Positions 1-56,056 of a DNA stretch of 56,056 nucleotides are shown here, piece after piece; position 1 is the stretch's first letter, and each line of letters opens with the position of its first letter. Source of the DNA: a virus (Duplodnaviria; Caudoviricetes). A program made the translations under genes and the position numbers. The notes under the pieces are model-generated. The model saw only the letters and a list, made by a program, of their open reading frames with translations, had not been told where the DNA came from and did not search any database. Where the stretch lies: positions 1 through 56,056 of IMG/VR virus record IMGVR_UViG_3300030117_003836; one strand, written 5' to 3'.

Positions 1-1
1 T

Positions 2-99
2 GCAAAGGCAAGTTGAAATTAATATACCTGTTTACAATGATTTAGGAGAAGCAGTAGGTAAGATAAAGGATTATAGTGCTGCAAAATTTGATGTAAGAA
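2..99. repeat. Terminal direct repeat, left copy (98 nt); circular-assembly overlap
   Basis: gcaaaggcaagttg...gatgtaagaa at 2-99 is identical to 55959-56056; base 1 (t) differs from 55958 (a); the portal reading frame runs through the join. Confidence 0.95.
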
Positions 100-560
100 T
101 TATAGCAGGGTCTACAATGCCAATTAATAGATGGGCATATATTTCTGAACTTAAAGAAATGATGCAAATGGGTATTGTTGATGATATAGCAGTATTAGCA
201 GAGACAGATTTGCGTAATAAAGAACAAATTGCTAAGAGAAAAAGTATTTATTCTCAATTGCAAGGACAAGTTCAAAGCATGGAAAGTCAACTTAAAAAAC
301 AATCTGGAACTATCGAGACATTAGAAAGACAATTAGTTCAAGCAGGTATTAAAGATAAAGTCAATCAAGCTGAAGTTGAATTAGCTAAGAAGAAAGGGCA
401 AGTTGATTCTAATTTAGAAAAACAGTATCTAGAAACAGAAGCTAAACAGAAATTAGCACAGAAAATGTTTATGGATAATGCTAACTTGCAAAAGCAAAGA
501 ATTAAAATGGAAGCAGATAATATAATAAAAGACTTGACAGATAATAATGAAAGTGATTAG
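3..560 (+). CDS. Portal protein, C-terminal part (continues from 54217-56056)
   Basis: The frame starting at base 3 (QRQVEINIPVYND...FDVRIIAGSTMPINRW) is in frame with track ORF 117-560 and with the open frame leaving the right end; long C-terminal coiled coil as in P22-type portals. Confidence 0.88.
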   Translation, partial: QRQVEINIPVYNDLGEAVGKIKDYSAAKFDVRIIAGSTMPINRWAYISELKEMMQMGIVDDIAVLAETDLRNKEQIAKRKSIYSQLQGQVQSMESQLKKQSGTIETLERQLVQAGIKDKVNQAEVELAKKKGQVDSNLEKQYLETEAKQKLAQKMFMDNANLQKQRIKMEADNIIKDLTDNNESD

Positions 561-563
561 ATT
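534..563 (+). promoter_or_regulatory. Candidate sigma70-type promoter for scaffold/capsid genes
   Basis: TTGACA (534-539), 18-nt spacer, TAGATT (558-563), upstream of RBS AAGGAG and ATG 596. Confidence 0.4.
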
Positions 564-595
564 ACGCACAGATTTCTTAAACAAAAGGAGAAATA

Positions 596-1492
596 ATGAC
601 AGAAGAACAAGCAGGTAACTCAATTCCAGCTAATGAAGCAAGTGCTGAAGAAGCTGTTTTTGACTCAGGCGATTTCTTTTCTGAACTAGAAGATTCCGTA
701 AATGGAATGCAAACAGACGGGGAAGTTAGACAAACGCAAGAAGTAACCCAACCAGATGTTGGCCCTGAACAGGTAACCCAAAATACATCTACTGGCACTT
801 CGGTAAACTGGGATGACGAGAACAATCCTTATAAACAGAGGTACAAGGATTCAAGCAGAGAAGCTGTTCGTATTAACGATGAGCTTAAAGACTTGAAACC
901 TTTTGTTCCAGTTCTCGAAGCGATGAAACGAGACAGTGGTCTTGTTGAACATGTTCGTAACTATTTGCAAGGCGGTGGGCAACCACAGCAAGGCATAAAA
1001 GATCAATTGAATCTTCCTGAAGATTTTGAATTTGATGCAGAAGAAGCGATGAAAAATCCTGAATCAGCATCAGCAAAAGTTCAAAATGCTCATATAGATC
1101 AAATTGTTCAAGGTAGAGTTAATCAAATGATGACTAGAGAAAAAGAGAATGCTAAAAAAATGCAAGCTCAGTTTTTATATAAAAAGCAAGAAGAAGATTT
1201 CAAAAAGAAACATAATATGTCTGATGAAAAATTCGAAGCTTTTAAAAAAGCTGCAGCTGCTAAGCCTATGACTCTTGATGATGCATATTACTTAATTAAT
1301 AGAGATATGCAAGCTAGAAACATTGCTAACAATACTAAAAAAGATATGCTTGGACAAATGCAAAATGTACGAAACATTCCGACAAGTGCTTCTGACTCTA
1401 ATAATCAAGGCAACTCGCAAAAATCGCCAGACAATCAATTGTTTGACAATATGCTAGGTCTTGATGAAGATGTAGATAACTTGTTCGGGTAG
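596..1492 (+). CDS. Probable capsid scaffolding protein
   Basis: 298 aa, acidic N-terminus, helical/coiled-coil composition, lies between portal and major capsid. Confidence 0.7.
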   Translation: MTEEQAGNSIPANEASAEEAVFDSGDFFSELEDSVNGMQTDGEVRQTQEVTQPDVGPEQVTQNTSTGTSVNWDDENNPYKQRYKDSSREAVRINDELKDLKPFVPVLEAMKRDSGLVEHVRNYLQGGGQPQQGIKDQLNLPEDFEFDAEEAMKNPESASAKVQNAHIDQIVQGRVNQMMTREKENAKKMQAQFLYKKQEEDFKKKHNMSDEKFEAFKKAAAAKPMTLDDAYYLINRDMQARNIANNTKKDMLGQMQNVRNIPTSASDSNNQGNSQKSPDNQLFDNMLGLDEDVDNLFG

Positions 1493-1529
1493 ATGCTTCG
1501 ATAGATCATCTTCCGAACTTAATTAATAA

Positions 1530-1590
1530 TAACCAACCTGACCGAAGGCACATTAAGTGCAGTTGAGTGATGGTTAAAAGGAGATGGTCA
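1530..1590 (+). promoter_or_regulatory. Structured leader of the major capsid gene
   Basis: TAACCA(1530-35)/TGGTTA(1571-76) stem enclosing the GCAC-attaa-GTGC hairpin, directly before SD AGGAG (1579-83). Confidence 0.45.
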
Positions 1591-1591
1591 A

Positions 1592-3154
1592 ATGTCTGAT
1601 ATATTTAATTTAGAGACATACTCAGATACTAATTCGAGTCCTGGCGCTAGTGCTGGTGATACTCGATATGGTACTGGTCTTGACACAGGTGATCTTCGTA
1701 GAAAGTATAACTTTGGTGATAGAGTTTCTGAGCTTTCAATAGCTCAAGATCCGTTTTTTAGATTTGTAAGTAAAGTATCTAAAAAGCCAACTGATGACCC
1801 AAGTTTTAAATTCACAGAGAAGAGACCTTCGTGGCATAAAAGATATGCGTATCCTTCAGCATTTTCAAATGATAACGCAACTTGGGTAGAAGATCAAAGC
1901 ACTAATGCTACTACTCAATACGATACATATGAAACCGCTGGAAATACAGTATATGTAAAAATGGTAAGCGATTACCTTAATTCTGGAAACATAGCAAGTA
2001 TTTATGGAAATACAAATACTGACGTTTTATTAGGAGATAATGGAACACAACCTTCGTTCTTTATTCCTGGTCAGTTAGTTAAAATTCCATTTGCAGCATC
2101 AGCTGCAGGCGCTATGGGTTCATACGCAGTAATAAAAGTTGACTCAGTAACTTTACAAGATGAATCAACTTCACCTCCAACAGCTCACACACATGGTGAA
2201 GCTGCAATATTAAAAGCAACTGTTGTTAAAGCTAAAACAGCTGGTGATGATTATTTCGCTGGACCTTTAGGTGTTAATGCACCTGTTGGTGATGTTACAG
2301 CTAGTACATCAATTGCTGGAGCTTCTGCTGGTGCAGGTCTTGAAGCATCAAGATGTTACGTTGTTGGTTCTGCGTTTGAAGAAGGTTCTGGTTATCCAGA
2401 AACTTGGAAAGATCAACCTTACTCAACAGGGCAAGGTCAAACTCAGATTTGGAAAACTTCATGTGCTATGACAAATACTGCAAGAGCAACAGTTCTTAAG
2501 TATGAAGCAAATGAATGGGCAAGAATCTGGAAAGAAAAGTTAATTGAGCACAAATATGATATTGAGCAATCTTTATTATTTGGTTCTCAAAGTTCAGTTG
2601 ATAGTGTAAACTATACTCAAGGTGCTGTAGATTGGATTTCTACTTATGGAAATACTTTTAGCATGGCTCTTGGAACAAAAACAGCTGATGATTTCTTAAA
2701 CGATCTTTCTAATCTTTTAGATCCAAGATATAATAACAGTAAAGCTAATGTTTTCTTCTGTTCTACTGCAGTTTATAATTGGTTGCATAAATTAGGTGGA
2801 TATTTCCAAAACAATTTAGAAATTTCAACTAATTTTAGAGCTGATTTAGCTGTAACAGGCAGAAAGAAAGTTCTTGGCTTAGACACTACAACTATTTCAA
2901 CAGTATATGGTGATATGAATGTTGTAAGAAATATTCATTTAGATGGTACAAATATTGGTATTTTAGGAATCAATATGAAACATTGTGCTTATCGTCCATT
3001 GGTTGGAAATGGTTTAAACAGAGACACTTCAGTCTACGTAGGAGTTCAAACTTTAGAGAACTCAGGAGTCGATCGTAGAGTAGATATGATTCTAACTGAA
3101 GCTGGAATGCAGTGGGAGATGCCTGAATCTCACGCTGTATGGACACTATCTTAA
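1592..3154 (+). CDS. Major capsid protein (HK97 fold, DUF5309/SU10-like) with a large insertion domain
   Basis: 520 aa; motifs DPFFRFVSKV, GSAFEEGS, TQIWKTSCAMTNTA, KLIEHKYDIEQSLLFG, ILTEAGMQWEMPESHA; follows scaffold; strong RBS. Confidence 0.85.
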   Translation: MSDIFNLETYSDTNSSPGASAGDTRYGTGLDTGDLRRKYNFGDRVSELSIAQDPFFRFVSKVSKKPTDDPSFKFTEKRPSWHKRYAYPSAFSNDNATWVEDQSTNATTQYDTYETAGNTVYVKMVSDYLNSGNIASIYGNTNTDVLLGDNGTQPSFFIPGQLVKIPFAASAAGAMGSYAVIKVDSVTLQDESTSPPTAHTHGEAAILKATVVKAKTAGDDYFAGPLGVNAPVGDVTASTSIAGASAGAGLEASRCYVVGSAFEEGSGYPETWKDQPYSTGQGQTQIWKTSCAMTNTARATVLKYEANEWARIWKEKLIEHKYDIEQSLLFGSQSSVDSVNYTQGAVDWISTYGNTFSMALGTKTADDFLNDLSNLLDPRYNNSKANVFFCSTAVYNWLHKLGGYFQNNLEISTNFRADLAVTGRKKVLGLDTTTISTVYGDMNVVRNIHLDGTNIGILGINMKHCAYRPLVGNGLNRDTSVYVGVQTLENSGVDRRVDMILTEAGMQWEMPESHAVWTLS

Positions 3155-3168
3155 GAAAGGAGTAGATT

Positions 3169-3483
3169 ATGGGAATACCTTTATATGGACAAAATAAGCA
3201 TGGTGATAATCTAGACCAGTTTGCTAAAGCACTTTCTGGCTCTAAAGCGTGGAACCCAGGTGCTATTTCTGATGGCGATGAAGAAGCATTAGAAATATCT
3301 GTTCCTGGAGCAGCTCTTGGTGACTTTGTACTATCTAGTATGAGTGTTGATATAGCAGATGGTGTTTTACGTGGAGCAGTTACAGCTGCGGATACGGTAA
3401 CTCTAGTTATAGCTAATAATACAGGTGGTTCGCTTGACGTAGCATCTGGAACTGCTTACTGTTTAGTTATTAAAAAATCGTAA
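3169..3483 (+). CDS. Probable capsid decoration/cement protein
   Basis: 104 aa beta-rich protein (VPGAALGDFV...AADTVTLVIANNTGG) directly after the capsid gene. Confidence 0.55.
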   Translation: MGIPLYGQNKHGDNLDQFAKALSGSKAWNPGAISDGDEEALEISVPGAALGDFVLSSMSVDIADGVLRGAVTAADTVTLVIANNTGGSLDVASGTAYCLVIKKS

Positions 3484-3494
3484 GGAGGTAGATA

Positions 3495-3944
3495 ATGGCT
3501 AATAAATACTGGATAGCAAATAATCCTAATAGCGAAGTAACTGACGCTGAAGCACAAAAAATAGAAGAGTTATCAGCAACAACTGTATCACTTAATGAGC
3601 TTAATTCTTCTTGTGACGCTAGTATTATAGCGCCTGTGAAGTTATTGGTTTCAGCTGCTGTACCTCAAAACACTAGACTAATTAAACTATCTCATGCCAG
3701 TACGCCAATAGAGGTTACTGGGCCTGATGGAGTTAGACTAGGTGGACAAACAATGTTTATTACCAATGTAAGTGCTAGTGGAACTGCAGCTCATACTGTA
3801 ACTTTAGCTTCAGGAACATTTGACGGAACTAATAATAAAGCAACGTTAAATGCTCCAGGAGAATCTTTACATGTATGGTTTGATTCCTCTGGTGAAGGAG
3901 CAATAATAAACAATGTAGGTTCTGTAGCGTTATCATCAGTTTAG
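3495..3944 (+). CDS. Probable head decoration/structural protein
   Basis: 149 aa, small-residue beta-rich, RBS AAGGAGG, head operon position. Confidence 0.5.
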   Translation: MANKYWIANNPNSEVTDAEAQKIEELSATTVSLNELNSSCDASIIAPVKLLVSAAVPQNTRLIKLSHASTPIEVTGPDGVRLGGQTMFITNVSASGTAAHTVTLASGTFDGTNNKATLNAPGESLHVWFDSSGEGAIINNVGSVALSSV

Positions 3945-3962
3945 TGATTAATAGCTAGTAAT

Positions 3963-4017
3963 ATTTGGGGCTGTGGCTGCGGAGAGCTTCCCCTCCCTGT
4001 AGTCGCAGTTCCCAAAT
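3963..4017 (+). terminator. Long G-U-rich hairpin ending the head-gene unit (terminator or processing site)
   Basis: atttggggctgtggctgcgg pairs with ctgtagtcgcagttcccaaat (~20 bp, five G-U pairs that form only on the + strand); U-tract is weak. Confidence 0.55.
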
Positions 4018-4022
4018 TTAAC

Positions 4023-4067
4023 AATAACAATCTCGTTCACGGGATGTCAACCCCTTAGAGAGGAAGG
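4023..4067 (+). promoter_or_regulatory. Leader RNA motif, copy 1
   Basis: AATAACAA-tctc-GTTCAC-gggat(gtca)acccc-TTA-gaga, then purine-rich SD and TTG start at 4071. Confidence 0.6.
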
Positions 4068-4070
4068 AAA

Positions 4071-5147
4071 TTGGCAACATTTAAAACACAAATAGAAAAT
4101 CTTACAAAGTTAGATACTACGGGTGATGAAAATAAAATTACTCAATGGTTAGTAGATGGTGTTAGAGAGGTAGTAAATAGGATTAGTAATATTAGTCCTG
4201 GAGAAATAGTTAAATTTACTAAATCTTCTTCGTCTCCTAATAATGATGAGTTAGTAGTAACTGGAAAACTATTATCAGTAATGAGAAATCATTTTAAAAC
4301 TTTAGGTAGAATTAATCAATTACGTAAGGCAACATTAATAGATCCTAATAATAGAGCAGATGCTTTAGATAAGACTAGTTTGTATTATAGGTCTGAATAT
4401 AATCCAGGTTATTATATTATGAATGGAAAAATTAATGTAGTACCTATTCCAGATTCTAATAATTATATAGAATTAGCTCAAATAGCATATGATAGTGATG
4501 TAACATATGCATCTGAATCAATAAGCGACTTTCCTTATGAATATGAACATTTAATAGTTCAATATGCTGCAATTAAAGTATTATTTAGACATTTAACAAC
4601 TGTAGAAGAAACAATGGGCACGATGACACTGCCTGACATTCCTACAGCTCCTGTTAATTTAGATAATTTGACAGATATAAATCATTTAACTATTCCTGAA
4701 TTTACTGCTCCTCAAATGAGTTATTTAGATTGGACAGATACAAATAATTGGATTTCAACAGAAGAAGATAGTGAAATGTTAGCATCCAGAATGAGTGAAA
4801 TTGATGGTAAGTTAAAAGAATATGGTACTTTATTAGAAACAGAAAAAACAAAATTTGAAGAAGCAAATACTAAATTTCAAGCTGAATTACAAATAGCTAT
4901 AGAAAATACTAGAAGTGAAAATGAAAAAGATACAAGAGCATTGCAAATATTTTCTCAAGAAGTTATTCGTTATCAGCAAGAAGTTACAAAAGAAATACAA
5001 CGTTATCAATATGAAGTAATTACAAAAGCAACTAAAAAATATGAATGGGTTGCTAATAGGTATAGCGGATTAGTAAAAGATTATACAGACGCTTTTGCTT
5101 TAATGGGTAACATTCAAAAACAAAGCCAACCAAAAGGAGATAAATAA
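4071..5147 (+). CDS. Probable head-tail adaptor/tail tubular-type structural protein
   Basis: 358 aa; position after head genes; 'DFPYEYEHLIVQYAA' resembles the adaptor-family helix; coiled-coil C-terminus; TTG start. Confidence 0.45.
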   Translation: MATFKTQIENLTKLDTTGDENKITQWLVDGVREVVNRISNISPGEIVKFTKSSSSPNNDELVVTGKLLSVMRNHFKTLGRINQLRKATLIDPNNRADALDKTSLYYRSEYNPGYYIMNGKINVVPIPDSNNYIELAQIAYDSDVTYASESISDFPYEYEHLIVQYAAIKVLFRHLTTVEETMGTMTLPDIPTAPVNLDNLTDINHLTIPEFTAPQMSYLDWTDTNNWISTEEDSEMLASRMSEIDGKLKEYGTLLETEKTKFEEANTKFQAELQIAIENTRSENEKDTRALQIFSQEVIRYQQEVTKEIQRYQYEVITKATKKYEWVANRYSGLVKDYTDAFALMGNIQKQSQPKGDK

Positions 5148-5518
5148 TGGCAAATGAAATAAAAGTAAGTATCTCTATTACAGCTGAAAAAAATGGTGCT
5201 AAATTTACAAGAAGCGAATCTTTTATGGATGATATGACTGGAGATGCTTGGAGTACAGGTATTGTAGATGTTGCTGAAGCAGGAACTCAATTAACAGAAT
5301 TAGACGTAGGGACATATGGATGGGTTTTTGTAAAAAATTTAGGAACTGACAATGCTAAATATGTAGATATACAACATACTCAAAATACTGCAGATGATAG
5401 TTTGTGCAGATTATATGGCGGCGAATCTACTATATTAAAAACTGCTGCATTAACAGCATTATGGGGTGATTCAAGCAGTGGCACACAAGCAGTAGAGTAT
5501 GCAATAATAGAATTATAG
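5147..5518 (+). CDS. Virion structural protein (beta-sandwich)
   Basis: 123 aa, coupled by TAATG; GWVFVKNL motif loosely parallels KYVRITNL of 10078/10570. Confidence 0.5.
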   Translation: MANEIKVSISITAEKNGAKFTRSESFMDDMTGDAWSTGIVDVAEAGTQLTELDVGTYGWVFVKNLGTDNAKYVDIQHTQNTADDSLCRLYGGESTILKTAALTALWGDSSSGTQAVEYAIIEL

Positions 5519-5526
5519 GAGTTATT

Positions 5527-5808
5527 ATGACTGTTAAAGAAATAATGGAAAGAGCTGGAATGACAGAGACTGGTAGAGCTATAGCTTATATTAAAGATGG
5601 ATTAGAAGAAATTAATTTAATTTCAGAAACACATATTAAAACGGCTAGAAAAGATATTACTAAAGATAAAAGATTATATGAACTTCCTAATGAAGCATTG
5701 CAATTAAAAGATATTAGAATAAAAAATCATTTTAATAGTAAAGATGAATATAGAAGCATTCCTCGATTATTATATAATCCATTAATTAAAGATGCAGACG
5801 GAGAATAA
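5527..5808 (+). CDS. Hypothetical structural protein
   Basis: 93 aa ORF with RBS in the structural operon. Confidence 0.55.
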   Translation: MTVKEIMERAGMTETGRAIAYIKDGLEEINLISETHIKTARKDITKDKRLYELPNEALQLKDIRIKNHFNSKDEYRSIPRLLYNPLIKDADGE

Positions 5809-5810
5809 AA

Positions 5811-6512
5811 ATGGCTGATTCAAAAGAATACGGATATTATATAGAAGGAAATAAAGTAGCTATTGTTCAAAGAGACACTTCTTTTGATAATGATGCTAAT
5901 TCAAGAGATTATGGACCAGGTTCTGATAAATTTCAATGGAAATCACCATTAGAAAATGTTAATGAAGGCATTGAATTTCAATATTCATATTCCCCTGAAT
6001 ATAAAGAAACTAATCAATCTGGGAGAGTTTCTTCTAATCCTATTTCTTATACAGGAGGAGATAATGCAACTAGTGGAAAAACTGGAACTGTAAAATTTAC
6101 TTTTAATGACAATTTTGATTTTGAACCTTATATAGGCCAATACATTTTGTTGATAAATGCTGGTAGGTGGAGTGGTGTACATAAAATAGCTTTACAATCT
6201 ACAACTAATATAGTATATACTGAAACTCATTATCCAGAAGCAGACATTAGTACTACAATTAATTTTGAAAGCGGGACTAAGTATAATTTACATATATTAG
6301 TTTTAGAAGATGAATCTTATGAGATAGATCTTCCAGTTTATTTGCAAAAATCATTAGTATATTATTTAAAATCTAGATTATTTGAAGATATAGGTGATAT
6401 GAAAATGAAAGAATATTATTATAGAGAATTTACAAGACAACTAGAAAAAAACAATAACAGCAAAGTGCCAGGTATGAGAATGATTACACCTGGTATCAAT
6501 GCAATAAAATAA
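5811..6512 (+). CDS. Hypothetical structural protein (adaptor-like C-terminus)
   Basis: 233 aa; C-terminal 'IDLPVYLQKSLVYYLKSRLFED' helix like phage neck proteins. Confidence 0.5.
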   Translation: MADSKEYGYYIEGNKVAIVQRDTSFDNDANSRDYGPGSDKFQWKSPLENVNEGIEFQYSYSPEYKETNQSGRVSSNPISYTGGDNATSGKTGTVKFTFNDNFDFEPYIGQYILLINAGRWSGVHKIALQSTTNIVYTETHYPEADISTTINFESGTKYNLHILVLEDESYEIDLPVYLQKSLVYYLKSRLFEDIGDMKMKEYYYREFTRQLEKNNNSKVPGMRMITPGINAIK

Positions 6513-6552
6513 CAAACCCGTTCACGCACTTGCCAGTGCTTAGGGTAGGAGG
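6508..6552 (+). promoter_or_regulatory. Leader RNA motif, copy 2
   Basis: AATAACAA-accc-GTTCAC-gcact(tgcc)agtgc-TTA-gggt-AGGAGG, ATG at 6558. Confidence 0.6.
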
Positions 6553-6557
6553 TAAAA

Positions 6558-6902
6558 ATGGCACATAGATATACAGTACAGGAATCAAATAACTTAGCTA
6601 TTGGACAAGGTCCTTCAATATTCTTAAATGAAAATAGTAGCGATGACAGTAAATCAATAACACCGCCAACTGGCACAGTGTTTATTGCAATACAAGTTAT
6701 TAATGATTGTCAATTTAGTCAACTACTTGCAGAAGATAATACAAAATGTTATGGAACTGATGGTATAGACAATAGTCATTTAGGTGGGGTTGGTGACAGA
6801 ATACCTAATAGTCAAACTTTTCCAGCAGGAACAGTTATATATGGAAGATGGACTAAAATAGAGACAAATAATGGCGTAATAATTGCTTATTCTGGAGGGT
6901 AA
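6558..6902 (+). CDS. Small virion structural protein
   Basis: 114 aa; C-terminal FPAGTVIYGRWTKI...GVIIAY pattern seen in small phage beta-proteins; perfect SD. Confidence 0.55.
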   Translation: MAHRYTVQESNNLAIGQGPSIFLNENSSDDSKSITPPTGTVFIAIQVINDCQFSQLLAEDNTKCYGTDGIDNSHLGGVGDRIPNSQTFPAGTVIYGRWTKIETNNGVIIAYSGG

Positions 6903-6904
6903 TA

Positions 6905-7762
6905 ATGTTAGGCATTAAACAAATTTGTCAAAATAAACCTGGTACAGACAGCTTTAAATATCCTGCATTATTTTTAGGCCCTGGTAAATATGCTCAAGCA
7001 GCTAGTAATTCTAGTCTAAATAATTATACAGCATTTACTGTAGCAAGTAGCTATAATTATACAGATTTAAGTATTCAAGGAAGTTCACAATTCTATGAAT
7101 TTATAATAATGAAAAATAATAATTCTAGTATATTTTCAGGCAATGATACAGCAGGAGCATCTGTTAGTTTTTGGGGGATAACAGAACAGCTTGTATTCAT
7201 TTGTAATGGAAGCACTAAACATCTTGCATCAATTGTTGCTACAAATAACCATAAAAAAAGTCATAGTACCAGAGTAACAAGCCCTATTATAACAACAGTT
7301 TTAACAGGAGACGCTTCTTCAAATTCTTATGCACTCCATGTAATAGCATCAAATGGATACCAAAAAAATAATTCTCTTGTACATTTTAAAAGTACTGGTA
7401 GTTACACTTTTACTAATTGGGGTACGTTTGATACAGATGGATTTGTAAGCGCTGGAGCATATAGACAAACAGGAATAGCTCAAGATAGTAGCAATGCAAA
7501 TTTAACGTCTTCGCATGGTTTTCTTAGAGCTCAGCTTTGGAATTCTGCTTTAACAGACGAGCAAATATTAAATACTGTTGGTGGTGATGGTACTGTTTTT
7601 TCAATGCCTTCATATTCAGAAGGTAGTTATCCAGAGCCAAATCATGAATGGATACCTGTTTTAGGAAATAATTCAACTGTTCCAGATACAGGTAGTGACA
7701 CTGCTATTAATTTAACAATTGAGGGTAGTGCAAAAGTTGGTTATTATCCAGCAAGGGTATAA
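6905..7762 (+). CDS. LamG/concanavalin-A-like domain protein (head or tail appendage)
   Basis: 285 aa Ser/Asn/Thr-rich; 'GFLRAQLWNSALTDEQI' matches the LamG C-terminal motif. Confidence 0.55.
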   Translation: MLGIKQICQNKPGTDSFKYPALFLGPGKYAQAASNSSLNNYTAFTVASSYNYTDLSIQGSSQFYEFIIMKNNNSSIFSGNDTAGASVSFWGITEQLVFICNGSTKHLASIVATNNHKKSHSTRVTSPIITTVLTGDASSNSYALHVIASNGYQKNNSLVHFKSTGSYTFTNWGTFDTDGFVSAGAYRQTGIAQDSSNANLTSSHGFLRAQLWNSALTDEQILNTVGGDGTVFSMPSYSEGSYPEPNHEWIPVLGNNSTVPDTGSDTAINLTIEGSAKVGYYPARV

Positions 7763-7764
7763 AT

Positions 7765-8001
7765 ATGAATATAAAAGAAAGATACATATATATAGACACT
7801 AGTGAAGTAACTCAAGAAATGAAAGATAATAGTATTATTTATCAAATTAGCGCAGATAAAAGTAAAACAATATTATCTTGTGATGAGCAAAATAGGCCTA
7901 GTTGTTTTGATGGAATAGATTTAATTACAGAAAAAGAATTGTACGAAATTTATTGGAGTGATGAAAACGAAGGTGTTTGGTATTTTAAACCACCAGTATA
8001 A
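7765..8001 (+). CDS. Hypothetical protein
   Basis: 78 aa ORF following the LamG gene. Confidence 0.55.
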   Translation: MNIKERYIYIDTSEVTQEMKDNSIIYQISADKSKTILSCDEQNRPSCFDGIDLITEKELYEIYWSDENEGVWYFKPPV

Positions 8002-8015
8002 ATAAAGGAGAAATA

Positions 8016-8174
8016 ATGAGTAAGCAGGGGAAAAAGGAAGCTATGACTAATCAACAGAGATTAGAAAATTTGAAAAAACAAAAAGCGGAATGCGAAATCT
8101 TTTTTCATAGGCTTCAAGGCGCAATAGAATTGCTTGAAAATATGATAAAGGATGAAGATGAAAAAACAAATTAA
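8016..8174 (+). CDS. Small coiled-coil protein (not in track)
   Basis: RBS AAGGAG, ATG 8016, MSKQGKKEAMTNQQRLENLKKQKAECEIFFHRLQGAIELLENMIKDEDEKTN (52 aa). Confidence 0.65.
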   Translation: MSKQGKKEAMTNQQRLENLKKQKAECEIFFHRLQGAIELLENMIKDEDEKTN

Positions 8175-8604
8175 AGATATTATTGAATGGAGTTTAAAAG
8201 AAATGGATCTCTATTCAAAAGACGCAGCAGACCTTGTTTATAAAACAGGCAATGCAGAAACAGGTTATAGACATTTAAAACAAATGGGTAGTGGACCTGC
8301 AATTGGGTTCTGGCAAGTAGAACCCGCAACGCTTATTGACATAATGAATAATTACGTAAAATATCGTCCTAAGCTCGAAAAAGGGCTTAAATCGCTAGGA
8401 TTTGATGAAAGTGATATGGAGGTAAGGGTAATGAGTAATATTGCCTTACAAGCAGTATTTTGTCGCTTAAAGTATAAAAGAGATAAATACGCATTACCTA
8501 AGTCAAGTGACTTAAAAAAACAAGCTGAGTATTGGAAACGTGTATATAATACCCATCTTGGAAAAGGAACTATAAAACATTTCATGGAGGCAAACGATGA
8601 GTGA
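8152..8604 (+). CDS. Probable endolysin (lysozyme-like fold)
   Basis: Putative catalytic Glu in 'AETG' followed by LKQMGSGPAIGFWQVEPAT and YWKRVYNT, a lysozyme-superfamily pattern; small membrane proteins nearby. Confidence 0.6.
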   Translation: MKMKKQIKDIIEWSLKEMDLYSKDAADLVYKTGNAETGYRHLKQMGSGPAIGFWQVEPATLIDIMNNYVKYRPKLEKGLKSLGFDESDMEVRVMSNIALQAVFCRLKYKRDKYALPKSSDLKKQAEYWKRVYNTHLGKGTIKHFMEANDE

Positions 8605-9370
8605 ATTAGTAAAAAGAGCAATAGTAACGCCAGATAAACATTTTCCTGTGCATGACCCTAAAGCAATTGATGTGGTGTGTCAAGCAATAGAAATAGTTAA
8701 ACCTGATGCTTATGTTGATTTAGGAGATACTGGAGAATGGGAACATTTTAGTACTCATTACTGGAAAGGACGATCTGCAAAACCTATGGAAGATTTAATA
8801 CCATTATTAGATAAAGATGTAAAAGATGTAAACGATGGTATGGATTTAATAGATGCTTCCTTAGATAAAGCAAATTGTACAGAAAGACATTTTGTGCAAG
8901 GGAATCATGAAGTTTGGTTAGATAAATTTGTTATAAGGTATCCGTATTTAAGTCATTACATGACTGCTAAAGCTTTAAAGCTTAAAGAAAGAGGATATAA
9001 ATATCATCCATACAATAGAAAGAAATGCTTAAAAATTGGTAAATTAAATTTTACACATGGAAAGTTTACTTCTAAATACCATTCTTATAAACATTTAGAT
9101 GTATATGGTGAAAGTATCATGTATGGACATACTCATGATTTGCAACGACACACTAAAACAAATGCTGGCGGTACAATAAGTGGATGGAGTTTGGGATGCT
9201 TAAAGGATATAGAAGCAGATGAAGATTGGTTAAGCGGTAGACTAACAAATTGGAATCATGCTTTTGCAATAATAGATTTTTTTAAAAATGGGGATTATAA
9301 AGTTGAAATAGTAGAAATTATAAAAGGTAAAACGACTTTATGGGGAAAAGCTCTTTATGGGAATAAATAA
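8597..9370 (+). CDS. Calcineurin-like metallophosphoesterase
   Basis: Motifs DKH, LGD, GNHE, THG and GHTH all present in order. Confidence 0.88.
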   Translation: MSELVKRAIVTPDKHFPVHDPKAIDVVCQAIEIVKPDAYVDLGDTGEWEHFSTHYWKGRSAKPMEDLIPLLDKDVKDVNDGMDLIDASLDKANCTERHFVQGNHEVWLDKFVIRYPYLSHYMTAKALKLKERGYKYHPYNRKKCLKIGKLNFTHGKFTSKYHSYKHLDVYGESIMYGHTHDLQRHTKTNAGGTISGWSLGCLKDIEADEDWLSGRLTNWNHAFAIIDFFKNGDYKVEIVEIIKGKTTLWGKALYGNK

Positions 9371-9446
9371 TAAAATTACTTTATTATTATTGCTATGGTT
9401 TTTGGATAAGTTAATTATGCTCATAATGTTAATATATTTCAGTTAA
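9357..9446 (+). CDS. 29-aa hydrophobic peptide (not in track)
   Basis: MGINNKITLLLLLWFLDKLIMLIMLIYFS fills the gap between two genes. Confidence 0.4.
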   Translation: MGINNKITLLLLLWFLDKLIMLIMLIYFS

Positions 9447-9455
9447 TGGAGAAAA

Positions 9456-9818
9456 ATGGAACAAGAAGCAATAGAAAGTTTAATTGGTCAATATGGCTGG
9501 ATGGCTGTAGTTGCTTTTGTATTCCTAATAGGCAGAAAAACTATTGAATCTAGTATCGAAGCAATAAAAGTATTTGCTGGAGATGATTTAAATACAGATG
9601 ATGTTATTATATTTGATGGTAGACCTGCAAGAGTAGTAAGAGTTGGTTTTTGGAAAACTATATTATTTGTTTATGAGGTAGGATGTGCAAATGGAAAAGC
9701 TTTTGTAAAAGGTGGAAATAAGGTAGCTATACAAAATGATAAACTAAAGGATCATATGATAGAAAAACCACTTCCAATGTTAGATTTAAAGAAGTGGGAT
9801 AATTGTGATGATGATTGA
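9456..9818 (+). CDS. Membrane protein with MscS-like beta domain
   Basis: One TM helix (YGWMAVVAFVFLIG), then DDLNTDDVIIFDGRPARVVRVGFWKT, resembling the MscS Sm-like domain. Confidence 0.5.
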   Translation: MEQEAIESLIGQYGWMAVVAFVFLIGRKTIESSIEAIKVFAGDDLNTDDVIIFDGRPARVVRVGFWKTILFVYEVGCANGKAFVKGGNKVAIQNDKLKDHMIEKPLPMLDLKKWDNCDDD

Positions 9819-9906
9819 GTTTATTATAGAGTTAGGACATTTTTTACTAGGATTTATAATAACATTTTTTGGAGGATTATATATAATGGGATATTTAGAT
9901 GAATGA
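9808..9906 (+). CDS. 32-aa single-TM peptide (not in track)
   Basis: MMIEFIIELGHFLLGFIITFFGGLYIMGYLDE overlaps both neighbours by a few bases. Confidence 0.5.
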   Translation: MMIEFIIELGHFLLGFIITFFGGLYIMGYLDE

Positions 9907-10078
9907 TACACTAAGAGTTTTAGGTAACAATCCTGAAATAGGATTAACTACAAGCATTGGTACTGGAATTATACAATGTTTAAATATATTAAATCCAATA
10001 TTAACTTTTATATCTTTGACTATTGGTATAAGTATAGGTATCTTAACATTATATAAATTAATAAAAGGAGGTAAATAG
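9899..10078 (+). CDS. Holin-like membrane protein (not in track)
   Basis: RBS GGAGG/GGGA upstream; 59 aa MNDTLRVLGNNPEIGLTTSIGTGIIQCLNILNPILTFISLTIGISIGILTLYKLIKGGK, hydrophobic with a basic C-tail; stop overlaps the next start. Confidence 0.55.
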   Translation: MNDTLRVLGNNPEIGLTTSIGTGIIQCLNILNPILTFISLTIGISIGILTLYKLIKGGK

Positions 10079-10551
10079 TGGCTACAATGACAGTAAGTAT
10101 TAAAGAGGCTGTAACCATTAATGGTAAAGACCAGGGTGGAACTTATGCTGGATTTACTACAACAATAACACAAGTAGAAAAAAGACTGCTTAATGCTACA
10201 ACTGCAGAAGTAACATTATATGAGACTGCTGCTGCTCAAAATGATGCAGAAGACGAAGAATATGGAGGAGCTGCTTGGGATCATGATTCAGTAAAGTATG
10301 TAAGAATAACTAATTTAGCAGGTAATAGTAATTTTATTTACATTATTGTTAAAAATAGTGCTAATGATGAAGCAGTATTTAAAATATATGGAACAGAATC
10401 ATTATTGTTATATAGACATACAGGAACATTTGAAGCTATAGCTGGTGCAGCAACTGCAACTAATGTAGCTGATATTGCTAAAGTAAGTATACAAGCTGAT
10501 ACATCTACACAAGCAGTTGAGTTATTTCTTGCTAGTAGTGATGCAGCATAA
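10078..10551 (+). CDS. Virion structural protein, paralog A
   Basis: 157 aa; shares NGKDQGGTY and KYVRITN with the next gene; GTG start with AGGAGG. Confidence 0.65.
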   Translation: MATMTVSIKEAVTINGKDQGGTYAGFTTTITQVEKRLLNATTAEVTLYETAAAQNDAEDEEYGGAAWDHDSVKYVRITNLAGNSNFIYIIVKNSANDEAVFKIYGTESLLLYRHTGTFEAIAGAATATNVADIAKVSIQADTSTQAVELFLASSDAA

Positions 10552-10569
10552 TTAAAGGAGAATGAATAA

Positions 10570-11040
10570 ATGGCAACATTAAGTGTAACTATAACAGAGT
10601 CATGTACATTAAACGGTAAAGACCAAGGCGGAACATATTCTAGTTTTAGTAATGCAAGTATTACACAAGTTACTAAAAAAATAGTTAAATGTTTACAAGA
10701 TACAGAAGTAGCGTTATATAAAACTGCAGATGGATTAGCTGATGCAACTGGAGGAGCTACATATAAAGAAGGTTCTATAAAGTATGTAAGAATAACTAAC
10801 AACGCATCTAGTAATCATGTTTTGTTAATGCTAAAAAATATAGCTAATGAAGAAGTGTATTATAAATTAGGAGCAAAAGAATCATTTTTATTACACTCAC
10901 ATGATGGAGCTTTAGCTGTTGGTGCTGATGATAATGCTGACCCAGCTGTTGATAGTAATGATGATGATATAGAACTTGTAGTAGCAGAAGCTAAAGGTGG
11001 TGCATCTGAACTTGAAGTATTTATAGCAAGTATAGATTAA
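10570..11040 (+). CDS. Virion structural protein, paralog B
   Basis: 156 aa; aligns end to end with 10078-10551. Confidence 0.65.
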   Translation: MATLSVTITESCTLNGKDQGGTYSSFSNASITQVTKKIVKCLQDTEVALYKTADGLADATGGATYKEGSIKYVRITNNASSNHVLLMLKNIANEEVYYKLGAKESFLLHSHDGALAVGADDNADPAVDSNDDDIELVVAEAKGGASELEVFIASID

Positions 11041-11041
11041 A

Positions 11042-12265
11042 ATGGATAATGCTGATGCAAGAAAACTAATTTCATATTCAACTAGGAATATTGAAAATTG
11101 GAATTTAGATACTAAATATACTGTAGCTAAAAAAGTTTCAGTAGATTCATTTAATTGGTTTGTAGATACTTGGAAGAAATCAGGTTGGGATATATCAAAA
11201 GATGATTATACTAATCTTAAAAAAGTATGGATGCTTGCAGGTTCTCCTTTTTTAAGCCATATTAATCCTGCTAATGGATCAGAATCTATTGAAATGTATT
11301 ACTTGCCTACATCTAGGCAAATAGATGTTGATACTAGAATTACTTCAGAAAATAAAAACTTTTACTTTGGTTCTCCAGATATAATAGTATTACCAACTCC
11401 TGCAAATGCAATGGCAGCAGGATATGAAGATTTAGGACCATTTGGATTATTAGATGAATTAGGACACGCTATACAATTTGCATATCCTGCAGGAATAAAA
11501 GGTAAAAATATTTCAGGTAAAGATGATTTAGCAACTTTTGTAGCATCTAATGAATTTAATAAACTATTAAAAGGCAAAACTATTGCGCAAGATGATAATG
11601 GTGATGAGTTCTTAGTAAGTTCAAAAGGGTATGGGAAGCGATTAGGTTTTGATAAAGATTTAACAGATTCTACTTTATTTATTCATGCTCAACAATTAAA
11701 AGGTCAACCATTTTTAGATAAAGGTGCAATTAATATGTTTGATAATCCTAATAATTATGATGAGCAAGGAAGATTTATGCTTAGATATGCGTTAGCATCT
11801 GAAGCAAGTGGCCAATGGTTAACAGGAGAAGCACAAGCGCATCAATTATTTGCCCCTGCTTTAAGTTTAACATTTGCTGATTTAAAAACAAGTGGTGGTC
11901 TTGGAGACGGCTCTTTATCACCCTCTGACATAGCCACTTTAAACAAAACGTCGTTAGGTAAAAAAACATTAGAAAATTTAGTATACCAATATGGAGTAGG
12001 ACAAGAAGATGTAGTATATGGTTCTAGGTCAGGTATTAATAAAACTAAATATAAAGCTGATTCTAAAGATTCTACATTAGTGCAATACAATGAAAGAATT
12101 ACAACTGATGATGATAGATATAGAATAGCAAAAGTTAATGTTGATAATTATTTAAAAGTCAATGAAAAAGGAATGAAAGATACAATAAAAAATTTAAACA
12201 AATGGAGAAAGTCTTATCCAGCAAAAAGATTAGAAGATCAATTAAAACAAATGAAGGAGAAATAA
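11042..12265 (+). CDS. Hypothetical protein with variant zincin-like motif
   Basis: 407 aa; LLDELGHAIQF and downstream GEAQAH. Confidence 0.45.
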   Translation: MDNADARKLISYSTRNIENWNLDTKYTVAKKVSVDSFNWFVDTWKKSGWDISKDDYTNLKKVWMLAGSPFLSHINPANGSESIEMYYLPTSRQIDVDTRITSENKNFYFGSPDIIVLPTPANAMAAGYEDLGPFGLLDELGHAIQFAYPAGIKGKNISGKDDLATFVASNEFNKLLKGKTIAQDDNGDEFLVSSKGYGKRLGFDKDLTDSTLFIHAQQLKGQPFLDKGAINMFDNPNNYDEQGRFMLRYALASEASGQWLTGEAQAHQLFAPALSLTFADLKTSGGLGDGSLSPSDIATLNKTSLGKKTLENLVYQYGVGQEDVVYGSRSGINKTKYKADSKDSTLVQYNERITTDDDRYRIAKVNVDNYLKVNEKGMKDTIKNLNKWRKSYPAKRLEDQLKQMKEK

Positions 12266-12267
12266 TT

Positions 12268-12396
12268 ATGCCATACGGTAAAGGTACATATGGAAGTAAG
12301 GTCGGAAGACCTCCTAAAAAAAAGAAAGCAATGAAAAAAAAGAAAGCAATGAAAAAAAACAAAAGCTATAATATAACAAGAAACCTGGGGTATTAA
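12268..12396 (+). CDS. Small basic protein (MPYGKGTYGSKVGRPPKKKK...)
   Basis: True start likely ATG 12268 after AAGGAG; Lys-rich with GRP (AT-hook-like) motif; internal KKKAM repeat. Confidence 0.65.
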   Translation: MPYGKGTYGSKVGRPPKKKKAMKKKKAMKKNKSYNITRNLGY

Positions 12397-12596
12397 TGTT
12401 ACAGGCTATTCTTATAAAAACAATTATAGGTAAAGTTATGGAGGCTATTGAAAAAGCAGACGATAAAAGAATTGCTAAAAGTCTTCACAAACGCATTACT
12501 AAATTAGAAAAATTAGCTCATGCACCAGCAGAATTTGTATGTACTTCATGCGGGTGTGAAGCTAAACGAAAAAAAAATAAAAAAAGGAGAAGATAA
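12396..12596 (+). CDS. Small protein with CxxC and basic tail
   Basis: 66 aa, TAATG-coupled on both sides. Confidence 0.6.
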   Translation: MLQAILIKTIIGKVMEAIEKADDKRIAKSLHKRITKLEKLAHAPAEFVCTSCGCEAKRKKNKKRRR

Positions 12597-12745
12597 TGAT
12601 GTCATTTATAAGTAGTAACTGGGAATACGTTCTTTTAAGTATTTACGTTATTGAAAAGATTGTCAAACTAAGTCCTTCTAAAAAGGATGACGTAATCTTT
12701 GATATGGTGTTAAAACCTATATTTGATAAATTGAAAACAAAATAA
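12596..12745 (+). CDS. Small membrane-associated protein (not in track)
   Basis: RBS AAGGAG; MMSFISSNWEYVLLSIYVIEKIVKLSPSKKDDVIFDMVLKPIFDKLKTK (49 aa); stop overlaps ATG 12745. Confidence 0.65.
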   Translation: MMSFISSNWEYVLLSIYVIEKIVKLSPSKKDDVIFDMVLKPIFDKLKTK

Positions 12746-15700
12746 TGCCAAAAAAAACCTGGAACATATTATCATTTTCCGATGGAATGAATGCTAAAAA
12801 AACTGAAAAGGATATAGACCCTAAGGGGTTTGAATTTTCTAATAATTATATATCTTTTACAGACGGAAGTATTGCTTCTAAAGGATTATTTGATACTATT
12901 GAAGGGTTTAATTTAAAAGAAGGAGGTTTTCAAGAAAACTTATCTTTTCAGGGGACACCTAATTTATATAAAGTGTTCCCTGAGATAGGTTTCAGAAAAT
13001 TTGGGAAAGCGCAATATGATTCTAGTTCTGCGTCTTGGAAAGAATTAGATTCTAATAGTAGTACAGGTACAGTTCATCACGGATTAGAAGTAGGTATATC
13101 AGTATTAATTATAGATTCTGGAGATAATGTAGTTTCTAGTGGAGGAAGAAATGAGTCTTTAATAGCAAAAAAAGGCATTGTTACTGAAGTTGTAGATTTT
13201 AATAGTTTTAAAATAGATGTAACTGGAATGGCAAATGGAAATGAAATATTTTATGCTATTAATGCTGATTATAATGTTAAAGAAGTATTAAAAAGTGATC
13301 CATCTAGTTCTTATTATGAAAATAAATATTTACTTACATCTCAAGATAGAAAATTTGGATTTTATAATATAGGTCAAAATAAAAGTTGGTTTGGAAAAGT
13401 AAATGGAACTAATACTAATGTATTTGGAAATAATTGCTGGTTTTTAGATTCTAGATATTTATGGGACACGCAACAGCATTCTAGATATGATTCTACATAT
13501 CAATATATAGTAAATACAAAAATTAATAACGCTTATTATGAAACTAGTGCTTTTAGATTATTGCCAGAAGCTCCTTTAGAATATTATAATGGAAGATGTG
13601 TTAGACCTTTTGGTTTATACGCTATAGAAAGAGAACAGCATAGATTTGCTGAAAATGCTTATGTTATATATCCAGGATGGTACGCTTTAAGATCTCATAT
13701 ATTATCTCCATCAGAATATCATAGAACCCAAGAAGAAGATACAGCTGATATTACAAATTATGGCAATGATATAAACTATAATTTAGAATATTACCAAGGT
13801 GCTGGAACAGTTAACATTAATGCTACTCCTAAATATACATTTGATGATTTAGCAGCAAATGCAGGAAATCCTACTGGACCATCTAATTATCCAAATTCAG
13901 GACCAACTACACCTTTTCAAGTTTCTATGTCAGTTTCTCATGGACAAGGAACTTCTGGAGATGCTTTAGGTGATTGGCAATTTCAAAGTGGAGACACTCA
14001 TTCTTATTTAAAGTTTGGAATGTCGTACCTTTATGATAATATAGAAGATGAGTTTGCGGTTGAATCAAATATTTCTCCTCTTACTATGCCAGATGGCACT
14101 GAAGGATGGGTGAATATGACGCAAGGAAGCCCATCAGCAGACAAAGCATTAATTATGTCTTGGTTTTTTTATGTTGGAGAAAACAGTTACACCGAAAATC
14201 AAAGTTTAATGTTTAATAGTTTTGAAGGAGATGTACCTGAAGCAAAAGCAGTTGCTGAATTTAGAGGCTCTGGTATGAATAATGGCTTTTCTAATGATAA
14301 ATGTTTAAACCCTAGAATTGTTGGTGCAAGAATATATTTGCTTGGAGATTATGCCAATTATGATGGAGAAGGTTATAATGAATATGAAGAACCGTTATAC
14401 TTAGCTAAAATTGATTTTAGTGCAAATAAAACTGGTAAATCACATGATAATTTTGTTTCTACTAGTTGGGCTAATTCATCATCATCAGCAGATGGAGTAT
14501 ATGGTCAAAAAATAGTTATTCCAGGCGTTCCTGTTTTAACTTACCCTTTAATAAATACTTATAATCATAATGAAAATATTCACGTATGGTATAAAAGTTC
14601 TGCTATTGTTAATAGAAAATTATATGCTGGAAATGTTCATTATTTTGATAAAAATCAACCAAATTGGGAAACTCACAAACCTATTCATAAACCAGATAGA
14701 ATTTTAGTATCTCCTCCTAATAAATTTGATGTATTACCATCTACTAATTATTTAGACGTAATGCAAGGAGATGGTCAAGACATAACTCATATAGAATCTT
14801 TAAATAATAAATTATTAGTTTATAAAAATGATGATATGTTTTTGATAGATTGCTCTGGAGAATTTGAAATACTTGAAGCTACAAATATTAATGCAGGAGT
14901 TACTAATTCTACAAAAGTTACAAAAACGCCTGAAGCAGTTTACTGGGTAAACAGTAGTGGCGTTTGGGGTTATGACATAGAAAATCCAATATTAAATATT
15001 ATAGAAGAAAAATTTGATGCTGAAAAATGGCATAGTCAAGTATATAATGATGAATGCTATCTTACTTACGAGCCTAAAAGTAAAATGCTATTATTATTTA
15101 CACAGTTTAAAGGAGATCACATAACAACAACAGATGACCCAACAAATGTATTATATATAAGTACTATAACAGGTTCAGTATTTTTTAAAACAGAATTAGC
15201 AAAAAATCATTTAAATCAAATACCTATAGGTGCAGCAGTAGCAGATAATTTTTTATATACTTCTATATCAGATACTACTACATCAGATTTAGGATATTTA
15301 CATCTTAATCATGTTACAACAGGCGTTGTAGGTGAAAAGCAATCAGGAATGTGGGAATTTAGAGTTGTTCAAGACGGATCATATGATTATCAATTTCCTG
15401 ATAATAGTATAAAAAAATTATCTGTAAGATATAGAGGTGGTGAGGCAAACGAATATGATAATTGGGATGAAGTAAATACTAATAATTTGACAGTTCCAAG
15501 AATTGCTGCAGTAGATACCACTAATGAAGCAGAAGTTTTAGCTGCTACTGAAGCGCAAATTATTCATTTTAATGAAATGGTAAATGATGCAACCGAAACA
15601 GAAACTCATCCTACTTCAGGCTCTGAATATGCAGATATATTTAATTGGAGTTTGGAAAGAGAGTTAGAAATAAGTGCTGGTATATATTATGTAACTTATT

Positions 15701-16728
15701 ATTTATCTATGGAAGCTAACGAATATACATCTACTAATAATTTAGTAGACGCAGATTCTGGCGTAAAATTACCTGGAGCTCAAGAATCATTATCTGTATA
15801 TGGTACTACTTGCGTAGGGTTTACAGATGGAACTGGTGCTAATGGAATTAGAAATACTCCTAATTCTTTAACATTATTTAATCAAATATTTCATAATCCT
15901 GGAGTAACTCCAGTAGCTGATGTTTGGAATGTTTTTATTAATCGAAATAATGATTATGATGCTGGTGAGTCTTTTAATATAATATATCAAATTAATGGAG
16001 GAGCAGTAAATAATAATATAGTAAGTTATACTACAGATCCTGCAAATGATGATTGCAATGTAATAGGAGCTTCCGCAGGTGGTGGGGCTACATATACTAA
16101 TGCTTACAATAGTAAAAAAGCAACAGCAGCGCTTAGAGATGCATTGCTTGCTGATTCTGATTTTTTACTATACTTTGATATTGGTTCTTTAGCCACAGGA
16201 GACCAAACAGCAGTTACAGGCTTACCAGGAGATAACGATGGAACTGGTCTTGTTCATTATGAATATTTTACAATTACAAGCAAAGCAAGCACATATCCTG
16301 ATTCAACTTTTAACATATCATGGGGTAGTAGCTCTCATTTAGGCGGCAATTTACATAGATTTAATCCAACTGCAGAGCATTCTACTGGTAATATGTTAAT
16401 TACTAAAAATATAGATTTTAAAATGCCTGGAGTAAGAAAAAAAGTATATAAAGCATATGTTAGTTATAAAACTGGAACAGGCAATACTATTACTGCTCAA
16501 TATATGATTAATGGAGATGGAACTTGGCATACTGCTGTATTAAAAAATTCTAGTAATCAAATAGTATCTGAAGTTCCCGCTTCAGCAGAATGGAGTAGAT
16601 TTTCCATAGAAGATAACGATACAAATAGAACAAATAGTATTTATTCAATACAATATAAGATAGAAGGTTCTGGCTATATTGAAATAGATGATATGAGTAT
16701 TATTTATAGAGATAAACCACCAAGATAA
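12745..16728 (+). CDS. Tail nozzle/stabilisation protein (P22 gp10/T7 gp12-like) with inserted domains
   Basis: 1327 aa; N-terminal FSDGMN, beta-propeller-like middle (NRKLYAGNV, DRILVS, GDGQDIT, VYWVNSSGVWGY), C-terminal ITKNIDFKMPGVRKKVYKAYVSYK. Confidence 0.65.
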   Translation: MPKKTWNILSFSDGMNAKKTEKDIDPKGFEFSNNYISFTDGSIASKGLFDTIEGFNLKEGGFQENLSFQGTPNLYKVFPEIGFRKFGKAQYDSSSASWKELDSNSSTGTVHHGLEVGISVLIIDSGDNVVSSGGRNESLIAKKGIVTEVVDFNSFKIDVTGMANGNEIFYAINADYNVKEVLKSDPSSSYYENKYLLTSQDRKFGFYNIGQNKSWFGKVNGTNTNVFGNNCWFLDSRYLWDTQQHSRYDSTYQYIVNTKINNAYYETSAFRLLPEAPLEYYNGRCVRPFGLYAIEREQHRFAENAYVIYPGWYALRSHILSPSEYHRTQEEDTADITNYGNDINYNLEYYQGAGTVNINATPKYTFDDLAANAGNPTGPSNYPNSGPTTPFQVSMSVSHGQGTSGDALGDWQFQSGDTHSYLKFGMSYLYDNIEDEFAVESNISPLTMPDGTEGWVNMTQGSPSADKALIMSWFFYVGENSYTENQSLMFNSFEGDVPEAKAVAEFRGSGMNNGFSNDKCLNPRIVGARIYLLGDYANYDGEGYNEYEEPLYLAKIDFSANKTGKSHDNFVSTSWANSSSSADGVYGQKIVIPGVPVLTYPLINTYNHNENIHVWYKSSAIVNRKLYAGNVHYFDKNQPNWETHKPIHKPDRILVSPPNKFDVLPSTNYLDVMQGDGQDITHIESLNNKLLVYKNDDMFLIDCSGEFEILEATNINAGVTNSTKVTKTPEAVYWVNSSGVWGYDIENPILNIIEEKFDAEKWHSQVYNDECYLTYEPKSKMLLLFTQFKGDHITTTDDPTNVLYISTITGSVFFKTELAKNHLNQIPIGAAVADNFLYTSISDTTTSDLGYLHLNHVTTGVVGEKQSGMWEFRVVQDGSYDYQFPDNSIKKLSVRYRGGEANEYDNWDEVNTNNLTVPRIAAVDTTNEAEVLAATEAQIIHFNEMVNDATETETHPTSGSEYADIFNWSLERELEISAGIYYVTYYLSMEANEYTSTNNLVDADSGVKLPGAQESLSVYGTTCVGFTDGTGANGIRNTPNSLTLFNQIFHNPGVTPVADVWNVFINRNNDYDAGESFNIIYQINGGAVNNNIVSYTTDPANDDCNVIGASAGGGATYTNAYNSKKATAALRDALLADSDFLLYFDIGSLATGDQTAVTGLPGDNDGTGLVHYEYFTITSKASTYPDSTFNISWGSSSHLGGNLHRFNPTAEHSTGNMLITKNIDFKMPGVRKKVYKAYVSYKTGTGNTITAQYMINGDGTWHTAVLKNSSNQIVSEVPASAEWSRFSIEDNDTNRTNSIYSIQYKIEGSGYIEIDDMSIIYRDKPPR

Positions 16729-18131
16729 TGAAATACAATCCAAGATATAATAATGTTTTAAATAGAAAGTCTTATTTAAGAAAAGGACAACCATCTAATC
16801 TTGAAGGAAATAATGGAGATTCTGTATTATGTTTACTAAGTAAAGGTGTGGCTTTATGCTATAAAATAGATGGTAAATGGAAAGAATTAGGGGTTTTTAA
16901 AGATATAGATAGAAAACTTAATAAAATGTCTTTAAATGAACTATCTATAACTAGTTTACAAGAAATAGGAAGTGATACAGACAAATTTTTAATGTCTGAT
17001 AATGGAACTGTTAAATATGTTACAGGTACAAATTTGCTTACATATTCAGGAGCACAACCTGCTTTAACATTTGGTATTGCTAATACTAACGCAGTTAAAA
17101 TAGATGCAGCAGATGTTGCAGATGATGATTATGCTAGGTTTACAGCTAATGGATTAGAAGGCAGAACACTTACTCAAATAAAATCTGATATAGGTACAGG
17201 TAATAGTGCATTAGTACCATCAGCTGGTACATCTGGACATTTTTTAAAACATGATGGAACTTTTGGTCAAGTAGCATACTCTAATTTATCTGGCACACCT
17301 ACTATACCTGCTAACTATATAACTGATGATGCTGATGATATAATGCTTGGTAGTTTAAATTTAAAGAAAATATCTGATGATGCTACAGCAAGAAGTTTAA
17401 TATTTGAAAAAAATAGAGCTACATCTGTTAGTGCTCAAGATGATGATGTAGTAGGTGCTGTAGAATTTAAAGCATATAATGATGGAGGAACTCCAGCTTT
17501 AGTACAAGTTGCAAAAATAGAAGCAAAAATTTCAGATGTAACAGATAACAATGAAACTGGTAAATTAACTTTAAGTGTATTGCCTACTGATGATTTTAGT
17601 GAAAATAATCAAGCTAGCGTAGGATTAACATTAGAAGGAACTACAAGTAATTATGGTCAAGTTAATGTTACCATAGGAACAAGTTATGGCACTGTAAGAC
17701 ATAATTCTTATAATAATATTTTTGCAGGAGCTTCTGCTTTTAGTTCTGGAAGAATACTTTTAGAGCCTTCAAATGCAAATGATGTTAATGATAAAAATAC
17801 TTTTATAATGGAAGCATATAATGATGCAGATGATGTATTTAAAATAGAAGTTGACGTTGCAGGAGCTACAACTATCTCAACAAATGATGATGGTGGTGCA
17901 ACAGCTCATTTAACAATAAACCCTGATGGAGATACAATATTTAATACAGATGGATTAGTAATACAAGATAATGGAGATGTTAGTACACCTGCAAGTGGAT
18001 ATGGAACTTTGTATGTTAATAGTGATGTTTTGTATTTTAAAAATGATAGTGGAACTGCTACTAACCTGTTAGCTGGCGGTGGTGGAGGAAGTGGTTTAAA
18101 TTCAATAGTAGCAGCAATGGTATTTGGATAA
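16728..18131 (+). CDS. Tail fibre protein
   Basis: 467 aa Gly/Thr/Asp-rich modular fibre segments (AGTSGHFLKHDG, YSNLSGTPTIP, LYFKNDSG). Confidence 0.65.
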   Translation: MKYNPRYNNVLNRKSYLRKGQPSNLEGNNGDSVLCLLSKGVALCYKIDGKWKELGVFKDIDRKLNKMSLNELSITSLQEIGSDTDKFLMSDNGTVKYVTGTNLLTYSGAQPALTFGIANTNAVKIDAADVADDDYARFTANGLEGRTLTQIKSDIGTGNSALVPSAGTSGHFLKHDGTFGQVAYSNLSGTPTIPANYITDDADDIMLGSLNLKKISDDATARSLIFEKNRATSVSAQDDDVVGAVEFKAYNDGGTPALVQVAKIEAKISDVTDNNETGKLTLSVLPTDDFSENNQASVGLTLEGTTSNYGQVNVTIGTSYGTVRHNSYNNIFAGASAFSSGRILLEPSNANDVNDKNTFIMEAYNDADDVFKIEVDVAGATTISTNDDGGATAHLTINPDGDTIFNTDGLVIQDNGDVSTPASGYGTLYVNSDVLYFKNDSGTATNLLAGGGGGSGLNSIVAAMVFG

Positions 18132-18140
18132 GGAGAATAA

Positions 18141-18533
18141 ATGGCAAATGTAAATTTAGTAAGCGCAACATCAATATATGCAGGTAATGCAGGTTGGAAT
18201 TTATCTGCAACATTAACTGCTACTTTATTAACTGTTGATGCTGATAAACTAGTAAAAATTAATAGAATTACTTGTGCTAATGTAGATGGTACAAATGCAG
18301 CTGATTTAAACTTATATATAGATGGTTTAGGTTCTGGTGCATCAGGTGTTACTACAACAGGTGCAGATGCTACTGTATATTTAGCGAAGACATTATCAGT
18401 CCCACCTGACTCTACATTAGTTATATTAGATACACCTATATATTTAATGGAAGGCGATGTGCTTAAAGGTGGAGCAGGAGCAGCAAGTGATTTAGATTTA
18501 TTTATATCTTATGAAGTGTTTGATGATGCATAA
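18141..18533 (+). CDS. Tail fibre-associated structural protein
   Basis: 130 aa; CANVDGTNAAD...YLAKTLSVPPDSTL...YLMEGD beta-sandwich type. Confidence 0.55.
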   Translation: MANVNLVSATSIYAGNAGWNLSATLTATLLTVDADKLVKINRITCANVDGTNAADLNLYIDGLGSGASGVTTTGADATVYLAKTLSVPPDSTLVILDTPIYLMEGDVLKGGAGAASDLDLFISYEVFDDA

Positions 18534-19405
18534 TGGCTAAATGGAATGCAAATATTATTAGTAAAGATGCAAGGTATAGAACTCAAAGTGTAAATCAATC
18601 AAGAGGTATATACACTTTAGATGAACAACTACAGCATAAAGCTGCAGATAATTGGTTTAAACCAAAAAGCCTTGCTGATAATATAGGTTATCATTTTGAC
18701 ACTTTAACAATAAAAGAAACTACAACTAATGGAGATGATACGGATGCTTTTAGTGTGGTTACAGCTCCTATGCCTTCATCAGCTTCACAGGGAAGAGTTT
18801 ATCTTGCGGTAGGAGTTACAGCATCTACAACTTTTTATAATGATTTTTGTGTTGGAACAGTTCAAATACCTCACGACAATGGAGCTAGTTTAAATTCTAC
18901 ATTAGATACATCTACAAATGTTAGTTGGGCAATGTCAAATCCTATTACAGGTGTTGGTTATGCTAGTTGGGAAAGAGGTTCTTTAGTTACTGCTGGAAAT
19001 ACTACTTTATCTTCTGTTTCAGGATATACTTGGACAACTATAGCCACAGGTACTAGTAATAATAGATGGAACGCAGCAACATCTACAGGTAGTAGTCGTA
19101 CAGGAGCACAAGGTGGAATAAGTAATGATCCAAGTTATAATATTTTTGATGAACTTGGCGACCTTGCAGTTGCAGGGAATTCTGCTAACAGAATGGCTCA
19201 AACTAATGCTAATTTATATATATACACAGAAACAAGCGGAACTGCAGCTAATAGTGTTATATGGTGTAGGAGTCCTGAAGTTACATTAACAGGAAGTAAT
19301 CATATATTAGTTATAGCATATCACGCTTGTACAAGTAGTGGTGGTATAGGTATGGTAAATACTACTGATAAACCACTATTTAAAGCTTTTTGGGATGAAT
19401 CATAA
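18533..19405 (+). CDS. Probable receptor-binding/fibre tip protein
   Basis: 290 aa Ser/Thr/Gly-rich; N-terminal 'GIYTLDEQ' attachment-type motif. Confidence 0.5.
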   Translation: MAKWNANIISKDARYRTQSVNQSRGIYTLDEQLQHKAADNWFKPKSLADNIGYHFDTLTIKETTTNGDDTDAFSVVTAPMPSSASQGRVYLAVGVTASTTFYNDFCVGTVQIPHDNGASLNSTLDTSTNVSWAMSNPITGVGYASWERGSLVTAGNTTLSSVSGYTWTTIATGTSNNRWNAATSTGSSRTGAQGGISNDPSYNIFDELGDLAVAGNSANRMAQTNANLYIYTETSGTAANSVIWCRSPEVTLTGSNHILVIAYHACTSSGGIGMVNTTDKPLFKAFWDES

Positions 19406-19701
19406 TGCGAGCATCTGATATAACAATGACTCAATCTGATGATACTACAACTTTAGATTTTAGTGCATTTAGTTCTATGCAAGAAAATGATTATTTAGAA
19501 TTAAATATTAATGATGTATCAATAAAATTAAATGTTAGCAATGATATGTCTATAAATGATTTCACAGAATGGATAACTAATAATTGTAATAATAATTATG
19601 ATTTTTATAGCCTAGCAACTGCTAGTAATAATAGTGCTTTATTAAACATAGTAAACAAGACATCAGATCAACTAAGTATTAATTATGATTTTAACAGATA
19701 A
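19405..19701 (+). CDS. Hypothetical protein
   Basis: 98 aa, TAATG-coupled. Confidence 0.55.
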   Translation: MRASDITMTQSDDTTTLDFSAFSSMQENDYLELNINDVSIKLNVSNDMSINDFTEWITNNCNNNYDFYSLATASNNSALLNIVNKTSDQLSINYDFNR

Positions 19702-19706
19702 AAGTA

Positions 19707-19735
19707 TTGGATATATATTATTTATTTTATATCTT
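19707..19735 (+). promoter_or_regulatory. Candidate sigma70-type promoter for the ejection-protein operon
   Basis: TTGGAT (19707-12), 17 nt, TATCTT (19730-35) in an AT-rich gap. Confidence 0.4.
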
Positions 19736-19775
19736 ATAAAGATGAAAACCGCTTATAAAAACAAAGGAGAGCATT

Positions 19776-20582
19776 ATGTCAAGATATAGATACAACAGAG
19801 GAGCATCTGCTGGAGATGTAATGCTTGCTGTAGATAGATCTCGTGAAGAATTTAAAGAAATTAAAGCTTATGAAGAATATTTATCAGACCTTAGAAAACA
19901 AGCCAAGAAAAAGAAAAAAGGAGGTCTTTTTGGTTCTGTTTTAGGCGCAGTTATAGGTTTTATGGTAGGTGGACCTGCTGGAGCAATGCTTGGCTATGGT
20001 GTCGGTAAAGGCACGGTAGCAGGTGCTATAGGTTATGAAAATTTTAAAAAAAGCAGAAAATCATTAGGTTCAGATGTTTGGCAAGGCGGTAAATTTGATT
20101 ATACTAAAACTAAAAATTTAGCAAAAACATCACTTGAAGACGCTAAAAAACTAAGAGATGCAGATATTACAGGAGCTGTTATAGACATTGCTTTAGGTGC
20201 TACTGGGTATGCAAGTGCTGGAGGTAGTGCTGCTACTAAAGCATGGAGAGCTTCAGATGCTACTTTTGGACAAAAACTTGGTTCTGCATTTAAACCAGAT
20301 GGTTCATCATTAAAAGCTACAACACAAAAATCTGCTGATAGTATTATGGCAGGAAAAGGAAACGTTTTAGATTTAGTGCAAAGACAAAATGCAATTTTAC
20401 AGCCATTTGGAACTGTAGGACGGTCTTTAGCAACTATTGCACGTTCTCCTTTTAATAGCTCTACTATTGGACAGCTTATGAGAATGAATACTGCAAGTGA
20501 AGCAATGAAAAGAGGTGATATAGAACTTGGAGCATATTTATTGTCAGGTTATTATGACAAATTTGGAAGACCTAAAGTTTAA
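19776..20582 (+). CDS. Probable ejection/DNA pilot protein with glycine zipper
   Basis: 268 aa; GGLFGSVLGAVIGFMVGGPAGAMLGYGVG hydrophobic glycine zipper; first gene of the internal-protein block. Confidence 0.6.
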   Translation: MSRYRYNRGASAGDVMLAVDRSREEFKEIKAYEEYLSDLRKQAKKKKKGGLFGSVLGAVIGFMVGGPAGAMLGYGVGKGTVAGAIGYENFKKSRKSLGSDVWQGGKFDYTKTKNLAKTSLEDAKKLRDADITGAVIDIALGATGYASAGGSAATKAWRASDATFGQKLGSAFKPDGSSLKATTQKSADSIMAGKGNVLDLVQRQNAILQPFGTVGRSLATIARSPFNSSTIGQLMRMNTASEAMKRGDIELGAYLLSGYYDKFGRPKV

Positions 20583-20599
20583 AACGCAAAGGAGAGTTT

Positions 20600-21592
20600 A
20601 TGCCCGAATGGGATGAAGGCTTATTAGATTTTGATTACGACCCAAGTACTGGAGATATATCTAGTACTATGGATCCTGCGAGCATAGGTTCGGCATATTA
20701 TAATCTGAATGCAGACAATCCTTATGGAGCATCTATGTTTTGGTTTGATTTATTGCAAGAATTTTTACCAATGCCTTCAGAAGATGCCTGGTGGATGAAT
20801 AGTGGAAATCCAGATACAGTTTTAATTGGAGGTAGTAGCACTATTCCTGAGCAGGGAATTGAAATTAGTAATACTAATTTTGGATTAGGACAGTATGAAG
20901 GTTTTATGCAAATGTATGGAGAGTATTTACCACAAGACTTTGGTTTAGGTCAATCTAGAATTGCAAGAGGGAAAAGATTAAATAGAGCAGGTGTAGGAGT
21001 GTTGCATGGAGACTCTATGTCAGAAGCTGCTAATCTAAGAACTAAATATGGCAAAAGTGGTTTTGCTTCTAGTGGAATGCAAAGTAAAACAGGTCAAGAT
21101 ATATGGAAAAAATATATAGGGTCAGCTAAAGGTAGACAAGAAAATATGAGAGAAATGGAGCATGGTGTGCATGCAGAATTTGGGCAATCTGTATTAGACA
21201 CTTTACAAGGCATGGCAGCAGATAGTGCTTCTGGACAATTTTTTGTAGGTCCAGGTTCTGCTAGTTATGGTGGTTGGAATACTGATTGGTTTGGCGATAC
21301 ACTTAGTTACGATACAGCTGAATCTGGCTTTTTTAATCCAGACATGAGTGTAAACACTGAATATGCTCAATGGGTAGGAGGTATTCATGAATATTGCAAT
21401 AATCCAGACAATATTGGTCAAGAGTATTATCAAATGTGTGCTCAATGGATGCCTACCTCGTCTGAAGAAGCAGATCCAACGCCTGGTGGAGAAACGCCTG
21501 GTGGAGATGATGGCGGTTTTGGATTAGGCGATGATTGGGAATGCATAAATCAAGGACTAACTATGAATCCATATACTGGAGAATGTGAATAA
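20600..21592 (+). CDS. Acidic internal virion protein, paralog A
   Basis: 330 aa; YGEYLPQDF, GKSGFASSG; Cys-containing acidic C-terminus. Confidence 0.5.
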   Translation: MPEWDEGLLDFDYDPSTGDISSTMDPASIGSAYYNLNADNPYGASMFWFDLLQEFLPMPSEDAWWMNSGNPDTVLIGGSSTIPEQGIEISNTNFGLGQYEGFMQMYGEYLPQDFGLGQSRIARGKRLNRAGVGVLHGDSMSEAANLRTKYGKSGFASSGMQSKTGQDIWKKYIGSAKGRQENMREMEHGVHAEFGQSVLDTLQGMAADSASGQFFVGPGSASYGGWNTDWFGDTLSYDTAESGFFNPDMSVNTEYAQWVGGIHEYCNNPDNIGQEYYQMCAQWMPTSSEEADPTPGGETPGGDDGGFGLGDDWECINQGLTMNPYTGECE

Positions 21593-22752
21593 TGCCAATA
21601 AACGATATATATCCAGATTCGACTAGTACAGATTTAATGCAACAATTGTTGCCTTATTTGTATGATAGTCAAGAAAATACTATGCTTAATCCTGATGATT
21701 GGATGGCTCAATATGGTAGCTATTTAACGCCTTTTGATACACAGCCTGACTTAACTGTGCTTGAACGATTAAATCTTGTAAATAAGGATTCTAGAGACAA
21801 ATCAATGGAAACTATATCAGATATTCAATCTGGAATAGGCATGTCAGGCTTTGGAGGCTCTTATTTAGGAGATGTAGCTGCTACTGCTAGAGATAAATTA
21901 TCTTTAGAATTACAATCAAATTATGCAAATGCTTTACAAGAAACTAGGTCTGCTCAACAAATGTGGCAAACAGATTTATATCAAAGTTTAGGAGTGCTTG
22001 CAGGTATGGAAGCATTTAATACTCCTCCTGGTGTAGAACTAATTACTGATGAAAGTCAAATTAATGCAATGTTTGATAATTATTATGAAGAAACTACACC
22101 TAATCAATTTGCAATAGGTGACAATACTACTACATGCCCTTGTCCAAACGGAGGGTATTCTATAATGTGTTGTGATGAGAATATAACGACTGATTTAAGC
22201 TCACCTTGGGATTCAGTAACTGGACCTCAAGGTTTAGATGATCCTAATTTACCAGACATAAACGATCCTAATGTATCTTTTGAAGATGTTGCTGCTTGGT
22301 ATGGAAGTATGAATCCATTAAGTGTTTCAGGAGCTTATGGAGCTGTTGATGCAGATTTTATGGCTTTAATAGGACAGGCAAGTTGGGGAGAAGAAGCTAT
22401 TGAAAATTTAGCTGACATGTATGGTGACCAAAGCAATTATCAAGACTGTATTGCTGGAGCGTCTAGCGTTGAAGAAATGCAGGCATGTTATGATAACACA
22501 GTATCTGATTTTTCTGAAGCAATGAGTGATTATACAGCTGGAATAGAAATTGGAGAAGTTTGTTCGCCAAGTAGTCCTTATTACGATTATGGTTTATGTC
22601 AACAATGGACATATGAAGAAGAAGAACCTGTTACTGATGATAGTGATTATGACCCTCAAGATGAAGTAGATGAAGGTGATATTGGAGATGATTATTATGA
22701 AGATGATTATGTTTATGATGATGATGATATTGATGAAGGAGATTACAGTTAA
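21592..22752 (+). CDS. Highly acidic, Cys-rich internal virion protein, paralog B
   Basis: 386 aa; YGSYLTPFD, GMSGFGGS; CPCPNGGYSIMCC; Asp/Glu/Tyr tail. Confidence 0.5.
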   Translation: MPINDIYPDSTSTDLMQQLLPYLYDSQENTMLNPDDWMAQYGSYLTPFDTQPDLTVLERLNLVNKDSRDKSMETISDIQSGIGMSGFGGSYLGDVAATARDKLSLELQSNYANALQETRSAQQMWQTDLYQSLGVLAGMEAFNTPPGVELITDESQINAMFDNYYEETTPNQFAIGDNTTTCPCPNGGYSIMCCDENITTDLSSPWDSVTGPQGLDDPNLPDINDPNVSFEDVAAWYGSMNPLSVSGAYGAVDADFMALIGQASWGEEAIENLADMYGDQSNYQDCIAGASSVEEMQACYDNTVSDFSEAMSDYTAGIEIGEVCSPSSPYYDYGLCQQWTYEEEEPVTDDSDYDPQDEVDEGDIGDDYYEDDYVYDDDDIDEGDYS

Positions 22753-23339
22753 TGCGTGGCAAAAAACATAATTATAAAGTTGGTTCATTTGAGACTAATG
22801 CATATAGGAAAAGACCTACTTTTGAAAGAGTTACTAATTTTTTAGATGAAATGGGCTCAGATATGTCTGACCATGATGTTTATTTGTGGGGTTCTTGGCC
22901 TGAGAAAAAATCAACATGGGATGTAGACTTATTGTTAAAAACTCCTGGAGACTTAGACTATGAACAAATGGAAAACATATCTAAAAGAGCTTTAGATGTA
23001 AGTTTAAATCAAAATCAATTTTTAGCAGATGTAGGCTATACAAATAAAGAAATAATACCTTTTAATAATTATAAAGATATGTTTTTAAAAACAGGCAGAA
23101 GAAGGCCTCATACAGGCTATGTATATGGAGAAAAATGGATGGTAGATGATAAGGTTTATAAGGATAGAAGTAAATTTCAAAATGGAGTAGTTATCCCTAA
23201 ATCTAATAATATATTAAAAATTAACAGTGTTATGCCTTATCCTAAAATGATAAAATCCTTACAAAATAAGACATATGATTCTTTATATGCAAATAAACCT
23301 ACATTAATTAAACCAAGAAGGAAAGTATATTCTATATGA
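22752..23339 (+). CDS. Pol-beta-superfamily nucleotidyltransferase
   Basis: VYLWGS-x8-DVDLLL motif with a third acidic residue in FLADVG. Confidence 0.65.
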   Translation: MRGKKHNYKVGSFETNAYRKRPTFERVTNFLDEMGSDMSDHDVYLWGSWPEKKSTWDVDLLLKTPGDLDYEQMENISKRALDVSLNQNQFLADVGYTNKEIIPFNNYKDMFLKTGRRRPHTGYVYGEKWMVDDKVYKDRSKFQNGVVIPKSNNILKINSVMPYPKMIKSLQNKTYDSLYANKPTLIKPRRKVYSI

Positions 23340-24790
23340 GCTACAAAGACGTATTAAAAATACATAACATGAAAATGGAAAACGATAGCTTAACTAATGC
23401 GTTAGATATGTTATATAATGTAGCTGCAACAGGTTATTCTATTGAGAGTAAAAATGAAGAAGAAAGAGAACAAGAAGAAAAATTTAATAGAGAATTAAGA
23501 TCTGTTGAGGTAGGTAGATTATCAAGGCTTCACCCAGGTATACCATTAACTGATTATGGAAATCCAGTATACAACGAAGAAGATTTTCAGGCTTATAAAA
23601 ATGAAATAATACAAAAAGAAAATTTAAATACTTTAGGAAGACAATTCGTTCCTACTGATGGAGTCATATCTCAAGAAGCACAACAAGATATGTTTACATA
23701 TGGAGATACTAGATTCAGTTTAGATGAAACTGCTGGTATAGTGTCACAAGAAGATTTGTTAAATTTTGATGCATGGCTATTAGGAGAAGGAGGATATGGT
23801 AGAGATATAGCAAAAAGACACAATCATATGGGAATATTAAATGAAAGCATTACAGATTCAGATTCACCTTATTATGGTAGATATGTATTAGATGCTGGTG
23901 ATTATCACGATTTAAAAGATAAAGGACTTTTACCTAATATGATGCCTGATGCTAGTGGTAATTATTTGTTAAATGAAACTCAAAGAAATGATGTAATTAA
24001 AAAATATAATTATTGGAGAGAAGGATTTGTTTCATCTAGAGAATTGCCTACAAAAAGTTCTATATCAACATTAATAGCAGGTGAAAATGCAAGAGACTTA
24101 GAGTTTGAAAACACCTTAAGAAAAAACAAAAAATATGAAAATGTATTTAATCAATTGGATAGCTGGAAAGATGTTCTTAATCCTGAAAAACCATTGTCAA
24201 TTATAGATGATAATGGAGACTATACTGCAGATTATATTAGAGATGGTGAGTTAAGAAATGAAAGCTTAACTCAAAAACAATTTATGGAAAAATATCCATT
24301 AGTATACAATATGTTAAAAACTAATTTTACTATAGAATCTGTATTCCAAGATGTTTCTTCTAATATAGAATTGCAACAACAGCTAGAAGAAATTCCTTCA
24401 TTAAAGGAATATTTCTATCATTTATTTGGACAATTACAAGATGTTGAATCTCAAAGAAGAAAAGCTGGTATAGGTTTAAATCAATATCAACATGTTAACA
24501 ATTCTATGATCGTAGGTGAGGCAAGAGATATAGTATTAAATGATTTAAGAGGTGGTAAATTTGATTATGGTGTTTTATATGACCCTGAAAAATATGCTCA
24601 ACTCAACAGTGCTCAAAAAGATACTTTAATGGACAAATTAATTGATTTAGAAGCTCAATATGCAAATCCTCAAAGTTTAGATTATAATGAGAATGTATTG
24701 AGATTTTTAAGCTTATATGGCTATAATGATGGGCAAACTGTTCCTGGTGAAGCATTAGCTAACATTTTACAAGAATTGAGGCAGCAATAA
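23336..24790 (+). CDS. Probable internal virion/ejection protein
   Basis: 484 aa helical protein; operon position. Confidence 0.45.
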   Translation: MSYKDVLKIHNMKMENDSLTNALDMLYNVAATGYSIESKNEEEREQEEKFNRELRSVEVGRLSRLHPGIPLTDYGNPVYNEEDFQAYKNEIIQKENLNTLGRQFVPTDGVISQEAQQDMFTYGDTRFSLDETAGIVSQEDLLNFDAWLLGEGGYGRDIAKRHNHMGILNESITDSDSPYYGRYVLDAGDYHDLKDKGLLPNMMPDASGNYLLNETQRNDVIKKYNYWREGFVSSRELPTKSSISTLIAGENARDLEFENTLRKNKKYENVFNQLDSWKDVLNPEKPLSIIDDNGDYTADYIRDGELRNESLTQKQFMEKYPLVYNMLKTNFTIESVFQDVSSNIELQQQLEEIPSLKEYFYHLFGQLQDVESQRRKAGIGLNQYQHVNNSMIVGEARDIVLNDLRGGKFDYGVLYDPEKYAQLNSAQKDTLMDKLIDLEAQYANPQSLDYNENVLRFLSLYGYNDGQTVPGEALANILQELRQQ

Positions 24791-26232
24791 TGAGTATTTC
24801 AGATGATATAAAATTAAGATTAGGTAAAAAGAATGTAGAATCATTAAATGTGCTTGCACAACAGAATGAGCAATCGTTAATAGATAGCACAAAACAGGCT
24901 CGTATAGACTCTATAGCTTTCGAACAAGCAAGAAGAGATTCTATTTTAAAGCATTTAAAAACACATCAAACACTAAAGGATTTAGAAAATTTAGATAGTC
25001 AATTTAAAGAAAATCAGCCAATGTCTTCTGTATATTTAAATCCAGAATATCAAGAGCAAAGTGAAAATGCAATATATGATTTACTTACTAATATGATTGT
25101 TCATGAAGCACAAACAAACATTACTGATGACTATGGTAGATATAATACTTTACGAGAAGATTTAATTAATATACATTCTCCATATCAAAAAGTTTATAGT
25201 GGTGGATCTACTGATACAGGTTACGGAATGGGAATAGAAACTATGGAAGATATACCACCTTCAGATATATCTACTAGACCAGATTTAATAACCATAGGCA
25301 AATATTTTAGCGGACCTAATAATATAGACAGAATGTGGCCTTCAGATACTAAAAAGTTTAAAGAACCAACATCATTTGAAAGTAATTTAGACCTTACATT
25401 TAATATTAATAGATATTTAGAAGAAGGCCCATATTACAGAACAGAAAATCATGATTTTAGGTCTGCTACTGTTGCTAGAATGGTTGCCAGTGACCAAGAA
25501 ATTAGAGATTTGATATTAGGTAGAGCAGATTTAAATGAAGAAACACAAAAATGGGAAGTTTCAGGAGGCTTAGTTTCTTTAATAGATAGTTACAATCTTA
25601 CTGGAGAATCTAATATGTGGAAATGGATGAAAGAAACTTTTGGATTGCAAGATATTTATAGGTCAAATACTATGAAAATAATAGATGTTGCTTTAAAAGC
25701 AAAGAAAATGGGTAGAGATTATTTTACAGACCCTGGTGGCTTTATGACTGAAAATAAAGCAATTATGGGTAAATTTTATAATGTATCTGGAATGAGCAGA
25801 GAAATGTTAGAAAGATTATCTGCGTATCCAGAAGAACAGCAAGTAATTATTAGAAAAAGTTTACAAGAAGCAGTAGACCTTGTATACAGCAAAGGTTTGG
25901 AAATAGAAAAGCATGCTAATGAATTGGTTGACCGATTTGAAGCGTATCAAAAACAATTTCCAAGTAAAAAAGGGGTGTCTAAAATGTTAGATATGCCATC
26001 AGAAAATAAAGATTTAGTGTTATCAGAACAATATAAAAAAGATTTACAGGGATCAATAAGTGCTTATAAGTCTATATCAGGAAAAGATTTTGATGTATAT
26101 GAAGCTTTAAATAATATATCATTAACTCAATTAAATGAAGAATTAGACAAACTTCCTGATGAAGAAAGAACAGACGCAATAGACCAATATTTAATTAATT
26201 TGACGCAAGTTGGCGGTGCGCCAGCAGAATAA
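24790..26232 (+). CDS. Probable internal virion/ejection protein
   Basis: 480 aa helical protein; operon position. Confidence 0.45.
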   Translation: MSISDDIKLRLGKKNVESLNVLAQQNEQSLIDSTKQARIDSIAFEQARRDSILKHLKTHQTLKDLENLDSQFKENQPMSSVYLNPEYQEQSENAIYDLLTNMIVHEAQTNITDDYGRYNTLREDLINIHSPYQKVYSGGSTDTGYGMGIETMEDIPPSDISTRPDLITIGKYFSGPNNIDRMWPSDTKKFKEPTSFESNLDLTFNINRYLEEGPYYRTENHDFRSATVARMVASDQEIRDLILGRADLNEETQKWEVSGGLVSLIDSYNLTGESNMWKWMKETFGLQDIYRSNTMKIIDVALKAKKMGRDYFTDPGGFMTENKAIMGKFYNVSGMSREMLERLSAYPEEQQVIIRKSLQEAVDLVYSKGLEIEKHANELVDRFEAYQKQFPSKKGVSKMLDMPSENKDLVLSEQYKKDLQGSISAYKSISGKDFDVYEALNNISLTQLNEELDKLPDEERTDAIDQYLINLTQVGGAPAE

Positions 26233-26242
26233 GGGGATATAA

Positions 26243-29200
26243 ATGAGTTTGGAACGTGACATAGCTCTTTTTTTAGCTCAAGAAGAGAAACGTAAAACCC
26301 AATTAGGACAAATACCTGCCGATTCATCTACAGAAAGAATACTAGACCAAGGCAAAGAAAATCAACTTCCAGTAAAAAATTCAGTATACTCTAATGCTAT
26401 TATGAACTCTGTTGTAAATGCAGACAGAGGTCCTATGGCAGAATTTATAGGTGAAATGGCTTGGGGTTTTGCTGATGAATATACTTTAGGTGGTCTTGGT
26501 ATGGCTGAAGAATATGATTGGCTTGAAAGATCTACTGGTGCTAAACCTTTGCAGGAAGGCTTAGAAGGATTTAGAGATATAACCCAAGGTGGAAGAAAAG
26601 TAATCGACCCTGCAACAGGTGAATCTTATAGACCAGGACCTCAAAGTTTTATGGGTAAATTAGGTGGAGGTGTTGGTGTTGTAGGTGGTTTTATAGCAGG
26701 TGCTCCACAAAAAATACTTAAAATAGGTGGAAAAGCATTAACATGGACTACTGCATTAGCCACTCGTAAAAAAACATTTGCAAAAACTTTAAAACAAATA
26801 CAGAAATCTACAGAACCTCTTACTTCAGCTTCACCAGAGGCAGCAATATTTAATAATGTCTTACATGGTGCAACTGCTAGAGCTGTTATTACAGCAGCTA
26901 GACCTGGAAAATTAAATAACGTAGATAATTTTGCTCAACATATAAGTTCAGGTATTAAAGGAACTATTGATGATGCTGTAGAATCAGGTTTGTTAGATAG
27001 AAAAACTGCTGAATCATTAGGAGATGTTTATACTAAATATCTATCTGATAGACCTTTAACGTCTATGGTGGATTATTTTACAACTAATGCTACGAACTCT
27101 AGATTGGCTTATACTGTTGGTAGCATTATACAAGAAGGTTTACAATTTGGTATTTTAGATGGAATTAGAGCTGGTGTGCATGTAGGATTTGGTCTTGATG
27201 ATGAAATACACCATCATTATGATTTAATGGAACCTGTTTGGGGATTAGGTATTGGTGGAGCATTTGGTGCTTTAAAATGGATGAAACCTGCAGGTAAATC
27301 TGCATCTAGTAGAGTAGACTTTAAATCTGGTGTTAGAGCTGCTTTAGAGGATGGAAAAAACATATTAAAAACTGATGGATATGCTACCTTAAAAGCAAAA
27401 ACTGAGGCTATAGGGGCTGATGCAAAAATACTAGGTCAACATATTAAGCAAGTAAAAGTGGGTGAAAAAACATATTCTTTTGATTTAACAAGCGTAGAAA
27501 GTGAAGCTGTTAGAGTTTTAAGTGATGCTGGTAGAAAAATTAGTGACGAAGCTAAAGCTGATTTAGTTAGGGAAGTATTAGGTAAAACAGTTAATGATTA
27601 TGGAAAACAATTAATGAAATGGGCTTGGAAAGAAAACTGGGCAAATGTAGCAGAAAACTGGCCTAAGATGGTATTGGGTGCAGGTATTATGAATGCTAGG
27701 TTGTATTATGATATGTATCAAGGCCAACCTGTTGGAACAGATGATTTAATGGTAAATGTATTAATAGGTGCTTATTTAAATAGACGTGGAACACCAAGAA
27801 GGACAGACATGTTTCCAGAAACAGTTCAAAGATTAAGGTCTGGTTTACATACTTTAAATATATTGCCTAAAGAATATATAAAAACAAACCCTTTTAGACA
27901 GATGCCTACATTGGATCCTGCAAGAAGCAGTTCTATGAATCCTTTTGCATCTGATATAGAGTTAAATAAAATAGTACAAGCAGCTAAAGAATTAGGTTTA
28001 ACTACTAATAATTTTGATAAAATAGACCAACCAATAGAAATAGTTACAGAAACTCAACCAGGGACTGGATTTAAAACTATTGAATTTGCTACAGGATATG
28101 GCAAACGTTCAGTAAGTCAATCTGGAGAACCCTTACCATTGTTTCATGAATTTTATAGATTTTTAGAAGGTGCTACTACTGATAAATATGTTAGAAATTT
28201 AGATAATATACCAGAATCAGCAGCATTAAAAATAGAAGCTATGTTAAGAAAGAAATTTGATAATGAAGCTGATATGCGTACATATATGCGTAAAAGAGTT
28301 GATAATGCTGGAGATAGATTTGAAGCTGAAATAGTAGGTGCTACTGTTGATTTAATGAATATATTAGGAGTTCAAACAGGAGGTAAAGGAGAAGGAAGTA
28401 TTGGTAAAATACCTTCAGTTATTACAGTTAATGATGTAATTATGAAAGCTGCTGAAGCTGGTACTTTACATAATTATTTAGATTCTTTTAAAGGTGTTAA
28501 AAATCAAGCTGATGCATTAAGAGCATTATTGAAAAAAGCAAACATTATGACAAATACTTCATTTGAATTAATGAGAGCTAATAAAAAAGAAACAGACCAA
28601 GCATTTGTTATTAAAGATTTTGCTCAAATAGAAGCAATTAGAGAGTTAATTAAAACTAGAGAGATAGGCATTAACAATGAACTAGGAATTAAACCTGATG
28701 CTAGTAATGCATTTAAATTTGAAAACGCTTGGCAATTAACATCGTATTTAAAAAGTCGTTTAATGAATAGAAAGGCTAGTATCTTTTCTAGAATATTAGA
28801 TAGAAACTTAGACACAAATCAAGAAATGTTCCAAGTTTTATTAGATTCAGGGTTATTAAAAGCAGATGGATTAAACTTAGACCCTAGAAGAATATCAGAT
28901 ATATCTAAAATTAATATTGTTGATAATAATTTTGTTACTGTAAAAGATTCCAGATTAGTTAGTGATCATCAATTATTTTTAAGTTCTGTATTAGAAGTGC
29001 TAGGAGCAAAAGGGCAGTATAATGTACATGAAAACCCAGTTAATATTAGCTTAGGTCAAATACAAAGATTAAGAAATTATTTAAATAATAAAGGTGTCAA
29101 TACAGATGGTCCTTCTTTAGCAGCTTTTTCTACTGAAGTTGTAAGAAGAATTACATATCAAAACTTTAAAGATTCTAAATTAACTCAAGAAAACGTAGGG

Positions 29201-32200
29201 GTGTTTCAAGCATTTCATTCATTAGGTGGTGTTAATGCTCAAGATGGTAGTTTCCATATAATGAAATATGATAGAATATCAAAAGGAAAGCCTGTTGGTA
29301 TTGTAGCAAATAAAATAGCATATGAAGGTAGTGATGTAAGAATACAAGAAATAGTAAAAGAATACAATTCATATGTTGATTCTATGATTCGAAATGGTAA
29401 AATAGAAGGCAAGCAAGAAAACTTTGTAAAAGAAGGTAGTTTATATACAATTACTAATGAAAATACTTTTTTAACAATACAATCAATATTATATGATGCT
29501 ATACACAAAACTGCAGGTAGTGCAAGAAAAGAATTAATGGATTTTATGTTAGCTGATTTAAGCAAAAGTAAAGCAAGAGATGCTACATTAACCTTTATGT
29601 CTGCTTATCCTGAAAAAACGTCTAAATTAATCAAATTAATGATAAATAATGGCACTTTAGAGCTTAAAAAGAATGATGGAAGTTTAGAAGGTACTTATGA
29701 GTATTATGTTAACAAAGAAAAATTTAACCAAAAAGAGATACAAAGCAAGATATTAGAATTTATAGATAAACATGGTATCAATTTAGATACTTTAGAAACT
29801 ATGACTTCCAATGCTGAGAAACAATTAGAAACATATTTAGAGCAAAGATATGGAGTAGGCGATCATAAAGCTGGTATAACTGTAAATGATTTCTTTAAAA
29901 CTTATTTACCTGAAAAACCTTTAGACCCAACTAAAATGAGTGAATACCTTGTTGATAAACTTTATGATATAAATAATAACTTAAGAGATTTTACTGCTAT
30001 CAATGAAATATTAAATGAAATGAATATTCCTCGTGGTAAAGAACAACAAGCTTATCAGCATTTAATGCAAATTGTTTCTAATAAAGTTCAAGGAGTAACT
30101 AAAAAAGTTATTTATTGGTCTGATGGTCAAGTAAAAGTAAAAGATACAGATTTAGCATCATATAGAACTCCTTACTTTACAATGTTAGATAAAATAGGAT
30201 TAAAATATGCTTTAGTTGATGGTACTTCTCATGACTGGGTATTACATCCAGAAACAAATAAACTATTATATCAACCACTAGATATATTCCAAAACAATTC
30301 TACTATTATAGGTAAAGCAGACAGACAAATGATTCAACAGAGACGTGAATTATTTTTAGATATGCTTAATGGTAAAAAAGACATAGAAGGATTTGAATCA
30401 GGTATGACTTTTATAGAAATGCCTGGTTTAAAAATGTCTTTAGCTGTTAGTAAAGCTGATATAGATTTAGTTAGAACTGCATTTAATGAAATGTATACAA
30501 GGCAAATAGCAAATGCTCCTGAAAATAGTTTAGCTAAAAAGAAATTAGAGCATTATAAAAAAGCATTAGAACAATCGTTATCTATGGATGATTTTCATGT
30601 ACCAGAAGCAATTAAAATGTTAATAGCAGAATCTATGTTTGTTGGTAAAAATAAAAATAAACTTATAGATTATTTAGAAATGGGTCCTGGAGACCCTGAG
30701 TTAAACAAAATGTTTGTAGGTAGACAGAAATTGTTTAATACAATGAAATTTAAAAGAATAGATAAAGATTTAATTACAGCATTTCAAGAATCCAATATGT
30801 TTGAAAATGGTAGTCGTCAAGACATAGTATTAGAAAAGTATTTAACTAAAAATAAATTTGGTGTTGCTTTATACAATGATGGTTTAAATAGCTTTGATTT
30901 AAAAACTATGTTTGAAGCTGAAAATGGTAAAGGTTCATGGCAAAAATATTATGGTGAAAGAGCTAGAGAGTCTTCTCATGATAGTATTAGTTTTATATCA
31001 AGAGAAATGGCAGAGTTTTTAGGTTTAGCTTATGGAGCTCCTGGTTCTAAAGTTTTTAAACCAGTTATTAGTTCTCAAGGTAAAGGTAATTTATTATATG
31101 GTAAAACAGAATTTGTTTATGACCCTAAATTAGACAACTTTTTCAATAAGAATAAAGGCATTGATATATTGATGGCTTCATCTGCTGAAAAACTAAAATT
31201 ATATGAAGGAAAAGAGATACTTCAAGTAGAAAAACAAGATTTTTATAACATAGGAAAAGTAAGTGAGAAATTAATTATTGATATACCTTTAGAAGCAGTA
31301 GGAGTGCAAAAAATTCCTGATCATTTTACTCCAGGTAAACTAGCTCCAAGTGTTATGAATACTAATACTGATATAGATATAGCTCGTTCATTATATGCAG
31401 ATTATTTTGCAGACAATATAGCTATTGGTATGAAAAACATGTCTGAAATATTAAAAAATCCTTTTGTTGAATATGAATTAATGAGACGTATAAAAGAGGG
31501 ACAAAGCACAGGTAAATATGAAGATTTAGAATTGTTAGATAGTTATGATGCTGCTCAAAGCTTACAATTAGAATGGCTAAAAGTTAGTCCTTATGCGTCT
31601 ATAGATGTATTTGGTCCTAATGCTAAGATGAATCCATTAAAAGCTAGATTTTTAGATCAAGCTATGGCTCCTAGTACTGAATATTACCACAATAATAAAA
31701 GATATAGATTTGGTGCAAAATCAACGTTAATGCAAACAATGGATACTGCTCTTCAAGGGACATTATTTAACCCAGAAACAGGCAAAATAGAGCGTTATGG
31801 AGAGGTTATGTTGCCAGAAGCATTAGGAGCAGAAGATATTAATTTTGCAGCACGTAATTATAAGGTTAAAGTTATTAATAAAAAGACTAATGAGATTTCT
31901 GATGCAGAAGTTATTTTTAATAAATTTGGAGCTAACAAGTCTTTTTCATATAAAGATATAGCTAATAGTGCAAGACCATTAGAATCTTTATTTAATGTAT
32001 TTGAAAGAGGTGCTTTAAAAGATTATGATTTAGCTATATCTACAATGAGATTTCCTAGAACAAGACCTAATGATTTAACATTATTAAGATTAAGAGGATT
32101 TAAAAAAGGTTCTGGTAACGCAACAGAAGTCAATCCTTATGATGTTTACCATATATTTGAAGGAGATTATGATATTGATGCTGTAGACTTTACATGGGCT

Positions 32201-34867
32201 GGAAGTGATGCTTGGTATAGCAATATAAAAAGACAAAACAGAGTTTTTGTTCCTACTGCTGATGCAACTAAAACAAATGAAATACTACCAGAAATAGAAC
32301 TAGGTTCATTAAACCCATCAAAAGCATCAAGAGAATGGAGCACTTTAAATGGTAATCAAAGAGCTATGTCAGGAGCTAGAGGTTTAGTTCAAGCTACTTC
32401 AGCTTTAGTAAAACATGCTGATAATATTGCTGTTTCAAAGAAAAATGAAGATGGAAGTATAAGAAAAGTATTATTAAGAAATCCTAATAAAAAAGAAGGA
32501 GAAGTAGGTTATTGGGAAGTTGAAATGGATTGGAATAACGGTGATTTTCATTTGCGTCAAGCTTTAGAAGGTCAAATAATGCTAGATGCGTCTTCACCTG
32601 ATCCAAACCTGATCAACAAAGTTAAGGATTGGAGATATGAATTTTTATTCCCTGAATATAATCCAGACCCTATGCTAAATAAAACATTAGCAAAAGAAGA
32701 TTTTATTAGACCAGATGGAAGCTACAATACAACAAATTTAAGAAGTTTTATAAACGGTAAAAAAACAACTGCTAGTGAATATTCTAACCATAGAGTAAGA
32801 TTATTTAGAAGGTATGAATATGTAAATGAAAATGGAAACCTTGTTAAAAAAGAAGTTAGATTGCAAGAACTTGATATAGATTTAATAAAAGGCATATTTA
32901 ATGAATATTCTAAGTTACTAGAAGTATCGCCTGGAAGAAAAGTATACCAAAATGGTGGCAGTAAAAATGCTAACTATGAAGATATATTAATTAGAGGTCA
33001 AAGATATTTTTTAAATGCTAAGAATTTTAGAGGCAATATGTTTTATAAGATGAAAAATGCTAGAGAATATGATGATATTGCCAAACAAACTTATAACAAA
33101 TACACTAGAAGTGTTAATTCTTTATTAGGAAATCAATACATGGATTATTTTGGTCCAAAATCTTTTAGATATACAGATGCTAATAACAATGTTAAGTATG
33201 ATAAAACAAAGCAATATGCTACAAAATCACCGTTTCCAGAGCAATTAGAGCAAAATATGTTAGACAGGCACAATGGAACACAAGGAGGAGTAGTTGAAAG
33301 AATTATTAGAGAAATATACTCTCAAGATCCACTTAACAGCTTACATACTAATACTAAGTTTTTAACTAAAGATGCTTTTATAAAACAAGAAAATTTATCA
33401 AATCAATTATTGCATAACGATGCTATGGACATAGCAGAAATGAATAACTTTATTCCAGCATTATTAGGTAATATAAACAAAGATATATCTACTATAAATA
33501 GTTTAAAATATCAATGGGTAAAATTAAATAAAAGTTACTTTAAAGGTAAGAAAGCAAAACTAGAAGAATTAAATAAGAAAATTCAACAAATGGAAGAGAA
33601 ATTAAAACCATTATTGAATAAAGCATATTGGAAAAGCAGAAAAACAAAAGATATAGATAGATTTAGTTTAGTAGATATACAAAGTGATAAAAATATTATT
33701 GATGGAACTGTTCAGTTTTTCACTCTTGCGCATTTAGCCAGAGCTTTTCCTCATAATAAAAATAGTTTTGGATTTAAATCAGACTTAAAAGAACTTAGAG
33801 CTTTCTTAGGTTCTCAATATGCTGGACAAAGAGATCTTTGGGGTACAGGTGAATATGGAAATAGAAGCATATTTACTACAGAAACAAAAAGTAGATTAAC
33901 AGATGTTATGTCTACTAAGGATATAGAACTTAGAGCAGAAGATATGCTGCTTAGAGGTGTACAAAAACACGGAATATCATTTTTATGGGAATTTGCTATG
34001 CCTAGTGCTACAAGTACTGAAAATAAAATAGGTATATTTAACGGGAATGTTATGCCAGTGGCAATAAACCCTAGCGGTAACTATAAAAGAGCCGTAAAAT
34101 TCCTTTTAAAGGGCAAATCAGGGCAATTAGGAACACAGCCTGGTTTTTATAATAGAGATATGTTTAAAAGTGTATTAGAAGGATTAGCTGAAATAGATTT
34201 TACATGGAGAAGATTCTTTAATGGTCAAAATCAACATTTACCTTTAGATGCAATGGAAACTTCTAAACTTATTACTTATCAAATGCCTAAATGGTCTTGG
34301 AAAATGAACAATATGTTTAGTAAATATACTGATATTAAATCAGATAAAGAAATAAGCCCTTATAATCCATTTGGAATGGGCAAAAAATATGATATGAATA
34401 TTGCTTTCTTTAGGTCACTTTCCAATTTAGATAGATCAATTAACGGAGAAGCATTTGAAAGCGGTACTGCTATTTTATCTTATACTAATCAATTAATGAT
34501 GGAGAATGGATATTTAACTCCACAAAAACATTTAGCTTTAATGGCTGATATTTCTAATAGATTAGGACCTACAATGGAAAAAGTATTCCCAAGTACTGTA
34601 GATATACATACAGGCAATGTAACACCAATAAAACCTTTTGATATGTTAAACAATCCTATGTATGTTTTATTAGGTGGAAGCCACATGTCTGGCAGTGGAA
34701 TGAGCTTAGACCCTTATAGATCTTTAAATAAATATGAAAAATTAAGTATGAATAAAATGATACAGCAGGTAAAGGATATGAAGGATACAAAAAAAGATAG
34801 TTGGAGAGAATCATTCTTTGAAACAGATATTAGATTAGATATTAATAAAAAAGCGGAGGATTGCTAA
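26243..34867 (+). CDS. Giant virion protein; probable single-chain two-barrel (DPBB) RNA polymerase, crAss-type
   Basis: 2874 aa; R1936-F-P then EGDYDID (D1975-D1979, nt 32165-32179); upstream SHDSISFIS, FKPVI, YGKT, MASSAEK segments; N-terminal Gly-rich hydrophobic stretches. Confidence 0.75.
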   Translation: MSLERDIALFLAQEEKRKTQLGQIPADSSTERILDQGKENQLPVKNSVYSNAIMNSVVNADRGPMAEFIGEMAWGFADEYTLGGLGMAEEYDWLERSTGAKPLQEGLEGFRDITQGGRKVIDPATGESYRPGPQSFMGKLGGGVGVVGGFIAGAPQKILKIGGKALTWTTALATRKKTFAKTLKQIQKSTEPLTSASPEAAIFNNVLHGATARAVITAARPGKLNNVDNFAQHISSGIKGTIDDAVESGLLDRKTAESLGDVYTKYLSDRPLTSMVDYFTTNATNSRLAYTVGSIIQEGLQFGILDGIRAGVHVGFGLDDEIHHHYDLMEPVWGLGIGGAFGALKWMKPAGKSASSRVDFKSGVRAALEDGKNILKTDGYATLKAKTEAIGADAKILGQHIKQVKVGEKTYSFDLTSVESEAVRVLSDAGRKISDEAKADLVREVLGKTVNDYGKQLMKWAWKENWANVAENWPKMVLGAGIMNARLYYDMYQGQPVGTDDLMVNVLIGAYLNRRGTPRRTDMFPETVQRLRSGLHTLNILPKEYIKTNPFRQMPTLDPARSSSMNPFASDIELNKIVQAAKELGLTTNNFDKIDQPIEIVTETQPGTGFKTIEFATGYGKRSVSQSGEPLPLFHEFYRFLEGATTDKYVRNLDNIPESAALKIEAMLRKKFDNEADMRTYMRKRVDNAGDRFEAEIVGATVDLMNILGVQTGGKGEGSIGKIPSVITVNDVIMKAAEAGTLHNYLDSFKGVKNQADALRALLKKANIMTNTSFELMRANKKETDQAFVIKDFAQIEAIRELIKTREIGINNELGIKPDASNAFKFENAWQLTSYLKSRLMNRKASIFSRILDRNLDTNQEMFQVLLDSGLLKADGLNLDPRRISDISKINIVDNNFVTVKDSRLVSDHQLFLSSVLEVLGAKGQYNVHENPVNISLGQIQRLRNYLNNKGVNTDGPSLAAFSTEVVRRITYQNFKDSKLTQENVGVFQAFHSLGGVNAQDGSFHIMKYDRISKGKPVGIVANKIAYEGSDVRIQEIVKEYNSYVDSMIRNGKIEGKQENFVKEGSLYTITNENTFLTIQSILYDAIHKTAGSARKELMDFMLADLSKSKARDATLTFMSAYPEKTSKLIKLMINNGTLELKKNDGSLEGTYEYYVNKEKFNQKEIQSKILEFIDKHGINLDTLETMTSNAEKQLETYLEQRYGVGDHKAGITVNDFFKTYLPEKPLDPTKMSEYLVDKLYDINNNLRDFTAINEILNEMNIPRGKEQQAYQHLMQIVSNKVQGVTKKVIYWSDGQVKVKDTDLASYRTPYFTMLDKIGLKYALVDGTSHDWVLHPETNKLLYQPLDIFQNNSTIIGKADRQMIQQRRELFLDMLNGKKDIEGFESGMTFIEMPGLKMSLAVSKADIDLVRTAFNEMYTRQIANAPENSLAKKKLEHYKKALEQSLSMDDFHVPEAIKMLIAESMFVGKNKNKLIDYLEMGPGDPELNKMFVGRQKLFNTMKFKRIDKDLITAFQESNMFENGSRQDIVLEKYLTKNKFGVALYNDGLNSFDLKTMFEAENGKGSWQKYYGERARESSHDSISFISREMAEFLGLAYGAPGSKVFKPVISSQGKGNLLYGKTEFVYDPKLDNFFNKNKGIDILMASSAEKLKLYEGKEILQVEKQDFYNIGKVSEKLIIDIPLEAVGVQKIPDHFTPGKLAPSVMNTNTDIDIARSLYADYFADNIAIGMKNMSEILKNPFVEYELMRRIKEGQSTGKYEDLELLDSYDAAQSLQLEWLKVSPYASIDVFGPNAKMNPLKARFLDQAMAPSTEYYHNNKRYRFGAKSTLMQTMDTALQGTLFNPETGKIERYGEVMLPEALGAEDINFAARNYKVKVINKKTNEISDAEVIFNKFGANKSFSYKDIANSARPLESLFNVFERGALKDYDLAISTMRFPRTRPNDLTLLRLRGFKKGSGNATEVNPYDVYHIFEGDYDIDAVDFTWAGSDAWYSNIKRQNRVFVPTADATKTNEILPEIELGSLNPSKASREWSTLNGNQRAMSGARGLVQATSALVKHADNIAVSKKNEDGSIRKVLLRNPNKKEGEVGYWEVEMDWNNGDFHLRQALEGQIMLDASSPDPNLINKVKDWRYEFLFPEYNPDPMLNKTLAKEDFIRPDGSYNTTNLRSFINGKKTTASEYSNHRVRLFRRYEYVNENGNLVKKEVRLQELDIDLIKGIFNEYSKLLEVSPGRKVYQNGGSKNANYEDILIRGQRYFLNAKNFRGNMFYKMKNAREYDDIAKQTYNKYTRSVNSLLGNQYMDYFGPKSFRYTDANNNVKYDKTKQYATKSPFPEQLEQNMLDRHNGTQGGVVERIIREIYSQDPLNSLHTNTKFLTKDAFIKQENLSNQLLHNDAMDIAEMNNFIPALLGNINKDISTINSLKYQWVKLNKSYFKGKKAKLEELNKKIQQMEEKLKPLLNKAYWKSRKTKDIDRFSLVDIQSDKNIIDGTVQFFTLAHLARAFPHNKNSFGFKSDLKELRAFLGSQYAGQRDLWGTGEYGNRSIFTTETKSRLTDVMSTKDIELRAEDMLLRGVQKHGISFLWEFAMPSATSTENKIGIFNGNVMPVAINPSGNYKRAVKFLLKGKSGQLGTQPGFYNRDMFKSVLEGLAEIDFTWRRFFNGQNQHLPLDAMETSKLITYQMPKWSWKMNNMFSKYTDIKSDKEISPYNPFGMGKKYDMNIAFFRSLSNLDRSINGEAFESGTAILSYTNQLMMENGYLTPQKHLALMADISNRLGPTMEKVFPSTVDIHTGNVTPIKPFDMLNNPMYVLLGGSHMSGSGMSLDPYRSLNKYEKLSMNKMIQQVKDMKDTKKDSWRESFFETDIRLDINKKAEDC

Positions 34868-37575
34868 TGCCTTGTGGGCCATCAAAAAGACATTTAGATA
34901 TGTATCACTTAGGAGATAAGTTTATGAATCAACCTGAGGTTAAAGCTTTATTTGCAAATCCTAGTGATTTAGTAACTAAAAAGTATTATCAATTATTTGG
35001 GTTTAAACCTAGTGAATGGAAAGCTTTCCAGCCTAGTGGAGCTGATGTTAGAAAGTTTAAGCAAGAATTAAAATATATGCTTAAACAAATTAGGAAAGAT
35101 AAAGTTGCTGGAGGTTTTGCCTCTAATCTTTATACTACTTCTGGTGTTGTAAGAAGAAATCCTTTATTAGGTGAGTTATATGATAATTATTTACATATTA
35201 ATCACGAATATAAAGGAAGACAAATAATACAAGAACAAGACTTTTTAAAAGTTATGGGTCATTTAAAGGATGAAGCAACTATTACAGGAATGCTTGGAGG
35301 CTCTGGTACATTTAAAAAGGCTACTAAAAGAGCTAGAGATTTAGAATCTAATATTGAAAAACTACTTATAGACTCTAAAAATAATGTTCCTGGAGCAGAC
35401 GTTAAGCTATCTAAAGCTATGGGTAAGCTAGATCGTTTTCTGGCAAAAGGAGAAGGTAAAATATTTAAAGACTTTGTAGAATTAGTAGAATCTCCAACTA
35501 AAGGATTAAGATCTATACCTGAAGTTCAAGATATTATTAAAGATAGACTTGGTAAAGGTTTAACTGATAAAAATATTAAAGATATAAAAACAGCTATCAT
35601 TAACTCTGGTATTACTAAATCTGCTAATATGCAAAATGCTTTATCAAAATATGTTGAAACAATGCATTCTCAATACAATACATTAGTAAATGGTGTAACA
35701 GCGTACATTAAAGGACAGCAAGAAGCTATGATTGCTAAAGGTGTTACAGATGTTAAAGCTTTAGAAGAAGTTAGAATGAAATTGTTAGATAAGTTTTTAC
35801 CAGATGAAAAAGCAGGTTATTATCCTCACTTTAGATATGATTTAAATTCTTTGTTTTTAGATGGATTAATGCCCAGATTACAAAAACTATCTGAATCTAC
35901 AACAATAGGTAAAGAAGGTGGTATAGATGCAGCAATTAATGATTTAAATGTATATGTATCATCACGAACTAAGAAAAGAACTAAAAATTTAGATAGTAAA
36001 ATGTATTCTATGAATTTTCCTGTTGTAATGAAAAGATATATGGACGAGATTAATAGATTTAATTATGTTGCTCACACTCAAATGAATACAATGAAAACTT
36101 TAAGAGAAGCTAGAAATGCTTTTGCTAAAGGAAAAGACTTAGAAGGGTATGGTGCCCAATTAGTAGAAATGATTAAAGACTTAAACCAATCTCAAATGGG
36201 GACTAAAGAAATACAAAGTGATTTTTTTAGAAATGCTAGTAGAGCTATACTAAATATGGAATTTACATCTAAATTAGGTTTTAATGTAAGGTCTGCTGCT
36301 CGTAATGCTACTCAAGGATTGTTAAACTTTGTTGAGTTTGGAACATTTCATATGCGTAAATCAAGAGAATTTTATAGAAATGAAGAAATGTCTAGATTAG
36401 TAGATAAAGCGATGGATGAATCTGGTATTAGGTTTACAGAAATGACTCCTGAATTATTAGAAACTACTGGAGGAAAAGGAGTATTTAATGAAAGAGTAAA
36501 ATTTGATTCTGGTGGTGAAATCATATTTAAAAATCCTTCTAAAATGTCACAATTTGCTGATTTTACTGGTAAAATAGCAGGATTATCTGGTAAAGCAACT
36601 ATGATTCCAAAATTAAATATGATGAACATAGAGAATGCAAATAGAAAAATGACTTACAGATTTGCTTTTTCTAAAATGTATATGCAATTAAATACTAGCA
36701 GTGGTTTTAGACGAATGATGATGGATAAGTTTCAAAAAACTAGAAAACGTGATATGACTGATGCAGAATTTAATGCAGAATTATTTAAAAGATCTAGAAA
36801 TTACGCAGAAAGAATGACAACTTTGCTTCACTTTGATTACTCTACAGTATCTAAATCTAAAATCATGAGAAGTCCTATAGGAAGATTTATGTTTCAATTC
36901 CAACATTATTCTCATAAGTTTGCAGAATACAACTTTAGAATTTTAAGAAATGCAAAACATGGCTTAATGGCTGGTGAAATTGGTTGGAATGGAGAAATGG
37001 GCAAAGCTTATAGAATGGGTATTGCTTATGCAATGGTTCCAGCTTTACTGAGTGCTTTTACAAAGAATGATTGGTTTAGAATGATTCAACATGATACTGC
37101 TCAAAGAATTGGTCAATGGTGGACATTTTTTACTGGAGACGAAGAAGAATTTGAAAAAGCAACTTATGGTAGAGGTGCTATTGGTGGAATGATTGGATTT
37201 CCAGTCTTATCAGACGCATTAGCATTAGCTGAATTAACTGAATTATGGGATTTAAGTGATGCTGATTGGCTTAGATTTGCTATAGGATATAACGATATGG
37301 CAGGTGTTAGTGGTGATCAGAAAATTGCTAAATTAGCGAGTATAGCTAATATACAAGCTGGAAGAATATTATATCATACAGGACCAATTGCGTTACGAGG
37401 AGGCATAGGTACTGCATTGCAACATGAAATGGGAATATATCCTACTGCACGTGCAAAAGATATGCAAGAAAACGTTGGACGTGTGCTGCCTAAAGCTATC
37501 GGTGATGCACTCGATAGATTAGACATACACATATCCAAAGCTCGTAAGAAAAAAGTCAAACCTAGTGGGTTTTAA
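34867..37575 (+). CDS. Large ejection protein with C-terminal membrane domain
   Basis: ~902 aa, probable ATG 34867 overlapping the upstream TAA; FDYSTVSKSKIMRSPIGRFMFQFQHYS followed by hydrophobic helices, as in T7 gp16-like/large polyvalent protein C-termini. Confidence 0.6.
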   Translation: MPCGPSKRHLDMYHLGDKFMNQPEVKALFANPSDLVTKKYYQLFGFKPSEWKAFQPSGADVRKFKQELKYMLKQIRKDKVAGGFASNLYTTSGVVRRNPLLGELYDNYLHINHEYKGRQIIQEQDFLKVMGHLKDEATITGMLGGSGTFKKATKRARDLESNIEKLLIDSKNNVPGADVKLSKAMGKLDRFLAKGEGKIFKDFVELVESPTKGLRSIPEVQDIIKDRLGKGLTDKNIKDIKTAIINSGITKSANMQNALSKYVETMHSQYNTLVNGVTAYIKGQQEAMIAKGVTDVKALEEVRMKLLDKFLPDEKAGYYPHFRYDLNSLFLDGLMPRLQKLSESTTIGKEGGIDAAINDLNVYVSSRTKKRTKNLDSKMYSMNFPVVMKRYMDEINRFNYVAHTQMNTMKTLREARNAFAKGKDLEGYGAQLVEMIKDLNQSQMGTKEIQSDFFRNASRAILNMEFTSKLGFNVRSAARNATQGLLNFVEFGTFHMRKSREFYRNEEMSRLVDKAMDESGIRFTEMTPELLETTGGKGVFNERVKFDSGGEIIFKNPSKMSQFADFTGKIAGLSGKATMIPKLNMMNIENANRKMTYRFAFSKMYMQLNTSSGFRRMMMDKFQKTRKRDMTDAEFNAELFKRSRNYAERMTTLLHFDYSTVSKSKIMRSPIGRFMFQFQHYSHKFAEYNFRILRNAKHGLMAGEIGWNGEMGKAYRMGIAYAMVPALLSAFTKNDWFRMIQHDTAQRIGQWWTFFTGDEEEFEKATYGRGAIGGMIGFPVLSDALALAELTELWDLSDADWLRFAIGYNDMAGVSGDQKIAKLASIANIQAGRILYHTGPIALRGGIGTALQHEMGIYPTARAKDMQENVGRVLPKAIGDALDRLDIHISKARKKKVKPSGF

Positions 37576-37754
37576 CTTTTTCCCATTCTTTCTAGCATAT
37601 CGTCTTTAAAATCTTGCAATATAACTATAATTTTACCTATTAATTCGATATTTCTAGGTAAATATTCTGGATTATCTCCTTTAGCTTCCATTTTCTTTAT
37701 TAATTCAGCTAAAACAGTCAACTCATTTACTTCTTTTCTTGTTTTTCTAAACAT
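37572..37754 (-). CDS. Hypothetical protein (last gene of the - strand block)
   Basis: 60 aa; stop overlaps the convergent + strand stop. Confidence 0.55.
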   Translation of the reverse strand: MFRKTRKEVNELTVLAELIKKMEAKGDNPEYLPRNIELIGKIIVILQDFKDDMLERMGKS

Positions 37755-38113
37755 GGTATCTCCTTTATCAATTCAATAAATTCATTAAACTCAATTACAG
37801 CATATACTTTAGACCTGTTTTTCTTTATAACTAAAACAGGACTTCTATCTTCAGAATTTCCTTCACATTGTTCTAATGATTTCCAAAGATTTAATCGTTC
37901 AGTATTCTTGCATTCAAAACTGTAAGGAATAAACTTTTTTGCTAAAGGAGATAGCACAATATCTTCGCCTCCCATCCCCATAGTCTGTGATTTAATATCA
38001 TCATACTCTAGACTCGGAATCTTCGTCCATAGATCCACAAAGATATGTCTAAGTTTATCCCTTACTAAATTCTGTAAATTTCTACCCTTCGCTTTTGCGC
38101 TTTTTGGTTTCAT
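37727..38113 (-). CDS. Holliday junction resolvase, PD-(D/E)xK type
   Basis: SAKAKGRNLQ...GMGGEDIVL...SFECKNTE...PVLVIKKNR. Confidence 0.8.
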   Translation of the reverse strand: MKPKSAKAKGRNLQNLVRDKLRHIFVDLWTKIPSLEYDDIKSQTMGMGGEDIVLSPLAKKFIPYSFECKNTERLNLWKSLEQCEGNSEDRSPVLVIKKNRSKVYAVIEFNEFIELIKEIPCLEKQEKK

Positions 38114-38327
38114 ATTCCTCCCTTATATTTAATTTTATTAATGCATCCCATCTATCTTCATCTTTTGTAGGCGTATTAGCCCATTCTATAGTCCCTCTAA
38201 TTAATTCTGGAGACACTATTTCTTCCAAATGATCATTATAGGGAGTTCCACACTTATCACAAACAAACCAAACATCATCTGAGTCCATAGGATATATGTC
38301 TTTATTTTTCAATGACTTTGATTCCAT
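38082..38327 (-). CDS. Hypothetical protein (CxxC)
   Basis: 81 aa, overlapping-operon position. Confidence 0.5.
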   Translation of the reverse strand: MESKSLKNKDIYPMDSDDVWFVCDKCGTPYNDHLEEIVSPELIRGTIEWANTPTKDEDRWDALIKLNIREEYETKKRKSEG

Positions 38328-38529
38328 CTGATTCTCCTTTAATCTTTTTCCTTATTTCTAATATTTCTTTTTGATATTCTTGAAAATCAGCAGTATCTTT
38401 CTTATATTCTATGTATTGCTTAAGTGTATTACCTATTGCTTCAACCATATTAATCACAGTAGTATTTACTCTGTTTAACATTTCTACTTTTGCAACTATT
38501 TCTTTATTCGTTGGCTTTTTTCTTTCCAT
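38302..38529 (-). CDS. Hypothetical helical protein
   Basis: 75 aa. Confidence 0.55.
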   Translation of the reverse strand: MERKKPTNKEIVAKVEMLNRVNTTVINMVEAIGNTLKQYIEYKKDTADFQEYQKEILEIRKKIKGESDGIKVIEK

Positions 38530-38687
38530 GATTTTTTACCTGTTTCCCTTTCTGCACATTTAGTGCAAACTGTTAGTTCTTCTCTAGTAATATGTCCAAC
38601 CCAGAGCCACTGATCAGTAAATTTTGACTCTTTACACATACTACACTTTTTGTATTCTTTGCCTAAGTATTTTTGAATTACTCCCAT
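38496..38687 (-). CDS. Small zinc-finger protein
   Basis: CSMC...CTKC. Confidence 0.6.
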   Translation of the reverse strand: MGVIQKYLGKEYKKCSMCKESKFTDQWLWVGHITREELTVCTKCAERETGKKSWKEKSQRIKK

Positions 38688-38854
38688 TAAAGACCAAGAC
38701 CCTCCAATCTTTTATGCAGTTTCTTTTTATCTTTATCTGGTAGCTTATCAAAATACTCCATAAATATATCATAAGCATATTGATATTTTATTAATCCTTC
38801 TAAATCATCTATATATTCATCTTTTTTATCAAAGAATTGTTTCATATAACTCAT
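38687..38854 (-). CDS. Small hypothetical protein (not in track)
   Basis: RBS AAGGAG; MSYMKQFFDKKDEYIDDLEGLIKYQYAYDIFMEYFDKLPDKDKKKLHKRLEGLGL (55 aa). Confidence 0.6.
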   Translation of the reverse strand: MSYMKQFFDKKDEYIDDLEGLIKYQYAYDIFMEYFDKLPDKDKKKLHKRLEGLGL

Positions 38855-39012
38855 TGTACTGGCTCCTTTCCTCTTAATTTACATTGATATAAATACCTAG
38901 TTCTTTTATGACAATTCCAAGGTGTGAAATGCGTGTATTCATGTTGTCCTGGATTTCTACCTAAATGTAAATCTGTTCTTGTTATAAAGTGAAAATACTC
39001 AGTTAGTCTCAT
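38851..39012 (-). CDS. Small hypothetical protein (not in track)
   Basis: MRLTEYFHFITRTDLHLGRNPGQHEYTHFTPWNCHKRTRYLYQCKLRGKEPVQ (53 aa), ATGA-coupled to the next gene. Confidence 0.55.
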   Translation of the reverse strand: MRLTEYFHFITRTDLHLGRNPGQHEYTHFTPWNCHKRTRYLYQCKLRGKEPVQ

Positions 39013-39154
39013 TGGGCATTTCCTCTCTTTTTAATCCATATGTAGGCATATCTAACAAAATAATTATTTTACCTAGTCTGTTTTTTTGCCATACTGTTTT
39101 TGTTTTAGGACAAAATTTAGGTATATGTTGTCCCCAGTTTCTTTTTTTACTCAT
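38999..39154 (-). CDS. Small basic hypothetical protein
   Basis: Likely start ATG 39154 (MSKKRNWGQHIPKFCP...) after a purine-rich RBS. Confidence 0.5.
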   Translation of the reverse strand: MSKKRNWGQHIPKFCPKTKTVWQKNRLGKIIILLDMPTYGLKREEMPNETN

Positions 39155-39264
39155 AATCTTCCCTTTCATTTTAATAAGAAAGCATCCCCAAACCAACCGT
39201 TGGCCTAGACCGCTCTTGCGATATGATGATACTGGCTCTCTTATTAGGCTCTTTTTATTCTAAG

Positions 39265-39549
39265 CTAATCAGTAACGTAAGTCACTGGCGTAACTAAACG
39301 ACCTGTGATCCGACACCTACGCTTCTGACATTCTTCAACAACTCCATTCTTTTTAAGTTCATTAACTCTACCTGATACGGCATTAATGTCGAATCCTGTA
39401 TATCTAGTTAATTCACGAAGGGTTATGCCAAAGTCTTTATCTTGATGTCCTATAGCATATACAAATGATTTAATATAATCACTTTGCGATACTACAGTTC
39501 CATCTTCATTAATTTGTTTATAAGCTAATTTAGATGTTGTTCTTGCCAT
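39265..39549 (-). CDS. Winged helix-turn-helix DNA-binding protein
   Basis: GITLRELTRYTGFDINAVSGRVNELKKNGVV followed by a wing (RRCRITGR). Confidence 0.75.
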   Translation of the reverse strand: MARTTSKLAYKQINEDGTVVSQSDYIKSFVYAIGHQDKDFGITLRELTRYTGFDINAVSGRVNELKKNGVVEECQKRRCRITGRLVTPVTYVTD

Positions 39550-39725
39550 TTTCTATCCTCCTCTGTTAATTGATTAAATACTGCATTTTCTCTACATTGC
39601 ATGCATAAACCAATTGGTTCAGCATCATATTCTTCATCATAATGTATGTCATATAAAGGTGGAGCAGTACAACAATTACTCCACCACTCCTCCTCTATAA
39701 ACTCATTTGCGTGTATGTTTGCCAT
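39525..39725 (-). CDS. Small zinc-ribbon protein
   Basis: SNCCTAP...GLCMQCRE. Confidence 0.6.
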   Translation of the reverse strand: MANIHANEFIEEEWWSNCCTAPPLYDIHYDEEYDAEPIGLCMQCRENAVFNQLTEEDRKWQEQHLN

Positions 39726-40032
39726 TTTTCTCTCCTGATTCTATCATTCCCCATAATATACATAAATATACTATAGCATCAGTTAATCTTCCTCTTACAT
39801 CTTCTCTTTGAGATGTGTGTCCTTTAATATGTGAAGCAATTCCATCTATATGCTTCATTAAATATATCCAAAGAACCATTTTTTGGTCTATACTTGTTTG
39901 ATTAGCTATTCTTTGAAAGTTAGCAAATACGTTATCTTCATCCATAGCATATTCTTTTTGTCCATTAGTATGCATATTTGTAACATGGTCAAAGATTGAA
40001 TCCATCAAAGCTAGCATTTGTTTATGTTTCAT
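39703..40032 (-). CDS. DUF1599-like (nucleotide-modification-associated, all-alpha NTP pyrophosphatase-like) protein
   Basis: KEYA...NVFANF...MKHIDGI...EDVRGRLTDAIVYLCIL. Confidence 0.6.
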   Translation of the reverse strand: MKHKQMLALMDSIFDHVTNMHTNGQKEYAMDEDNVFANFQRIANQTSIDQKMVLWIYLMKHIDGIASHIKGHTSQREDVRGRLTDAIVYLCILWGMIESGEKNGKHTRK

Positions 40033-41780
40033 TTTTCTATCCTTACATTATTTACGTTTAATCTAACATTAAGAAATTCTTTCTCTCTGTTTTTATCACT
40101 TTTGACATGTATCATTTCTATAAGATTTGTTTCTTTATTTCTGTATGGTGCTAATGATAGTAATTTATTAGCATTATACGCTACACGAAATGAACCTCTA
40201 GATGATGATATGTCCATACCTTCTTTAAAAGCAGATTTACTTATTTCACTAACAGCAAACACAACTACGTTGTATTTTACTGCAAGTTCCATAAGAGCTT
40301 GAGAAGCTTCTTCAACTTTCATGTTATTATCTTGACGTTTACTTTTAAATAAGCCCATATGATCAACAACGACAAGTTCTGGTTTGTTTTCCATCATAGA
40401 TATTTTATTTTCTATATCACTAGGATATGGAGAAGAATAATCTACAGTAAGATAATCAAACTTATCTTCTTGTCCATTTTGCAATTGACTATAATGCTGT
40501 TCTAATTGTTCATGAGTCCATTTATTTTCTATCATAACAAATCTCGACCATATTTGCCTTGGTGACATTTCCATTTCTATAAAATATGTTGGCTTCTTTA
40601 ATGCAACTATCCAATTTTGCAATAACATTGTTTTCATACTAGCAGGTGGAGCTTGAATTATCACTACTTCACCTGGATATATAGGAAAGTCTTGTCCATA
40701 TAAAGCACCAATATTAATAGGCTGATGGTCTCTAGCATAGAAATCAATTAGTTCTTTTTCCATAGCTGAAGCATTCATTACTGTTTCAGTACGCAAACTC
40801 TTTCTACCTTTATGTAGTTTACATGTACTATCGCAATAAAACTTAATTATTGGGTCGTCCCAGCCATATGTATAGCCTTCACCACCGTGACCTTCATAAC
40901 AACCTTTTATAATATTAGCCATTTCTTCTTCTTTAAATGGGTGCATACCACTTACCTTTTGACGCCAATTTTCCATAATTAAATAAACAATATCCTTAGG
41001 AAATCTCCATCTTAGATATGCTGCTAATCTTAATGCAACCATATGACGCTTACCTCTTGGTGCACCTTCCATCATTTTTTGTATGCATGTGTGATGTTTA
41101 GTATCACCTACAACTTGAACTATTTCTTTTTGTTTTATTGTTTCTTTAACAGTAACGTCAAATACAGGTTTATCTACAGGATCTACAGGTTCTACTTCTT
41201 TTTGTTCTGATGCATAGTTTTCAATAAAGCTTTTAAAATCCTCTTCATCACAATTCATCATTTTATCAACAAAATCATCTTTTATCTGTACTTTAAATAA
41301 ACCAGACTTAGTATTCTTTGTGTTAACAATTCTAATAATTCTAGTTTTATCAGTAACAGAAGGGTCAGCAATATTAAATATTCCTTTTTCTGTTAGCTCT
41401 TTCTTTACTGTTATATGTAAATCTTTATGAGCTTCCCATTTAAATGTACTTTGATGTATGCCAACATGAAAACCAGTACCACTAAAATAAACTTTACTGG
41501 GAACATCTAGTTGTTTTAGGAGTATAAGTAAACCACCTAATTTATCTCTTGCGTCTAATGTATTCTCACCATCTACATCTAATATAAATTCTTCTGGTAT
41601 ATATATTTTACCATCAAAACCTGATAATGATTTATTATTAGCATAATAACTCTTTACATCTTCATCGTAATTATATAAAGAACAAAATGTATCATTCTCT
41701 ATACCCTGCCATTGTTCAGTATTATCTGCATCTTGAAAATGATGTCTATTTGATAATCCGAACGCAAACTCTTTAATCAT
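40029..41780 (-). CDS. AEP primase-polymerase fused to DnaB/SF4-like helicase
   Basis: ILDVDG, YFSGTGFHV, IIRIVNTKN (AEP motifs); PriCT-like middle; Walker A variant QAPPASMKT, IEMEMS, Walker B LVVVDH, KNRE arginine finger. Confidence 0.82.
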   Translation of the reverse strand: MIKEFAFGLSNRHHFQDADNTEQWQGIENDTFCSLYNYDEDVKSYYANNKSLSGFDGKIYIPEEFILDVDGENTLDARDKLGGLLILLKQLDVPSKVYFSGTGFHVGIHQSTFKWEAHKDLHITVKKELTEKGIFNIADPSVTDKTRIIRIVNTKNTKSGLFKVQIKDDFVDKMMNCDEEDFKSFIENYASEQKEVEPVDPVDKPVFDVTVKETIKQKEIVQVVGDTKHHTCIQKMMEGAPRGKRHMVALRLAAYLRWRFPKDIVYLIMENWRQKVSGMHPFKEEEMANIIKGCYEGHGGEGYTYGWDDPIIKFYCDSTCKLHKGRKSLRTETVMNASAMEKELIDFYARDHQPINIGALYGQDFPIYPGEVVIIQAPPASMKTMLLQNWIVALKKPTYFIEMEMSPRQIWSRFVMIENKWTHEQLEQHYSQLQNGQEDKFDYLTVDYSSPYPSDIENKISMMENKPELVVVDHMGLFKSKRQDNNMKVEEASQALMELAVKYNVVVFAVSEISKSAFKEGMDISSSRGSFRVAYNANKLLSLAPYRNKETNLIEMIHVKSDKNREKEFLNVRLNVNNVRIEK

Positions 41781-41802
41781 ATTATCCTCCTTGTTAGTTA
41801 GT

Positions 41803-41900
41803 ATAAGGGGTACTCACATATTCCTTTGCCTAATTTCTATGTTCGGTGAACACCACCTGTATCCATTAGGACTTATAGGACCAGTTGTTGTACCCCTTAT
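41803..41900. other. Stem-closed structured intergenic element upstream of primase-helicase
   Basis: ATAAGGGGTAC/GTACCCCTTAT perfect 11-bp inverted repeat enclosing 76 nt with internal pairings. Confidence 0.6.
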
Positions 41901-41912
41901 TACATCAGTTAA

Positions 41913-42482
41913 TTAAAATGGTATTTCTTCTCCAGTCCCTGTTGAACTTGATTCGACATTTTGACTAACTGGTGTGGAGGATACAAAACTAGAGTCTCCC
42001 TCACTTGTATTATTTAATTTAGGCATTACAAAGTCATTATAGAATTTCTTTGCTTTAGCCTTCCAATATGTTACATCATCTTCAGTAAACTTCTCTGCAG
42101 CATTTTCAAATACTGTTGGTGCAAATTGCTTTAATATTCTACTATATTTACCATCTTTATATAGATATATATTAACTTGTTTACCAGCTAATAATGCTGG
42201 GTTATCATCCATTTTGATCACCATTTTACCATCTGTACCTTCTAATGCACTAGTAATACCTGCATTAGCAAATCTGAAGACTTGACCTACTGCCCATTCT
42301 TCACCATTACTAACCTTTTCATATATTCTAGCATTAAAGTTATCAGGATAGCCTTCAAACCACACATCAAGATATTTAGCGTCATTATATACACCAAATG
42401 CAGCTCTTGATATAGTTGCAGTTTTCCAACCAGACTCGTAGCTCATGCCACCGCCTTTATTTACTGTTATTGTTCTAGCCAT
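41913..42482 (-). CDS. Probable single-stranded DNA-binding protein
   Basis: 189 aa; flexible Ser/Thr tail ending EEIPF like the bacterial SSB C-terminal peptide; lies between ERF and primase. Confidence 0.65.
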   Translation of the reverse strand: MARTITVNKGGGMSYESGWKTATISRAAFGVYNDAKYLDVWFEGYPDNFNARIYEKVSNGEEWAVGQVFRFANAGITSALEGTDGKMVIKMDDNPALLAGKQVNIYLYKDGKYSRILKQFAPTVFENAAEKFTEDDVTYWKAKAKKFYNDFVMPKLNNTSEGDSSFVSSTPVSQNVESSSTGTGEEIPF

Positions 42483-42945
42483 TCGTTACTCCTTTATTTT
42501 GAATTGAATTACCATCATCATCTGTTTGTGCAATACCTATCATAGCAGATAAAGAAAATCTTCTAGCATATGTTATTGTTGCACCTACAGCCTGAGCATC
42601 TTTTTTGCCACCAATAGGCATTTTTAACTTAGATTTAATCCATTGACCTGATTCATGTAATAACATAGTAGTTACATAAAAACTACCTCTATCACAGGTA
42701 TCATTTCCCTGTATTACGGATAAACCATTTTTAGTTAATTGTGGAAAGCATGATTTAATTACAGTATCTAAATCAGCATAATTTGATTTAAAGAATGGAT
42801 TAACACTACTTGCTAATGCACCTTTTATTTCAGATTGAGCTTTTGCTAATGCTGCAGCCAATTTGTCAATTTCAGGTGACATCCATTCATCTTTTCTTCT
42901 ATTTTGAGGGACAGAAGTTCCCTTAGGTTCTTGAATTTCTTCCAT
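42475..42945 (-). CDS. erf: ERF-family single-strand annealing protein
   Basis: NPFFKSNYADL, LLHESGQWI, AQAVGATITYARRFSLSAMIGIAQTDDDG. Confidence 0.9.
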   Translation of the reverse strand: MEEIQEPKGTSVPQNRRKDEWMSPEIDKLAAALAKAQSEIKGALASSVNPFFKSNYADLDTVIKSCFPQLTKNGLSVIQGNDTCDRGSFYVTTMLLHESGQWIKSKLKMPIGGKKDAQAVGATITYARRFSLSAMIGIAQTDDDGNSIQNKGVTNG

Positions 42946-42992
42946 GAATCCTCCTGTTATTTATGTTTTTTAGTATCCCTAGATGGGGTTAT

Positions 42993-43021
42993 AATATACG
43001 TATATTATATTTATTTCGCAA
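42993..43021 (-). promoter_or_regulatory. Sigma70-type promoter for the replication/recombination operon
   Basis: Minus strand TTGCGA (43021-43016), 17 nt, TATATT (42998-42993); RBS AGGAGG before erf. Confidence 0.6.
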
Positions 43022-43024
43022 GTA

Positions 43025-43122
43025 TTAAAGAGATTGAACTTACTCGAATTACCGCGGTTAGACTTTCAACGATAGCTGCTTACCAAGTTCATGGGCCTTC
43101 TATCTTAATTCAATCTCTTTAA
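43025..43122. other. Stem-closed structured element right after the E1 gene
   Basis: TTAAAGAGATTGAA/TTCAATCTCTTTAA perfect 14-bp inverted repeat enclosing 70 nt. Confidence 0.6.
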
Positions 43123-43123
43123 A

Positions 43124-43786
43124 TTATTTAGCAAGTATCATTGTAGGAAAGTTGAATGAAAATTTCTTATCATAAGGCTGATTAGTTATTAACTTTCTCA
43201 CAGCATTACAGATAAAGCTACCACTCATATTACTACAATAACTTGTTGCTTTCATTGTACATGGCTCAGGATCAGAATCATGATCAGGATACCACGTAGT
43301 TAAGTATTGCCTTAATGTAGGTTTAGGCAATATATATTGTTGATAATGTTCTGCACCCATTCTGCCATCAATAATAGCAAATGGTTTTATTCTACTATTA
43401 GATATATGTGTCACTGCATCTAATCTAGATTGCATACTATCAAAACCAAGTATAATTATATCATTATGCTCAGTCATAGGACGATATTCATTTTGTTGTG
43501 GGAAATTACCAAAATATTTATCAACTGTTTTCTTACTTCCAGTGATATTTATAATATGATGATACAAACAATCTACTTTTCTTTTACCTACATCAGTCAT
43601 ATTATACTGACTAACACCTACATTTGGTTGCTCTACAACATCACCGTCATAAAGTGCAAAGTTTTCTGCTCCCATTCTCGCCAATTGTATGGCTGCGGAA
43701 CTTCCAATAGCTCCGCAACCAAGTATATGGTAAGAATAGTCGTTCATATTGTTAACTATATCACTGAATCTACTATTTCTTTCCAT
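43124..43786 (-). CDS. E1-like (ThiF/MoeB family) ubiquitin-like activating enzyme
   Basis: ILGCGAIGS, YDGDVVEQPNVGVSQY, DVGKRKVDCL, GFDSMQSR, IDGRMG, candidate catalytic Cys176 in EPCTMKAT. Confidence 0.92.
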   Translation of the reverse strand: MERNSRFSDIVNNMNDYSYHILGCGAIGSSAAIQLARMGAENFALYDGDVVEQPNVGVSQYNMTDVGKRKVDCLYHHIINITGSKKTVDKYFGNFPQQNEYRPMTEHNDIIILGFDSMQSRLDAVTHISNSRIKPFAIIDGRMGAEHYQQYILPKPTLRQYLTTWYPDHDSDPEPCTMKATSYCSNMSGSFICNAVRKLITNQPYDKKFSFNFPTMILAK

Positions 43787-43795
43787 GTCTCCTCC

Positions 43796-44722
43796 TTATA
43801 TTCCATATGATTGATTATACATTTCGTAATCTAACAAAGAATCTGTTGGATCACAATCTTCATACCCTATTTCACAAGTTATAAAATCACTAGGTTCTAA
43901 ATGTAAGATTTCTTCAAAATTACATTGAGCTATTAAATTAACAGTCAATGGCATTTTTGAATTTTCTAATCTTCTATTTAAATCCTTTATTTTATTTGCG
44001 TACTTAGGATATTGATACTCTCCCATTACAAATCCATCGTTTATTTTTTGTACTTTTTCTATTAATTGAATCCATGCATTAGTAATTGTATTCTTTTTCA
44101 TGGTTTCACCTCTAAATAAACTAGTTTGATTTGGGTTAGGAACTGTAAAGTTTTTCACAACTCCATTTTCTGTAACACTTTTCCACTGAGTACCAGAATT
44201 ATACCAACTCTTTTGAGGTTGAGTACATTGTGCTTCAACTTCTTTTGCTATTTTCTTTGGTATTTTATACCCTTCTTCATCTCCTACAATTTCAAGCTCT
44301 ACATCTTCATGCATTGTAAAAGGTTTCCATACAGATACTCTACACTTATATTCTTCTTTTACGTTGACTACTAGAGCAAAGCTCAAGTCGCCATCTTCAT
44401 ATTCATCTATAGTGTTTGTATCAGTACCACTCCAAAATGCATTCATTTTAGCATGAGAATGCCACCAACAAAAGCGAATATTATCTTTCTTATACTTCAT
44501 AGCTGCTTTACTATAATATTGTGCTAATTCAGTTTTATCTAATTCACATAATGCTGATGATACTTCTTGCTTCATTATTACAGGATCAATAATTTGCCAA
44601 TCACCATCTTCATCTTGTCTAGTAACTGCCATACCACCTATTTCTGTACCCCATTTATCTGACGCACATCTAGCATAGTTAATTATTTTATCCCAATCCT
44701 TCTGTTCTATATATACTTTCAT
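43796..44722 (-). CDS. JAB/MPN+ metallopeptidase (deubiquitinase-like)
   Basis: EIGG...WWHSHAKMNAFWSGTD fits the JAMM E-x(n)-HxH-x7-S-x2-D motif. Confidence 0.9.
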   Translation of the reverse strand: MKVYIEQKDWDKIINYARCASDKWGTEIGGMAVTRQDEDGDWQIIDPVIMKQEVSSALCELDKTELAQYYSKAAMKYKKDNIRFCWWHSHAKMNAFWSGTDTNTIDEYEDGDLSFALVVNVKEEYKCRVSVWKPFTMHEDVELEIVGDEEGYKIPKKIAKEVEAQCTQPQKSWYNSGTQWKSVTENGVVKNFTVPNPNQTSLFRGETMKKNTITNAWIQLIEKVQKINDGFVMGEYQYPKYANKIKDLNRRLENSKMPLTVNLIAQCNFEEILHLEPSDFITCEIGYEDCDPTDSLLDYEMYNQSYGI

Positions 44723-45993
44723 TATTGGTTCCTCCTTACCATTTGTAATGTAGCATGTTCTAATGCTTTTTGTTGTACCTCTTCAGGCGTTAGTTGTTTA
44801 GTTACACTTTTCCATGTATCGCAAGTTTCTTTTATTGTACAATACTTTATACAATAAGAATCTTCTTCTACATTTACTCCATCATTACTTAGCTGACGTA
44901 ATTCCGATCTATAATCGCAACGATTTGCATTTGTAGCCCCTTGAACATTAAAGAACTCTTCATTGTTTTCTAAGCAAGTTGGAATACCATGATATGTTTG
45001 AGTTATTCTATTCAAAGGCTGTGTATTAGTATCATAATGAGTCATTACTCTATCTATAAACAATTGCAATGATATAAAATCTAGTGATTGTATACATGCT
45101 TGAAACTCATCTTCCAAATTACCTACACACACATATTTAAAATTATAATGATGTTGATTACTATGATTATAGCTATTGTGATTTCTAGAAATATAAGGAT
45201 GTTCTATTCCCATATAACTATCCCAATTACCGCCAATAGTATAAGCACTATTTCTTGCATTGCTAGAAAATCTACTATTTCTTATATTCTTTATTTTAGT
45301 TAAATCATGTTTTGCCATAATAATACTATTTAATAGTTTGTTTAAAGAAAATCTAACAGAGATATAACCACGTCCAGGTATTTCTATCTCTGCTATTTCT
45401 TCATTACTATCAACATGCTTATATGATAGTTTGACATCTTGATAATTATATATAATATCTAGTTTATAATTACATAATTCATCATCATTATCAAATTCTT
45501 CATGTAAAGCCATTGTAAATTTATGATTAGAATTTTCATACTGTTCCATTAAATGATTATATAGTATATTCCAAGCTTCTATTACATCATCAGTATTGTC
45601 TTGCATTATTAAACCTTGTTGTCTAAAGTTTATTAATATATTTTCTATATTATATAATTCATTTTTAATACCTCTTAATCTCCAATTAGCATTATCTTGC
45701 ACTCGTTGTACAACTTTTTCTAATGAAGCTGCTTTTTTATGCATTTCACCTTGATACCATAGTATTTGTTTTATAGTATCATATGCACCTGGTTTCCAAT
45801 AAAACTTTTTAGTAATACCTAAGTTTTTAGTTGGTGCTTGTAAATAATAAGATCTATTTACGTGATTAGGTCCTTGAATATATTTATGATTAAATTCATC
45901 TATAAGTTCTAAAACTTCTGCCTGTGGACCTAATTGTACATTCTCTATCAAACGTGTTAAGTTTGGATTTAATTCGAATAAATTAGTTTGCAT
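44722..45993 (-). CDS. Probable E2-like ubiquitin-conjugating protein with long N-terminal extension
   Basis: EHPYIS...YVC289VGN followed by helices and YDTNTQPLN, echoing the E2 HPN...C motif; position between Ubl and JAB. Confidence 0.62.
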   Translation of the reverse strand: MQTNLFELNPNLTRLIENVQLGPQAEVLELIDEFNHKYIQGPNHVNRSYYLQAPTKNLGITKKFYWKPGAYDTIKQILWYQGEMHKKAASLEKVVQRVQDNANWRLRGIKNELYNIENILINFRQQGLIMQDNTDDVIEAWNILYNHLMEQYENSNHKFTMALHEEFDNDDELCNYKLDIIYNYQDVKLSYKHVDSNEEIAEIEIPGRGYISVRFSLNKLLNSIIMAKHDLTKIKNIRNSRFSSNARNSAYTIGGNWDSYMGIEHPYISRNHNSYNHSNQHHYNFKYVCVGNLEDEFQACIQSLDFISLQLFIDRVMTHYDTNTQPLNRITQTYHGIPTCLENNEEFFNVQGATNANRCDYRSELRQLSNDGVNVEEDSYCIKYCTIKETCDTWKSVTKQLTPEEVQQKALEHATLQMVRRNQ

Positions 45994-46014
45994 TTGTATC
46001 TCTCCTTATTTAAT

Positions 46015-46060
46015 AGATAGGGGGACTGTGAGTGTGAGGTGAGTTTCGCCCCCCGTATCT
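46015..46060 (-). promoter_or_regulatory. Hairpin between Ubl and E2 genes
   Basis: agataggggg / cccccgtatct stem; loop carries three CTCAC repeats on the - strand. Confidence 0.5.
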
Positions 46061-46072
46061 TGTTAGAACTAT

Positions 46073-46288
46073 TTACTGACAACCACCAGATTTATTATTC
46101 TGTACAGCTGCCACTACGGAACCATCAGTAAGCTCATGTGTATCCGCCACATTAGTACCATTTACTGCTATATCAGCATTAGAACTGATTTCTAATTCAG
46201 CTCTTAATTGAGCCACAGTTAATGATGTTACTTCTTTGTCAACGAATCCACCACCCGCTAACCATCTTATTGTTCTTGTGTTTGCCAT
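46073..46288 (-). CDS. Ubiquitin-like (beta-grasp) protein with C-terminal GG plus a 2-residue extension
   Basis: 71 aa; TVAQLRAEL...IAVNG...HELTDGSVVAAV...KSGG-CQ; SD AAGGAGG. Confidence 0.85.
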   Translation of the reverse strand: MANTRTIRWLAGGGFVDKEVTSLTVAQLRAELEISSNADIAVNGTNVADTHELTDGSVVAAVQNNKSGGCQ

Positions 46289-46310
46289 AAGGCCTCCTTT
46301 TTTTAGTTAA

Positions 46311-46466
46311 CTATCTCCATTTTTCGGCTGCGTCTACGTAGCAATCCTCAGCATATTCAGCCAGTTTTTCTAAATTAAGATTATTTTCTCTGGTATCTTT
46401 TAATTTCATAGTATATGATTTCATAGTACCAGTTTTATCTAATCTCCATACTTTTACTTTTAACAT
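46311..46466 (-). CDS. Small hypothetical protein (not in track)
   Basis: RBS AGGAGG; MLKVKVWRLDKTGTMKSYTMKLKDTRENNLNLEKLAEYAEDCYVDAAEKWR (51 aa). Confidence 0.55.
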   Translation of the reverse strand: MLKVKVWRLDKTGTMKSYTMKLKDTRENNLNLEKLAEYAEDCYVDAAEKWR

Positions 46467-46987
46467 ATAGTAAATCCTCCTGATTCTTTGCAGAATAATG
46501 CAAATCTTTCTACATTATCTTTACTAAATGGATAACTAGCCATGAATTTCACATCTTTATCATCGCTTTTTTCCATTTTAGCTCTTTGTTTTTCATAATC
46601 TTTACTATATCTATCAACAGTTCCATCTTCAATTAAATCCATTAATCTATCAGCTATGTCAATAGATTTCTTTTCATTAATTTTGCGTCCATCATTATAT
46701 GAACCAGAAGTCATTTCTTTTTCTGTTAATATATCATCACAATGTTCACATACAAATTCCCATAATGGGCGCCACCACCATACATTATTACGAAAATATA
46801 TACCAGGATTATCGTCATGATATTTATCCATTTGCTCCCAGTATTTAGTCCTATCTTCTTTACTAAGTTGATCTTGCATTTCCCACCTTTGTTTCCAATC
46901 CTGAATAGATTCTATCATGCCATATACACTAGTATCATCCAGTTTTACATTCATTTTAGGGTTTAACCCTGATAAATCAAATCCCAT
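46460..46987 (-). CDS. Phage hypothetical protein (YFRNNVWWWRPLW motif)
   Basis: 175 aa; MGFDL start, YFRNNVWWWRPLW, FCKESGGFTIC end. Confidence 0.65.
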   Translation of the reverse strand: MGFDLSGLNPKMNVKLDDTSVYGMIESIQDWKQRWEMQDQLSKEDRTKYWEQMDKYHDDNPGIYFRNNVWWWRPLWEFVCEHCDDILTEKEMTSGSYNDGRKINEKKSIDIADRLMDLIEDGTVDRYSKDYEKQRAKMEKSDDKDVKFMASYPFSKDNVERFALFCKESGGFTIC

Positions 46988-47295
46988 TTAAATTCACCCC
47001 CTTACAGATCATAGGTACACCAGGTAATGGCTCTACGCATTCTGTTTTATTTTTGTTAACATTGTCTTGTTCTTTGAGAATTATTATATCTGTTGGGTCA
47101 TTTACATTAACCAATAAATATAATGTGATTACTGTTGCTTTCATTTTGCCTCCACATCATTATCTTTTAGTATTATTTCAATTCTAGACATTATTCTATT
47201 GCCTAGCTCATCATTTTTTTGTGTAATAGCTATATATGTATATACATCTCTTAATATTGCTAATACATCTTTTACATTTCTAAAGTGTACACCCA

Positions 47296-47547
47296 TTATA
47301 ACTCTCCTTCCAATGCTTTTACTTTATCTACTGTTTCTTTTAAAGTATCTGCATTTAAATGTCCTACTACATCATCAGTTATAGGTGTATTATATGTTAT
47401 ATTATATGTTTTAACTTCTTTGGGCGCGTCCTTTTCATCATCCCAGGTGCCTTCCCATTCTAATACTGCTAACTCTAAGCCATAGCTATATTCACTACAT
47501 ATAATACTTACTCCATAACCATTCTTAAATAAACTTACATCTGCCAT
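47296..47547 (-). CDS. Phage hypothetical protein
   Basis: 83 aa; FKNGYGVSII...ELAVL...TPITDDVVGHL; RBS AAGGAG. Confidence 0.65.
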   Translation of the reverse strand: MADVSLFKNGYGVSIICSEYSYGLELAVLEWEGTWDDEKDAPKEVKTYNITYNTPITDDVVGHLNADTLKETVDKVKALEGEL

Positions 47548-47567
47548 TGTATTCTCCTTTTAATTGT

Positions 47568-48058
47568 ATGTGGCTGGTGAAGGATTTGAGATTACCTTCA
47601 AGATGATATTTCCCTATGGGCTTTTGACCTCACGACACATATAATAGCGACTGTCATCACTTTACTCATATTAAGCTGCGTGCACTTAATACATTGTAAA
47701 ATCTACTACAGAATATTATATCTTATACATCTCGGGAATACGAGTTAGATTCATAGTATAAGTTAATGCCGACATAAAATCTCTGCCTCTCGGCTTCTTT
47801 TTATGTTCTCGTTTACACCTACTTACATCCAGTGAGTTACCACCATATTACTGCCATTCAACAATAATATTAGACATCTCTTAGATGCAATACCTGTGTG
47901 CTTTTATGCAAAACACTTTCACAGGTTTACCATTTAACATAGCAAATTAATATCAGATGATCAGTCTAATATCTACTACTATGTACCACATGGGAGGGTC
48001 GCGTTTCACAGGGATGAACCTGTTACTTGACTTTATAAGCTTATGAAAGCTGACCCTC
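47568..48058 (-). ncRNA. Candidate large structured non-coding RNA
   Basis: No ORF; closing stem AUGUGGU/GCCACAU, about ten internal helices with minus-strand G-U pairs, GNRA loops; separate 5' domain 47994-48058. Confidence 0.65.
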
Positions 48059-48070
48059 AGTTCTTATTAA

Positions 48071-48346
48071 TTACTTAGGTTCTGGTAAAGAATTATCATA
48101 CAAATCTTCTTCTCTATCAGTTTTAACACCAAATATCCTTGTGCCACACCTTTTATGTAATGCATTAGTGTGTTTCTTAAGAATATATTCAGTATTTTCA
48201 GTTAATTCTTTAAGATCTTTAATCTTTACATCTTCATTACCTAATAATTTTAGGATAATGTCGCGCTGCTCTATAATAAATGCTATTAAGTGCATTGCTG
48301 TGTTACTTTGTAACATAGTTGTGTCCAACTTTATTTTATTATTCAT
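48071..48346 (-). CDS. Hypothetical early protein
   Basis: 91 aa. Confidence 0.55.
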   Translation of the reverse strand: MNNKIKLDTTMLQSNTAMHLIAFIIEQRDIILKLLGNEDVKIKDLKELTENTEYILKKHTNALHKRCGTRIFGVKTDREEDLYDNSLPEPK

Positions 48347-48534
48347 TTATTCCAACCCTCCACATTTAATTTGCCGTATTTATCTTCATGACATGGTACA
48401 CAATTACGCTCTTTAACTTTACCAAAATCATACTCTTGTACTACTAATTTATTCCAATCAAAATATACTTTACATTCCTTGCATTCTGATTGAAATAGTT
48501 TACCTGCATCACCACCTCTTATGTATATTATCAT
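48343..48534 (-). CDS. Small zinc-finger protein
   Basis: CKEC...CVPC; RBS AAGGAG. Confidence 0.6.
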   Translation of the reverse strand: MIIYIRGGDAGKLFQSECKECKVYFDWNKLVVQEYDFGKVKERNCVPCHEDKYGKLNVEGWNK

Positions 48535-48568
48535 ACATCACTCCTTATTTATTTAATTCATTAGCCTT

Positions 48569-49100
48569 ATAACTACTGACAACTAGTTACCAATAGTGTT
48601 GAAGACATATCTATTATTAACAACTTTTATTAATTATTAAATTGTTTATTAAGATAGTTTTATGATTTGCACATAAAATATAATAGTTATACGTATCCTT
48701 GGCTATTATCTAGACTCTAGATTTCATATTGATAATTAACTGTAATACTAAGCGCTATTGCTATTATAGGGACTACTAGTCTATCTTAATATGTTAATAG
48801 TATCATGATGGATCTAAGCTCATACTCTTGTCCACCTCTACATTATGAGAGAAACCCAGTCAGGGCCCTGTAGTGATACTAATGCTAAATCATTATAAGC
48901 ATAAGCCTGATAGTTTCTATAGACAAGTCTACACTATATCCTAGGAGTATAATGCAACTATATTTTATACAGTCAGTGTTATTAATTAACTGCTTTACCT
49001 ATGCTACAAATGATATTGACTTGGGTAATAAGGCACAATAAGACCCCAGAGCTATTTCAAGGTTGTATTAGTCTGTTATCTTATTGTTCTTATTAGTCAA
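48569..49100 (+). ncRNA. Second candidate large structured RNA (or ssDNA structure), antisense to flanking genes
   Basis: No ORF; nested inverted repeats whose G-U pairs all favour the + strand. Confidence 0.5.
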
Positions 49101-49111
49101 ATGTTTATTCA

Positions 49112-49315
49112 TTAGTTAGCTAACAATCCATGTATTGGTTCATTATTAATACTAACTCCAAAGCCTTGATCAGCTTTAGCTTGACAGAATCCAGCAATGT
49201 ATTCAGGACTCTTATCATATAATACTTTACTGCCCATTATCTCAGCAGCATGGTTTTTATTTTTACCATAGTACATTTCATTGTACCATTCTATTTTTAT
49301 TTTACTTGGTTTCAC
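49112..49315 (-). CDS. Hypothetical early protein
   Basis: 67 aa, GTG start with AAGGAGG. Confidence 0.6.
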   Translation of the reverse strand: MKPSKIKIEWYNEMYYGKNKNHAAEIMGSKVLYDKSPEYIAGFCQAKADQGFGVSINNEPIHGLLAN

Positions 49316-49467
49316 AATTACTATCCTCCTTTTGACAGTGTTTAGTGTAAGTTTATGTTATATATTACTGAATCATTAGACTATTATGGGTAGCTATATA
49401 ACTACGCTTTACCCTTACTTACTATAATAATAACATAAATAACACATAAAAGGAGAAAACCTAAGGA

Positions 49468-49704
49468 TTATTCCTCAGGTTCCTCCAAATTACTTATCAT
49501 ATCACTTAAATCATGACCAAACATCGCAGCTTCTTCAGCAATAGCTTGTATCGCAAAGTTTCTACGCTGTTTAACTTGATATTGAGACTCTACACTCTTT
49601 CTAAATATAGGATCCCAACCCTTCTTAGCAGGTGCATTCAATATCATAGGACGAAACTGATTCAACACCTTCAACATTAGATTAACGAAATATTCTTTAT
49701 TCAT
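49468..49704 (-). CDS. Hypothetical early protein (first gene of the - strand block)
   Basis: 78 aa with RBS AAGGAG. Confidence 0.6.
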   Translation of the reverse strand: MNKEYFVNLMLKVLNQFRPMILNAPAKKGWDPIFRKSVESQYQVKQRRNFAIQAIAEEAAMFGHDLSDMISNLEEPEE

Positions 49705-50045
49705 TCTATCTCCTTTTTATTTCATAATATTATTAATTATTATTAATCATAAAATTCTAAATGAATTTTAACGAAAATTTCCTTTTGGAAATCCGCCCGA
49801 TAGGGCGGTTATATATCTAAAAGACCACACGATAAAATGCTACAATTTTTAAACCTTTTCTCTTCGACAAACTAACATAATTTTTCACCTCTCTCGTCGA
49901 CAAAATCTTGGATTGCATACACAAAACCGACTGATTAGTCTGTAAAAATTATAAGTCATTGTTTTTCAACAACTTATGCATCAAAAAAAACGCTTGATTA
50001 TTTCAAATAAAGTATATAATATATATATAATGTTTTAACAATGTA
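49705..50045. promoter_or_regulatory. Divergent control region between early and late blocks
   Basis: Non-coding; CCGCCC-gata-GGGCGG hairpin (49793-49808), two TCTCnTCGACAAA repeats, TATAAT boxes at 50015 and 50026. Confidence 0.55.
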
Positions 50046-50246
50046 ATGGAGGTTATTATGGCTACTAAAAAATATGTCTTAACAATACAATACGATGATA
50101 CTGGAGATAATTGTGAGTACATACAAGAAGAAATAGTTGATGATACTCCAGAAACTAAAAGAATAGTCTACGAGGCTAATGTGCAAGATTACTTTGACAA
50201 GCCAAGCTTAGCAATGTTACTAGATGATGAAATAGCAGAAGCTTAG
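50046..50246 (+). CDS. Small acidic hypothetical protein
   Basis: Likely start at the second Met (MATKKY) after GGAGG; followed by GGCCCC-tagg-GGGGCC hairpin at 50252-50267. Confidence 0.6.
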   Translation: MEVIMATKKYVLTIQYDDTGDNCEYIQEEIVDDTPETKRIVYEANVQDYFDKPSLAMLLDDEIAEA

Positions 50247-50290
50247 TAATCGGCCCCTAGGGGGGCCTCGTTAATTAACAGGGAGATAAT

Positions 50291-50500
50291 ATGGATGTAT
50301 GGACATTAAATGAGAAGCTCAAACAAGTCACTAGTGAATTAGACTTGTGTAATAAGCGTTTAACGCATATAGAAAGTTTCTTGGGTAACTTGAATAAAAA
50401 GCTAGAAAGTATAAATAAGGTTTCAAATGAGGCAGTACAAGATAAGAAGGCTAAACCATCGAGTGTACGAACCAAACGATCCGCTGCCAAAAAATCTTAA
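50291..50500 (+). CDS. Small coiled-coil protein overlapping terS
   Basis: 69 aa with RBS GGGAG; overlaps the next ORF by 74 nt. Confidence 0.55.
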   Translation: MDVWTLNEKLKQVTSELDLCNKRLTHIESFLGNLNKKLESINKVSNEAVQDKKAKPSSVRTKRSAAKKS

Positions 50501-51158
50501 AGTAGTTGAGGATTGGAGGGATGGTCACATAGGTGATTGGGTACTAGCAGACGATGATTGCGTCATTCAAGTATTAAGACGGGGGCAAATGTTGCGCTCG
50601 AAAGGTAAAAATAAGGTCAGAGAATATATAGGAACATGCACAGGCACGTTTCCTATAGGTCCAAATATTAAGATGGATACTTCTAAAAGAATTAACATCT
50701 ATTCATTTGGAGGAAATAAAAATCCTGATGACATTCTCTTGGATCGGACTAAGCTCAGTAAAGCTGAACAAGTCTTCGTCTTATATATGGCACAAGGATT
50801 AAAGCCAGAACAGGCTTATATTAAAGCATTCCCTACTAATAATATTAGGTATGCTAAAGAAAAATCTACAGATTTAATAAAAACTGAGAGGGTAAAGACG
50901 GCTATGAAAGAAGAATTAAAGCCAGTATTAAAAGAATTAGGTGTTGATGAAACCTATATATTAAAAGGTATTAAATCAGAAGCAGAAACAGCTGAAAAAT
51001 CTGATACAAGATTAAAAGCTCTATTTAAACTGTCTGATATTATGGATTTAGAAGATAAAAATCAAACTAAAGTCACACAAATATCAGGAGCTGTATTTAA
51101 AGGGTTTGATGGAAATGCTTTAGAGGAAGTACAACGACCAAAGGAGATAGAAGAATGA
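50427..51158 (+). CDS. terS: Probable terminase small subunit
   Basis: HTH-like 'EQVFVLYMAQGLKPEQAYIKAF', oligomerisation helix 'DTRLKALFKLSDIMDL'; upstream of terL. Confidence 0.65.
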   Translation: MRQYKIRRLNHRVYEPNDPLPKNLKVVEDWRDGHIGDWVLADDDCVIQVLRRGQMLRSKGKNKVREYIGTCTGTFPIGPNIKMDTSKRINIYSFGGNKNPDDILLDRTKLSKAEQVFVLYMAQGLKPEQAYIKAFPTNNIRYAKEKSTDLIKTERVKTAMKEELKPVLKELGVDETYILKGIKSEAETAEKSDTRLKALFKLSDIMDLEDKNQTKVTQISGAVFKGFDGNALEEVQRPKEIEE

Positions 51159-51586
51159 AGGACTTTATGTTCGAACAATTAAAAAGATTAGATAAATACG
51201 ACACTATGTCTCAAAGATCTAGAGTAAGACCTAATCCTATGTCTAAACCAGCTCCAATGCCTGGACCATCACCATTAAATAGACCTGAATTTGGTCATTT
51301 AGAACACCAAGAAGAACCATTAGGGTTTGAAGATTGGTTGTCAAATCAACCTTATGGAGGTCAAATATCTCCATTTCAACCACAAGGGACAGATTTTTGG
51401 CAAGAACAGTACAATGACTATCTAAGAGGCTGGGAATCTAAGTTTGGTGAAGGACAAGGCATGGGTGGAGGTATGGGAAACTCAGGATATGGAAGTCAAA
51501 TGGGACCTGGTTCAGGAGGCCCTAGAGATATGGGCACCCCGTCTATGGGTAATTTGTTAAGAGGAAAGCCTAACAAAAGTTATTAA
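51155..51586 (+). CDS. Low-complexity Pro/Gly/Met-rich protein
   Basis: 143 aa, coupled start/stop. Confidence 0.55.
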   Translation: MKDFMFEQLKRLDKYDTMSQRSRVRPNPMSKPAPMPGPSPLNRPEFGHLEHQEEPLGFEDWLSNQPYGGQISPFQPQGTDFWQEQYNDYLRGWESKFGEGQGMGGGMGNSGYGSQMGPGSGGPRDMGTPSMGNLLRGKPNKSY

Positions 51587-51768
51587 TGGACTTTTTTAAA
51601 AATTTTGCCAATTATTTTAAGGCAGATACAGATATTATAGTAAATAGGATAAATTATTGTAAGAATTGTCCTTTTATAACGCCCAAATTTAGATGTACTA
51701 AGTGTGGGTGTTTTATGAAACTAAAAACAATGTTGGCTCATTCAAAATGTCCAATAGGAAAGTGGTAA
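51586..51768 (+). CDS. Small Cys-rich metal-binding protein
   Basis: CKNCP...CTKCGCFM...CPIGKW. Confidence 0.7.
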   Translation: MDFFKNFANYFKADTDIIVNRINYCKNCPFITPKFRCTKCGCFMKLKTMLAHSKCPIGKW

Positions 51769-52523
51769 TGGCAGAAAAAAACATAGGTATATTAGGATTA
51801 ATCACCTCTGGAATACAAGGAGGCGATAAATTAATGGAATATATTAAAGAAAATGCTACTACTGAAGCAGATATGGCATATTTAAGAGAAAAAGCTGGGT
51901 TAATGGCTAGTGATTATTATACAGGATTGCTAGGTCACCCACTTACAGGCCTTACAAATATAGATGAATTAGTCACTGGCAAAAGAGGTAGCTATAGAGG
52001 TCAAACTTTAGACTTTTGGGGAGATGGTAATTCATCAACTTTCGATATAGAACAAGCAAAAAGATATGGAATTACACCTGCTCCAGATATATTGGGCGTA
52101 TATTTAGGAGATGTTACGCCCGAAAGTCAAGGACTTAAACCTCATGATGAATTGCCATCTAAAGGTTATCCATTTAAGCCAGGACCTGTATATAATGTAG
52201 AAGATTATATATTTTTTGATGGAATTAATATTAATAATTCAGAAGTTTCTAAGTTATTAAATATGAAACCTGGCGATTCTATGAAATTAGACCAAGAGCA
52301 AGTTGCTAAATATTCTGCAATAGACATGGGTAGAAGTAATTGGAGCGTAGGAAAAAATAAAGATGGTAGTTATTATGTATCAGTTGCAGATGTCTGGGAT
52401 TTTAAAGGCGATGATTATGGGACATATCAACAAATAATGGAATATGTTGGTGCAAAACCTATAAATATGTACGGAAGGTTTCCTTTAAATATAGAAGGAG
52501 ATATACAGGTTGAGCAATATTAA
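51768..52523 (+). CDS. Hypothetical protein
   Basis: Likely start ATG 51768 (TAATG coupling), MAEKNIG...; C-terminal YVSVADVWDF. Confidence 0.6.
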   Translation: MAEKNIGILGLITSGIQGGDKLMEYIKENATTEADMAYLREKAGLMASDYYTGLLGHPLTGLTNIDELVTGKRGSYRGQTLDFWGDGNSSTFDIEQAKRYGITPAPDILGVYLGDVTPESQGLKPHDELPSKGYPFKPGPVYNVEDYIFFDGININNSEVSKLLNMKPGDSMKLDQEQVAKYSAIDMGRSNWSVGKNKDGSYYVSVADVWDFKGDDYGTYQQIMEYVGAKPINMYGRFPLNIEGDIQVEQY

Positions 52524-54066
52524 TCTACACAATGTTTCTAAAGAAGAACAAGCTTTAGAATTAGCTAAACATGATATGATAGCATTTGGTAAATTATTTT
52601 TACCAGAAGATTTTATGAGAAGTGAAACTCCATTTTTTCATTATCAAGTAGCAGATACTATTTCAAATTTAGATAAAAAGCAAACAGCAATTATTTTACC
52701 AAGGGGACATGGAAAGACAGTACTTACAAAATGCAATATCATGCATGATTTTTGTTTTGCTAAAGATCCATTATTTTATGGTTGGGTTGCGGCCTCTTCT
52801 AAGATTTCCGTACCTAATCTCGATTATATTAAATATCATTTGGAATATAATGATAAAGTGTTGTATTATTTCGGTAATTTAAAGGGGAGGAAGTGGACCG
52901 AAGATGATATTGAACTTAAAAACGGTTGCAAACTTATTAGTAAATCCAACCTCTCAGGAATTAGGGGTGGTGCTAAATTGCATAAAAGATACGATCTTAT
53001 CGTACTTGACGACTTTGAAGATGAGAATAATACCGTTACGCCTGAGTCTAGGGCTAAAATCAGCAATCTTGTTACAGCTGTTGTGTTTCCTGCTCTCGAG
53101 CCTGGTACTGGTCGCCTTAGGATTAATGGTACACCTGTTCATTTTGATGCGTTCATCCAGAATATACTTATCGGGCATGAACGTGCTAAAAAAGAAGGTA
53201 AAAAATTTAGCTGGGATGTTATAACGTATAAAGCAATACAAGAAGATGGAACTCCTTTATGGCCTAGTTGGTTTGGTGAAAAGGAGATGGCTAGAAAAAA
53301 GAAATTTTATACTGATTCTGGACAACCTCAAAAGTTTTACCAAGAATATATGATGGAAGTTCAGTCTAAAGAAGATGCGATATTTACAAGAGAGCATATA
53401 AAATATCATAATGGAAAATACAAATATGACGAAGATCAAGGCATTTCTTACCTTATTACAGACGATGGGGGAGAAGTTCCTGTCAACGTATTCGCGGGTG
53501 TCGATCCTGCTACTGATAGCGTTAGGCGTGACACTGATTTTTCCGTTTTATGTTTTATTGCAGTTGACGGTGATAATAATGTATATGTCCTTGATTATAT
53601 ACGAAAACGTTCAATTCCTGTTCTGGGGATTCCTGGAGAAGGTAAAAAAGGTATTGTGGATTATATGTTTGATTATAATAAAATATATCATCCTTCCTTA
53701 TACGTGGTTGAAGACACGACTATGTCCAAACCAGTTTTCCAGTCGTTGGTATCAGAAATGCGTAGACGAAACGACTTTGGAGTTAAATATTGCGCTGAAA
53801 AACCTGGTACAAGGATGTCGAAACGTGATAGGATACAAGAGATTTTGGCACAAAGATTTGCAATAAAAAGTGTATATATGAAAAAAGACCACTATGAATT
53901 GCAACATGAAGTTTTAACATTTGGCCCTAGGATGGGTCATGACGATACAATAGATGCTTTAGCTTATGCTTGTAAATATGCTAATCCTCCTAAATCTATT
54001 AAAAAGAATAAAGGCGGAGATTGGTTTAAACATAAACCTAAAGCAAAAAGTTGGATAACAGCTTAG
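52510..54066 (+). CDS. terL: Terminase large subunit
   Basis: Walker A LPRGHGKT, Walker B LIVLDDFE, GTP coupling motif, nuclease AGVDPA and HDDTIDALAY. Confidence 0.93.
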   Translation: MSNINLHNVSKEEQALELAKHDMIAFGKLFLPEDFMRSETPFFHYQVADTISNLDKKQTAIILPRGHGKTVLTKCNIMHDFCFAKDPLFYGWVAASSKISVPNLDYIKYHLEYNDKVLYYFGNLKGRKWTEDDIELKNGCKLISKSNLSGIRGGAKLHKRYDLIVLDDFEDENNTVTPESRAKISNLVTAVVFPALEPGTGRLRINGTPVHFDAFIQNILIGHERAKKEGKKFSWDVITYKAIQEDGTPLWPSWFGEKEMARKKKFYTDSGQPQKFYQEYMMEVQSKEDAIFTREHIKYHNGKYKYDEDQGISYLITDDGGEVPVNVFAGVDPATDSVRRDTDFSVLCFIAVDGDNNVYVLDYIRKRSIPVLGIPGEGKKGIVDYMFDYNKIYHPSLYVVEDTTMSKPVFQSLVSEMRRRNDFGVKYCAEKPGTRMSKRDRIQEILAQRFAIKSVYMKKDHYELQHEVLTFGPRMGHDDTIDALAYACKYANPPKSIKKNKGGDWFKHKPKAKSWITA

Positions 54067-54073
54067 GAGAATT

Positions 54074-54217
54074 ATGAAACAAAGAATGCATATATGACCA
54101 TTTAAAGGAACACCTCATTCGGTGAATGAGAAGCATACAAAAGCTCCTAAGGGAGCTAGTCACTGGAATAAAAGTGAATTTGCAGTCGCTAATAATAAAT
54201 ATAAAGAAGGCAAGTAA
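54074..54217 (+). CDS. Small ORF with in-frame TGA; candidate selenoprotein/readthrough gene (not in track)
   Basis: SD AGGAGA, ATG 54074, MKQRMHI-[TGA 54095]-PFKGTPHSVNEKHTKAPKGASHWNKSEFAVANNKYKEGK, TAA overlapping the portal ATG. Confidence 0.55.
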
Positions 54218-56056
54218 TGGCTAAAAAAATAACTAAAGAAGTACAAAGAATACATGATTTATTTGAAATTGCTAATGGAGAAAATAGAGCTCAATGGGAA
54301 TATATCAATCAAAAAGGTGTAGACTTTGCTAACGATAATCAATTAACAGATGAAGAGAGGGTTACATTAGAAGAACAAGGAATGCCCACCTTCACAATAA
54401 ACCGCATATTGCCTGTAGTAGAAATGTTAAATTTTTACGCCACAGCAAACAAACCTAGATGGCAAGCTGTTGGAGTTGATGGTAGTGATACTGATGTTGC
54501 TGCTGTATTTTCCGACATGGCTGATTATATATGGGACTTGTCTGATGGATCCTCTCTTTACGCTAATTGTGTAAATGATTCTGTTACTAAAGGAGTAGGG
54601 TATATGCATGTTACTGTAGACCAAGACTCTGATAATGGAATGGGTGATGTAGTTATTAAACAGCCAGAACCATTTGATTTATTTGTAGACCCTAAGTCTA
54701 GAGATTTATTGTTTAGAGACGCTTCATTTGTTATGATAAGAAAAATATTACCTAAGTCACATTTGTTAAAAATATATCCTGATTTAGCATCTAAAATTAA
54801 AAAATCTGCTAGTTTAAATGATAATGATTATAATTATTCAGAAAAATCTAGAGATAAATATATGAAAGATTTTGGATATAAAGATGTTGATACAGATGAA
54901 AGCCCAGATAAAGATGGAGCTAGAGATGACGTAGTAGAATTTTTTGAAACTTATGAAAAAATTAAAATTAAATATGTAAATGTATTTTATCAACAACCAT
55001 TAACTAAAGAAGTATTGCAACAAATACAGCAACAAGTAAAAGTTCAAATGCAGGAAATGGCTTCTGAATTACAAGTTAAAGCTTTAGAACAGCAAAAATC
55101 TATGGAGGCAGCTGTTCAATCTGGAGAAATGATTCCAGAAAGATTTCAATTAGAAATGCAAAAAATGCAAGAAGGAATGCAACAACAATTAGCTCAAGCA
55201 GAACAGCAAATGACTGCTGAATTACAACAGCAAGCTACTATTATTCAAAATATGGTAATTACAGAAAAAGAATTTAAAGTAATATCTCAAGATAAAAAGT
55301 TTGCAGCAACTATAGTAGATGCTGTTCCTTTTCATGGAGATAGAATACAATTATGTTGCAGCACTGGTGATACAATGTTATATAAAAAAATATTACCAGA
55401 AGGAATTACAGAATACCCTATAGTACCATTTCATTATAAGTGGACAGGAACTCCTTATCCAATAAGTGCAGTTTCTCCATTAATGGGTAAACAAAGAGAA
55501 GTAAATAAAGCTCATCAATTATTAGTTCATAATGCTTCATTAGGTAGTTCATTAAGATTTGTACACGAAGAAGGTTCTATTGATACGGATTATTGGGAAA
55601 AGTATTCAAGTGCTCCAGGAGCTTTATTACCTGTAAGACCTGGATCAACTCCTCCAACACCAATACAACCTGCTCCATTAAATAGTGCATTTTTTAATAT
55701 TGTTCAAAACTCTAAATCTGATATGGAATATTTAGCAGGTATATATTCTTCTATGATGGGAGATACAGGCTCTCAACATGAAACTTATAGAGGTATGTTA
55801 GCCATGGATGAATATGGTACAAGAAGAATTAAACAGTGGATGCAAAATGCTTTAGAACCTGCATTAAAACAAATGGGAACTATTATAAAACAATTTACAC
55901 AATCTGTTTATACTGCTCAAAAAACTTTTAGAATTGTTCAACCAAGTGCATTACAAGAGCAAAGGCAAGTTGAAATTAATATACCTGTTTACAATGATTT
56001 AGGAGAAGCAGTAGGTAAGATAAAGGATTATAGTGCTGCAAAATTTGATGTAAGAA
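54217..56056 (+). CDS. Portal protein (P22-like), N-terminal part; ~766 aa when joined with 100-560
   Basis: Open from ATG 54217 to the window end (missed by the track); TINRILPVVE, LFVDPKSRD, YPIVPF, KQREVNK motifs; follows terL. Confidence 0.9.
   Translation, partial: MAKKITKEVQRIHDLFEIANGENRAQWEYINQKGVDFANDNQLTDEERVTLEEQGMPTFTINRILPVVEMLNFYATANKPRWQAVGVDGSDTDVAAVFSDMADYIWDLSDGSSLYANCVNDSVTKGVGYMHVTVDQDSDNGMGDVVIKQPEPFDLFVDPKSRDLLFRDASFVMIRKILPKSHLLKIYPDLASKIKKSASLNDNDYNYSEKSRDKYMKDFGYKDVDTDESPDKDGARDDVVEFFETYEKIKIKYVNVFYQQPLTKEVLQQIQQQVKVQMQEMASELQVKALEQQKSMEAAVQSGEMIPERFQLEMQKMQEGMQQQLAQAEQQMTAELQQQATIIQNMVITEKEFKVISQDKKFAATIVDAVPFHGDRIQLCCSTGDTMLYKKILPEGITEYPIVPFHYKWTGTPYPISAVSPLMGKQREVNKAHQLLVHNASLGSSLRFVHEEGSIDTDYWEKYSSAPGALLPVRPGSTPPTPIQPAPLNSAFFNIVQNSKSDMEYLAGIYSSMMGDTGSQHETYRGMLAMDEYGTRRIKQWMQNALEPALKQMGTIIKQFTQSVYTAQKTFRIVQPSALQEQRQVEINIPVYNDLGEAVGKIKDYSAAKFDVR
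55959..56056. repeat. Terminal direct repeat, right copy
   Basis: Identical to 2-99. Confidence 0.95.

What the first reader, a model, noticed from the sequence alone, without database searches (positions are those of the whole stretch)
47568..47991. Candidate large ornate non-coding RNA on the early strand
Seen on the - strand: 424 nt with no ORF, closed by AUGUGGU/GCCACAU. Helices include ACAUAGUA/UGCUAUGU, AUAUUAGA-cugauca-UCUGAUAU (self-complementary UGAUCA loop, + 47958-64), ACCUGU/ACAGGU, AUAUUAUUGU/GCAGUAAUAU, ACAUAAAA/UUUUAUGU with GCC-GAGA-GGC, CUUAUAC/GUAUAAG, GUGAU-GACA-GUCGC and a final GAAGG/CCUUC. The last loop (AAUCUC) is complementary to an internal GAGAUU (+ 47778-83, partly in a stem), a possible pseudoknot. 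G-U pairs consistently favour this strand. Known: phages carry large ornate RNAs (ROOL, GOLLD) of unclear function that form multimers. Inference: a compact member or new relative of that class; the palindromic loop could drive kissing-loop oligomerisation.
Basis: partly seen in the sequence, partly recalled or inferred. Interest (0 to 1): 0.7.

Follow-up and report, generated by a model that had tools for sequence, protein, structure and literature searches.

The report
New ornate RNA of marine phages
This stretch encodes a real, intricately folded non-coding RNA of about 424 bases that matches no catalogued RNA family and sits where closely related phages carry the giant GOLLD RNA.

Summary
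Window 47568-47991 (- strand) is an ORF-free, closed RNA domain. It folds better than shuffles (z -3.64). I found homologues in 29 further distinct sequences (26 full-length ones aligned) from uncultured viral and marine metagenome contigs.

On 27 aligned sequences, my 146-pair model (28 helices) has 86.6% of cells paired, against 72.8% when shuffled and 36-47% when slid. 103 pairs change on both sides. G-U outnumbers A-C 461 to 87, which fixes the strand.

No Rfam 15 family matches, so it is not a GOLLD or ROOL member. Context points to the same kind of RNA, though:
- Related phages carry Rfam-confirmed GOLLD in the same early-region slot.
- The two RNAs excluded each other in all 10 records tested and interleave on a neighbour-gene tree.
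- Both lie beside tRNA-Met.

Metatranscriptome contigs from four studies cover the RNA.

Verdict: a new family of large ornate phage RNA, probably a functional stand-in for GOLLD. Its function and oligomeric state are untested.

The parts
47568..47991 (-). The whole structured RNA domain (424 nt), closed by helix P1
   Evidence: Homology in other contigs starts and stops at these ends. The 146-pair model is supported on 27 sequences. Fold z -3.64.
47985..47991 (-). P1 5' strand AUGUGGU; pairs with 47568-47574 (GCCACAU)
   Evidence: helix 1: 5 of 7 pairs change on both sides. Examples: ACAUUGGU/GCCAAUGU, AACUAUGGU/GCCAUAGUU, UUGCGGU/GCCGCAA.
47937..47984 (-). P2/P2a long hairpin; terminal loop CUGAUCA at 47958-47964 (palindrome GAUC)
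   Evidence: helices 2-3. Individual folds show a GAUC loop in 7 of 27 members and a GACG tetraloop with a covarying closing pair in 17 of 27.
47929..47932 (-). P3 5' strand UGGU; long-range helix with ACCA at 47575-47578
   Evidence: (helix 6): 98.1% paired. It covaries as UGAU/AUCA, UCAC/GUGA and UGUG/CACA.
47892..47926 (-). P4/P4a hairpin (ACCUGUG...CACAGGU); site of a ~55-nt insertion in four members
   Evidence: helices 7-8. The insertion is seen in L012, L125, L108 and L134.
47823..47890 (-). P5 domain: a stem bearing three hairpins (loops GAUG, UGAA, UAAC)
   Evidence: helices 9-13; helix 13 is 94.7% paired, with 4 of 5 pairs changing on both sides.
47816..47820 (-). P6 5' strand AGGUG; pairs with CAUCU at 47601-47605 and encloses the 3' domain
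   Evidence: helix 14: 96.3% paired, 4 of 5 pairs change on both sides. This replaces the register RNAalifold chose.
47772..47806 (-). P7 hairpin with a GNRA-capped tip (GCC-GAGA-GGC); its 3' internal loop is the pseudoknot strand GAGAUU (47778-47783)
   Evidence: helix 15 (95.5% paired). Tips are GAGA, GAAA or other variants across members.
47588..47593 (-). Pseudoknot PK1 3' strand AAUCUC, in the loop of the terminal hairpin; pairs with 47778-47783
   Evidence: helix 18: 93.7% paired, 2 pairs change on both sides. Recovered blind.
47633..47771 (-). P8 (CGGCAU/GUGUCG) enclosing P9, P10, P11 and P12; the P12 loop GACA (47652-47655) is invariant
   Evidence: helices 19-26 (helices 19 and 26 are 100% paired). 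Invariant columns are listed.
47734..47737 (-). Pseudoknot PK2 5' strand UCCC (loop of P9a); pairs with GGGA at 47611-47614
   Evidence: Found blind. helix 22: 94.4% paired, all 4 pairs change on both sides.
47579..47599 (-). P14 terminal hairpin GAAGG-UAAUCUCAAAU-CCUUC; the loop resembles the GOLLD terminal loop GUAAUCUCA
   Evidence: helix 28 (100% paired).
47994..48058 (-). Upstream 65-nt three-way stem-loop followed by CCA, abutting P1. It is tRNA-sized, with a CAU-containing loop and a UUCAUCC loop. It may be a processing signal; belonging to the RNA is uncertain.
   Evidence: Fold z -3.88. One whole RNA-library contig spans it together with the RNA (X13). ARAGORN and the Rfam tRNA models do not call it. 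Not found in other loci.

Best explanation
Window 47568-47991 (- strand) encodes a stand-alone non-coding RNA of about 424 nt. It founds a new family of large, ornate phage RNAs.

Shown: the RNA folds into a closed architecture of about 14 named helical elements (28 helix segments in the count), with two pseudoknots, a long-range helix and GNRA-type tips. It is conserved by covariation in an uncultured lineage of ~50-57 kb marine podovirus-like phages. It occurs once per genome, on the early-gene strand.

Inferred: it is transcribed within the early polycistronic transcript and released by processing. Release probably uses the tRNA-maturation enzymes that act on the tRNA-Met gene, or in this window the tRNA-sized stem-loop, lying next to it. 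It then acts in trans as a compact RNA particle. That particle would do the same job as GOLLD, the RNA that sister phages carry in the same slot. The job is most likely tied to tRNA-Met or translation during infection, and possibly depends on homo-oligomeric assembly, as shown for GOLLD and ROOL.

The biochemical activity itself is not known for any of these RNAs.
For: Structure:
- 27 distinct sequences, 146 pairs: 86.6% of cells paired against 72.8 +/- 0.4 shuffled (0 of 500 shuffles reach it) and 36-47% when slid.
- 103 pairs change on both sides, against 73.6 shuffled. Covariation score is 0.430, against 0.196 shuffled and 0.09-0.12 slid.
- A blind scan for covarying stacks recovered 13 stacks, including both pseudoknots.
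- Strand: G-U 461 against A-C 87.

Not a known family: 0 Rfam matches in the window at gathering score, and only noise at E <= 10.

Stand-alone rather than a leader:
- P1 closes the domain.
- The immediately flanking ORFs belong to no shared family across 14 loci.
- In three loci (L101, L111, L102) a tRNA gene lies ~350-430 nt downstream.

Same niche as GOLLD:
- GOLLD RF02032 was found in 4 of 20 related loci, upstream of the same 175-aa gene and on the same strand.
- GOLLD is in 5 of 5 further whole records, 3 above the cut-off.
- A marine-GOLLD HMM finds it in 16 of the 80 loci L008-L087.

Mutual exclusion: GOLLD is in 0 of 5 records that hold this RNA, and model R1 is in 0 of 5 GOLLD records. 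Each positive control gave 5 of 5, one copy each.

Interleaving on the neighbour-gene tree:
- The smallest well-supported clade with the window (96/94) holds 4 rows with this RNA, 1 GOLLD, 2 neither and 1 too short.
- L136 (this RNA) is sister to L044 (GOLLD) at 97/88.

tRNA link:
- ARAGORN finds a tRNA in 8 of 26 member loci. All are tRNA-Met(CAT) on the RNA's strand.
- L092 and L094 add a tRNA found by Rfam only.
- The marine GOLLD whose structure was solved was itself found downstream of a Met-tRNA (PMC12286853, section 7, read).

Expression:
- Contigs of four RNA libraries from four studies lie on the RNA.
- One whole 482-nt contig equals 47571-48052.
- Pieces from three studies stop at 47571-47578, next to the P1 3' end. 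This is a weak hint only.
Against: - No function is shown for GOLLD or ROOL either, so 'does the same job' is an inference from position, exclusion and shared neighbours, not from any assay.
- The window itself has no tRNA gene, and its upstream stem-loop is not recognised as a tRNA.
- 42 of the 69 tree rows have neither RNA within the upstream sequence held. The slot can therefore be empty or hold something else, which weakens the idea of an indispensable shared function.
- The tree rests on one neighbouring gene in mosaic genomes.
- The RNA-library evidence comes from assembled contigs. These cannot show strand, ends or level, and DNA carry-over is not excluded.
- The sequences are related (effective number 2.3-8.9), and the model was derived partly from the window. 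That inflates the paired-cell measure relative to the slid controls.
- The palindromic loop is not family-wide.
Confidence: 0.6

Rival explanations
1. It is a true but highly diverged and miniaturised GOLLD, homologous to part of the GOLLD 3' domain, rather than an independent family.
For: It occupies the same genomic slot and has the same tRNA-Met neighbour. Its terminal hairpin loop UAAUCUCAAAU nearly matches the GOLLD terminal loop GUAAUCUCA, which is also the last hairpin of that RNA. In GOLLD that loop (L27) is a tertiary hub (PMC12286853, section 7).
Against: The GOLLD covariance model gives no match even at E <= 10 on a 1-kb search. nhmmer with the family HMM against four marine GOLLDs gives only negative bit scores, and the reverse search gives nothing. 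The order of helices and both pseudoknot topologies differ from the Rfam consensus. There is no variable 5' domain. The shared motif is 8 nt long, and in this family it covaries away (AAUAAC, AAUCCC), so it is not a fixed signature.
Confidence: 0.1
2. It is the RNA subunit or scaffold of a ribonucleoprotein, or a ribozyme with its own catalytic activity (for example acting on the neighbouring tRNA), rather than an RNA-only particle of the GOLLD type.
For: It has strictly conserved unpaired stretches (GACA loop, UCGUGAGG, CAAA in the terminal loop), two pseudoknots and GNRA tips. These are typical of ribozyme cores (established knowledge). It lies beside tRNA-Met.
Against: No conserved protein gene flanks it. 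No Rfam ribozyme, RNase P, tmRNA or intron model matches. Nothing here tests catalysis.
Confidence: 0.15
3. It is a giant cis-acting 5' leader (riboswitch-like) controlling the ORF that starts 20 nt downstream (47296-47547).
For: In the window, L012, L085 and L101 a ribosome-binding site and ATG follow the RNA closely.
Against: The downstream ORF is not conserved among 14 loci. In L101, L111 and L102 a tRNA gene lies ~350-430 nt downstream. P1 closes the fold without touching the ribosome-binding site. No terminator-like site is present.
Confidence: 0.05
4. It is a self-splicing intron or another mobile RNA element.
For: It is distributed sporadically among close relatives, is large, and has pseudoknots.
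Against: The flanks are separate ORFs: the upstream one has its own stop and the downstream one its own start. No Rfam intron model matches. No endonuclease or reverse-transcriptase gene lies inside or beside it. Flanking sequence is not conserved between loci.
Confidence: 0.03

Closest known systems
GOLLD RNA (Rfam RF02032)
   Same: Both are phage-encoded, large, ORF-free RNAs with many helices and pseudoknots. Both lie beside tRNA-Met or tRNA genes. Both sit in the same early-region slot of the same phage lineage, and they replace each other. The last hairpin loop is nearly identical (UAAUCUCA).
   Different: This RNA is about half the size (424 nt against more than 800). It is a single closed domain with no variable 5' domain. 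Its helix order and pseudoknots differ. It has no covariance-model or HMM similarity to GOLLD. The 14-mer cage shown for GOLLD (PMC12286853) is untested here.
ROOL RNA (Rfam family; accession recalled, not seen in a call)
   Same: ROOL is the same kind of object: a phage or prophage RNA near tRNA islands, multi-pseudoknotted, of unknown function, forming an RNA-only octamer (PMC12286853, section 6, read).
   Different: No Rfam match. ROOL was not found in any related locus scanned. ROOL is ~580-660 nt and its described source is rumen or Lactobacillales, not marine.
phi29 pRNA (recalled; cited in PMC12286853 section 8 as a natural RNA multimer)
   Same: It is a phage-encoded RNA on the early strand that oligomerises through loop-loop pairing. 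The palindromic GAUC loop of the window's subgroup could act likewise.
   Different: pRNA is ~120-174 nt and belongs to the packaging motor of small phi29-like phages. There is no sequence or structure relation. The GAUC loop is present in only 7 of 27 members.

Membership tests
GOLLD (RF02032) | Match to the Rfam covariance model at or above the gathering score (150 bits) | tested here: not met
   0 matches in the window at gathering score. No GOLLD hit at E <= 10 on 47300-48300. 0 of 5 records bearing this RNA match, while 5 of 5 control records do.
GOLLD (RF02032) | Conserved 3' domain architecture (long hairpin, variable linker, 10-bp pseudoknot, P24-P27 arrangement) plus a variable 5' domain, more than 800 nt in all | tested here: not met
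   Compared the Rfam consensus structure line with the covariation-supported model. The helix order and pseudoknots differ, and the RNA is 424 nt closed by P1.
GOLLD (RF02032) | Phage or prophage location near tRNA genes | tested here: met
   The window is a virus record. tRNA-Met lies on the same strand in 8 of 26 member loci by ARAGORN, plus 2 by Rfam only. The window itself has no tRNA.
GOLLD (RF02032) | Terminal hairpin with loop GUAAUCUCA (L27) | tested here: inconclusive
   Most members have UAAUCUCAAAU in the terminal loop. However, the motif is short, and here it covaries with its pseudoknot partner (helix 18).
GOLLD / ROOL | RNA-only homo-oligomeric nanocage | not testable with these tools
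   Needs mass photometry, SEC or cryo-EM of the transcript.
ROOL | Match to the Rfam covariance model | tested here: not met
   No match (window), or (38 related loci).
Group I / group II introns | Match to intron models, and interruption of a reading frame that is continuous after removal | tested here: not met
   No Rfam match. The upstream ORF ends with its own stop at 48071, and the downstream ORF has its own ribosome-binding site and ATG at 47547.
tmRNA / RNase P RNA / tRNA | Match to Rfam or ARAGORN models | tested here: not met
Riboswitch or gene-specific leader | Conserved association with one downstream gene family | tested here: not met
   Immediately downstream ORFs fall in no shared cluster across 14 loci.

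The most novel reading that the evidence does not exclude
This is a third, compact class of self-assembling phage RNA particle, after GOLLD and ROOL. It has an unrelated fold but is functionally interchangeable with GOLLD within one phage lineage. Evolution would then have reached the same function at least twice next to tRNA-Met. The swap would give a natural experiment, and a ~424-nt RNA small enough for structure work, to find out what these RNAs do, for instance caging or handling initiator-like tRNA-Met or ribosomes early in infection.
Probability: 0.3. Interest if true: 0.9.

Novelty: new variant of a known kind. Interest (0 to 1): 0.78.

Why it matters
GOLLD and ROOL are among the largest bacterial and phage RNAs with no known function. 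Their cage-like assemblies were solved only recently, and no assay for their role exists (PMC12286853, sections 6-9).

A new, half-sized family that replaces GOLLD in sister phages narrows the search to what the two RNAs share. They share the slot in the early region, the tRNA-Met neighbour, a mini tmRNA-like element in several loci, and a terminal loop motif.

The new RNA also offers a smaller target for cryo-EM and probing. In addition, it shows that uncultured marine podovirus-like phages hold unexplored structured RNAs in their early regions.

Tried and rejected
- **Earlier findings:** the tool was not open (one search was an argument error).
- **Cultured phages:** blastn of the gap found nothing. 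tblastn of the primase-helicase and the capsid protein found nothing. No cultured relative or host could be named.
- **Rfam hits at E 3-6** (GibS, HOTAIRM1_5, GlsR9) lie far below their cut-offs. I took them as noise.
- **Unconfirmed pattern hits:**
  - L097 and L098 (2 of 15 viral loci).
  - 9 of 33 metagenome loci, including one gut-labelled contig.
  - 4 of 5 genome loci.
  - L141.
  - All were dropped from every count.
  - Truncated L088, L103 and L123, and exact duplicates, were left out of A3.
  - L142-L144 were found after A3 was made and are not in it.
- **RNAalifold on the 27-sequence MAFFT alignment** lost the 5' helices through misalignment. I used a model carried over from the 3-sequence fold, edited by hand (the first two scripts stopped on pair conflicts).
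- **Rejected pairings:**
  - RNAalifold's AGGUGU/AUAUCA register, replaced by AGGUG/CAUCU.
  - GCAUAAAA of the P4a loop with UUUUAUGU: 6-8 of 27 cells are broken in four of its eight pairs, against 95.5% paired for the local P7.
- **Homology to GOLLD by HMM:** none.
- **Upstream stem-loop as a tRNA:** ARAGORN and Rfam are negative. Alignment to the relatives' tRNA-Met is poor.
- **Promoter and terminator scan:** 4 promoter-like sites against 7.3 expected, and 0 terminators.
- **Family-wide palindromic kissing loop:** not found.
- **RNA-library contigs off the RNA:** none lay on 47200-47547, and only one shallow contig lay on 48086-48236. No DNA run was laid.
- **One Rfam call exceeded the size limit** and was resent smaller.
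- **Literature:**
  - Searches found no paper describing this family in the held library.
  - Terms used: GOLLD, ROOL, cryo-EM, phage, tRNA, new class, ornate, structured RNA, covariation, metagenom.
  - One search was an argument error.
  - Supplementary alignments of PMC12286853 could not be seen and might include GOLLD variants relevant to the homology question.

Full report
**What is there**

The window is a complete-looking 56-kb virus record with about 31% G+C. It has a - strand block of small early genes between about 38 and 50 kb.

The finding lies in an ORF-free gap, 47548-48070. The gap sits between a 91-aa ORF (48071-48346) and an 83-aa ORF (47296-47547, PHROG 4074, unknown function).

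- The whole gap gives z -3.93 on the - strand and -2.18 on the + strand.
- No Rfam 15 family matches the window at gathering score.
- A permissive scan of 47300-48300 gives only three hits at E 3-6, far below their cut-offs.
- ARAGORN finds no tRNA or tmRNA.

**Homologues**

Loci around relatives of the neighbouring 175-aa gene (571 relatives, best 80 kept) gave three homologues of the RNA: L012, L013 and L085.

I built a pattern from the constant spacing of three motifs in the 3' domain. Hits were checked with nhmmer:

| Collection | Loci hit | Confirmed |
|---|---|---|
| Viral contigs | 15 | 13 |
| Metagenome contigs | 33 | 24 |
| Genome contigs | 5 | 1 |

- The single genome-contig hit is L136. 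It is identical to L085 and is probably a phage contig binned into a MAG.
- After removing duplicates there are 29 further distinct sequences: 26 full-length and 3 cut by contig ends.
- A second pattern added three more, L142-L144, confirmed by model R1.
- The four RNA runs laid and the best DNA holders are labelled marine or seawater metagenomes.

**Structure**

Three sequences alone gave 119 predicted pairs, 41 of them with compensatory changes. For 27 sequences (alignment A3) I carried that model over, corrected one register, and added helices seen in the alignment.

On A3 the 146 pairs in 28 helices compare with the controls as follows:

| Measure | Model | Shuffled | Partners slid 1-3 columns |
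|---|---|---|---|
| Cells paired | 86.6% | 72.8 +/- 0.4% (0 of 500 reach it) | 36-47% |
| Pairs changing on both sides | 103 | 73.6 | 44-58 |
| Covariation score | 0.430 | 0.196 | 0.09-0.12 |

A scan that knew nothing of the model recovered 13 covarying stacks. Among them:
- a second pseudoknot UCCC/GGGA, between the P9a loop and a 3' single strand;
- a long-range helix UGGU/ACCA.

G-U cells outnumber A-C cells 461 to 87, so the RNA is read from the window's - strand.

Caveats:
- The sequences are related (effective number 2.3 to 8.9).
- The alignment is by MAFFT and is imperfect in the 5' arm.
- The model derives partly from the window.
- R-scape was not available.

**Anatomy**

P1 closes the molecule.

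- The 5' part comprises a long P2 hairpin, then P3, P4 and a three-hairpin P5 domain.
- P6 encloses the 3' domain.
- Inside it, P7 carries a GNRA-capped tip and the PK1 strand.
- P8 encloses P9, P10, P11 and P12.
- P13 and the terminal hairpin P14 complete the 3' domain.
- The strictly conserved unpaired letters are the GACA loop of P12, UCGUGAGG after P8, and CAAA in the P14 loop.
- Insertions sit at the hairpin tips of P4, P5b and P10a in some members.
- The P2a loop comes in two forms. A GAUC palindrome occurs in 7 of 27 members, including the window. A GACG tetraloop with a covarying closing pair occurs in 17 of 27.

**Context**

The RNA always lies on the strand of the surrounding small early ORFs. 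It lies upstream of a conserved set of genes: the 175-aa gene, a 71-aa gene, a 423-590-aa gene and a ~310-aa gene. The ORFs directly beside it are not conserved. No promoter-like or terminator-like signal stands out.

tRNA genes:
- In 8 of 26 member loci ARAGORN finds one tRNA. It is always tRNA-Met(CAT), always on the RNA's strand, and lies from about 10 nt (L114) to about 1.7 kb away.
- Rfam adds a tRNA about 70 nt upstream in L092 and L094.
- Many loci are only 1-2 kb long, so these counts are lower bounds.

In the window itself a 65-nt three-way stem-loop followed by CCA abuts P1 (z -3.88). tRNA models do not recognise it.

**The link to GOLLD**

- An Rfam scan of 20 related loci that lack this RNA found GOLLD (155-171 bits, cut-off 150) in 4 of them. 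It lies on the same strand and upstream of the same 175-aa gene. tRNA-Met and ~80-nt tmRNA-like elements are nearby.
- An HMM built from those four marine GOLLD 3' domains finds GOLLD in 16 of the 80 loci L008-L087.
- In whole records, GOLLD is in 0 of 5 that carry this RNA and in 5 of 5 controls. The 3'-domain model R1 is in 0 of 5 GOLLD records and in 5 of 5 controls. Each is present as a single copy.

A maximum-likelihood tree of the 175-aa protein used 69 distinct rows from 85 loci, with duplicates dropped:
- The smallest well-supported clade around the window (96/94) holds 4 rows with this RNA, 1 with GOLLD, 2 with neither and 1 too short to judge.
- L136 (this RNA) is sister to L044 (GOLLD) at 97/88.
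- Well-supported branches force at least 3 changes of this RNA's label and 9 of GOLLD's.

The solved marine GOLLD was itself found downstream of a Met-tRNA (PMC12286853, section 7).

The two RNAs are nevertheless not demonstrably homologous:
- There is no covariance-model hit and no HMM similarity.
- The helix order differs.
- The one shared feature is the last hairpin loop: UAAUCUCA here, GUAAUCUCA in GOLLD. It is too short to decide the question.

**Expression**

Six runs on record as RNA hold part of the 1.2-kb stretch. I laid four of them, from four studies:
- All four have contigs on the RNA.
- One whole 482-nt contig (about 94% identical) equals 47571-48052. That is the RNA plus the upstream stem-loop.
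- Pieces from three studies end at 47571-47578, beside the P1 3' end (47568). One of them runs straight into adapter letters.

These are assembled contigs, so strand, level and exact ends are not shown, and DNA carry-over cannot be ruled out. I count this as moderate support for a stable RNA.

**Interpretation**

- Near-certain: this is a genuine structured RNA of a family not in Rfam 15. No paper describing it turned up in my four searches of the held library.
- Best-supported reading (about 0.6): a stand-alone RNA of the GOLLD/ROOL kind that substitutes for GOLLD in this phage lineage.
- Inferred only: release by tRNA-processing enzymes, and a role tied to tRNA-Met or translation. GOLLD and ROOL functions are themselves unknown. 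The authors suggest cages that might hold tRNAs or ribosomes (PMC12286853, section 9; passages of PMC12990946).
- Open (about 0.3): homo-oligomerisation.

Rivals, in order of weight:
- a ribozyme or ribonucleoprotein scaffold (0.15);
- a diverged true GOLLD (0.1);
- a cis-acting leader (0.05);
- an intron or mobile element (0.03).

**Papers**

- PMC12286853: I read the outline and sections 6-9.
- PMC12990946: I saw passages from a term search only.
- All other papers: search listings only.
- Supplements were closed.

Noticed in passing
window 47994-48058 (-): A stable 65-nt three-way stem-loop (z -3.88) directly upstream of the RNA. It has a 7-bp end stem followed by CCA, a loop containing CAU, and a UUCAUCC loop. 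It is tRNA-sized, but ARAGORN and Rfam do not call it, and it is absent from the other loci. It may be a decayed tRNA-Met or a processing signal.
   Followed up: partly
window 43124-46288 (-): Downstream operon resembling a ubiquitin-like conjugation set. It comprises a 71-aa ORF with GG near its C-terminus (my reading; no family hit), a 423-aa ORF of no family, a 308-aa ORF with a weak JAB hit (E 2e-4, below cut-off), and a 220-aa ThiF/E1-like ORF (E 5e-16). An ERF recombinase and a primase-helicase follow. The first three recur in related loci.
   Followed up: no
L102:2990-3071, L093:7688-7768, L025:2459-2540, L016:967-1047, L027:2938-3018: About 80-nt elements that match the Rfam tmRNA model end to end with the middle deleted (51-65 bits, cut-off 47). 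They resemble a bare tRNA-like domain. They lie next to tRNA-Met, and next to either GOLLD or this RNA.
   Followed up: partly
L028:2956-3134, L030:3366-3554, L029:3227-3312: A ~260-nt ORF-free element in the same slot of other relatives. It hits model R1 weakly (20-22 bits, E ~1e-4 on 21 kb) and shares a terminal hairpin GCGGGUAACCCAAAUCCCGC. It may be a distant cousin. Only three near-identical copies were held, so covariation could not be tested.
   Followed up: partly
L008-L087, upstream 4 kb: 120 + strand ORF-free stretches of 250 nt or more fall into 19 similarity clusters plus 34 singletons. One cluster is GOLLD and one has 21 members of unknown nature. The early regions of this phage lineage seem rich in conserved non-coding sequence. 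Opposite-strand genes were not excluded.
   Followed up: no
window 26243-34867 (+): A 2874-aa ORF, followed by a 904-aa ORF, with no Pfam or PHROG match, in the structural module. The capsid is SU10-like and the portal P22-like.
   Followed up: no
L136 (genome contigs): A 47-kb contig filed in a Dehalococcoidia MAG carries a copy of the RNA identical to that of viral contig L085. It is probably a phage contig binned by mistake, so it gives no host evidence.
   Followed up: no
L012:1570-1638 and the other tRNA-Met genes (alignment A7): The phage tRNA-Met genes share an acceptor end ...CCGCAAC that resembles bacterial initiator tRNA. That resemblance is recalled, not tested. They lack an encoded CCA.
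   Followed up: no
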